This document shows positions 1-64,000 of a stretch of DNA of 64,000 bases, one piece after another. The DNA comes from Macrostomum hystrix (Eukaryota; Animalia; Platyhelminthes), in contig CATNEN010000039.1 of NCBI GenBank assembly GCA_950097015.1, positions 6,386,001 to 6,450,000 of the forward strand, written 5' to 3'. Numbering within the stretch: position 1 is the stretch's first letter; the number at the start of each line of letters is the position of its first letter. The notes below the pieces were generated by a model, which saw only the letters and a list, made by a program, of their open reading frames with translations, was not told the DNA's origin and did no database searches. A program made the translations under genes and the position numbers.

Positions 1-304
1 GTATCAAAATTGAACTGAGCTGTCATGCGTGTGACTCTATTCACCTGCCCCAAGCACTGCAGACACAATATCGAGTCATACTTGAGACTGTCAGCTGTTA
101 AATTTCCCTTCAGTTGACAGATAGCGCAGTTGAATTTGGAAAAGCAAATTGCAAAGTTACTCACTCACTGAGCATTGCATTGAATTAAATTGAGCATTGA
201 CAGGTGGAATAAAGCGAATAACACTGACAGACAGCATTGGCAAGCTGTCAGCAGAGTCTGATGAGTTAAACAAAGACTTGGCATAGATTGCACGTAAGTT
301 CAAG

Positions 305-1195
305 TTGGGGATGCGGGTTTGTGGTCATGGGATGTGGGGATCAGTTTGGGGGTCATGGGATGTGGGGATCAGTTTGTAGTCATGGGATGTGGGGATCAGT
401 TTGGGGGTCATGGGATGTGGGGATCAGTTTGGGGGTCATGGGATGTGGGGATCAGTTTGGGGGTCATGGGATGTGGGGATCAGTTTGTAGTCATGGGATG
501 TGGGGATCAGTTTGTAGTCATGGGATGTGGGGATCAGTTTGTAGTCATGGGATGTGGGGATCAGTTTGGGGGTCATGGGATGTGGGGATCAGTTTGTAGT
601 CATGGGATGTGGGGATCAGTTTGTAGTCATGGGATGTGGGGATCAGTTTGTAGTCATGGGATGTGGGGATCAGTTTGTAGTCATGGGATGTGGGGATCAG
701 TTTGTAGTCATGGGATGTGGGGATCAGTTTGAGGGTCATGGGGTGTGGGGATCAGTTTGGGGGTCATTTGATGTGGAGATCAGTTTGGGGGTCATGGGAT
801 GTGGGGATCAGTTTGGGGGTCATGGCATGTGGGGATCAGTTTGTAGTCATGGGATGTGGGGATCAGTTTGTAGTCATGGGATGTGGGGATCAGTTTGGGG
901 GTCATGGGATGTGGGGATCAGTTTGGGGGTCATGGGATGTGGGGATCAGTTTGGGGGTCATGGGATGTGGGGATCAGTTTGGGGATCATTTGATGTGGGG
1001 ATCAGTTTGTAGTCATGGGATGTGGGGATCAGTTTGTAGTCATGGGATATGGGGATCAGTTTGGGGATCATTTGATGTGGGGATCAGTTTGGGGGTCATG
1101 GGATGTGGGGATCAGTTTGGGGGTCATGGGATGTGGGGATCAGTTTGGGGGTCTTGGGATGTGGGGATCAGTTTGGGGGTCATTGGATGTGGGGA
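305..1195. repeat. Minisatellite, 27-28-bp G-rich unit (TCATGGGATGTGGGGATCAGTTTGGGGG / ...TTTGTAG)
   Basis: ~31 copies, starting just after a GTAAGT donor-like site at 294; probably a 5'UTR intron of ETO. Confidence 0.95.
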
Positions 1196-1498
1196 ATAGT
1201 TTCGGGAAACGGAAGGTGGATGTCGGTATAGTCTGGGTGGAGCCGTGCAGCTTTCTACTCAGTTCTAGCGGACAGCTTAAGCATTATTGTAAGGCGGAGC
1301 AGCGGCAAAGAGGGCAGCTGTTGTCGCTTGCTCAGCCAGCCAGCCGTGGCAGCCAGGCGGCACGTGTGCTCACGTGTCAGGTGCAAAATCCCATGCGATA
1401 GGTAAAATTTGCGCGGGGGAGTCGCCAGGTTTGGCTCGGACAGCGCAGCTGCTATAAGATCTGCTCTAGAAATTAAGGAGAGGCGAACAGCTGTTGCA

Positions 1499-1550
<52 letters not shown>
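1499..1550. repeat. (GT)n microsatellite
   Basis: About 25 GT dinucleotides. Confidence 0.95.
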
Positions 1551-1551
<1 letters not shown>

Positions 1552-1759
1552 TGTGGGCCGCAGATATCTAGCCACAGCTGAGTGAGTGGCATTCTTAGTT
1601 CAGCTGTTTCGCTTCCTTCTTATTGGCTGACAAACTTCAGCGAGTTACAATTGAGCAAATAGTAGGCAAATAAGGGTGCACTCGGGTGCTGCTCGCTGTG
1701 GAACCTAAACTGAAAAATACCCCGATTTAGCCCTACAATTTCTCAAGATTGATTGCAGC

Positions 1760-4700
1760 ATGGAAGCAGATGAGCGGGAAGTTACAGGTAAGCAACTTGA
1801 AGACTATCTTTGGTTCTCATTGTCAGGAGATTATCTTGAATTGTCAGAGGACAGTCGAGGTTATAGGAAAGATCTCTGTGCGTCTTTCACGAACTGCAAG
1901 TCAAACCGAATTTCTTCTTCGAGTGTCCGGGCAATCACCAAGCGGAGCCGTCAGCAGCTCGGCAGCCCTGGCAGGTGTCAATCTGCCGAGCCTAACAGCG
2001 TCCATTTCCTCCGAGACTGGTGACTCAGGTCAGCTTGCAAAGTTGAAACGATTTTTAATGACTCTGATCCAATTCGGCAACGACATTGGGCCGGAATCCG
2101 GACAGAAAGTGCGCAAGATTGTGCTCGGATTGCTTGTGAGTTCGGCTCCTGACACCCTACTGACTCTACTGAAACCCTACTGATACTCCTGACACCCTAC
2201 TGACTCTCCTGACACCACACTGACTCTCCTGACACCATACTGACTCTCCTGAAACCCTACTGACTCTCCTGAAACCCTACTGATACTCCTGACATCTTAC
2301 TGACTCTCTTGGCACCATACTGACTCTCCTGACACCATACTGACTCTCCTGACACCATACTGACTCTCCTGACACCCTACTGATACTCCTGACACCCTAC
2401 TGATACTCCTGACACCCTACTGATACTCCTGACACCCTACTGACTCTCCTGACACCACACTGACTCTCCTGACACCATACTGACTCTCCTGAAACCCTAC
2501 TGACTCTCCTGAAACCCTACTGATACTCCTGACATCTTACTGACTCTCTTGGCACCATACTGACTCTCCTGACACCATACTGACTCTCCTGACACCCTAC
2601 TGACTCTCCTGACACCCTACTGATACTCCTGACACCCTACTGATACTCCTGACACCCTACTGACTCTCCTGACACCCTACTGATACTCCTGAGACCCTGC
2701 TAACACAACTCCCACCCTTTCTGACTCATCTGACACGAGTTTAATTAAAATAATCTCCAGTCGGGAATCCTCAGCATCGACGAGTTTCGCTTCGAGCTGC
2801 AGTCGGCCATCAGCCTGCCTCTCCGGCCGTTTGTGCTGCCATTCCTGCGGGCCAGTCTGCCGATGGCGCGGCGCCAACTCGCCGAGCGCTGCCGCGACGT
2901 GGCTGAAGGTCGATCGGCCCCAGTTGACACCGACAGGCTGCTGATGAGGCTGCTGTCTGAATGCGAGAACAGGATGGACGGCCGAGGCGGCGTTGTCGGC
3001 GGTCGCGGCGAAGGAGGGCACAAACGAAGGGCGGACTGGTGAGTGTTCTGGCACAAGGGTGTCGTGGACTGTTCAGGGAAAAACTGACAGATAAAACATC
3101 GGGTGTTAGGAAATATAGTAGAGAAAAAATGATAAGAAGGCAGGTGTAAAAAAAGACATAGGGTCTCGGGAGAAAACAGAGGGTGTCGGGAGAAAACTGA
3201 GGGTGTCAAGAAGAAAGCAGAGGGTGTCAGGAGAAAACAGAGGGTGTCAAGAAGAAAGCAGAGGGTGTCAAGAAGAAAGCAGAGGGTGTCAAGAAGAAAG
3301 CAGAGAGTGTCAAGAAGAAAACAGAGGGTGTCAAGAAGAAAACAGAGGGTGTCAAGAAGAAAGCAGAGGGTGTCAAGAAGAAAGCTGAGGGTGTCAAGAA
3401 GAAAGCAGAGGGTGTCAGGAGAAAACAGAGGGTGTCAAGAAGAAAGCAGAGGGTGTCAGGAGAAAACAGAGGGTGTCAAGAAGAAAGCAGAGGGTGTCAA
3501 GAAGAAAACAGAGGGTGTCAAGAAGAAAGCAGAGAGTGTCAAGAAGAAAGCAGAGGGTGTCAAGAAGAAAGCTGAGGGTGTCAAGAAGAAAGCAGAGGGT
3601 GTCAGGAGAAAACAGAGGGTGTCAAGAAGAAAGCAGAGGGTGTCAGGAGAAAACAGAGGGTGTCAAGAAGAAAGCAGAGGGTGTCAAGAAGAAAACAGAG
3701 GGTGTCAAGAAGAAAGCAGAGGGTGTCAAGAAGAAAACAGAGGGTGTCAAGAAGAAAGCAGAGAGTGTCAAGAAGAAAACAGAGGGTGTCAAGAAGAAAA
3801 CAGAGGGTGTCAAGAAGAAAGCAGAGGGTGTCAAGAAGAAAGCAGAGGGTGTCAAGAAGAAAGCAGAGAGTGTCAAGAAGAAAACAGAGGGTGTCAAGAA
3901 GAAAACAGAGGGTGTCAAGAAGAAAGCAGAGGGTGTCAAGAAGAAAACAGAGGGTGTCAAGAAGAAAGCAGAGGGTGTCAAGAAGAAAGCAGAGGGTGTC
4001 AAGAAGAAAACAGAGGGTGTCAAGAAGAAAACAGAGGGTGTCAAGAAGAAAGCAGAGGGTGTCAAGAAGAAAACAGAGGGTGTCAAGAAGAAAGCAGAGG
4101 GTGTCAAGAAGAAAGCAGAGGGTGTCAAGAAGAAAGCAGAGGGTGTCAAGAAGAAAGCAGAGGGTGTCAAGAAGAAAGCAGAGGATGTCAAGAAGAAAAC
4201 AGAGGGTGTCAGGAGAAAACTGAGGGTATCGGGAGACAACTGAGGGTGTCAAGAAGAAAGCTGAGGGTGTCAAGAAGAAAGCTGAGGGTGTCAAGAAGAA
4301 AGCAGAGGGTGTCAAGAAGAAAGCAGAGGGTGTCAAGAAGAAAGCTGAGGGTGTCAAGAAGAAAGCAGAGGGTGTCAAGAAGAAAGCTGAGGGTGTCAAG
4401 AAGAAAGCAGAGGGTGTCAAGAAGAAAGCAGAGGGTGTCAAGAAGAAAGCAGAGGGTGTCAAGAAGAAAGCAGAGGGTGTCAAGAAGAAAGCAGAGGGTG
4501 TCAAGAAGAAAGCAGAGGGTGTCAAGAAGAAAGCAGAGGGTGTCAAGAAGAAAGCAGAGGGTGTCAAGAAGAAAGCAGAGGGTGTCAAGAAGAAAACTGA
4601 GGGTGTCAAGAGGTTCAGTAGGCAAAGTTTGCTGTTTTTCCTTTCATCAACAACATTGTCCGCATCCTCCAATCTAAAAACCAGCAGTCATATTTTTGAT

Positions 4701-7700
4701 AATTTTTTTCTTTAAGAATTCCAATTGAATTTTATCTTTGAAACCCAATAATTAAATTGCTGCTGCCTGCAAAATGCTTTAATAATACGATTGAATCAAA
4801 GAATTACAAGTAGGAAAAATTGCCTCTCAAAGCCACTTCAACAATTTTTCACAGACGCAAAAATGCTTAGGGAAACAACATCAAAGGAAATTTTTGCGTT
4901 TGCCAATATTTTCAGTCAAGTTTCACAATGATTTAATTGCTTTCGAAACTATTTTCACAGGCTATCCATGCAGTTCGCAAATCACAAATTGTAGGGCGAA
5001 AGTTGATTCCCACACTTTCACCTCAGTTCACTCACTCTCACCTCAGTTCACTCACTTTTATCTCAGTTCACTCACTCTCACCTCAGTTCACTCACTTTTA
5101 CCTCAGTTCACTCACTCTCACCTCAGTTCACTCACTTTTACCTCAGTTCACTCACTCTCACCTCAGTTCACTCACTTTTACCTCAGTTCACTCACTCTCA
5201 CCTCAGTTCACTCACTTTTACCTCAGTTCACTCACTCTCACCTCAGTTCACTCACTTTTACCTCAGTTCACTCACTCTCACCTCAGTTCACTCACTTTTA
5301 CCTCAGTTCACTCACTCTCACCTCAGTTCGCTCACTTTCACCTCAGTTCATTCACTCTCAGCTCAGTTCCCTCACTTTCACCTCAGTTCATTCACTCTCA
5401 GCTCAGTTCACTCACTTTCACCTCAGTTCATTCACTCTCACCTCAGTTCACTCACTCTCACCTCAGTTCACTCACTTTCACTCACTCTCACCTCAGTTCA
5501 CTCACTTTCACCTCAGCTCACTCACTTTCACCTCAGTTCACTCACTTTCACTCACTCTCACCTCAGTTCACTCACTTTCACCTCAGTTCATTCACTCTCA
5601 CCTCAGTTCACTCACTCTCACCTCAGTTCACTCACTTTCACTCACTCTCACCTCAGTTCACTCACTTTTACCTCAGTTCACTCACTTTCACTCACTTTCA
5701 CCTCAGTTCATTCACTTTCACTCACTCTCACCTCAGTTCACTCACTTTCACTCACTATCACCTCAGTTCACTCACTTTCACCTCAGTTCACTCACTTTCA
5801 CCTCAGTTCACTCACTTTCACCTCAGTTCACTCACTTTCACCTCAGTTCACTCACTTTCACCTCAGTTCACTCACTTTCACCTCAGTTCACTCACTCTCA
5901 CCTCAGTTCACTCACTTTCACCTCAGTTCACTCACTTTCACCTCAGTTCACTCACTTTCACCTCAGTTCACTCACTTTCACCTCAGTTCACTCACTCTCA
6001 CCTCAGTTCACTCACTTTCACTCACTCTCACCTTAGTTCACTCACTTTCACTCATTCTCACCTCAGTTCACACACTCTCACCTCAGTTCACTCACTCTCA
6101 CCTCAGTTCACTCACTTTTACCTCAGTTCACTCACTTTCACTCACTCTCACCTCAGTTCACTCACTTTCACTCACTCTCACCTCAGTTCACTCACTTTCA
6201 CTCACTATCACCTCAGTTCACTCACTTTCACCTCATTTCACTCACTTTCACCTCAGTTCACTCACTTTTACCTCAGTTCACTCACTTTCACCTCAGTTCA
6301 CTCACTCTCACCTCAGTTCACTCACTCTCACCTCAGTTCACTCACTCTCACCTCAGTTCACTCACTCTCACCTCAGTTCACTCACTTTCACTCACTCTCA
6401 CCTCAGTTCACTCACTTTCACTCACTTTCACCTCAGTTCACTCACTCTCACCTCAGTTCACTCACTTTTACCTCAGTTTACTCACTTTCACCTCAGTTCA
6501 CTCACTTTCACCTCAGTTCACTCACTCTCACCTCAGTTCACTCACTCTCACCACAGTTCACTCACTCTCACCTCAGTTCACTCACTCTCACCTCAGTTCA
6601 CTCACTTTCACCTCAGTTCACTCACTTTCACTCACTCTCACTTCAGTTCACTCACTTTCACTCACTCTCACCTCAGTTCACTCACTCTCACCTCAGTTCA
6701 CACACTTTCACTCACTTTCACCTCAGTTCACTCACTTTCACCTCAGTTCACTCACTCTCACCTCAGTTCACTCACTCTCACCTCAGTTCACTCACTCTCA
6801 CCTCAGTTCACTCACTTTCACCTCAGTTCACTCACTCTCACCTCAGTTCACTCACTCTCACCTCAGTTCACTCACTCTCACCTCAGTTCACTCACTCTCA
6901 CCTCAGTTCACTCACTCTCACCTCAGTTCACTCACTTTCACTCACTCTCACCTCAGTTCACTCACTTTCACTCACTTTCACCTCAGTTCACTCACTCTCA
7001 CCTCAGTTCACTCACTTTCACCTCAGTTCACTCACTTTCACCTCAGTTCACTCACTTTCACCTCAGTTCACTCACTTTCACCTCAGTTCACTCACTCTCA
7101 CCTCAGTTCACTCACTTTCACCTCAGTTCACTCACTTTCACCTCAGTTCACGCACTCTCACCTCAGTTCACTCACTTTCACCTCAGTTCACTCACTCTCA
7201 CCTCAGTTCACTCACTCTCACCTCAGTTCACTCACTCTCACCTCAGTTCACTCACTTTCACCTCAGTTCACTCACTCTCACCTCAGTTCACTCACTCTCA
7301 CCACAGTTCACTCACTCTCACCTCAGTTCACTCACTTTCACCTCAGTTCACTCACTTTCACTCACTCTCACTTCAGTTCACTCACTTTCACTCACTCTCA
7401 CCTCAGTTCACTCACTCTCACCTCAGTTCACACACTTTCACTCACTTTCACCTCAGTTCACTCACTTTCACCTCAGTTCACTCACTCTCACCTCAGTTCA
7501 CTCACTCTCACCTCAGTTCACTCACTCTCACCTCAGTTCACTCACTTTCACCTCAGTTCACTCACTCTCACCTCAGTTCACTCACTCTCACCTCAGTTCA
7601 CTCACTCTCACCTCAGTTCACTCACTCTCACCTCAGTTCACTCACTCTCACCTCAGTTCACTCACTTTCACTCACTCTCACCTCAGTTCACTCACTTTCA

Positions 7701-10700
7701 CTCACTTTCACCTCATTTCACTCACTTTCACCTCAGTTCACTCACTCTCACCTCAGTTCACTCACTTTTACCTCAGTTCACTCACTCTCACCTCAGTTCA
7801 CTCACTTTTACCTCAGTTCACTCACTCTCACCTCAGTTCACTCACTTTCACCTCAGTTCACTCACTCTCACCTCAGTTCACCCACTTTCACCTCAGTTCA
7901 CTCACTTTCACCTCAGTTCACTCACTTTCACCTCAGTTCACTCACTTTCACCTCAGTTCACTCACTCTCACCTCAGTTCACTCACTTTCACCTCAGTTCA
8001 CTCACTTTCACCTCAGTTCACTCACTTTCACCTCAGTTCACTCACTTTCACCTCAGTTCACTCACTCTCACCTCAGTTCACTCACTTTCACCTCAGTTCA
8101 CTCACTTTCACCTCAGTTCACGCACTCTCACCTCAGTTCACTCACTTTCACCTCAGTTCACTCACTCTCACCTCAGTTCACTCACTCTCACCTCAGTTCA
8201 CTCACTCTCACCTCAGTTCACTCACTTTCACCTCAGTTCACTCACTCTCACCTCAGTTCACTCACTCTCACCTCAGTTCACTCACTTTCACCTCAGTTCA
8301 CTCACTTTCACCTCAGTTCACTCACTTTCACCTCAGTTCACTCACTTTCACCTCAGTTCACTCACTCTCACCTCAGTTCACTCACTTTCACCTCAGTTCA
8401 CTCACTTTCACCTCAGTTCACGCACTCTCACCTCAGTTCACTCACTTTCACCTCAGTTCACTTACTCTCACCTCAGTTCACTCACTTTCACATCAGTTCA
8501 CTCACTCTCACCTCAGTTTACTCACTTTCACTCACTCTCACCTCAGTTCACTCATTTTCACCTCAGTTCACTCACTCTCACCTCAAATCACAGTTTTTCC
8601 GAGGCATACACAGCAATTTCTGTTCCCAGCTGTCCCATCCCATCACGAATCCCATCGCTGAGTTGCTTCTATTCAGGGAGATTTCCATACAGGGAAAATT
8701 GGCGAAATGGTGCAATAAAGAGAAGAAATGCCAATCTGAAAATCGATGGCTTCAGGTGCGAGAAAATTGCTCAAACAGGCCCTCCGCCCACAACTGGGTT
8801 GAGGCAGATAAAAAGGGGTGCAACCATTTGCCGCCTGTCTTTTGGTGTTCAATACCCAGCAGAGCAATGCCCAACCAGGAGGTCTCAAACAATGAGACTG
8901 ATCAGGAGAAATCTGATCAGCTGACCAGCTCAAACGATTTTTGCAGGCAGTCCGACCATCAGCCACCAAAGAAACGACTGGCGAGCTTTCGCTATAGCTG
9001 CAAAAGCAGCAGCAGCAGCAGCAGCAGCGGCAACAGCAGCAGCCAAAGCTGCATGTCATCATCGATTGTGGCTCCATCCATTGAAGTCAAGCTGAATAGA
9101 AATGCCGGAGGCTCCGGCACCTCAGGTGAGCATACCGACTCATTCCGCAAGCTGACTGTCCTAATCCTCATAATCACTTCTTCCAGTTTCATTGAGGAGT
9201 CGCGATCGTGACCAATCATTCTCACCAGCAATGATAGTTCTCCTTTCACTCACCCACAGCCCCGCTCATCCACTAACCCACTCACCGCTCAGTCACTCAC
9301 TTCCATTGACTCACTCCATTGACTCACTTCCTCATTGACTCACTTCCTCATTGACTCACTTCCCCATTGACTCACTTCCCCATTGACTCACTTCCCTATT
9401 GACTCACTTCCTCATTGACTCACTTCCCCATTGACTCACTTCCTCATTGACTCACTTCCCCATTGACTCACTTCCCCATTGACTCACTTCCTCATTGACT
9501 CACTTCCTCATTGACTCACTTCCCCATTGACTCACTTCCTCATTGACTCACTTCCCCATTGACTCACTTCCTCATTGACTCACTTCCCCATTGACTCACT
9601 TCCCCATTGACTCACTTCCCTATTGACTCACTTCCTCATTGACTCACTTCCCCATTGACTCACTTCCTCATTGACTCACTTCCCCATTGACTCACTTCCC
9701 CATTGACTCACTTCCTCATTGACTCACTTCCTCATTGACTCACTTCCCCATTGACTCACTTCCTCATTGACTCACTTCCCCATTGACTCACTTCCTCATT
9801 GACTCACTTCCCTATTGACTCACTTCCTCATTGACTCACTTCCCCATTGACTCACTTCCCCATTGACTCACTTCCTCATTGACTCACTTCCCCATTGACT
9901 CACTTCCTCATTGACTCACTTCCCCATTGACTCACTTCCCCATTGACTCACTTCCTCATTGACTCACTTCCCCATTGACTCAACTTCCTCATTGACTCAC
10001 TTCCCCATTGACTCACTTCCCCATTGACTCACTTCCCCATTGACTCACTTCCCCATTGACTCACTTCCTCATTGACTCACTTCCCCATTGACTCACTTCC
10101 TCATTGACTCACTTCCCCATTGACTCACTTCCCCATTGACTCACTTCCTCATTGACTCACTTCCCCATTGACTCAACTTCCTCATTGACTCACTTCCCCA
10201 TTGACTCACTTCCCCATTGACTCACTTCCTCATTGACTCACTTCCTCATTGACTCACTTCCTCATTGACTCACTTCCCCATTGACTCACTTCCCCATTGA
10301 CTCACTTCCTCATTGACTCACTTCCCCATTGACTCAACTTCCTCATTGACTCACTTCCCCATTGACTCACTTCCCCATTGACTCACTTCCTCATTGACTC
10401 ACTTCCCCATTGACTCACTCACTGCTGCTCCTGCGAATTGCACCTGCGAACTGATTATTCACTGGTATTTCTGAGCATGACGCAAATCGTTCACACATTC
10501 GAAAGCTCTCTCCGCACTTCACAGAAAATAGTCAGGAGAATGTTCAAGCCAGTGAAACATTCACACAACTAATACAACTCATTCACACAAATATTTCGAA
10601 ATATTCACATAAAACAGATAAATATTCACATAAATAAGATAAATATTCACATAAACAAGATAAATATTCACATAAAAAAGATAAATATTCACATAGATAA

Positions 10701-13700
10701 GATAAATATTCACATAAATAAGATAAACATTCACATAAATAAGATAAATAGTCACATAAAAAAGATAAATATTCACATAAATAAGATAAATATTCGCATC
10801 AATGAAAAAACTATTCACACAATTTGGTGATCATTCTTATAACGCTACTTGGTTTTTCAGCCTCGATGGTCAGCGGCAGTTTCTGTGGTAGTGACAGCTG
10901 TGCAACAGTGGACATTAAACACCGCGGCAGAGAGCAGTCGTTGATCTCTTGCCCACCTGCGGGGGCACCGCCGTTGCAGACAATCGGCCGCTCCATGGAG
11001 CTCAGCCAACAGTCAGCCTGGAGTCAGCTGGACCCGGTGAGAGAGGGCTGTGTGATTGGATGGAGGCTGTGTGATTGGAATGAGGCTGTGTGATTGGATG
11101 GAGGCTGTGTGATTGGATGGAGGCTGTGTGATTGGATGGAGGCTGTGTGATTGGATGGAGGCTGTGTGATTGGATGGAGGCTGTGTGATTGGATGGAGGC
11201 TGTGTGATTGGATGGAGGCTGTGTGATTGGGGTGGGGGCTGTGTGATTGGGGTGGGGGCTGTGTGATTGGGGTGGGGGGCTGTGTGATTGGGGTGGGGGG
11301 CTGTGTGATTGGGGTGGGGGCTGTGTGATTGGGGTGGGGGGCTGTGTGATTGGGGTGGGTGGCTGTGTGATTGGGGTGGGGAGCTGTGTGATTGGGGTGG
11401 GGGGCTGTGTGATTGTGGTGGGGGGCTGTGTGATTGGCCGGGGTGGGGGGCTGTGTGATTGGGGTGGGGAGCTGTGTGATTGGGGTGGGGGGCTGTGTGA
11501 TTGTGGTGGGGTGCTGCTGTCAGGCGCAAACATTTCAACAGGGCCAGGTAAGACTGTACGATATTTTTCCAGTCTGCTTTCCAGGTGTCAAGAAACTTTG
11601 TAAACACTAATGGCACGTTGTCTGAGAGAATTGTTCAGATTTAGTTTCAAAGCTTTTTACAGCAAAAAGTACAAAATGCATTGTCAAAGACTGCCATTTT
11701 ATTTTCAGCTCATGTCGGCCATTGCTGATTTGATTGACAAGGCGCAGAGAACAGTGATAGGATTGAGACAGATGCAGCAGCAGCAGCAGCAGCAGCAAGT
11801 GCCACTGGACACAATGAGCCAAGCTCATCGGCAGATGCAACAGCATGAAATCGGTAAGTAAATATTCATGCTCTGATGCAGCTCAGACAGCAGTTGCTTG
11901 TCAACTTATTGATTTCTAATGTCACTGCTTGAAGGAGTGAATTTTGAGAGCACGCTGCGCAGCTGTTCCGCAAGGCCCGCAATTTACCAGCAACTGGCTC
12001 TCACCGGGCAGATGATTTTGCTTGGCAATTAAAAAAACTGGGTTGAAACAGCAAAGTGGAGGTGGGGTTGGTTGCAATTAGAAAACAAACAACTGCAGGT
12101 GGCTATTGGCCTAATTTATTCCAGCTGCGTGCAGTGTCTGTAGGACTCATTTTTTATCCTGCCCGACCGCCTGCTACTTTGAACAGGTGAGAATTGGACG
12201 AAAACAAACACGAGAGGAGAGGACAGGACATTAGAGCGATGCAATTTGGCACAATGAAATGCGAGCTCACTAATGCTGAATTTATCAAAATTGATGCGCT
12301 GAATAGATACTTTTCAATATTAGGGAAGAAAAAGGGATTGTTGACGAAAACGGACAAAATTTAAATTGGGGTTCAAGTTGACGGACCAACTCAAAGTGAG
12401 TTCAATCTGATTCCAAATCCCAGACGACCTGGTCTCAGAGCTTCGCCGCCAAGCTCAGCAAGAAGTACAGCTGGCTGTGGCAGCGGCCGAGCAGCGCGCC
12501 AGCGAGGCCGTCGCCGCGGAGAGGCTGCGCAGCGAGCAGCTGCTGGCCCGGCTGCGGGAGGCTGCCAGGGAGGAGGAGGCCAGCAGCCAGCGGCTGCAGA
12601 GCAACTCGGCCGAGGTGACAAACACTTCCGCTGCCTGAGCCCGGATATATTTCAGATTGAAGGGGATGAGATTGGAAGGGATGAGATTGGGGAGGGGATG
12701 AGATTGGAGGGGATGAGATTGGGGAGGGGATGAGATTTGAGGGGATGAGATTAGGGAGGGGATGAGATTATAGGGAATGAGGTTGGAGGGGGTGAGATTG
12801 TGAAGGGGTGAGATTGGGGAGGGGATGAGATTGGGAAGGGGGTGAGATAAGGGAGGGGATGAGATTGGGAAGGGGGTGAGATAAGGGAGGGGATGAGATT
12901 GGGAAGGGGTGAGATTGGGAAGGGGGTGAGATTGGGGAGGGGATGAGATTGGGGAGGGGATGAGAATGGGGAAGGGATGAGATTGGGGAGGGGATGAGAT
13001 TGGGTAGGGGATGAGATTATAGGGAATGAGATTGGAGGGGATGAGATTGTGAGAGGGTGAGATTGGGGAGGGATGAGATTGGGAAGGGGATGAGATTGGG
13101 GAGGGATGAGATTGGGAAGGGGATGAGATTGGGGAGGGGATGAGATGGGGAGGGGATGAGATTGGGAAGGGGGTGAGATAAGGGAGGGGATGAGATTGGG
13201 AAGGGGTGAGATTGGGAAGGGGGTGAGATTGGGGAGGGGATGAGATTGGGAGGGGATGAGATTGGGGAGGGGATGAGATTGGGGAGGGGATGAGATTAGG
13301 AGGGGATGAGATTAGGAGGGGATGAGATTGGGAGGGAATGAGATTGGGGAGGATGAGATTGGGGAGGGGATGAGATTGGGGAGGTATGGTGATTAGGAAA
13401 GATGTACACAGACAAGGATCAGTTTTTTTTCCGCACAAATAATCCCAAATTTCGGAATCCCGACGCCGCAGAACTGCTGGAACTGCGGCCGGTTGGCCTC
13501 CGATACCTGCAGCGGCTGCGGTTTGGCCCGCTACTGCGGTAGCTTCTGCCAGCACAGGGACTGGCAAAAACACCAGCGACAGTGCGCCAGGAAGGGTGAG
13601 TGTGATGCAGTGGGGTAGGGTGTGATGGAGTGGGGTTGGGTGTGATGGGGTGGTGTAGGGTGTGATGGAGTTGGGTATTGGGTGTGATGGTGTGGGGTAG

Positions 13701-13901
13701 GGTGTGATGGAGTGGGTTAGGGTGGTACTTTAGCACTATAGCATTATAGCAAATTATGGCACTACAGCACTCCGATATCACTAGACAAGACAATGTTAGA
13801 CCAACGAATAGAATCGGAAACTCAAATAAAATTTCGCCACCATCGATTTCGCAGGCTCACGAATTGCTCAGCCATCGCCATCGAGGCCGGAGCAGAACTG
13901 A
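1760..13901 (+). CDS. CBFA2T: ETO/MTG8/CBFA2T (nervy) family transcriptional corepressor, ~488 aa, 9 coding exons
   Basis: Exons 1760-1787, 1924-2135 (acceptor uncertain: GAG at 1921-1923 or TAG ending 1866), 2761-3038, 8860-9125 (acceptor uncertain), 10861-11036, 11709-11853, 12424-12614, 13472-13595, 13855-13901; phases are consistent. NHR1/TAFH ([16 protein letters not shown]...[29 protein letters not shown]), NHR2 (AWSQLDP|[16 protein letters not shown]), NHR3 ([23 protein letters not shown]) and MYND finger ([33 protein letters not shown]). AATAAA at 13935. Confidence 0.9.
2146..2695. repeat. Minisatellite, 20-bp unit TGACTCTCCTGACACCCTAC (ETO intron)
   Basis: ~27 copies starting 10 bp after the donor at 2136; 240-bp higher-order repeat (2281 vs 2521). 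Confidence 0.95.
3175..4612. repeat. Minisatellite, 20-21-bp unit GAGGGTGTCAAGAAGAAAGCA (ETO intron)
   Basis: ~68 copies; source of the spurious SRRKQRV ORFs. Confidence 0.95.
5012..8585. repeat. Minisatellite, 20-bp (10+10) unit CCTCAGTTCACTCACTYTCA (ETO intron)
   Basis: ~3.6 kb pyrimidine-rich array. Variant units recur at ~730-750 bp spacing. Confidence 0.95.
9290..10420. repeat. Minisatellite, 17-bp unit CATTGACTCACTTCCYC (ETO intron)
   Basis: ~65 copies, each containing TGACTCA. Confidence 0.95.
10590..10800. repeat. AT-rich minisatellite, 21-bp unit AAATATTCACATAAATAAGAT
   Basis: ~10 copies. Confidence 0.9.
11045..11512. repeat. Minisatellite, 19-21-bp unit GGCTGTGTGATTGGATGGA grading into GGCTGTGTGATTGGGGTGGGG
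   Basis: Starts ~8 bp after the donor at 11037; the unit sequence changes directionally along the array. Confidence 0.95.
12655..13385. repeat. G-rich minisatellite, 16-18-bp unit GGGGATGAGATTGGGGA
   Basis: ETO intron between the NHR3 and MYND exons. Confidence 0.95.
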
Positions 13902-14259
13902 CTCAACGAGTCAATCTCGGCAGATGCCAACAAAAATAAACTTATTTTTTTTCATTAAGATGTTTTCGCTTTTAATAACTTTGTCTCAAAGCGGCTATCC
14001 AAAATTACTTTTTAACACTCGTTAACTTGCTGCTTTTGACAAAGCTCGACAGCTCGACAACAGCTGGGCACAGCACGCTTTCCTTTGTTTTTCTGCACTG
14101 ATGCACTGACACGGAGTTTAGAGTACTGTGTCCGATGGCACAAGTATAAAGCTGCACAATCTGTACATCTTAGTACATTGTATTGAAGCTTTCTGTCTTT
14201 AGTGTGTGTCTGTACAAATGTAATTAGAAGAATTAGATATTCTATAACAAAATATTTAT

Positions 14260-14858
14260 GCAACCACCTCACCCTGCCAACCACCTCGCCCTGCCAAACA
14301 CCTCACCCTGCCAAACCACCTCACCCTGCCGACCACCTCACCCTGCCGACCACCTCACCCTGCCAACCACCTCGCCCTGCCAAACACCTCACCCTGCCAA
14401 CCACCTCACCCTGCCGACCACCTCACCCTGCCGACCACCTCACCCTGCCGACCACCTCACCCTGCCAACCACCTCGCCCTGCCAAACACCTCACCCTGCC
14501 GACTACCTCACCCTGCCGACCACCTCACCCTGCCGACCACCTCACCCTGCCGACCACCTCACCCTGCCAACCACCTCACCCTGCCAACCACGTCACCCTG
14601 CCAAACCACCTCACTCCGCCAACCACCTCACCCTGCCAACCACCTCACCCTGCCAAACCACCTCACTCCGCCAACCACCTCACTCCGCCAACCACCCCAC
14701 CCTGCCGACCACCTCACTCCGCCGACCACCCCACCCTGCCGACCACCTCACTCCGCCGACCACCTCACCCTGCCGACCACCTCACTCCGCCAACCACTTC
14801 ACTCCTTTAACCACCCCACTCCGCCAACCACCTCACCCTGCCGACCACCTCACCCTGT
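14260..14858. repeat. Minisatellite, 17-18-bp unit CCACCTCACCCTGCCRA
   Basis: Lies between the convergent 3' ends of ETO and OST-alpha. Confidence 0.95.
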
Positions 14859-15321
14859 CAAAATTCTGCCACGCTACCTGTCTACGTCAATCGTTCCTCT
14901 TTTAACCGAAAAAAGCTTTTTTAAACGAACTATAGAATTTACTTTATTCGACAATCCAATCCAATCCAGTGTCTAAAAATATTCTGGCGTCTCTTTCATC
15001 GTGTTGTGTATTTACTACGAGTATAAAGCGAAATAAAGAGATTTTAATTTACTGCTTTGGGCAGTCGCGTCATTATTTGTGGACCCATCAAATTTCTTTT
15101 AAGTAATGCTTAGCCTTTGAATCGCTTGTTCGAAGCAGCAATTACAAGAATACTTGCAAATAGAGTGGCAAATTTGTGGCACAAGCTACGAGGGTACATG
15201 GATTGAGAATGGCACATTATATTACGACAATAAAAATTTGGACACATTGTGGCAGCATTAAAAATAATGTAGCAGAGCAGTAAACGAAAAAATATAATCA
15301 CACTTTCTAGTCCCAACAGAA

Positions 15322-16260
15322 AAGCCATCTAATCAAACACTGGACTCCCCAGACCAGCCATCTAATCACACATTGGACTCCCCCAGACCAGCCATCTAAT
15401 CACACATTGGACTCCCCAGACCAGCCATCTAATCACACACTGGACTCCCCAGACCAGCCATCTAATCACACTTTGGACTCCCCAGACCAGCCATCTAATC
15501 ACACTTTGGACTCCCCCAGACCAGCCATCTAATCACACTTTGGACTCCCCAGACCAGCCATCTAATCACATTTTGGACTCCCCAGACCAGCCATCTAATC
15601 ACACTTTGGACTCCCCAGACCAGCCATCTAATCACACACTGGACTCCCCACAGGCTAGCCATCTTGTCACACTTTGGACTCCCCAGACCAGCCATCTAAT
15701 CACACACTGGACTCCCCAGACCAGCCATCTAATCACACTTTGGACTCCCCAGACCAGCCATCTAATCACACTTTGGACTCCCCCAGACCAGCCATCTAAT
15801 CACACTTTGGACTCCCCAGACCAGCCATCTAATCACATTTTGGACTCCCCAGACCAGCCATCTAATCACACTTTGGACTCCCCAGACCAGCCATCTAATC
15901 ACACTTTGGACTCCCCACAGGCTAGCCATCTTGTCACACTTTGGACTCCCCAGACCAGCCATCTAATCACACATTGGACTCCCCAGACCAGCCATCTAAT
16001 CACACTTTGGACTCCCCACAGGCTAGCCATCTTGTCACACTTTGGACTCCCCAGACCAGCCATCTAATCACACATTGGACTCCCCAGACCAGCCATCTAA
16101 TCACACATTGGACTCCCCAGACCAGACATCTTATCTCACTCTACTCTGGAGTCTATGTCAATCAGCCATCTTATCACACTCTACTCTGGAGTCTATGTCA
16201 ATCAGCCATCTTATCACACTCTACTCTGGAGTCTATGTCAATCAGCCATCTTATCACACT
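15322..16260. repeat. Minisatellite, 33-34-bp unit (CCAGCCATCTAATCACACTTTGGACTCCCCAGA) plus three 39-bp units next to the OST-alpha stop
   Basis: 267-bp higher-order repeat (supplied ORFs at 15495 and 15762). Confidence 0.95.
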
Positions 16261-19200
16261 TCACCGTCCAAACAACACGGAGGCCTGCGAGCTGGTCCGT
16301 TGAAAGGCATCCGAGTCGCCAATCAGGGCGTACTCGGACATCGGCCTGTCGTCCCGGCTGTACACTCGGCGGGCCAGCAGGAACAGGACTGCCATCTCGG
16401 GGGCCAAGCAGGCCGCGTTAATCCCTGTGGCATTCAATTTTAAAAGGACTTTCTCATGATAAAATGCGATAAAGACGTAGAGGAACCTGCAGCACCCCAC
16501 ACTGAACTCACAGGCGGCCTTGGCTGCGCTGGACCACAAATGGTCGCATTTGATGACGCTGAATGCGCCGAGGATGTTAAAGATGAGAATCTGGATGTGG
16601 CCAAACAGAATGGCCAGCTTCATTAGACCAAACTTGGCTGTGATGCTGTGGCCAGCCAGAGGACCCCGGGAGACTCGAAAGATGAGGATCAGGCCATAGA
16701 AAGCCAGCGTAGTGGAGATGGTGCGCACCACAACGAACACGGACTCCATCTCCTTGGTAGCCACGGCTAGGGACTGTTTTGAATTGTTATTCGAGTGAAG
16801 CTTCTCTATGAATTTTTCGAAACATATCGGAAAGAGTAAATAGTGCATTAGTTTGCCAGAATAAGGCTTCAGGAAGACTGTACACTATCATATAATTTAT
16901 TAAGCTCTTAAATAGCTCGCATATAAGTAGTGTATTAGACAGTAACATAGCAAATCAACTTTAAGGCAAAGACTGAACCTGAGATTCGAACTCATGACCT
17001 ATCCTCGAAACTGAGCAACACAGCAAAATGTAATTTTAGCCATAACTGTCTCACGCTACTTGCAGTAGCTTTAACCAGATTAAACCCAGTTCTTTATATT
17101 GCTTTTAATCTGCCAAACTAGCTCGTGTTTAGAAATTACAAAACTCACATCGGAGTCGATGGCTATGACGGTGATTAGAAAGCTGACCAGAGGCGGGGCG
17201 ATGATGAATTGCAGCAAAAGCAGATAGATCTTTATTATATTTGATCTGCAAGTGATATAATTTAGCTCTGCTTTACAATTAGCTGTGAATGATGCTACTA
17301 ACAGTAGTACAAAAAGCTTGGCATTCAAGACCGCACCTGCTGGGAGCCACGTCAGGCAAGCAGGGGCAGCAGCAGCAGGCAGGCGGACTGCGCAGTGGGA
17401 ATTTGATCCCATTAGTCTGCAGATATTCAAGCATCTGCTTTCGGCCGCCAAAGTAGAACTGTGTTATGTGCATGAACTTCAGACAGCAGGTGGCGAAATA
17501 GCTGCGATTGTCAACGAATGATCCAATTGGGTTATGAAAATGGCTGATCTAACATGATCACAGCTAACGTGAGCTCACATTGTGTTCACAAAGTCCACCA
17601 GAATTGCAGACCGCGGCACACACAGATTGATTAGCGAGGTAACGCAGAAAAACTGCAACATATTTATTGGGTCTGGGTTATTACACGCGCAAAAATCACC
17701 GCATACATGAGCACCTACTCACCGAATAGATGAGGACCTACTCACCGGATAGATGAGCACCTACTCACCGGATAGATGAGCACCTACTCACCAGATAGAT
17801 GAGCACCTACTCACCGAATAGGCGAGAACCTACTCACCGGATAGATGAGAACCTACTCACCGGATAGATGAGCACCTACTCACCGGATAGATGAGCACCT
17901 ACTCACCGGATAGATGAGCACCTACTCACCGAATAGGCGAGAACCTACTCACCGGATAGATGAGAACCTACTCACCGGATAGATGAGCACCTACTCACCG
18001 AATAGATGAGCACCTACTCACCGAATAGATGAGCACCTACTCACCGAATAGATGAGCACCTACTCACCGAATAGATGAGCACCTACTCACCGAATAGATG
18101 AGCACCTACTCACCGGATAGATGAGAACCTACTCACCGGATAGATGAGCAACTACTCACCGGATAGATGCCCAGCAGCCAAAAGACCCTGATTGCCTGCT
18201 GCCTGTCGCGATAATTAGCCAGCAACTGCAGCACATCGAACAGGTAGAGCAGGCAGGTCAGGACAGCGCACAGTGATGCGACAGTGATGGCAGCTATCGA
18301 GTCTGCAGCACCGGCTTAGAGAAAAATAGTTGATAAATTATTTGATGGAATGCTTTATTCTGAATAGCGCACTGCCCTTCACTCTGAGTAGCGCACTGTC
18401 CTTCACTCTGAGTAGCGCACTGCCCTTCACTCTGAGTAGCACACTGCCCTTCACTCTGAGTAGCACACTGCCCTTCACTCTGAGTAGCACACTGTCCTTC
18501 ACTCTGAGTAGCACACTGTCCTTCACTCTGAGTAGCACACTGCCCTTCACTCTGAGTAGCGCACTGTCCTTCACTCTGAGTAGCACACTGCCCTTCACTC
18601 TGAGTAGCACACTGTCCTTCACTCTGAGTAGCGCACTGCCCTTCACTCTGAGTAGCGCACTGTCCTTCACTCTGAGTAGCACACTGCCCTTCACTCTGAG
18701 TAGCACACTGCCCTTCACTCTGAGTAGCACACTGTCCTTCACTCTGAGTAGCACACTGCCCTTCACTCTGAGTAGCACACTGCCCTTCACTCTGAGTAGC
18801 ACACTGCCCTTCACTCTGAGTAGCACACTGTCCTTCACTCTGAGTAGCACACTGTCCTTCACTCTGAGTAGCACACTGCCCTTCACTCTGAGTAGCACAC
18901 TGCCCTTCACTCTGAGTAGCACACTGCCCTTCACTCTGAGTAGCACACTGCCCTTCACTCTGAGTAGCGCACTGTCCTTCACTCTGAGTAGCACACTGTC
19001 CTTCACTCAAAGTAGCACACTGCCCTTCACTCTGAGTAGCGCACTGTCCTTCACTCTGAGTAGCACACTGCCCTTCACTCTGAGTAGCACACTGTCCTTC
19101 ACTCTGAGTAGCACACTGCCCTTCACTCTGAGTAGCGCACTGTCCTTCACTCTGAGTAGCACACTGTCCTTCACTCTGAGTAGCACACTGTCCTTCACTC

Positions 19201-19558
19201 AAAGTAGCACACTGCCCTTCACTCTGAGTAGCACACTGCCCTTCACTCTGAGTAGCGCACTGTCCTTCACTCTGAGTAGCACACTGTCCTTCACTCTGAG
19301 TAGCACACTGTCCTTCACTCTGAGTAGCACACTGTCCTTCACTCAAAGTAGCACACTGCCCTTCACTCTGAGTAGCGCACTGTCCTTCACTCTGAGTAGC
19401 ACACTGCCCTTCACTCTGAGTAGCACACTGTCCTTCACTGTCCTTCAGATTTAAAAAAGCCACATGACAGTAGGGCTACCTCGAAACATCTGCGAAGAGC
19501 TGGGACCTGAGAGACTGCAGGAGTTGCTTTGCGGTTGCACAATGGGCACAGCTGCCAT
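16261..19558 (-). CDS. SLC51A: Organic solute transporter alpha-like (OST-alpha/SLC51A) multi-pass membrane protein, ~327 aa, 7 exons
   Basis: Exons 19558-19480, 18302-18160, 17652-17579, 17501-17337, 17245-17149, 16773-16512, 16424-16261; phases consistent. Hallmarks: WLLGIYP, CVPRSAILVD, YFGGRKQML, PPACCCCPCLP (Cys cluster), TAKFGLMKL, RRVY. The C-terminal stop overlaps a possible donor, so the end is slightly uncertain. Confidence 0.85.
17707..18168 (-). repeat. 23-bp minisatellite made of the OST-alpha exon end plus 5' splice site
   Basis: Minus-strand unit CATCTATCCG|GTGAGTAGGTGCT; 20 donor-site copies between 17721 and 18159. Confidence 0.95.
18358..19440. repeat. Minisatellite, 24-bp unit CTTCACTCTGAGTAGCACACTGYC (OST-alpha intron 1)
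   Basis: ~45 copies filling almost the whole intron. Confidence 0.95.
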
Positions 19559-20142
19559 CTTGTGTTGAATATTAAGAGGCTGAAAACGTAAATCGAGGTA
19601 AAAATTGTTGAGCAGTTGCTCAACAAACCAGTTTCCTACCGCGACTCGCAAACCGGGAAACTATATATATATTCTAAGCTGTGGTCCAAGCTTGAGATAG
19701 CAGGTGAGAGACTAGCCAATGTCATTATCTGACCTGCACATGCAGTGTTCACCTGTGGCTCACTGTACGCACAGCACATGCACATTGTTGCAGGTTCAAA
19801 GATCGATAAAATGAAGAACGATAGTTGAAAATGTAATAAACAGTGTGATTTTAATACTGCAAGACAGCAGTTAAATGCCCATCGTAACAGTGACGGAGTT
19901 TATTGCAAAAGTGAACTACAATAATTAAAATTAGAGCAGTAAAGTGTCCTTTAAACAGTTGGACAGTTTAAACAATAAACAAAATGAAAATAACAACAAA
20001 GCACAAGTAAATTAGAATTGAGCAGGAAAAACTGTCCGTGAGATACTACTGTTCTGCGTCTGGGCCTAGTGAGTAGTAAATAAGTAAATATTAGCTACTT
20101 TTTCTGCCCGATGCGAATCCGCTGCTTTGTACTTTTTGGTCC

Positions 20143-23100
20143 TTAATGGCCGTCGTCTTGAAAGGCGTCGCGAATACCTACAGCGCAAACCTACGGATTG
20201 GAAGGTGGGGTTAAAACTGCTGTAAAATATTATAATCGGGACTAAAATGGGATTCACAATGGACCTGAAGTTCGGGACTAAAATGGGATTCACAATGGAC
20301 CTGAAGTTCGGGACTAAAATGGGATTCACGATGGACCTGAAGTTCGGGACTAAAATGGGATTCACGATGGACCTGAAGTTCGGGGCTAGAGAATTCACAA
20401 TGGACCTGAAGTTTGGGGCTAGAGAATTCACAATGGACCTGAAGTTCGGGGCTAGAGAATTCACAATGGACCTGAAGTTCGGGGCTAGAGAATTCACAAT
20501 GGACCTGAAGTTCGGGGCTAGAGAATTCACAATGGACCTGAAGTTTGGGACTAGAATGGGATATTAACAATGGACATGAAATTCGGGACTGAAATAGGAT
20601 TCACAATGAACCTGAAGTTCAGGACACAAATGGGATATTCAGAATGGACCTGAGGTTCGAAACTGAAATGGGATTCACAATGGACCTAAAGTTCGGGACT
20701 AAAATGGGATTCACAATGGACCTGAAGTTCGGGACTAAAATGGGATTCACAATGGACCTGAAGTTCGGGACTAAAATGGGATTCACGATGGACCTGAAGT
20801 TCGGGACTAAAATGGGATTCACGATGGACCTAAAGTTCGGGGCTAGAGGATTCACAATGGACCTGAAGTTCGGTACTGAAATGGGATATTAACAATGAAC
20901 CTGAAGTTCGGGACTGAAATTGGATTCACAATGAACCTGAAGTTCGAGACTGAAATGGGATTCACAATGGACCTGAAGTTCGAGACTGAAATGGGATTCA
21001 CAATGGACCTGAAGTTCGGTACTGAAATGGGATATTAACAATGGACCTGAAGTTCGGGACTAAAATGGGATTCACAATGGACCTGAAGTTCGGGACTGAA
21101 ATGGTATATAAACAATGGGTCTGAAGTTCGGGACTGAAATGGTATATAAACAATGGGTCTGAAGTTCGGTACTGAAATGGGATATTAACAATGAACCTGA
21201 AGTTCGGGACTGAAATTGGATTCACAATGAACCTGAAGTTCGAGACTGAAATGGGATTCACAATGGACCTGAAGTTCGGTACTGAAATGGTATATAAACA
21301 ATGGGTCTGAAGTTCGGGACTGAAATGTGATATTAACAATGAACCTGAAGTTCGGTACTGAAATGGGATTCACAATGGACCTGAAGTTCGGTACTGAAAT
21401 GGGATATTAACAATGAACCTGAAGTTCGGGACTGAAATTGGATTCACAATGAACCTGAAGTTCGAGACTGAAATGGGATTCACAATGGACCTGAAGTTCG
21501 GGACTGAAATGGGATTCACAATGGACCTGAAGTTCGGGACTGAAATGGTATATAAACAATGGGTCTGAAGTTCGGGACTGAAATGGGATATTAACAATGA
21601 ACCTGAAGTTCGGGACTGAAATGGGATTCACAATGGACCTGAAGTTCGGTACTGAAATGGGATTCACGATGGACCTGAAGTTCGGGGCTAGAGGATTCAC
21701 AATGGACCTGAAGTTCGGGGATAGAGGAATCACAATGGACCTGAAGTTCGGTACTGAAATGGGATTCACAAAGGAGTTCGGGACTGAAATGGGATTCACA
21801 AAGGAGTTCGGGACTGAAATGGGATTCACAAAGGAGTTCGGGACTGAAATGGGATTCACAAAGGAGTTCGGTACTGAAATGGGATTCACAAAGGAGTTCG
21901 GGAGCAGGACAGGGATTTCAGGATGCTAGAACGCACCTGGAACACTGCGTTAGAGCCCGCCTTCACGCCGGGATGCTTCAGCACGCGAATCCTTCGACGC
22001 GGGTCGTCGTCGCCGACGTTGAGTCGCTCCACCACGAGCCGGATGTTGCAGACGTGGCACCAGCTCAGTCCCAGCGCTGGCTCGGTGCGCGAGTCCTTAG
22101 AGGCGGCAGAGTCAAATCTAGTCGTCATCTGATTGGTGCAGAGCACAGCCAGCCGACAGCTCACAGCCAATCGGGTTAGGAGGCTGGCCAGCTCAGCTAG
22201 CAGGCAGTTTCTCTGGCCGGCGTTGTCGAAATCGTAGCGAAATGGCGACGCGATGGAGTCCAGCACAATAAGGCGCACATGCGGATGGTTGACCAGAAAC
22301 TGTTCCAGGGTCTCATGGGCCAGAGTGCACAATTGCACGTGAGACAGGCAACGGAAGTAGTAGATATTAGACATGAGTTGGTCAACAGTCAGACTGCTCA
22401 CCTCGGTCAGTGCCTTCAGGTGCTCCTGGGATACAAGTTATAGGTCTGTTTGAGTAATAAACTCGACTGCTCAAATCCCAAAGACTGCTCATATTCTACA
22501 AAGACTACAAAGACTACTCATATTCTACAAAGACTGCTCATAGTCTATAAACTCAGGTCCTATAAAGTATGTTCAGATACCAAAACGACTGCTCGATCCC
22601 AAAAAACTCTAAATAAAAACTGCTCAGATCCTACGAATACTGCTCAGATCCTACGAATACTGCTCAGATCCTACGAATACTGCTCAGATCCTACGAATAC
22701 TGCTCAGATCCTACGAATACTGCTCAGATCCTACGAATACTGCTCAGATCTCTACGAAGACTGCTCAGATCCTACGAATACTGCTCAGATCTCTACGAAG
22801 ACTGCTCAGATCCTACGAAGGCTGCTCAGCTCCTACGAAGGCTGCTCAGCTCCTACGAAGACTGCTCAGCTTCAACGAAGACTGCTCAGATCCTACGAAT
22901 ACTGCTTAGATCCTACGAATACTGCTCCGACAAGATCCTTAAGGAATCGGACAAGATCCCAAAAAACAAGGAAGTCGCTCTCAGACAAGAAAACTTTGTT
23001 CCCAACCTTAGTCAACGGCCCGTCGCCGCCGTCGCCGCCCTCGCCGTCTACAGGCGATGCTGGCCGACGCTCTCGCATCCGGTCCGCCAGACGGCGACAG

Positions 23101-24907
23101 TGGGCCAGAAGGCCGGCAGCAATCTGGGCCTGCCGGCGCGGCGAGAAGCTGCCCTCCGTGTCCAGGTAGACAGCGCCGCCCTGCAGGCCCCCCAAAGCGG
23201 CTGGCAACTGCACGGAGGCGCACAGCTGCATGCACAGCTGGGTCTTGCCGGCCCCGGCAACTCCCGCCAGTTCAGTCAGCTGGCAGAGCGACAGGCCGCC
23301 GAGTAAGAGACGATCCACATCCGCCGACATGGTGGGCACGGCTCGGCTGCCCAACAATGTGGAGGGTTGAGCAGACTCAGAATGGAACAGAATGTAATCT
23401 ACGACACGAAAGACAATTAAAATTCTAGTAAAACGAAACTCGACTTAAAAAGCGGCAGCATCTTGATTTCTAAGAAACAAGTGACAAGTTTCTAAGAAAT
23501 AAACACCAGATTCCTAGGAAACAGTATAATCAAAATTAAAAAAAGGCTTATTAATTGGTATGCAAGAAAAAACAACGCGGTTTCTAGGATAATAACACAA
23601 TTAATTTGAATTAAGAGCATTCATATTTCTAGGAAACAGCTGGATTTCTAGGAAATACCCAGATTTCTAGGGAATACCCAGATTTCTAGGAAATGCCCAG
23701 ATTTCTAGGAAATACCCAGATTTCTAGGAAATACCCAGATTTCTAGGGAATACCCAGATTTCTAGGAAATAACCAGATTTCTAGGAAATACCCAGATTTC
23801 TAGGGAATACCTAGATTTCTAGGAATACCCAGATTTCAAGGAAATACCCAGATTTCTAGGGAATACCCAGATTTCTAGGAAATACCCAGATTTCTAGGAA
23901 ATACCCAGATTTCTAGGAAATACCCAGATTTCTAGGAAATACCCAGATTTCTAGGAAATACCCAGATTTCAAGGAAATACCCAGATTTCTAGGAAATACC
24001 CAGATTTCTAGGAAATACCCAGATTTCTAGAGAATACCCAGATTTCTAGGAAATACCCAGATTTCTAGGAAATACCCAGATTTCTAGGAAATACCCAGAT
24101 TTCTAGGAAATACCCAGATTTCTAGGAAATACCCAGATTTCTAGGAAATACCCAGATTTCTAGGGAATACCCAGATTCCTAGAGAATACTCAGAAACACT
24201 CAGGTTTCTAACAGCTAGATTTATAGGTTAATGCTTCGATGTCTATGAAATCCAACAAATTCACTGTAAAAAACATCTAGATTTTAGAGAAAACTACATT
24301 TACCTTAAAAGAAACAAATATTACTTTTTAGAAAACGACACCCAGATTTAAAGGCAATAATTCATCGAATTGTCGAAAAGGACAAACTTGTTTCCAATAC
24401 AACAACACCCTTAATTCTCAGAAAATCACATTTAGATCTCAGAAAACAACACTGCTGAAAACAAGTATTGTTTCAAAATGCTACTAATAGTAGTTTTATC
24501 TCAAAAGATTTACACCTGAAACAGAACACTATTTCTAGAAAACTTCGTAACTATTTGGGAATTCGAGTATATAACTAGATTCTAGTTTAATTTCTTATTA
24601 ATTTTTAATTTAATAAGAAACAGCAGCATTTCAGTAGCCAGATCTCAGACCTCCTGGCCGAATGTCGCATCAGCGTCTCGGCCGTTTCCGGCAGTTTTAC
24701 AAGACCATCGCCGCCTTCGCTGGTGCAGTTGGCCAGAGTGGACCGCACAGTCTGCTGGATGCGCCGGCATTCCTCCAGAGGCTTGTTGAGGCGAGCGGCT
24801 AGCTCGGTTGGTGACGTCAGCAGGCAGTGCCGCACGAGGCAGATTCCGCCAGCCAACAGGCAGGACTTCAGCTCCACTGACAGAGGCAAACTGCGAATGT
24901 CCTCCTC
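20143..24907 (-). CDS. RAD51C: DNA repair protein RAD51C (RAD51 paralog), ~378 aa; no genomic ATG seen at the 5' end
   Basis: Exons 24907-24651, 23346-23007, 22425-21937, 20190-20143. N-terminal EDIRSLPLSVELKSCLLAGG; Walker A GVAGAGKT followed by QLCMQLCASVQLPAALGGLQGGAVYLDTEGSF; Walker B LIVLDSIASPFRYDF; TNQMTTR; ALGLSWCH; C-terminal FQ|VCAVGIRD. Confidence 0.9.
20236..21902. repeat. Complex minisatellite, ~30-40-bp units (GGGATTCACAATGGACCTGAAGTTCGGGACTGAAAT), last intron of RAD51C
   Basis: Several sub-variants filling nearly the whole intron. Confidence 0.95.
22619..22930. repeat. Minisatellite, 20-bp unit ACTGCTCAGATCCTACGAAT (RAD51C intron)
   Basis: ~15 copies. Confidence 0.9.
23625..24190. 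repeat. Minisatellite, 19-bp unit CCCAGATTTCTAGGAAATA (RAD51C intron 1)
   Basis: ~29 copies; degenerate copies also scattered over 23460-25580. Confidence 0.95.
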
Positions 24908-26339
24908 CTATGGAATGGTGTCGGCGAGTTGGATTTTAAATGAAATGTCATCAATAAAAACTCGCACTAACTACAATTAACTGGTTTCTAGGAAAATATA
25001 TTGGTATTTCTTGGAAAACTTACAAGATTTCTAGGAAATAAAAGCCTAATTTTATGTACGAGTAGAATATAATAGGAAATTTAAGTACTTTTCTTAGGTT
25101 GCATAGAGATCTAATATGACTTCACACACAAACTAAAAGTACGAGAAACTCGTAACTGGTTTCTTGGAAACGATATGGAGATTTATTGGAAACTGTTGAT
25201 TGAATTGTAGAAAAGTATAATTTGATTTTTAGGAAGAACCGCTTGGGTTTTTAGGAAATAACCAACACGCAAATTTCTAGGAAAAAAAGCACCTTGCTGT
25301 CGAAGATAAATGACCCTGATTTCTAAAGAAACACGCTCATTTCTTAGAAAAGGCCACATTACCAGTAAAAAACAAGTTACTAGGAAATAACATCCATATT
25401 TCTAGGAAATAACACTAAGATTTCTAGAAAATGAAACCCTCTTCTAGGAAACGAAACCCAGATTTCTAGGAATTGAAATCGAGTTTTCTAGGAATTGACA
25501 CCCAGATACGAAGTACCTCGGCAATAACAGCAAATTTCTAGAAAAAACATAACACTCAGATTTCTAGGAAATAACACCTAGATTTAAGTAGTCGTACTTA
25601 AATTACGAGCTTGCTATTTGAGTAGGCTAGCATTTCTGAAAGCGATCTAGCATAACAATCGATCGAGGATCTGCTAGTGTCGATAAGTCCCAATTGCAAG
25701 TAGTCTCTTTAGCAAGGAAGGACAAGCATTTTGTGAATTGCTGTCAGCACCGGAAACAGATTACACAGAGGCAGTCACTACAAAATTGTGCAGAAAAAGA
25801 GACCAGAAAATATTTTGAGAGAGCCTATTGAGAGAGAGGGTGGGATCGAGAGTGCAGAGCGTTATGGGCAATTGAGCAGGCCACTGTGCCAATGATCGAT
25901 ATACTTGATCCGAGGAGACGAGAGTGGAGTGAGAGCATGCTCAGAATTCCTCCTATGTTTTTTAAATTCTCTGGCCATGAAGCGGCTCAGTGAACAGGCG
26001 ACCCGATTCCGAAGTACAGTTCAAATCGCGGGCCCAATGCAGATTTAGTTGAGCAATTTTTACCTCTGAGTTGGCAGGGATTTGTCTGACTAACTTCGTA
26101 AAATAAATCTGAAAACAATAAAAAGCCAAAAGAGATTTCAGAGGCTTCGTAGCATTATAAACAAGAATATCGCACAGAACAGTGAATGGCCATCTCAGGT
26201 GAAGACCTAATTGGCAATGGGACATTGTACGTGATTCGGCGCATCGGTGAGTGACGTTAGTTAACTGACCAAAAAGTAAGACGTAGAAAGCGTGAAATTT
26301 ATCGTCCTAATTTGCAACCACAAACTTCTTTCAGTACCG

Positions 26340-27431
26340 ATGTACACCTGGGGCTTCCTGCTGCTAGTCTTCTTCCTATTTCTAATCATGCTGTTTGCAT
26401 TCCTATACATGGAACAGCTGTTCTGCTTCAGCTACTGCAAGGGCAGCACCTGCTGCGACGCCAAGTCGAATGGTGAGTCAAGAGAAAGCCTTATTTAGTA
26501 AAGACCAAGCATATGTTCTCAGCATTGGTCTCCGCAAGAAATTTAGAATTGAAAATAGGCTTTCCTTATGTTTAGTATATTAGACTAGCAAATTACTACC
26601 CCACCAGAGGTGAAAAGGAAAGTGAAGCATTTGTTGAAACAACTTAATAGATTGCTCCACATAGTCCATGGTACTCCGAATTTATGCTGAACTTGAAAAA
26701 GAGCTAAATATAGTCTGAAGAACACATTTTAATGATCCAAATCGGAAGGGGTTGACAAAGACAATTTAGTATAATAGACTAGCAAGTAACCCCGTAACAG
26801 TAGAAAGATCATAGATCAAACCGAATCACCGATTTTCGTGAAAGTCCACCAGATGGATCAATATTTTCCGCCCTTTACGATGAACTAATTTTCAAAGCCG
26901 TCCGACGTCAGCATCGTCGAGATATTCAGCAATTCTTGTCGAAGACCCTGATGACAAGGCCAACTAACAATGCTCTGAATAAACCTCTATGGCGAATCCA
27001 TATTGGTTCAATAATATAATAATTAATATAAAAATCAATACAATATAATAAAAAAATAGCCGTTTAATATATAACTATATAACCAATAAAAGATTGGACA
27101 AGAATCGTTGAATATCTCGACGATGCCGATGCTTTGTGATTCTGGAAGTTGCTTCATCGGATTGATCGGAAAATTTTAGCCCTTGTTCTGGACTTTCATA
27201 ACGATTGGTTGAATACTGTGAGACTACTATTTTCTACGGTTAATAAAATGATATGCTTTAATTTCTATCTGCAACACAATCGCACACATCCGCAAAACCC
27301 ATATCGCGCGCTCTGCAGCTTCAAAACGGGACTGTGGTAAGCCTATTGGAGCCGTAGTTTTTTAGCAGCTTGCTTTCCCTTTGCTTTTGTTTTGCAATTA
27401 TATGATTACAGGTGAAAGAGGTGAATTGTAG
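26340..27431 (+). CDS. Candidate 50-aa single-pass membrane microprotein of unknown function
   Basis: Upstream donor CG|GTGAGT (~26247), acceptor TTCTTTCAG at 26334, ATG 26340, donor G|GTGAGT after 26472 (phase 1), pyrimidine-rich acceptor ending 27411, last exon 27412-27431. Product: MYTWGFLLLVFFLFLIMLFAFLYMEQLFCFSYCKGSTCCDAKSNGERGEL. No homolog recognised. Confidence 0.45.
26810..26962. repeat. Dispersed repeat with an inverted copy at ~30690-30835
   Basis: CAAACCGAATCACCGATTTTCGTGAAAGTCCA...GCATCGTCGAGATATTCAGC...GACCCTGATGACAAGG matches the reverse complement of ~30690-30835 in PUM3 intron 1. Confidence 0.7.
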
Positions 27432-28526
27432 AACTGTAGTCATTCGGTGTGGACAAACCAAAACCAAAAATTTACCTCTATAGCTGCTACCTTGAAAAAT
27501 GTAATTTTTTATAATGTTAATTGAAATAATTTATAAATTAATTCCATCTTAAGCTTTACTGTTGCCATTGTCTATTTGATGAGCGAAATATGCGGGTGCG
27601 AGAAATTTGGATTGGGGGATTAGAAGAAACCGGATCTGGCACAATGGTCCCTTGGGGGTCTCCGTTATTATTATCTAAAACATAAATTGATCAAAATACT
27701 AAAAGAGTTTCAAAATGATTTGGAAAACTAACAACAGAGCAACAAATATTTCATGACCTAGCGGCACACTCACTCGGAGTAGCAGTCGGAAAAAAGAAAA
27801 TAGATCACCAACAATGCGCCGCCGCAGTATAATTAGCCTCAGCTTAGACATTTTCAATGGACAATAAGCACATTATTAACCGACGCACTTCACGATACAC
27901 ACTACTCGCATGCGCTGACAGAGTAGAATACGAAAACGCTAAACATGCGTCTCTGTTTTGAAAAATGCCAATTCTTCAAGTCAAGTAATACTACTACTGC
28001 TAGTAATATATAAGCAACAATATTAGGAATTTCATTGAATCCTGTTACCAGAGTCACTGAATTTTAAATAATATTAAAGTAAAGCAGCACTTAAAAAATG
28101 CGGTGTTTTGCACCTGTGCTAGTTAAGAAAGGAAAAAACTAAGATGATAAAATCAGTGCAGCTTACAGAAGCCGTTGTGTGACTGAATCGAGTGCAGTAG
28201 AAGGTTCTTGACTTTTAAAAGTGCATTTTTAAATAATTTGAAAAGTAGGTCGCACGCTGATGCTGCTCGCACGTACAGAAACTTTAACAATCGAATGCTC
28301 CTAAAACCATCTGCTTTAGCCTCCTAATGAAGCAATCAAACCTTTAAGTGATTCACATATAAAAGATGCTGACAATGCTTTCCGTTAAAAAATCACTCGA
28401 TAAGAGTACAAAGTAACAACAATCCAAGCTAGAAGATTAAGAGGCTAGAATAAAAATATCAGTTCTAAATGAATAGAGAGAGAGGGACGCGCCAACAAGT
28501 GCCTGGCATCGGCTGTCATTAAAAAA

Positions 28527-31500
28527 CTAGGTCTTCTTAGACAGACGTCGCGCCTTTTTCTTCACTGGCTGCTGCTGCTGCTGCTCCGGCTGCTCACGAC
28601 CATCTTCTTCTGCTATGCCGGCCGCAGCTTTAGCCGTATCACTGGTCTTAGGCGCTGCTGCCAGCTTCTCAGACAGCAGCTGAGCGCCCCTATATTGCTG
28701 CTTAAGTGCGGACTGCAGCGCAGCTTTGGCTGACGGCTCGCCGCCTAGCAACAGGGTGGCAACGCGTTCACGCAGGCCGCAGTCTTCCGGGCAGCTGTCG
28801 TACAGTCTGTGATTGATTTGCGAATGCCGGTTTAAATCATTATGAGCAGGAGAACTAGGTGTGTATGAATTGTATTCATCTATTAAACTCACTGCAACAG
28901 AAAGAAGCAGCCGCGATTGCAGGCCAGCCAGGACACAATGTTCTCATCGGTGACAAAGTCGTTAATTAATCTAACCAAATCCGGCGCAGACGACAGCAGC
29001 CGTTTGAGCATCAGGTGGCCGGCTGAGCGCTCGATAATGTGCTGCTGCTGCTGCTGCTGCTGATCAGAGTCATCGCCAGACTGGGACGACAGAGTCTGGC
29101 AGGGAACAAACGGCTGACGTATCAGGTCTGCCAGAGCGGCGTAGCAGGCGGACTTCTCGCCTGTGATTGGTTGGAACAGTTGTTAGAGAGCGACTAGACC
29201 TGAGAAAATCCATCCCACCTCCTATACCTGACACCCTATCCATCCTTCACCCTGGACCTGATACCCTATCCATCCCACCTCCTATACCTGACACCCTATC
29301 CAGAGCATCTGCTAGACCTGACACCCTATCCAGAGCATCTGCTAGACCTGACACCCTATCCAGAGCATCTGCTAGACCTGACACCCTATCCAGAGCATCT
29401 GCTAGACCTGACACCCTATCAAGAGCATCTGCTAGACCTGACACCCTATCCAGAGCATCTGCTAGACCTGACACCCTATCCAGAGCATCTGCTAGACCTG
29501 ACACCTTATCCAGAGCATCTGCTAGACCTGACACCCTATCCAGAGCATCTGCTAGACCTGACACCCTATCCAGAGCATCTGCTAGACCTGACACCTTATC
29601 CAGAGCATCTGCTAGACCTGACACCCTATCCAGAGCATCTGCTAGACCTGACACCCTATCCAGAGCATCTGCTAGACCTGACACCCTATCCAGAGCATCT
29701 GCTAGACCTGACACCCTATCCAGAGCATCTGCTAGACCTGATACCTTATCCAGAGCATCTGCTAGACCTGATACCCTATCCAGAGCATCTGCTAGACCTG
29801 ACACCCTATCCAGAGCATCTGCTAGACCTGACACCCTATCCAGAGCATCTGCTAGACCTGACACCCTATCCAGAGCATCTGCTAGACCTGACACCCTATC
29901 CAGAGCATCTGCTAGACCTGACACCCTATCCAGAGCATCTGCTAGACCTGATACCCTATCCAAAGCATCTGCTAGACCTGACACCCTATCCAGAGCATCG
30001 GCTAGACCTGACACCCTATCCAGAGCATCTGCTAGACCTGACACCCTATCCAGAGCATCTGCTAGACCTGACACCCTATCCAGAGCATCTGCTAGACCTG
30101 ACACCTTATCCAGAGCATCTGCTAGACCTGACCCTGCTAACCAACCTGGGCAGTGGCGCAGTGCATCCTGCACAAATAGAATGGTGCCATTGGCCTGACA
30201 CAGCTCAGCCATGCGCCCGCTGACGTGAGACAGAAGGCGGCTGGAGCAGAGGGCCAGGCCGCGATGGAGCCGGTCGCGCAGCTGCTCGGTGGACACCGAG
30301 TCAGAAGATTTGCTGACAATGAGCGACATAAACTGGGGCGGAAAGTGCAGAGGGTCGCGGGGAGACAGCAGGTAGAGAAGCACCTTGCGGCCGTACTGGC
30401 TATCGATGAGCTCCTGCAGCGAGTCGAACAGTTCGCGGAGCAGCAGTTTGTGCAGCTCCTCAGGAGTGAGGCTGTGGCATTCGGCTAAGCCAATCACAAA
30501 CAAGTAGCCGTGCTCGTTGCAGGCTGATGTGCAAAGAAAAGTCTTCATACTTTTCAGCGCCCGCTTTAGGTCTTTGTGCGACAGTTGGCGCGTCACCAGC
30601 AGTGCCACCTTGGCGCCATCTCTGAAATCACCAATGAGTATATATATATATGGATTCGCCAAAAGGGTTTATGCAGAGCAATGTTTGTTGTCCTTGTCAC
30701 CAGGGTCTCCGACAAGAACCGCTGAACATCTCGACGATGCGGGCTCGTACGGCTTTGAAAGTTAGTTCATCATAAAGGGCGGAAAGTATTGATCCATCTG
30801 ATGGACTTTCACGAAAATCGGTGATTCGGTTTGGGGAGCTATCGTGAAGTAGGCAGTGGGTATTTAAAATACCTCTGTGCTCTTTCTACTGCTAATCAAT
30901 CAGCAGCTCACCTGGTGTGCAGCATGGGTACCAGATTGTCCCTAATCAATCAGCAGCTCACCTGGTGTGCAGCATGGGTACCAGATTGTCCCTAATCAAT
31001 CAGCAGCTCACCTGGTGTGCAGCATGGGTACCAGATTGTCCCTAATCAATCAGCAGCTCACCTGGTGTGCAGCATGGGTACCAGATTGTCCCTAATCAAT
31101 CAGCAGCTCACCTGGTGTGCAGCATGGGTACCAGATTGTCCCTAATCAATCAGCAGCTCACCTGGTGTGCAGCATGGGTACCAGATTGTCCCTAATCAAT
31201 CAGCAGCTCACCTGGTGTGCAGCATGGGTACCAGATTGTCCCTAATCAATCAGCAGCTCACCTGGTGTGCAGCATGGGTACCAGATTGTCCCTAATCAAT
31301 CAGCAGCTCACCTGGTGTGCAGCATGGGTACCAGATTGTCCCTAATCAATCAGCAGCTCACCTGGTGTGCAGCATGGATACCAGATTGTCCCTAATCAAT
31401 CAGCAGCTCACCTGGTGTGCAGCATGGGTACCAGATTGTCCCTAATCAATCAGCAGCTCACCTGGTGTGCAGCATGGATACCAGATTGTCCCTAATCAAT

Positions 31501-33044
31501 CAGCAGCTCACCTGGTGTGCAGCATGGGTACCAGATTGTCCCTAATCAATCAGCAGCTCCCCTGGTGTGCAGCATGGGTACCAGATTGTCCCTAATCAAT
31601 CAGCAGCTCACCTGGTGTGCAGCATGGGTACCAGATTGTCCTTAATCAATCAGCAGCTCACCTGGTGTGCAGCATGGGTACCAGATTGTCCCTAATCAAT
31701 CAGCAGCTCACCTGGTGTGCAGCATGGGTACCAGATTGTCCCTAATCAATCAGCAGCTCACCTGGTGTGCAGCATGGGTACCAGATTGTCCCTCAGATTC
31801 TCAATCACCGAGGCGACCGCCCCGGCATCAGCGCTGCCTTCGCCTGCCATCGGTTTGCCAGACAGCGCCTCCTCAAGGTACTCAAGCAGCAGGTGCTGGA
31901 CTAGCGAATGCCGCACTAGATCCTTCTGGGTCAGGGCCAGCAGGTGCTGCTGAAGGTGCTGCATCACTAGGCCGGGTCGCTTTGTAGCCAGGGCGTCCTT
32001 GAGCTTGGTAATGCTGGAAGATTTGAACAAGGCCAGCTCAGGGCCATAGAACTCCTGCAGGATGCCGGCCCTCTGCGAGGCGTTGGCGAACTCATTGTAG
32101 GCCGTCTCAATAAGTTCGGCGGCGAATCTGTGCTTCAACAGCTCCGGCGCTCGGCCCTCCAAAGCTCGGAAAACAAATGCGCGCTGCTCTTTGGCGCCGT
32201 AGCGCAGAAGCTTCTGGGCCACGAACCTGCCGTACTTGGACTTGGCTAGCGGCACAACCTGGTCTTTGAGCTCCTCGAATATCTGCCAGCGCTGCTGCTC
32301 GCTGCCGCGCTTCAACACGGCTTCCAGCACGCGGCCGGTGTCGTGCGCAGCGGCCAGCTCGGCCAGTTTGCCTCGGCCCAGGCGCAGCGCGGAGTCGCAC
32401 AGTTCAGCGACGCGCTTGGCCGGAGTGGCTTCAATCCGCAGCTCCTCCCAGGCTGTGAGCAGCTCCGACACCAGGTCGGCGTTCTTTTTCTGCTTCTTTT
32501 TTAAAATCCGGCGTTCCTTCTTAGTTGGAGGCTGCTGCTGCTTTTGCTGCTTTTTCTGCTGCTGCTGCTTCGGTTTTTTCAATTTCTTCTTATCCGACTC
32601 GTCAATGTCTTCGAAGATGGTCGAGTCGTGCAGCCCGGCAGAGGCATTTTCATTCTCATCCTCGTCGTTTCCGGCGTCATCGTCAACTTCGTCTTCGTCG
32701 GAGGCCGACTGGGGCGGCGGCCGCTTTCGCTTCCGATCGACGCCGCCTCCGATGGCGACAACGCCTCGCTTCTTGATGCTGCTAGCCAGGTTAGCGAGGC
32801 TGCGGCCCATGCGGGGCAGGCCGCCACCGCCGCCGCCTCCTTGACTGCGGCCGGCCGCTTGCGCCTTTGTTGGCTCTCTAAAACTGCCGACGGCGCCCTT
32901 GTCAGTGGCCGGCGTGCCGGACGGCTCGGACAATTTCCTCTTCCTAGGCCGAGCCCCGCCTTCGTCAGCGTTGGCGAATCCAGCGGCTGACTTCAAGTCC
33001 GAGACGGTCTTGCGAAATGCCGATGGCTTGCGACCCAGCGGCAT
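28527..33044 (-). CDS. PUM3: Pumilio homolog 3 / Puf-A / Puf6 (penguin) nucleolar RNA-binding protein, ~768 aa, 4 exons
   Basis: Exons 33044-31762, 30621-30146, 29160-28893, 28806-28527. Acidic/basic N-terminus, then AHDTGRVLE, LAKSKYGRFVAQKLLRYG, IETAYNEFANASQR...QEFYG, MLHTR|DGAKVA, YGRKVLLYLLSPRDP, SAGHLMLKRLL and NRGCF motifs typical of PUM3/Puf-A. Confidence 0.9.
29195..30132. repeat. Minisatellite, 30-bp unit GCTAGACCTGACACCCTATCCAGAGCATCT (PUM3 intron 2)
   Basis: ~29 near-perfect copies. Confidence 0.95.
30892..31792 (-). repeat. 50-bp minisatellite spanning the PUM3 exon 1 / intron 1 junction
   Basis: Minus-strand unit GGACAATCTGGTACCCATGCTGCACACCAG|GTGAGCTGCTGATTGATTAG; 18 junction copies at 50-bp spacing (30911-31761). 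Confidence 0.97.
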
Positions 33045-34175
33045 AATAGCGCCTTCTGATTGGTTGATTGCGATGGGTGCGATAAAAGGCCTTCAGAGTG
33101 CTTCGACTAAAATTTTCAGAACGTCGGCGGGTTGGCTGGAATGGAAAAAGTGAAAGCAAAAAATTAAATAAAAAATATATGAACCGAGTGAAACCGACTT
33201 TTTCTATATAGCTTTGTACTTTCTGAACTTTTTTTTAACTTCAGGTCATTAGGTTTCGGATTATCATGCTTCAGGCCATGAAGTTTCCGTTTTGCAAGCT
33301 TCAGATCACGAAGCTAGAGGGTAGCACGCTTCAGGTCATGAAGTTTTCAGTTTTTCGCTTCAGGCCAAGAAATTTAAAGTTTTTCGCTTCAGGCCATGAA
33401 GTTTCGGCTTTGCAAGCCACACCATAGTTTCTAAAGCCAACCCTTTGTTCCCCCATCGCGACAGACAAACTGGATCCAGATTCCGACTCCGAAGACGAAG
33501 ACGCAACGCCGACACTGCGGCCTCAGAACTCCAGCCATTGAAGGATGAAAGAAGTGGAATTGCAAACTAAAAAACACATTTTGCACACGTCACCGCCCCT
33601 TATTGATAATCCTAACTATTATGCATATTGCTTTCTTTCATTCTTATATATTTCTTCCTTACTTATATATCAATTCAGAGTTCTTATTTGGTTAGGTTGA
33701 CTATAAGGCCTTACTATTAGTTACTATTACGATAAGGTTTACTGAGCGGCAAAAAACACGTGCTATACTACTTACTCGGTACTGCTTTTGATAGTAGTAC
33801 GTACAGACTCCTTGTTATTTATTTAATCTATTAGCTATTTAACTTATTCGCTACTTTATTAATCAGTGAAGACTAACAATTCACTTTTAAGAGAGATTGA
33901 AAGAAGATACCTGTTAAATGACACGATCTATTTATAAATACAATGAGCCGACAAAATGTCAATAAAAATCAAAACAGAAGAATAAGCAAGTGGAATTTAA
34001 ATACCTTTGAACGATTGCAATCTGAATAGGCGTGCTTTAGAGAAAATTATGCAAAAAACAACCTAAAAACAATACTAGAAAACCGTTTTAGGACTGCAGA
34101 TAAATACAATAATGTAACTCAGTAAAATGTTAAATTACTGACAATACTTTGTATTGACTTAAACACACACAACGG

Positions 34176-34875
34176 GGTGTTCGGACGATTCTCAGATGGG
34201 AGGGTGTTCGGACGATTCTCAGATGTGAGGGTGTTCAGACGATTCTCAGATGTGAGGGTGTTCGGACGATTCTCAGATGTGAGGGTGTTCAGACGATTCT
34301 CAGGTGTGTAGGTGTTCAGACGATTCTCAGATGTGAGGGTGTTCGGACGATTCTCAGATGTGAGGGTGTTCGGACGATTCTCAGATGTGAGGGTGTTCGG
34401 ACGATTCTCAGATGTGAGGGTGTTCAGACGATTCTCAGATGTGAGGGTGTTCGGACGATTCTCAGATGTGAGGGTGTTCGGACGATTCTCAGATGTGAGG
34501 GTGTTCGGACGATTCTCAGGTGTGTAGGTGTTCGGACGATTCTCAGATGTGAGGGTGTTCAGACGATTCTCAGGTGTGTAGGTGTTCGGACGATTCTCAG
34601 ATGTGAGGGTGTTCAGACGATTCTCAGATGTGAGGGTGTTCGGACGATTCTCAGATGTGAGGGTGTTCGGACGATTCTCAGATGTGAGGGTGTTCGGACG
34701 ATTCTCAGGTGTGTAGGTGTTCGGACGATTCTCAGATGTGAGGGTGTTCAGACGATTCTCAGGTGTGTAGGTGTTCGGACGATTCTCAGATGTGAGGGTG
34801 TTCAGACGATTCTCAGATGTGAGGGTGTTCAGACGATTCTCAGATCCTAATCTGTCTGGCGTTCGGACGATTCTC
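34176..34875. repeat. Minisatellite, 27-bp unit GAGGGTGTTCGGACGATTCTCAGATGT (duplicated at ~38050-38750)
   Basis: ~25 copies between the DDHD 3' end and the PUM3 5' end. Confidence 0.95.
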
Positions 34876-35165
34876 GAGTGTGAGTTTGCTCTTGTAGAAG
34901 TGCTTCCCAAATTAATGGGTATTTTTCAGCTTGGCTTTCATTTTCGGTTTCAAGCACTTAACAAACTCTACTAAAAGTAAAGTTGGAAAGTGGAAATCAG
35001 ACCTATTCACAAGAAATTAGAAATAAAAAGAAAGTAATGTGGATTACCAATTAATAAACTCATAACATCTGAATTCTGTATGAAAAGCACTGACACCTGC
35101 AAAACAAACTCGTAAAAAAACGATTGGCCAGAGTATCAAGCACGTGGAAGTTGTCTAATAGAATT

Positions 35166-36917
35166 CTAAGAATCCGAAACGGCGGCAGATGGCGCAGTAG
35201 TCCTGGGTGGAGGTGTCTGACTAACTCCGAGTGGTCGATAGACTTCAGTGAGCATGAGCAGGACAGTGTCTTCCGATGCCCAGTAGCAGGCGTGGCTAGT
35301 CAGGGCAAACAGATAATCGTTCACCGCCTCGATCGGGGCCTCCTGCAGCACGTAGTCCAGCCGGCGGCCGCCATTCAAAGCGCTGTCGCAGACGTCCTCG
35401 ATAGATGCGTCTGAATTGTTGTCTTCACCGCTGTCATCTTCTGGAGCCGGCTGCTGCTGCTGCAGCTGACTGTGCGCTGCGGCGAAGCCCTGGAGGCTGG
35501 ACCAGGTGGCCCGAAGTCCGCTAACCAGGCGATGCCGGATGTCGGTGCCAACCCGGGCTAGACTGTCGCGCAGCTGAAGGTGCATCCGCTTGCGACCCTT
35601 GTGGTGCGGAATCTGCACGGCAGCGACAGCGTGATTAAATACAAACAAAGGATATTTGGCAAAGTCAGGAGCTAAACAGGGGATAATTAGTGAACAGAGA
35701 AGAGGGGATAATAAGTGAACGGAGGGATAATTGGTAAACTGACGGGATAATTGGTAAACTGAGGGATAATAGGTAAACTGAGGGATAATAGGTAAACTGG
35801 AGGGATAATTGGTAAACTGAGGGATAATAGGTAAACTGGAGGGATAATTGGTAAACTGGAGGGATAATTGGTAAACTGAGGGGAATAATTAGTAAACTGA
35901 GGGGAATAATTAGTTAACTGAGGGGATATTTGGTAAACTGATGGGAATAATTAGTAAACTGATGGGGATAATTAGTAAACTGAGGGGAATAATTAGTAAA
36001 CTGAGGGGAATAATTAGTAAACTGAGGGGATGTTTGGTATCTAATGTTATAACTAGGTTCATTTATAAAGTGAAGTGATATTGTGAACAATAGGGACAAT
36101 TCTCGTCTGCTTACCAAAAACGGTCACACACCTGGTCTTTGAGCTCCTCGAATATCTGCCAGCGCTGCTGCTCGCTGCCGCGCTTCAACACGGCTTCCAG
36201 CACGCGGCCGGTGTCGTGCGCAGCGGCCAGCTCGGCCAGTTTGCCTCGGCCCAGGCGCAGCGCGGAGTCGCACAGTTCAGCGACGCGCTTGGCCGGAGTG
36301 GCTTCAATCCGCAGCTCCTCCCAGGCTGTGAGCAGCTCCGACACCAGGTCGGCGTTCTTTTTCTGCTTCTTTTTTAAAATCCGGCGTTCCTTCTTAGTTG
36401 GAGGCTGCTGCTGCTTTTGCTGCTTTTTCTGCTGCTGCTGCTTCGGTTTTTTCAATTTCTTCTTATCCGACTCGTCAATGTCTTCGAAGATGGTCGAGTC
36501 GTGCAGCCCGGCAGAGGCATTTTCATTCTCATCCTCGTCGTTTCCGGCGTCATCGTCAACTTCGTCTTCGTCGGAGGCCGACTGGGGCGGCGGCCGCTTT
36601 CGCTTCCGATCGACGCCGCCTCCGATGGCGACAACGCCTCGCTTCTTGATGCTGCTAGCCAGGTTAGCGAGGCTGCGGCCCATGCGGGGCAGGCCGCCAC
36701 CGCCGCCGCCTCCTTGACTGCGGCCGGCCGCTTGCGCCTTTGTTGGCTCTCTAAAACTGCCGACGGCGCCCTTGTCAGTGGCCGGCGTGCCGGACGGCTC
36801 GGACAATTTCCTCTTCCTAGGCCGAGCCCCGCCTTCGTCAGCGTTGGCGAATCCAGCGGCTGACTTCAAGTCCGAGACGGTCTTGCGAAATGCCGATGGC
36901 TTGCGACCCAGCGGCAT
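35166..36917 (-). pseudogene. Chimeric duplicate: PUM3 5' exon portion (36917-36130) joined to the last intron and last exon of DDHD (35612-35166)
   Basis: ORF 36111-36917 is identical to the PUM3 N-terminus up to ELKDQV and then diverges. ORF 35166-35648 is identical to the terminal DDHD exon region. Confidence 0.75.
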
Positions 36918-39039
36918 AATAGCGCCTTCTGATTGGTTGATTGCGATGGGTGCGATAAAAGGCCTTCAGAGTGCTTCGACTAAAAATTTTCAGAACGTCG
37001 GCGGGTTGGCTGGAATGGAAAAAGTGAAAGCAAAAAATTAAATAAAAAATATATGAACCGAGTGAAACCGACTTTTTCTATATAGCTTTGTACTTTCTGA
37101 ACTTTTTTTTAACTTCAGGTCATTAGGTTTCGGATTATCATGCTTCAGGCCATGAAGTTTCCGTTTTGCAAGCTTCAGATCACGAAGCTAGAGGGTAGCA
37201 CGCTTCAGGTCATGAAGTTTTCAGTTTTTCGCTTCAGGCCAAGAAATTTAAAGTTTTTCGCTTCAGGCCATGAAGTTTCGGCTTTGCAAGCCACACCATA
37301 GTTTCTAAAGCCAACCCTTTGTTCCCCCATCGCGACAGACAAACTGGATCCAGATTCCGACTCCGAAGACGAAGACGCAACGCCGACACTGCGGCCTCAG
37401 AACTCCAGCCATTGAAGGATGAAAGAAGTGGAATTGCAAACTAAAAAACACATTTTGCACACGTCACCGCCCCTTATTGATAATCCTAACTATTATGCAT
37501 ATTGCTTTCTTTCATTCTTATATATTTCTTCCTTACTTATATATCAATTCAGAGTTCTTATTTGGTTAGGTTGACTATAAGGCCTTACTATTAGTTACTA
37601 TTACGATAAGGTTTACTGAGCGGCAAAAAACACGTGCTATACTACTTACTCGGTACTGCTTTTGATAGTAGTACGTACAGACTCCTTGTTATTTATTTAA
37701 TCTATTAGCTATTTAACTTATTCGCTACTTTATTAATCAGTGAAGACTAACAATTCACTTTTAAGAGAGATTGAAAGAAGATACCTGTTAAATGACACGA
37801 TCTATTTATAAATACAATGAGCCGACAAAATGTCAATAAAAATCAAAACAGAAGAATAAGCAAGTGGAATTTAAATACCTTTGAACGATTGCAATCTGAA
37901 TAGGCGTGCTTTAGAGAAAATTATGCAAAAAACAACCTAAAAACAATACTAGAAAACCGTTTTAGGACTGCAGATAAATACAATAATGTAACTCAGTAAA
38001 ATGTTAAATTACTGACAATACTTTGTATTGACTTAAACACACACAACGGGGTGTTCGGACGATTCTCAGATGGGAGGGTGTTCGGACGATTCTCAGATGT
38101 GAGGGTGTTCAGACGATTCTCAGATGTGAGGGTGTTCGGACGATTCTCAGATGTGAGGGTGTTCAGACGATTCTCAGGTGTGTAGGTGTTCAGACGATTC
38201 TCAGATGTGAGGGTGTTCGGACGATTCTCAGATGTGAGGGTGTTCGGACGATTCTCAGATGTGAGGGTGTTCGGACGATTCTCAGATGTGAGGGTGTTCA
38301 GACGATTCTCAGATGTGAGGGTGTTCGGACGATTCTCAGATGTGAGGGTGTTCGGACGATTCTCAGATGTGAGGGTGTTCGGACGATTCTCAGGTGTGTA
38401 GGTGTTCGGACGATTCTCAGATGTGAGGGTGTTCAGACGATTCTCAGGTGTGTAGGTGTTCGGACGATTCTCAGATGTGAGGGTGTTCAGACGATTCTCA
38501 GATGTGAGGGTGTTCGGACGATTCTCAGATGTGAGGGTGTTCGGACGATTCTCAGATGTGAGGGTGTTCGGACGATTCTCAGGTGTGTAGGTGTTCGGAC
38601 GATTCTCAGATGTGAGGGTGTTCAGACGATTCTCAGGTGTGTAGGTGTTCGGACGATTCTCAGATGTGAGGGTGTTCAGACGATTCTCAGATGTGAGGGT
38701 GTTCAGACGATTCTCAGATCCTAATCTGTCTGGCGTTCGGACGATTCTCGAGTGTGAGTTTGCTCTTGTAGAAGTGCTTCCCAAATTAATGGGTATTTTT
38801 CAGCTTGGCTTTCATTTTCGGTTTCAAGCACTTAACAAACTCTACTAAAAGTAAAGTTGGAAAGTGGAAATCAGACCTATTCACAAGAAATTAGAAATAA
38901 AAAGAAAGTAATGTGGATTACCAATTAATAAACTCATAACATCTGAATTCTGTATGAAAAGCACTGACACCTGCAAAACAAACTCGTAAAAAAACGATTG
39001 GCCAGAGTATCAAGCACGTGGAAGTTGTCTAATAGAATT

Positions 39040-42000
39040 CTAAGAATCCGAAACGGCGGCAGATGGCGCAGTAGTCCTGGGTGGAGGTGTCTGACTAACT
39101 CCGAGTGGTCGATAGACTTCAGTGAGCATGAGCAGGACAGTGTCTTCCGATGCCCAGTAGCAGGCGTGGCTAGTCAGGGCAAACAGATAATCGTTCACCG
39201 CCTCGATCGGGGCCTCCTGCAGCACGTAGTCCAGCCGGCGGCCGCCATTCAAAGCGCTGTCGCAGACGTCCTCGATAGATGCGTCTGAATTGTTGTCTTC
39301 ACCGCTGTCATCTTCTGGAGCCGGCTGCTGCTGCTGCAGCTGACTGTGCGCTGCGGCGAAGCCCTGGAGGCTGGACCAGGTGGCCCGAAGTCCGCTAACC
39401 AGGCGATGCCGGATGTCGGTGCCAACCCGGGCTAGACTGTCGCGCAGCTGAAGGTGCATCCGCTTGCGACCCTTGTGGTGCGGAATCTGCACGGCAGCGA
39501 CAGCGTGATTAAATACAAACAAAGGATATTTGGCAAAGTCAGGAGCTAAACAGGGGATAATTAGTGAACAGAGAAGAGGGGATAATAAGTGAACGGAGGG
39601 ATAATTGGTAAACTGACGGGATAATTGGTAAACTGAGGGATAATAGGTAAACTGAGGGATAATAGGTAAACTGGAGGGATAATTGGTAAACTGAGGGATA
39701 ATAGGTAAACTGGAGGGATAATTGGTAAACTGGAGGGATAATTGGTAAACTGAGGGGAATAATTAGTAAACTGAGGGGAATAATTAGTTAACTGAGGGGA
39801 TATTTGGTAAACTGATGGGAATAATTAGTAAACTGATGGGGATAATTAGTAAACTGAGGGGAATAATTAGTAAACTGAGGGGAATAATTAGTAAACTGAG
39901 GGGATGTTTGGTATCTAATGTTATAACTAGGTTCATTTATAAAGTGAAGTGATATTGTGAACAATAGGGACAATTCTCGTCTGCTTACCAAAAACGGCTC
40001 AGGCGGATAGCGCGGTAACAGCGGCTCCAGTCGGTAGGCGATCGGATCGAAGGGATGAAAAATGTTGAAAAGTCCCGGCCCGTTTTCTCTCTCTTCGCCT
40101 CCGCTCACACATTCACCGCCAGCAGCAGCAGCAGCCGGGGCGGGCAGTTGATAATCAGCAGACAAGCTGGCCACTCCGCGCGAAGTTAGAAATAGAGCAA
40201 TCGGCGAGCCAATAGCGAACAGCGCCTGGGGCGCGAACTCCAGACTGGGATAGGACAGGCAGGGGAAGCAGGAGGAGGCGCCGCTGTTGTCGCCAACCAA
40301 TCGCAGCTGGCCGATGATGTAAGTGACCGAGTCAGAGGCTGCGGCTGCTGACGTCGCTGCCGACTGGATTGAACTCGGCTGTGGTACTGGCTGCTGCTGC
40401 TTTGTCTGCTCCAGCTTGGGCAGGTCTTCGACAGTGCTGGCTGCGCGCGCAGACGCGGCTAATAGCTTCTTGCGAGGCCCCAGCGGAATGCCCAACTCCT
40501 GGATTAAAAAGGTTTTTAAGGTATAGTAGCTGTAAAGGGGGTTGGGTGGCTAAACGGTTAACGCGTTCACCTCTCGCACCAAGGTCCCTAAGCTCGATTC
40601 CGCGGCGAGGCTGCATTCATTTGGAGGGCCAGCCTCCAAGGCACAGTGAGATTGTACACTGCCTGACGATGAGAGAAGTCAGGGCAGATGTACACACCTG
40701 TGTGAGCATATGCCTGCGTACAGTATCTATGTGCGTGTGTGCTCAGGAGTCAGCGAAATGGGCAGAATTGCCTCCTCGCTGGCTGCGGGCCTATTGTCAC
40801 AAATGATGTGCCATTGCCAGCAGCCCTCCTGCAATTATTATTATTAAGGTACAGTAGTGTAGGTGCTTGTGAGTAGCATTTTAACATTTAATATTGATAA
40901 ACATTTTCACACTGGTATCCTAATACGTACTTTATCAAGTTAATGATGGATTAATGAGGGGTTGGAGCTGCGGCTGTGCTGTCGGCTGCACATCTGACCC
41001 AATCGGGGCTGTAGTAATCAATTATTATTATTATTCAGTTGAGCACTTATTAGATCTACTCATAATCAGGGGACATTGCAGCTCAGTGGATAGAGCTTAG
41101 TAACTTCCTGACCGAGAGGTCGTGAGTTCTAATCGAGGCCAAGGGCAAGCTTGCTATATTTGCGTCCTTGAGCAAGACACCTGATTTGCTGGTGCTTGAG
41201 TTCAACCAGCTGTAAGATGAGCATCAGCATCGGCTGTACTTTTATTATTTTTTATCTGTCAGTATTCAGGTAACCGAAAAAATCTAACCTTTAACTCCGC
41301 ATCGGTCAGCGCGCTGAGCAGCCGCACGCTATCGATGCCGCCGTCTGTTAGCTTCTGACGGACATTCGCCGACTCGCCCAGTCCAGCCAGTCGCAGATAA
41401 TTATCTAATTCGATCTTGTTAGTGTCATCTGGCGACGAGTTTGACATCGAAGACGGTGCCGCTGTGGAATTTGTCGTCGGTGATGGCGGAACGGTTGCCG
41501 GAGCCAAGCCCTGGTGAGCCAGGATGTCGAATGCGATGACGGAGCCTAGCGAATGGCCAACCAATGAGAAGCGACCCGTGTAGGAGGGATTTCTGGACAG
41601 GAATAGGCGCCTCAGCCGGTTGATCTGAAATATATCTAAATTCTATGATTGAAATATTTTTTAAATAGGAAGAAATTTTGCGATTCTAAGGGAAAAGGGA
41701 TCTTCAAAAATTGAAGGATATTCAAACGAATCAGGGATTTGACGCAATTTAGAGGAATTGACGCAATCTATGAGATTTGACAGAATCTAAGGGATTTGAT
41801 GAAATTTAGGGGATTTGACGGAATCGAAGGGATTTGACGGAATCTAGGGGATTTGACGGAGTCTAGGGGATTTGACGGAGTCTAGAGGATTTGACGGAAT
41901 CTAGGGGATTTGACGGAATCTAGGGGATTTGACGGAATCTAGGGGATTTGACGGAGTCTAGAGGATTTGACGGAATCTAGGGGATTTGACGGAATCTAGG

Positions 42001-44105
42001 GGATTTGACAGAGTCTAGGGGATTTGACGGAGTTTATGGGATTTGACAGAATCTACGGAATCTCGGGTGGCTAAAACACAAATATAGACAAAAACTGCTC
42101 ACACAATTGCAACATGTTGGCTATTATTGTTGAGCTTATTGTATTGATTATGTTTGTTAATACACTTTTGAACCCGTAGCCCGTGGTCTCTCTATTGCTA
42201 AAAGAATCTAATGATCTAATGAATGAATGAATGATCTAATGAATGATCTAACGAAGGAATCTTGGGGAATCTAAGTATCTTGGGTAAAAATATGAAAATC
42301 ATGTCCTCGTAGCAACCCCGCCCAACACTACCGAGGAAGACTCACCTCTCGCCCAACAGTGTCCACAATAGTCTGCATGTATCTCGGACTGCTATAGAAC
42401 AGCACATCAGTGAGCGTGTCGTTAGCAAATCTTCGCAGCTTTGGTATGGACTGCAGACTGATTCTCTTTAACTGGGCATCTAGTCCTGTGGTGTGATCGC
42501 TGCGCAATGCGGAGTGCCAGTGCACCGGCAGGAACTCCACTCGGCCAGTTCGACTGGCGAAATGAGACCGAGTGAGCTCGCCAGCCAGGTACCGCATTCG
42601 GTCCACGCACTGGACCAGATTGTGACCGAGCAGGTCGTATACTGAGCCAATACCGTGCACTACAAACAGCACGTGATCCACAGGATAGCTGGAGTCAGCG
42701 TCTGGCGGCAGGCGACCCGGGAACTGCTTCATGCCTCTGCGGATGGACGGAATTAGCTCACAAAATGTGCGATTGCACACCCCACCCTGTGCGATTGCAC
42801 ACCTCACGCAGTGCAATTGCACACTCCACCTAGTGTGATTGCACAGCCTACAGACACCCCACCCTGTGCGATTGCACACCTCACGCAGTGCAATTGCACA
42901 CAACCCAGTGACAGTGTGATTGCACAGCCTACAGACACCTCACCCAGTGTGATTGCACAGCCTACAGACACCTCACCCAGTGTGATTGCACACCCTACAG
43001 ACACCTCACCCAGTGTGATTGCACACCCTACAGACACCTCACCCAGTGTGATTGCACACCCTACAGACACCTCACCCAGTGTGATTGCACACCCTACAGA
43101 CACCTCACCCAGTGTGATTGCACAGCCTACAGACACCCCACCCTGTGCGATTACACACCTCACCCTGTGCGATTGCACACTCCACCCAGTGTGATTGCAC
43201 AGCCTACAGACACCCCACCCTGTGCGATTGCACACCCCACCCAGTGACAGTGTGATTGCACAGCCTACAGACACCTCACCCAGTGTGATTGCACAGCCTA
43301 CAGACACCTCACCCAGTGTGATTGCACAGCCTACAGACACCTCACCCAGTGTGATTGCAGACTAACCTGAAAACCACCCGGTGCAATACACCGGAGCCCA
43401 AGCCGCCGCTTGCTAATCCATCGCTTTGCATCTGCATCATGACATTCGGGCTGAGGAACACAAACTGAGTTCCGTCGCCATCGCAAGCCAGGCTAAATTG
43501 TTTCCGCCATTCGCCGCTCAGTACAGTGCGCTGGTAGTGCCGCTCCAGCAACTGGCTAGCGGCTTCATCGTATGGGATGAATGTGGTGGACGCGTCCTCG
43601 CCATCTGGTCGGTAAAACCAGGTGCAGCGACGAATTTCCGACGAGGAGGAGGCCGCATCGGAGTCGGCTTCGTTGGCCCAGTAGACTGGGCGCATGACAC
43701 GGTGGGATAAATCTGCATCATACCTGCGTTAAGGTTGGAGAAGCAATCGATACATAGTTATGATCAGTTAACCCATAATGCTGCCAGTTTATCTGTCAGT
43801 TAATCTCCCACAATGCTACAAGTTTATCCCATTAGGCTGTTATTGTAAACGCACCTGCCACCATCAACAGCCACAATTTTTTCAGTCGCAGTTGTCTCAG
43901 CTTCCTCCAATAAGTTTGAGTCGTACTGAGAAAATGGCAGCCAGACTAGAAGCTTGGCGTCTACACGATGCCTGTGAAACCAATGTGGCTGCACTGGACA
44001 ATATGAGGGCAACGATGACTGAATGCTTGTTGATGATGGCAATGGAAATGAACAAGACTCTGCAGGCTTAGGCAAAGATTTATCTAGATCACTATTAGAT
44101 GACAT
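39040..44105 (-). CDS. DDHD2: DDHD-domain intracellular phospholipase A1 (SEC23IP/DDHD2-like), ~763 aa, 6 exons
   Basis: Exons 44105-43855, 43723-43367, 42736-42346, 41624-41289, 40498-39989, 39486-39040. Motifs: PHWF...WLPFSQYDS...DGGR|YD, RPVYW, RRCTWFY, DHVLFVVHGIG, RVEFLPVHWH, lipase GHSLG, SAM (ELK|ELGIPLGPRKK), and DDHD domain (FNIFHPFDPIAYRLEP, IPHHKGRKRMH, RRLDYVLQE, SHACYW). Cannot distinguish DDHD2 from SEC23IP orthology. Confidence 0.88.
39555..39905. repeat. Minisatellite, 22-25-bp unit GAGGGATAATTGGTAAACT (last DDHD intron; copy at 35680-36030)
   Basis: Degenerate tandem units. Confidence 0.9.
40537..40620 (+). mobile_element. Possible tRNA-derived SINE head
   Basis: GGTGGCTAAACGG (A-box-like) and AGCTCGATTCC (B-box-like) at tRNA spacing; no intact cloverleaf. 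Confidence 0.35.
41068..41230 (+). mobile_element. tRNA-derived SINE-like element in a DDHD intron
   Basis: A-box-like GCAGCTCAGTGG and B-box-like GAGTTCTAATC, followed by TCCTTGAGCAAGACAC...GTTCAACCAGCTGTAA, which is shared with the element at 56140. Confidence 0.6.
41735..42060. repeat. Minisatellite, 20-bp unit GGGGATTTGACGGAATCTA (DDHD intron)
   Basis: ~15 copies. Confidence 0.9.
42766..43360. repeat. Minisatellite, ~33-bp unit CCAGTGTGATTGCACAGCCTACAGACACCTCAC (DDHD intron 2)
   Basis: Starts within ~6 bp of the donor at 43366 and fills the intron. Confidence 0.93.
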
Positions 44106-45056
44106 ATCTCTAGTTTGTTGTACTGAAATTAAGAAAAATATAAGCTATCATTAAATTATAATAAGCTTGTTGTGGTTCTTGAGTTAGGGGTTCACGATCC
44201 TCATGTGGTGCCTAACAAAGATTAAAAAGGTTAAAGATCAGGTCAGGCAGTTTTACATCTTATATAGAACATTGAAGTTATAATATTGTACTTAAGATTA
44301 TAGCTATTTTTATCAGGCAATATCAGCTAGCAAACTCAAATCAAAAGGTTTCTTGTGTTGATAAACTATGCTGATAAGTTAACTAATTTAATGCACATAA
44401 TTGTTTATTTTTTTACAGCCTCTATTTAGTTTTATATACATTACAATAACTTAATAAAACAATTATCTGTTTAAAGTGTAACAATATCTATGTGAGTGGG
44501 ATCTAAAAGGTTTTTTGTCTATCAGTTAGCAAGACAAGGTGAAAATTCAAAATTCAGACACAACAGGGTTAAAATTTAGAGTAGATAGGCCTAGCTAATT
44601 AAATAATAAAAGTAAGATATAATAAAATTAATATACATGGGCATATAGGCAGAATCCTAAAAAAATTTTAGATTTTAAAATTTTCTAAAATTTTAAGTAT
44701 TATTCTTATGAAATGTCTATAGTCAGCAATGGTGAGTAGCAAGGGAATGTTTGTTGAATTGAAAATTATCGTTTGGAATGTTTGTCAAATTAAAAATTAT
44801 CCATTAGAATACTTTTCAAATCAAATATGTGCCATATGTACATGTCCTATCTTATCTTATGAGTAGAAGATAAGAAAAAAATTAAAATAATAAATAAGAA
44901 AAATAAGAAAAAAATAATTAAATAAAGTAGAAATTAGCTGTAAGAATGTTGTGAGTTCAAATAAGTATGGGGTCGAACTGGTTTGTGGCCGAAATGGCTT
45001 TTGGCCAAAATGACCAGTTACCATAAATTAGACCACATATGCGACGTAACATAGGT

Positions 45057-45474
45057 GGCTATGGTGGAGTTCCGTTTGTTATATTATTTTTCAATTTCAA
45101 AATGGTGCCAAAAGATCTCAGAGATATTATCGAGATATTATCGAGAAGTAGATTTCAGAACCACAGAGGGTAGAATGAGATCTCAGGCCAGGCTGCGACA
45201 GATGCATGGCACATCAGATGCACTATTTGAGTCACATCTGCAGGAGTACATGTGGCGCCGTCTAAACCCAGTCAATGCATTCGGCAACTTCATGTATTGG
45301 GTGTCCCACTATTATCCAACTTGATGAACAGATAAGGAACTGATGAACCTCTGATGAACTTTTCTGAGTGTCCTCGTGTTGTTTAAATGTTGCTGCGTTG
45401 GTCGTAAAACTTGTTTAACCTCGCAGTCATTTCAAATTGCAAAATAATATAATGAACGGAACTCCACCATAGCC
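45057..45474 (+). mobile_element. Non-autonomous Merlin/IS1595-type DNA transposon (internally deleted)
   Basis: ~45-bp terminal inverted repeats (GGCTATGGTGGAGTTCCGTT... and ...AACGGAACTCCACCATAGCC). 8-bp flanking duplication ACATAGGT / ACATAGGC (7/8 match). The internal ORF remnant GTSDALFESHLQEYMWRR resembles the IS1595/Merlin transposase C-terminus. Confidence 0.8.
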
Positions 45475-47731
45475 ACATAGGCCTATATGCCTGAAAATTT
45501 GGGAATGCATTATTGTTGCCTGCTCAATCTGGTATGCATATTTAGTGTGCACTTGCCTTACAAGTGTATGACTATATCATACAGATGCACGAAGCCGTCC
45601 AGTATTATTTATTATATAAATACTGCATTTTAAAGAAACTTGAAAATATTAAATAAACTACTGCTACTGAGTATAAGGAATGTATCCTACATAGCTACAT
45701 GATATTAAACATATAAAAACTTATTTTATGTTCGCTTAGTCAGTTCTTTTAATTGATAATATATAGACTATAAATTATGCTGGCACCTGGCATTAGCTTA
45801 GCTAAGGCTGCTAAGCTAGCTGCTAGCCCTAGAAAGTAGAAGTAGCAAGTTCAAGTTAGCTATGTCTAGCAATGTCTGGGCCTAAATAGCTCTATTGACC
45901 ATTTTAACTGCAAGGGACAGGGTAATTAATTAAAGATTAACGCAGATATTCATGGCAATGGATAATCCAAGCTACTTTTATTCTTTCATTCTCACAAAAC
46001 TATTTTGCTTTAGTTAGAATAGCAATTCACTACAATGAAAACACGGGCCCAGTTGAGCCGCAGAAAAAAAGAAACGTGACAACTCTCAATATAAACTTAA
46101 TTATAAGGAGGATACACATAGGATACATTTATTTTGGATTTACCTTAGAAAACGCTTGTTTCATATTTTCGTTCTATTAGAAAATCGGCAGCTTTGTTTA
46201 ACTTGTTGAAAATATACGTACATCACTAAAATTTAAAGATAGCCGAAAAATTAAAAGGCTTCAAGCGGTAGTCGTAGTCCATAATTCGGTGAAATCTCCA
46301 TAGCTATGTAAAAAAAAGTTCGAATATTTCAAAATTTCATAGCTTTGTTTATTTCTCCAGCAATGAATCGCTAACATTTTTATATTAATGTAATTCAGAT
46401 ATACAAGTATCAACAAAGGGCAGCCAAAATATAATTATTTGCCGTCCTTTTCATCATGCCGTGAACATCATTAGCCTAAAGATAACTTTATTAGACGCCT
46501 AGTAATAAGAGTATATCAGGACCAATTTTGTTAAATTATTTTTTTGGCTAGCCAGCACTTGACGGCAACAATCTGGCCTGAGAAAAGTATAAATATATGT
46601 GCAGGTCCTGTCAAATTATTGTTTGACAAATACATCAAAAATACATCATATATGATCTGGATACGCATATATGACACTACCCACTCCGAGCACCAGTTCA
46701 CTGGGAGACATACTTTGATCTCCGTCCGTTGCAGCTTATTTTAGACGGCAATTTCTCAGAAGTACATGAGCCCGTTAAGCATGCAGGCACTGATTCGAAT
46801 TAGTTATTTGAATTGAAATAGGTTCGAATGTAAGCTGGATCGTCGGTCACCGTGGTGTGCTCCATTGGTGCGCCAATGATCCAATGGTGCGCTCCATTAA
46901 GACAGCAGAAATTACAAGTACATAGCTTGACATTGGTATTGCAAGCTAGATATGTGGGATGAATAGAGCAGTGGATGAAGTGGGATAAATACAAGAGGTG
47001 TGATGAATAAGAGTTATGAGATTAACAAGGATAAATATGAGATAAATGAGATAATGAGATAAAAACCGACAGTGGAATAAATAGGAGATGTGGGACATAA
47101 AAACTATTTAGCAATAAGCAAAGTTAGGAAATTAGGCAAAGCCTTTGTTCTAACTATGGCGTTCATATGCTTTGCTTAAATACTTTGATTACAAGAAACT
47201 CTTGCACTGGCATCAGAAAGTGGCTCAAACAAAATATACGTGAGCTCGAGAGTAAATAAATTGCTTGTTTATTTCAAATCGGACTGGCTAAGGCTGAAAA
47301 ACGTATCTTATATTAGATATATACAGGGAAAGCATCGACTGGGATAGTCAACTAAAAAAGTTGATTTAGGCGAGCCGGATTAACAAAATGTAAACAAAAA
47401 GGGCGCCAATTCAAATGCAGATTTGGTCCGGGCAGGAGCTGTGGACAGAGCGGAAGTTAGGTAGCATAGTGAAAGTGGCTTTGCGGGCATACAACAAAGC
47501 AATAATCAAGAGCAAATGAGTGCCAACCTACTCGTTTAGCCAAGAGAAGTCTGAAACAGAAAAACTAGCCGAAATACGAGTACAAAGTGCAGTTTGCAGC
47601 TTAAATAAATCTTTTTGATAAGTAAACTTCCTACTTAGTACAAACAGCAGCTGAGTGGCAGTTTTAAATAAACTGCTATTTAGGAGAAGAACTGACGACT
47701 GAGGTTTGCGAAATTCAAGACCTAGCAGTGT

Positions 47732-52682
<4,951 letters not shown>

Positions 52683-52912
52683 CTATGAATGCAACTATGC
52701 AAGTCAATAAACAATAACGAAAGCTTAAAAAAGAGAAATATGTGCTCAGTTTGTAATAGAGTTAGATAGAAACAAGAAGGACCAAATAATTTATTTGACG
52801 AAGACACAAGCCTTTATAGTTTACGAAACAGACTTTATAGTATGGGCACAAAATTTCTGAATTTCAAAAGCACATAGTGGCTACTCACTGAACTCAATTT
52901 CCTGGAAAAAGG

Positions 52913-52932
52913 GGAAATTTCTCGAAAATTCC
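52913..52932. promoter_or_regulatory. Perfect 4-unit heat shock element (nGAAnnTTCnnGAAnnTTCn) upstream of the HSP110 gene
   Basis: gGAAatTTCtcGAAaaTTCc at 52913-52932, ~260 bp upstream of the HSP110 ATG. Minus-strand TATAAA motifs at ~52834-52839 and ~52813-52818 lie between the HSE and the ATG. Confidence 0.8.
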
Positions 52933-54057
52933 AAAATTATACTTTCGTTATTAACGAGCAAAAATCAACATCCATTCTAAATTATAAAATTGTTTCTGTG
53001 CTTTCACCTATCACTTCTTGGTAGGTTGATGTTATTATTGAAGAAGGTCTGAAAAAGCCTCGTATTGTATTGAAAGCCTCGATATCGTGGAAATTATTAA
53101 ATGACGCCATTTTATTTTTATTAGATTACATAAATAAGTTAGTTCTATTGCAGACAGAGTTTTTGTAGCAAGCCGTGAAAAGTGTAATCGGAAGAAACCG
53201 AATGTTGCACAGTAAATTACGTATACAAATCGACCAAATCCGTTGTTAACAATGCTGCCACAATATCGAGTTAAAATGAAAGCCCAATTAAAGTAAGCCC
53301 CCTAAGTAAAAAACTATGTTTCTCAGATGTAATATTTTAAGCTTGATTTTAAGCTAATCAAGATCGGCTGGAGTCCAACTACACAGAAAAATACATTACT
53401 CTCAACAAGTCTGCATATCGAACAAAAATGAGTGGAGTTTCAGAGACCGAACCCATTGGTATGTGTTTTGCATATTGATTGATATTCATTCAAAGAATGA
53501 AAACAAATAAATCAACACCCTTTTTGGCATGTACAGTTATTAAAAATTTATAACATTACTTTTTAGAAAGCGGAATTAGCAGATGAATAATAAATATTTC
53601 GTGTATTTTACGAGAGTATAGAAGTAGTTGTAAATACAACTAAAACAGGTTAAAATACTCGTAGTAGTTCAATTCACGCATGGCTATACTACGAGCATAA
53701 ATGGCAAGAATTGCAAGATAATGTACATAGAATATCTCAGGATAGCTAGTAGGCTTCAGGTGACCTCACATAAGCTATATTGGAATATAATTACATAAGT
53801 GCTTAAAGTTTAGTAACTTGTCTAAAATACAGCAGTGGTTTTAGCAGACAAACAAAACAAAAAATAATACTTGTCACCAATAGACTAAAAGTAAAAAATA
53901 ATACTATGTTTGTTGTAGGACATGGGTCGACATAAAAACTCAAAGTTTGATTAACTACAGTCCCTTATCTCGGTGAATATATATTAAAGTAAAATGATAC
54001 AGTGATTAATATAATCACTTTAATCTTTAACCAATACTTTTTCAAATCATACATTTC

Positions 54058-54540
54058 CCAGACCTGAATTTTCCCAAGCTATCCCTGTTGAATTTGAATT
54101 TTCCCAAGCTATCCCTGTTGACCTAGAATTTTCCCAGCTATCCCTGTTGACCTTGAATTTTCCCAAGCTATCCCTGTTGACCTAGAATTTTCCCAGCTGT
54201 CCCTATTGACCTTGAATTTTCCCAGCTATCCCTCTTGACCTTGAATTTTCCCAAGCTATCCCTGTTGACCTTGAATTTTCCCAAGCTATCCCTGTTGACC
54301 TAGAATTTTCCCAGCTGTCCCTATTGACCTTGAATTTTCCCAAGCTATCCCTATTGACCTTGAATTTTCTCAAGCTATCCCTGTTGACCTTAACTTTTCC
54401 CAGACAATCCTATGACCTTGAGCTTTCCCGGGCTTATCCCTTTGACCTTAAATTTTCCCATAGTATCCACGTTGAGGTCGAACTTTTCCAGGCTATACCC
54501 GTCAACCAAGGCTTTTCCAAATTATCCCTGTTGACCTTGA
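54058..54540. repeat. Minisatellite, 30-31-bp unit GACCTTGAATTTTCCCAAGCTATCCCTGTT
   Basis: Intergenic between PHKG and HSP110; decays towards 54540. Confidence 0.9.
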
Positions 54541-54905
54541 CTTAGTTTAGACTATTCCAATTGACATTGAATATTTAATGATCGGTTCTCTATTTGCCTT
54601 CCTTGACAGACAACAAACCAGCAACTCATGTGGCAATCCGCAGGTTAATTCACGAACTATACTATGGGGTTAATTAAAACAGTTATAGCAGTTATAGCAA
54701 GAATATAATTTAAGCACCGCACACAAATGTGATGTAAACTGTTATAAAGATCAACCGTCACACTACGAGCTAAATATTAGGTCTTGATAAACACCTCGAG
54801 AAAATATCTTGTATAAAAAGTAGCAAGGCATCCATCAGCAACATCCGGTCCAGTTTGTATTGACGAAAGCCCTGTTACAAGAGATTAAAAGTCTGGACAA
54901 GTCTG

Positions 54906-55690
54906 ATCGGGATCAAGGATCGGGATCAAGGATCGGGATCAAGGATCGGGATCAAGGATCGGGATCAAGGATCGGGATCAAGGATCGGGATCAAGGATCG
55001 GGATCAAGGATCGGGATCAAGGATCGGGATCAAGGATCGGGATCAAGGATCGGGATCAAGGATCGGGATCAAGGATCGGGATCAAGGATCGGGATCAAGG
55101 ATCGGGATCAAGGATCGGGATCAAGGATCGGGATCAAGGATCGGGATCAAGGATCGGGATCAAGGATCGGGATCAAGGATCGGGATCAAGGATCGGGATC
55201 AAGGATCGGGATCAAGGATCGGGATCAAGGATCGGGATCAAGGATCGGGATCAAGGATCGGGATCAAGGATCGGGATCAAGGATCGGGATCAAGGATCGG
55301 GATCAAGGATCGGGATCAAGGATCGGGATCAAGGATCGGGATCAAGGATCGGGATCAAGGATCGGGATCAAGGATCGGGATCAAGGATCGGGATCAAGGA
55401 TCGGGATCAAGGATCGGGATCAAGGATCGGGATCAAGGATCGGGATCAAGGATCGGGATCAAGGATCGGGATCAAGGATCGGGATCAAGGATCGGGATCA
55501 AGGATCGGGATCAAGGATCGGGATCAAGGATCGGGATCAAGGATCGGGATCAAGGATCGGGATCAAGGATCGGGATCAAGGATCGGGATCAAGGATCGGG
55601 ATCAAGGATCGGGATCAAGGATCGGGATCAAGGATCGGGATCAAGGATCGGGATCAAGGATCGGGATCAAGGATCGGGATCATGGATCGT
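54906..55690. repeat. Perfect 13-bp tandem repeat (GATCGGGATCAAG)n just 3' of the PHKG stop
   Basis: ~60 invariant copies. Confidence 0.97.
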
Positions 55691-55698
55691 GGAAACCA

Positions 55699-58600
55699 TC
55701 AAGCTGCCACCTCCTCCCTCCGTGGCGCCGTTTCAAACAGGGCGGCTCGGTTCTGGCTCTCGGCCTTCTTAACCCAGTGGCCGTAGACCAGAAAGGCTGT
55801 GGAGTCAACCAGGCTGCGGAGGCCGCGCACGCCGTAGGGATCTTGCCGCAGTCGGCTGGCCGGCAGGTGACGCTGCGGAGTGGCAACGGCTGACGGCGCC
55901 TGGCAGCAGCGGTGCAGGCGGGCTAGGCAGCGGACGGCCAGCATGGCGGAGCGGAATCGAACCCGGGCGTTGATGGTGGAAGCGGCTGATCTGGCTGGCA
56001 GGTCCTGTGTTGAATTTGATGGGGTGGAGTTGAATTGCATTTTAAGACGGTCAAAATAAAAAAGCAGCTACTTTGCAGTTCAATTATTTTCCTAGGTCTT
56101 TCAAGTGCGAAATTCGCAGACTAAAGTATGAACTAGACAGGGGTTGTAGTCTAGAGCGTCGGACTCACGACATGAAGGTCGAAGGTTCGATTCCCAGCTT
56201 TTGCACTCGTACTATGGCTAGACACTTAACTCTGCATCGCTTCAGTTCACCCAGCTGTTAAATGGGTACCATGCATTAGCTGGGATAATTGAGGGTGGGT
56301 GTGGCGTCCCATTTGTCCATGGACTGAACAGCCGTACGCAGCATTCAAATGCTCAACATCTGGCCCTATGAAAACTTTATAATCTCCGTTAATTTTTAAA
56401 CAATTGAAATACTTTCGCCTAGCAACCAAACAGCTGGAGGCAACTAAGATCGAATTCTTAGTTCGGTACGCACATTTCTGGCCAGAAACGGATGGAGCAG
56501 AGCTTGGCTGGCTGTCAGCCGTTCCACAGGGTTGGTCAGCAGCAGCCGCCTGATGAGGTCCTTGGCGGCCTCCGTGGCCTCCTCCCAGTCGGGCGAGTCC
56601 AGGCTGAAGCGAGCCTCCATAATCATCCGCAGCATGGTCATCTGGCGCCGGTGCCAGAATGGCGGCGAGCCACTGAGCAGGGTGTACATGAGCACACCGC
56701 TAGCCCACAGGTCCACTGGCCTAAGCGGGTTTAGGTGTGAAGCTGGATCAATCGATAGCCGATATGTGTCGAAACAAATTAAAACTGAGGCCTCAGACAT
56801 TAGGTGTTAGATGCTATGATAGGGTGTTAGATATGATGACAGGGTGTTAGATATGTTGACAGGGTGTTACATATGATGACAGGGTGATAGATATGATGAA
56901 AGGGTGTTAGATATTATGACAGGGTGTTAGATATGATGAACGAGTGTTAGATATGATGAAAGGGTGTTAGATATGATGACAGGGTGTTAGATATAATGAC
57001 AGGGTGTTAGATATGATGACAGGGTGTTAGATATGCTGACAGGGTGTTAGATATTATGACAGGGTGTTAGATATGATGACAGGGTCTTAGATATGATGAC
57101 AGGGTGTTAGATATGATGACAGGGTGTTAGATATGATGACAGGGTGTTAGATATGATGACAGGGTGTTAGATATGATGACAGAGTGTTAGATATGATGAC
57201 AGGATGTTAGATATGATGACAGGGTGTTAGATATGATGACAGGGTGTTAGATATGATGACAGGGTGTTAGATATGATGAAAGGGTATTAGATATGATGAC
57301 AGGGTGTTAGATATGATGACAGGGTGTTAGATATGATGACAGGGTGTTAGATATGATGACAGGGTGTTAGATATGATGACAGGGTGTTAGATATGATGAC
57401 AGGGTGTTAGATATGATGACAGGGTGTTAGATATGATGTTTTAAAGCATTTAGCTTGCTAAAGTAAAGAATAAATTCTCTATACAGTCATGCAAATTGGA
57501 GGCCAAACCTTCCGTAGCCGCGAATGTCGCGAATCTCGTACATGTTGATCACGAGAATCTCCGGGCTCAAGTAGCTCGGCGTGCCGCAAAGGTCAGTGAG
57601 ACTGTCGTCATTATCAACAACTATAGCAAAGCCGAAGTCGGTAAGTTTAACATTCATATCAGCGTCAAGAAGGATGTTCTCAGCTTTGACATCGCGATGT
57701 ACAATCATGCGACTGTGCAGGTAGTCGATGGCGCTTAACAGCTGCTTCATCACTGCCCGGGTGCGCTTTTCGGACATGCGCACCACCCGATTCAGGTGCT
57801 CGAACAGCTCACCGTTCGGACACCTGGGCAAGGGAACGATGAGATCGTCTCCAACATTTGAATCAAAATTAACTAACTTTCAAAGCCGAACAATTTCATC
57901 AATCGAAAATAGTAAAAAATGACATGGTTACATGATGACAGTCAGCAGAAAACTTCCCTATATTGGTGGTTTTGCCACCAGACACCCCGATGAAAGTTGT
58001 TTCATCGGATACAGCAAAACTTTTAGCTTGTCTTCTGCATTTTCAAGAAGATCGTTTTTTAATATTTTGGGGAATACAGAAAAAAAACAAAAACGTACGT
58101 ATTTGAAATACCCCCATGATCTGTCTATTGTTAAATAGTCGCATGCTCGCTATACCTACTAGAAGTAGTGTTAGTAAAACAGCAGGCCGGGCGTCTGACA
58201 TACACGTAGTGGAGAGAAAATGAGGGCACGAAGACGCAAGTAAAGGGTTTTGCAGGGGGAGGGGGAAGAGAATGGAGAGGGCTAGGCCAGACTAGTGGGG
58301 ACTGGGGGTTTGCGCGAAGGGGGCACGGGAAAATCGATAATAGATTGCGTGGACGGTGCAGGCATGGCCAAGAGTGAATATGATTGGCTGATCAATAGAA
58401 TAAGGGCCAAGCGCATTACTGCGGTACTCACAACTCAAATACAAAGAAGATGAAGGCCTCAGTCTCGAAGTTGTCGTGCAGCCGGATGATGCTCGCGTGG
58501 CCCTGCACCATTCGCAGAATCCGCAGCTCGCGCAGAGTCTCCTGCCTATCCGCATTCAGCGTATTGAGATCGATCACTTTCACAGCGAAGGATTTGTTGG

Positions 58601-58845
58601 TGGCGCGCTCCTGGCAGCGACGGACAACGCTGCTCAGTCCGCTGAGGCCAAGAGAGTTTTTTTATTAGCTAAAGCTGTCGGAGATTATATGTAGTCCGAA
58701 TTTCATTGCTAATAACTCACCGACCAAGGATTTCCTTTGGCTCATACTGCCCATTGAATTTGTTGCAGAATTCCAGCTTCTCATCTTGCTGCTGCTGCTG
58801 CTGCTGATGATGATGATGATCTTTTGAATCATCAGAGAATGTCAT
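55699..58845 (-). CDS. PHKG: Phosphorylase kinase gamma catalytic subunit, ~400 aa, 5 exons
   Basis: Exons 58845-58721, 58641-58432, 57823-57509, 56720-56474, 56004-55699. YEPKEILGR|[14 protein letters not shown]|[56 protein letters not shown], and the C-terminal DPY...[11 protein letters not shown]...QNRAALFE. Confidence 0.92.
56135..56345 (+). mobile_element. tRNA-derived SINE-like element in a PHKG intron
   Basis: tRNA-like head with B box GGTTCGATTCC, then AGACACTTAACT...GTTCACCCAGCTGTTAAATGGGTACC, a body shared with 41068-41230. Confidence 0.6.
56803..57438. repeat. Minisatellite, 20-bp unit AGGGTGTTAGATATGATGAC (PHKG intron 3)
   Basis: ~31 copies. Confidence 0.95.
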
Positions 58846-58911
58846 GGCAGTTAATTTGCGGTCTGGAATCGGATATTCAGTCTGGTCAGACTCTCGAGTG
58901 TCGAACTGATC

Positions 58912-59927
58912 AACACTGATGAGAGTACAGCAAGATGATGGGAGCTGACACACTGATGAAAGGACAGCAGGATGATGGCAGCTGACACACTGATAAAAGG
59001 ACTGCAGGATGATGGATGGCAGCTGACACACTGATGAAAGGACAGCAGGATGATGGCAGCTGACACACTGATAAAAGGACTGCAGGATGATGGATGGCAG
59101 CTGACACACTGATAAAAGGACAGCAGGATGATGGATGGCAGCTGACACACTGATAAAAGGACAGCAGGATGATGGATGGCAGCTGACACACTGATGAAAG
59201 GACAGCAGGATGATGGATGGCAGCTGACACACTGATGAAAGGACAGCAGGATGATGGATGGCAGCTGACACACTGATAAAAGGACTGCAGGATGATGGAT
59301 GGCAGCTGACACACTGATGAAAGGACAGCAGGATGATGGCAGCTGACACACTGATAAAAGGACTGCAGGATGATGGATGGCAGCTGACACACTGATAAAA
59401 GGACAGCAGGATGATGGATGGCAGCTGACACACTGATAAAAGGACAGCAGGATGATGGATGGCAGCTGACACACTGATGAAAGGACAGCAGGATGATGGA
59501 TGGCAGCTGACACACTGATGAAAGGACAGCAGGATGATGGATGGCAGCTGACACACTGATAAAAGGACAGCAGGATGATGGATGGCAGCTGACACACTGA
59601 TGAAAGGACAGCAGGATGATGGATGGCAGCTGACACACTGATGAAAGGACAGCAGGATGATGGATGGCAGCTGACACACTGATGAAAGGACAGCAGGATG
59701 ATGGATGGCAGCTGACACACTGATAAAAGGACAGCAGGATGATGGATGGCAGCTGACACACTGATAAAAGGACAGCAGGATGATGGATGGCAGCTGACAC
59801 ACTGATGAAAGGACAGCAGGATGATGGATGGCAGCTGACACACTGATGAAAGGACAGCAGGATGATGGATGGCAGCTGACACACTGATAAAAGGACTGCA
59901 GGATGATGGATGCAGCTGACACACTGT
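58912..59927. repeat. Minisatellite, 37/41-bp unit CAGCTGACACACTGATRAAAGGACAGCAGGATGATGGATGG upstream of the PHKG ATG
   Basis: ~25 copies. The minus strand reads ...CTGTCCTTTYATCAG|TGTGTCAG, which is acceptor-like. Confidence 0.95.
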
Positions 59928-60707
59928 AACGCATTGACACGATTTACTAAGCACAGAAATAACAGAGAAGCGTAGTGTAAAGATTTTGTATAAACATAAT
60001 GCAGAATATCATCTATATATTAGTTTTTTGCAAGACTAAAAGTTAATACACGTAATTGTTTGTCAATATCAAAATAAAAAGTGTTCAATTAATTAAAGGG
60101 GTATATGCTATGAACTTCATACTAAAGTTTTTTATGTAGCAGCAAATTGATTTAAAATCTGAGGGTAGAGTTGTAGAAAGCCATGGGAGAGACTAAATTT
60201 GTATATTCTGCGAAAAAACGCCATTTTTTTACTTTTTACTTTTTTAATAAGGCCACTTTGTTTGTAAAACATGTTAATGACTGCAAAAGATTAGCATTAT
60301 ATAACCTTGCGACAAAAATATTGCACTTCTAATCGAATAAAAAAATTAATTAATTGTCTACTAGACAGCCGATTCGGGAACACGAGAAAAGCTTAAGCAA
60401 AATCGGCGCATTTTATGAGGCAAAAAGAAAATATAGCCAAGAGACATCGCGCATCCAATCGCTTGGCAAAAGGGAAAAATCGCAGCTAATCAGGAGACAA
60501 GAGGAATAGAGAGAGAGACAGATCGCAGCCAATAAAAAGGCATGAGGGAAAGAGAGGGACACTTCGCGGCCAATCAGGCGACAAGGAGGAGAATAATAAG
60601 GAAACTGCACAGCCTACAGGATAGAGAAAAGAAATAGTCGCAGACTCAGCCAATCAGTAATCAGGCAAAATCAGGCAGCCAATAAAAAGCATTCAGAAAA
60701 AATCTAA

Positions 60708-63175
60708 TCAGGAAAGCGTGCTGGAGTGATGCCGATGCTTGTCAAGCTTCTCCGCCTCGGGGCCCTCCTTCGGCAGCTGAAGTGATCGCCTGAACTGCTC
60801 AACATCAGCCGATTCGTCAATAGCCTGGAGAGCTTTGAACGCGTTGGAGTAGAGCTCGGCAGCTTTGAGATGCCAGGCCAGCTCGCTAAAGACATAATTG
60901 AGCAGAACAGAGCGCAGGCCAGTGACTCGGCGGGCCTCAAAGCTCAGCAGCTGACGATTGAATGGCTGCTGTGGATCAGCTGAGCCGTCGGAAGCTGGCT
61001 TGGCCAATTCAGCCTTGCGCCGGCGCTGACTTTGACTGAACGACTTCCTCAGGTCAGTCTGGAATTAAATACTTTCTTTTTTTAGTGAAAAACGGTGGCA
61101 ATAAGATTGGAAAAAATTAACTCTGTCACATAGGAGGCATGAAATATAAGATCGAGCTTAAACACAAGAACCACAAAGAGTAGAAGGATGTGAAACAGCT
61201 TTGTTTCTGCTTCTAATCAAAAGCTGTCACTATCCAAATATGAAAAGTGAAACTTTCCTATCTCCGTAGTGTATTTGTTTTTCACGAAAACCAGCCTTCG
61301 CATTTTTTCAATGAAACGTAGTTTCCCGTCCTTTTACTCCTAGTGGTCCTTGCTTAACAGTGGAACTTAAGAGGTCCATTTTGATTCATTTTTAGCTTTG
61401 TAGTAAGGAAATAAATTTTAGTAACACAGATTTAAGTAACACGAGTGGGTTTAAAAAAAATTCATCGTACCGATAAATTGTAGATTACATCGCAGTGTTG
61501 GACATTCGTTATTAGTTACGAATTTGGTAAAGATCGTTACTTTTAGCAACGGGAATTTTCCCGTTACCACCGGCTGGTAACGAGTCGTTACCAACAGTGT
61601 GATTTTTCCACCCTGACCATTTTTCATTACCAATGTCCGAAAAAAGTTTTCTAAGTAAGACATTAAGGCACTGTCAAACAAACAATGTGCTGCATGTTAA
61701 GTACGTTTTAAATTGTTTGTGAATTTTTACTTAGATGTATTTACTCGATTTCTTTAATAAATATGTAAAATAACGATTTAAAGTAACGAACGTTACAATT
61801 TTTTAGCGTTACAAAATGGTCAGTAACCACCATTGCCATTACTTTTTAATGCGCCTAACACTGTTACATAGTCTCACCTGTGATCCCCTGTGCTGATTGC
61901 CGAACTTCGCAAACTCGTGCAGCACGTGATTCTCCAAGTTGCGCACGTGACTGTCTCTGTACTCCTCAACATCGGCAAGAATGGTGGCCGCCTGAGCAAG
62001 CGCAGCTTTCGTAGTCTTGTCGTGCTTCTCCGATCTGGCACAGGCACCCAGTAAGGTGGCGATGTCGTCTGCATTGTCGCGCTGCTTTCCAGTGCGCCGA
62101 GTGTAAGCCACGAACAATTGGAAGAGGTCCGAGTGCAGGCGGTCCTGCTCCGGTATGACCTTGTCCACGTACTCTTTGGTGGGTAGCGTGCTAGATCCAA
62201 AGATTTAGAGAGTAGGGATAATTTTGCATGAGCACGTACATGTAAAAATCTTTGAGGTATTTAAGTGAAACATTTCGGCCTAAAATATTTACAAAAAATC
62301 ACTCCACTACTTTAAGTAAAAAACTTGTGATCTCTAAACCTTCACACTCAAAAACTTATGAATATTATAATATTACACTTGGGTCTCAAAAACTGGGTGA
62401 CTGAAATAAAAATTTATTTCTCTGTAACAGTTATTAAAATTTACGAGAAAAAACACAACCGCAGTTAGTAATTTTATTAACTATAAATTATAGATAATAA
62501 TAGGTTATTGAAAAGCATACTATCGGTTTGCAATTCCTAGATACTCATATCTATGTCCTTATATTTGGTATAATATCTACTTTACTATTTACTACTTGCA
62601 AACATCTATATAAGTATATATAAAGTACTAAAAGACTGTTGCCACAATTTTAGATTTTTAAATCGCTCGTCACCTAAACAATTTAGGTGGAATCTAGGCA
62701 CTGCGAGATTAATAAACAATCAATAATATTTATTAGTTACTTAAAAAGTGTATAAAATATTAGAGTCAATACTTCCAAAGTGTAATTTCTGTTAAGCACA
62801 CCTCAGTGACTGAGTCGTATTTGATATAAAATATTGTATAATTGCACTTTAGGTTTACTTTACAACAGCTGGTTTATAAGCTAGTTCATTTTAAAATTTA
62901 TGAACAAGAAACAAAACATTTTATGGTTTATTATTGTATTGGAGAACACTTTAAAGGATAAAACGCACTGTTGCCAACAATACTATATTATAAAAAGCAC
63001 CGATTTTACTCGATATTTTTATAGTAACTTAGAACTAAACTAAAGCATAATTTTACTTTTTTTATCAATGTAAATGTGACGAATTCATGACACCAATGAT
63101 TTACTATATATACATACACACAAACTAAAGAATGTCTGAATAAAAAAATATTTTTAAATACCTCGCACGTGCCAT
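60708..63175 (-). CDS. FAM92: FAM92/CIBAR BAR-domain ciliary protein, ~225 aa, 3 exons
   Basis: Exons 63175-63162 (MARA, phase 2), 62190-61878, 61058-60708. LFQLFVAYTRRTGKQRDNAD, LADVEEYRDSHVRNLE and FEARRVTGLRSVLLNYVFSELAWHLKAAELYSNAF match the FAM92 BAR pattern. Confidence 0.8.
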
Positions 63176-64000
63176 TTCGAGACTCGGCAAGGCTGTAGTA
63201 GCCAATAGGCGGTATAAGCCGAATGTTGAGATAAAAACGTTACTAACCAGAAACCAAAATGCTAATAAAAGTCAATGTTATAGTTGTATATTTCTTTCGC
63301 CGTAATATTAAAAGAAAAATTTTTTATTTTTTGTTTTTTATAAATTTACATTATACTGCATTTTGTGAATCGTATTTGCAAAGTGTTTTAATTTGTTTTA
63401 TCTAATTAACAACGGAACAACTAAATTACTTATACAAATTAGCTTAATTAAATAAAGCTAAATAACTCTTTAATTAAACGAAATAAATATATTGTACATT
63501 GCTACCTAATTTGGAGACAACAATATTTATTTCTATTGTTCGTTTCAGAAAATTGGGTCTGTTATGCAACAAAAAATCATTCGACTCGTGATTCAGATAA
63601 TGCAACAGAATTACACTATTTTTGTCGGTATTGCCCTAAGCGTAGCGATTCAGAATAGATCGAAAACGAGAGAATAGCTGGATTCTTCAATTGTAGATGA
63701 ATAACGACGGAGAATCATGCGGTTTAGCTACTTGAACTAAATCAGAGTGTATTTAATAAATTAATATATATATTAAATTAATGTTACACGCAGTTACTAC
63801 AATATATAATATGGTCTTTGAACTATAAAATAGGTCACAACGATGCGAAGGAAAATTTCTGAGGAAAAATTAAGACAACAAGTTACCTACTGCACTAAAG
63901 GTAGATCAACATAGATATAATATATGCTTATGCTTATTAATAATATCGCGAGAACTCAAATACTTTGCTCTTAGTTCAATAAGGACATGCTGGTGCACGC

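Follow-up and report, generated by a model that had tools for sequence, protein, structure and literature searches.

In the human F7 gene, the IVS7 37-bp VNTR presents 5 to 9 identical donors, of which only the most upstream is used (Borensztajn et al. 2006, PMC1557585). In amphioxus, tandem repeats that run across exon-intron borders ('mirages') leave splicing undisturbed (PMC3087553); the mirage loci named there include globin genes and Adh3 (PMC3087553 and the Adh3 work cited therein). Here we describe an array in Macrostomum hystrix at the start of intron 1 of a gene that its sequence assigns to PUM3. All positions refer to the window, the whole 64,000-nt stretch of DNA that was analyzed. 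As in F7 IVS7, the first minisatellite element spans the exon-intron border, identical donors follow, and it is the most upstream donor alone that is joined to a single acceptor (PMC1557585). The PUM3 array differs in having 18 copies rather than 5 to 9 and a unit of 50 nt rather than 37 nt; moreover, its units also end in CAG and are about as long as the small introns of the species, and donor choice was determined by mutagenesis in F7 but read from one contig in PUM3. The array is also like the amphioxus mirages, in which the border is duplicated in minisatellite fashion, AG and GT recur in many units, splicing is normal, and the phenomenon is recurrent in a repeat-rich genome; however, the amphioxus repeats have units of 10 to 160 bp, fewer copies and 81 to 100% identity, whereas the flatworm PUM3 array has 18 near-identical copies.

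Two other phenomena share features with this locus. Recursive splicing uses AG/GT ratchet points in Drosophila and vertebrate introns that are tens to hundreds of kilobases long, and the known recursive sites are conserved and preceded by strong pyrimidine tracts. The PUM3 unit borders likewise place a 3' splice site directly beside a 5' splice site, as zero-length exons do, but the intron is 1.1 kb long, the tracts are weak, and duplication generated the sites as a by-product. Introns are also known to arise from tandem arrays or internal duplications (the Rogers model and human tandem-array introns, cited in PMC3087553). Each PUM3 repeat unit similarly carries usable GT and AG signals; there, however, duplication creates an intron or alternative introns, whereas the PUM3 intron appears to have existed beforehand and to have been enlarged. 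The array is most likely a harmless repeat, comparable in kind to those described in amphioxus and in human F7. More specifically, we assign a probability of roughly 75% to the reading that it is a young, locus-private mirage minisatellite in which the most upstream donor is used, the copies leave with the intron, and the protein is unaffected.

Structure of the PUM3 locus and its junction array

The DNA came from the published M. hystrix assembly (220-Mb genome, one inbred line), built from PacBio CLR reads with canu and polished with Arrow and Pilon. A 3.87-kb tandem duplication, 100% identical, adjoins the locus. Exon 1 of the host gene holds an open reading frame of 428 aa that matched Pfam PUF (PF00806) and PUF_NOP9 (PF22493), while exons 2 and 3 matched PF08144 (CPL, NUC119), and the closest protein matches were annotated as pumilio homolog 3. 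For these protein searches the exons were queried singly, and they were joined solely in the local translation used to locate the first stop. With PUF repeats first and a CPL (NUC119) domain at its C-terminus, the predicted protein belongs to the PUM3/Puf-A/Puf6 family. The Macrostomum lignano orthologue (P0001) was 80% identical and colinear over all three PUM3 junctions, reading ...NLVPMLHTR/EGVKVALL... over the site of intron 1. Three introns is unusually few for a PUM3 gene. RNA contigs from runs X5, X6 and X1 covered exon 1. Past 33136, the X5 and X6 contigs carried 23 foreign letters, which proved to be the end of the SL RNA exon and had 33 further copies in the genome, where they were followed by GTAAG. 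These contigs are SL-trans-spliced PUM3 mRNA containing exon 1.

TRF reported the array at 30892-31793, with a period of 50, 18.0 copies, 99% matches and a score of 1776; repetition of a 50-nt unit 18 times is itself far beyond chance. The unit table agreed with TRF, so the original prediction of 18 junction copies of a 50-nt unit at the start of PUM3 intron 1 held. On the minus strand, each unit consists of the tail of exon 1 (30 to 32 nt) followed by the start of intron 1 (18 to 20 nt), and the first unit holds the authentic exon-intron border, as in a junction-spanning minisatellite of the F7 IVS7 type. The prediction had divided the unit into 30 nt of exon and 20 nt of intron. The duplicated junction is real, but the identity between the exon tail and the unit spans 32 nt, not 30, and the exact split is ambiguous because AG stands at both breakpoints. 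The end of exon 1 is nevertheless fixed at 31762, because both the RNA contig and the orthologue place the border there.

The units open with GTGAG and close with CAG, as had been noted from the letters, and the unit table contains 17 complete GT...AG units. There are 18 donor copies, 17 of them with an intact GT. Among the 17 downstream donors, 16 are identical to the authentic donor and the remaining one reads GG, the mutated copy that had been assigned to position 31560. Only four variant positions were found in units 1 to 17, namely G>A at position 20 in unit 3, GT>GG at 31561-31560 in unit 5, and C>T at position 34 in units 6 and 8. Juxtaposed 3' and 5' splice-site sequence of the form CAG/GTGAGC (YAG/GTRAGT-like) is present at all 17 internal borders except that of unit 5. 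A search of the 220-Mb genome found the 50-nt unit to be private to the PUM3 locus.

Table 1. Features of the PUM3 locus, in window coordinates
Feature	Position	Strand	Detail and source
5' UTR	up to 33135	-	RNA contigs
Trans-splice acceptor AG	33136..33137	-	mature mRNA has the leader joined to 33135
Exon 1, coding part	31762..33044	-	ATG at 33044; last base 31762 is the G of ...CACACCAG
Intron 1	30622..31761	-	1140 nt; lies between the last base of exon 1 (31762) and the first of exon 2 (30621)
Authentic 5' splice site, GT of CAG/GTGAGC	31760..31761	-	first of 18 copies; X1 contig
17 complete 50-nt units	30912..31761	-	GTGAGCTGCTGATTGATTAG joined in each unit to the final 30 nt of exon 1; TRF, unit table
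Decoy donors	31711 minus 50k	-	unit table
18th donor copy and original first 20 nt of intron 1	30892..30911	-	unit table
Dispersed-repeat 5' fragment, ~245 bp	30648..30891	-	abuts the array end; genome search
(TA)n, then original intron 3' end (ACTCATTGGTGATTTCAG)	30622..30647	-	acceptor AG at 30623-30622; X1 contig and P0001
Exon 2	30146..30621	-	Pfam CPL (NUC119) profile positions 2-87; P0001 colinear
Intron 2	29161..30145	-	985 nt; P0001 reads RHCPG/EKSACY; CPL profile resumes in exon 3
Second array, purely intronic, in intron 2	29222-30132	-	30 nt x 30.4
Exon 3	28893..29160	-	Pfam CPL continuation; P0001
Intron 3	28807..28892	-	86 nt, without an array; P0001 reads FLLQ/LYESCPEDC
Exon 4	28527..28806	-	stop codon TAG at end; ORF, P0001

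Since copy number rests on a polished PacBio CLR/canu assembly, we considered the possibility that the true copies are far fewer or that the duplicated junction is itself a canu or polishing error, and the perfectly identical duplication next door adds to this concern. Against it, two independent runs contained a 78-nt loop contig built from the unit, unit-to-unit join included; moreover, variant units are scattered within the array, long reads easily span 900 bp, and many such arrays exist in the M. hystrix genome. An assembly artifact is thus very improbable. No paralogue or second PUM3 allele that could serve as a shorter reference was present in the M. hystrix assembly.

Donor use in RNA

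The RNA evidence consisted of assembled Logan contigs, which were compared with positions 31230-33300 (exon 1 plus 11 copies). A 455-nt contig from X1 joined 31762 to 30621 with 0 mismatches, linking the first donor with the usual acceptor; it matched 31762-32011 exactly and continued for 205 nt, which open with the beginning of exon 2 in reverse complement. Among the runs, X1 alone gives this junction, and it departs from the window at 4 sites in about 1.1 kb. In X5 and X6 the contigs ended at 31764, where the shared 32-nt stretch branches the assembly graph. Words of the array occurred at a depth of 42 in X5 and 28 in X6, compared to 39 to 42 for the exon, and some array-containing RNA or DNA is present in both. 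These results indicated that the most upstream donor gives rise to the normal PUM3 mRNA, although contigs leave room for minor forms. Removal of the intron in a single step, which the original prediction had held in reserve as a fallback, agrees with this sole RNA junction. The distal-donor form was absent from the contigs listed, which drop rare isoforms. The array RNA had no unusual fold that might mask the decoy donors (z = +0.55). Excision of a 20-nt GT...AG piece as a micro-intron, leaving an in-frame DNLVPMLHTR repeat, was also considered and rejected, as that repeat is absent from both the RNA contig and the orthologue.

The same junction would be the end product if the 50-nt units were themselves spliceable tiny introns, with each internal CAG/GTGAG regenerating a donor so that the array was removed in several steps. 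In a corrective variant, mistaken splicing from a distal donor would leave a CAG in the transcript, to which donor 1 would then be joined in a further round, giving exactly the normal mRNA. The design of the units fits such a scheme, since all 17 (the GG of unit 5 aside) open with GTGAG and end in CAG. Their length fits as well: introns here are estimated at 46 to 70 nt before expansion and intron 3 measures 86 nt, so that 50 nt lies near the natural lower range and about matches the inferred ancestral size of intron 1. Moreover, position -14 reads CCCAT in the unit and CTCAT at the true acceptor, and the true acceptors (AATCACAG twice and GATTTCAG) are no richer in pyrimidine than the CACACCAG of the unit. 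However, the yUnAy-like motifs (CTGAT and TTGAT) lie just 12 to 16 nt from the donor, and no splicing intermediate or n x 50 deletion was found among the joints listed, although contigs are weak evidence here and cannot reveal intermediates, lariats or the levels of isoforms. An intron of 1140 nt whose sites are recent, 99 to 100% identical copies is also far from the very long intron with a conserved site that characterizes recursive splicing, where introns measure tens of kilobases.

A neighboring gene in the same window bears on this point. The OST-alpha-like gene carries 20 GTGAGTAG donors at 23-nt spacing; the array holds the same position there, in a gene whose open frame matched Pfam. 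Because 23-nt units are too short for introns, that array cannot work in this way, and therefore unit-wise splicing would not be needed for such arrays to be tolerated, at least to the extent that this predicted gene is a guide. In F7, too, the identical downstream donors are ignored (PMC1557585). We consequently regard stepwise or corrective splicing of the PUM3 array as unlikely, and the fuller claim, that the units are working introns which both allow piecemeal removal and self-correct mistaken use of a downstream donor, as slightly less probable again. If true, self-correction would account for the wide tolerance of donor-spanning minisatellites in Macrostomum genes.

Origin of the array and growth of intron 1

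Beyond the last donor, intron 1 continues for 290 nt. The original prediction had taken this remainder for the ancestral intron; its length was right, but it is not ancestral, since 245 of the 290 nt are a fragment of a dispersed repeat. A first look gave more than 2,400 candidates for this repeat in the M. hystrix genome, and the 40 that were scored showed 82 to 89% identity. In the alignments, homology begins at CAGTAGAA, and other copies of the family extend further 3'. The original intron 1 was probably about 46 nt long. The dispersed repeat was rejected as an 'introner' that supplied the splice sites, as its other copies share neither the 20-nt donor part nor the acceptor region with intron 1, where the repeat is present as a truncated fragment. 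The array is likely younger than the insertion of this repeat, because the units are 99 to 100% identical whereas the repeat fragment is 82 to 89% identical to its family.

The presence of AG/GT inside the units, and the unusually small number of PUM3 introns, would be in keeping with an origin of the intron from an exonic AGGT segment that was duplicated in tandem, as the Rogers model describes and as the original prediction proposed. That proposal was not borne out. The intron consists of more than duplicated exon, since the 20 nt past each donor are non-exonic, as are the repeat fragment and the 26 nt at the 3' end; those 20 nt do not match exon 2 and have no counterpart in the orthologous protein, and the array includes neither the acceptor nor the 3' portion of the intron. 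Because the unit has a non-coding intron part of 18 to 20 nt, the acceptor is external, and the M. lignano protein is colinear, the intron predates the duplication and was only enlarged by the array. Gain of the intron by this route is extremely unlikely.

Rather, under the mirage reading, tandem duplication of a 50-nt segment with AG microhomology at its ends (32 nt of exon 1 and 18 nt of intron 1) would have been followed by growth to 18 copies, with slippage or unequal exchange as the probable mechanism. Intron 1, originally a tiny intron of some 46 nt and by then already carrying the 245-bp repeat fragment, would in this manner have been inflated to 1140 nt, and a junction-spanning minisatellite would thus account for the growth of a small PUM3 intron to 1.1 kb. 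The most upstream donor would retain its native exon context and be the one used, joined to the single acceptor at 30622, while the 17 downstream copies would depart with the intron and leave the protein unchanged.

Genomic background of donor-spanning arrays

Minisatellites accounted for 36% of the window and, in a 200-kb sample, for 28%. In a base-rate model that assumed random seeding and the published 34,543 genes with 5 introns each, 0.77 donor-spanning arrays were expected per window, versus 2 observed. Because about 0.8 such arrays are predicted and 2 are present, the donor-overlapping position of the PUM3 array is unsurprising and about what random seeding would give in this genome. 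We suggest that small introns in a genome that is about 30% minisatellite would offer little free room to a seeded array, which would then have to adjoin or overlap the donor, an overlap that would be tolerated. The array of intron 2 starts 13 nt past its donor, GTTGGT.

This base rate accounts for the placement of the PUM3 array without any function, which weighs against a regulatory role. Such a role could be envisioned because local translation confirmed the predicted consequence of distal splicing: use of any distal copy gives a stop at codon 428, right after ACC AGG. Some transcripts would be spliced from the 16 intact decoys, whose sequence equals that of the authentic donor; they would gain this immediate TGA and be degraded by NMD, and array length would tune PUM3 output. 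However, none of the contigs listed uses a distal donor, the near-identical units point to recent neutral expansion, and the corresponding pseudo-sites of F7 do not compete (PMC1557585). We consider a regulatory sink very unlikely.

The mirage reading gives the locus modest value as a natural test bed: 16 exact decoys follow the authentic donor, the host gene is essential and acts in ribosome biogenesis, and transgenesis is available in the genus through the sister species M. lignano. It would allow the first-donor rule of human F7 to be tested in a distant animal with tiny introns and trans-splicing. Together with other cases in the genome, the locus indicates that minisatellite growth shapes Macrostomum intron size more than transposons do, and gene predictors should beware of long runs of false donors.

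An annotation-free scan for a short-intron length peak (GT[AG]AG...YAG between open frames) gave no signal above a decoy-motif control. When 124 arrays were screened for periodic GTRAG with an open frame upstream, two candidates from the sample lacked any Pfam match, and one look-alike was recovered, the array of a WWE-domain gene (42912-43359). This look-alike does not span a donor; it is purely intronic and begins about 15 nt past the likely donor.

Gene structure of PUM3 and its junction array

The four exons of PUM3 (see the table) carry recognizable domains, exon 1 matching Pfam PUF and PUF_NOP9 and exons 2 and 3 matching the CPL/NUC119 domain. The closest database relative was a Macrostomum lignano protein of 776 aa (80% identity across exon 2), and remoter matches to pieces of the gene are annotated as pumilio homolog 3. 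Since the M. lignano orthologue is colinear across all three junctions (...NLVPMLHTR/EGVKVALL..., ...RHCPG/EKSACY..., and ...FLLQ/LYESCPEDC...), the gene model is fixed.

Positions of PUM3 features and of two arrays in other genes of the window
Feature	Position	Strand	Basis or remark
PUM3 exon 1	33044-31762	-	Pfam, M. lignano orthologue
PUM3 intron 1 (1140 nt)	31761-30622	-	M. lignano orthologue
PUM3 exon 2	30621-30146	-	Pfam, M. lignano orthologue
PUM3 intron 2	30145-29161	-	M. lignano orthologue
PUM3 exon 3	29160-28893	-	Pfam, M. lignano orthologue
PUM3 intron 3 (86 nt)	28892-28807	-	M. lignano orthologue
PUM3 exon 4	28806 to stop codon 28529-28527	-	M. lignano orthologue
OST-alpha-like (Solute_trans_a) gene array, 23-nt unit, 20 GTGAGTAG donors	17696-18169	-	Exact 23-nt spacing
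WWE-domain gene array, 33-nt unit, periodic GTGAG	42912-43359	-	Purely intronic, junction unspanned

The intron 1 array was delimited by TRF at 30892-31793, with a 50-nt unit, 18.0 copies, and 99% matches. Read from each donor, units 1 to 17 were the same as the originally predicted unit sequence save for four single-base variants, one of them the GT-to-GG change at 31560, and the predicted array of duplicated exon 1/intron 1 junctions was thereby confirmed. The exon share of the unit, however, had been put at 30 nt, whereas 32 nt of the exon 1 tail are common to the unit through an AG at both breakpoints, which is ordinary 2-nt microhomology. The unit was found at no other place in the genome in an own-genome search, and the 18th donor starts the last 290 nt of the intron. 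As predicted, any distal donor joined to the true acceptor would lead to an immediate stop, at codon 428.

Two further repeats touch the gene. The intron 2 array (29222-30132; 30 nt x 30) holds CAG/GT within every unit and is without a stop in the exon 2 frame, reiterating VSGLADALDR, so that retention of this intron would add about 300 residues ahead of a stop. In addition, a 3.87-kb tandem segmental duplication (~32253-36124 and 36125-39998; 100% identity save a 2-bp indel) starts within exon 1, so that the intact gene is preceded upstream by a shortened 5' copy of PUM3 comprising about 264 codons together with the region before them; the duplication either arose very recently or is an artefact of the assembly.

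Donor use in RNA

Assembled contigs of public sequencing runs (coded X1, X5, and X6) were placed on exon 1 plus 11 array units. A 455-nt contig of X1 matches 31762-32011 without mismatch and continues with 205 nt that open with the reverse complement of AGATGGCGCCAAGGTGGCACTGCTGGTGAC, the beginning of exon 2. This contig is the first donor joined to the normal acceptor of intron 1, and the first donor is the one that gives rise to PUM3 mRNA. X5 and X6 both contain a 1397-nt contig over exon 1 with 23 foreign letters past 33136, which form the final part of the spliced-leader exon, a sequence present in 33 genomic copies elsewhere and there followed by GTAAG. This indicated that X5 and X6 are RNA and that PUM3 is trans-spliced at 33136/33135. 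At its other end this contig stops at 31764, the point at which a 31-mer assembly graph has to fork on the shared 32 nt, and it is uninformative on donor choice. The exon end of the spliced-leader RNA reads ...TTATTGCATG followed by GTAAG (locus L041:1490-1530), and contigs C15, C17, and C42 hold several of its 33 genome copies as tandem series about 11.6 kb apart. Compared to the window, the RNA contigs carry one additional A at 33108.

The array unit is represented by a 78-nt loop contig in each of X5 and X6, at depths of 42 and 28, versus 39 to 42 for the exon; at ~18 copies per molecule, such a depth would mean that unspliced RNA, excised intron, or DNA amounts to a few percent. The contigs and joints listed included neither a junction from a distal donor nor a deletion of n x 50 nt, nor a skip of 20 nt, contigs being a form of evidence that drops rare forms and cannot show intermediates. 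No folded structure distinguishing the first donor from the others was found. The proposal that distal donors, through the stop at codon 428, form a sink for nonsense-mediated decay is unsupported and unlikely.

Composition and probable history of intron 1

The 290-nt remainder had been taken for the ancestral intron; this was wrong, as 30648-30891 is a member of a dispersed repeat family for which the genome gave >2,400 first-look candidates. The 40 copies scored were 82 to 89% identical to it. In the alignments, homology begins exactly at CAGTAGAA, right behind the 20 nt downstream of the last donor, and other copies (loci L010-L016) extend at least 150 bp further 3', showing that the intron 1 copy is a truncated fragment. 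The donor-bearing 20 nt and the acceptor region were absent from the other copies in these alignments, which rules out the repeat as the bringer of the splice sites. Because intron 1 contains sequence of non-exon origin, the proposed gain of the intron by tandem duplication was likewise mistaken.

Without array and repeat fragment, intron 1 comes to 20 + 26 = 46 nt. Since the array units are 99 to 100% alike while the fragment is 11 to 18% diverged from its family, the repeat was likely inserted before the array arose. The likely order, as read from these divergences, would be a tiny intron first, next the repeat insertion, and last a recent junction duplication with expansion.

Junction-spanning arrays in a minisatellite-laden genome

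With a minimum period of 10 and at least 4 copies, minisatellites numbered 34 arrays in the window, where they made up 36% of the sequence; in a 200-kb sample drawn from 20 places across 15 contigs there were 90 arrays, making up 28%. Both shares exceed the total repeat content of 22.9% that has been reported for the assembly. The published annotation of M. hystrix (34,543 genes, 5 introns per gene; PMC10468722) gives a donor density of 0.78 per kb, at which about 2-3% of randomly seeded arrays would span a donor, or 0.77 arrays in the window and roughly 2,500 genome-wide. Two were observed in the window, in PUM3 and the OST-alpha-like gene, and a crude screen of the 200-kb sample, for which the expectation was about 2, yielded no certain case; there is thus no sign of enrichment at donors. 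Within this minisatellite-laden genome, the PUM3 array is a junction-spanning minisatellite of an ordinary kind.

Such arrays are known elsewhere. In human F7, the first element of a 37-bp VNTR lies across the exon 7/IVS7 border, and of its 5-9 identical donors the most upstream alone is used (PMC1557585); amphioxus "mirages" are border-spanning tandem repeats in Adh3 and globin genes that leave normal splicing undisturbed (PMC3087553). PUM3 resembles this type in that its first unit spans the border, the donors further downstream are identical, and the product comes from the first donor. Its likeness to recursive splicing is confined to the AG/GT sequence feature, PUM3 having neither a long intron nor conserved sites. 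Unit-by-unit removal of the array would fit the 50-nt unit, which is near the length inferred for the ancestral introns (46 to 70 nt), the acceptors of PUM3, which are likewise poor in pyrimidines, and the CCCAT at -14 of the unit, the true acceptor having CTCAT. The OST-alpha-like array, however, has the same position, at the donor of an exon that has an open frame and matches Pfam; its unit comprises ~10 last exon nt plus GTGAGTAG..., and 70 nt of intron are left behind the last donor. Its 23-nt units are far too short for introns, which argues, for a gene known here from sequence, that donor arrays may be tolerated with no need for unit-wise splicing, and recursive splicing of the PUM3 array is unsupported and unlikely.

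The array of the WWE-domain gene begins about 15 nt past the likely donor TTCAG/GTTAGT, and all four introns inspected (PUM3 introns 1 and 2, OST-alpha, and the WWE gene) share an array start no more than about 15 nt from the donor, or at the donor itself. These starts are compatible with growth of the minisatellites in once-tiny introns, where only the stretch directly behind the donor would be free of branch-site and acceptor constraints; a unit longer than that stretch would overlap either the donor, harmlessly, or the 3' signals, harmfully.
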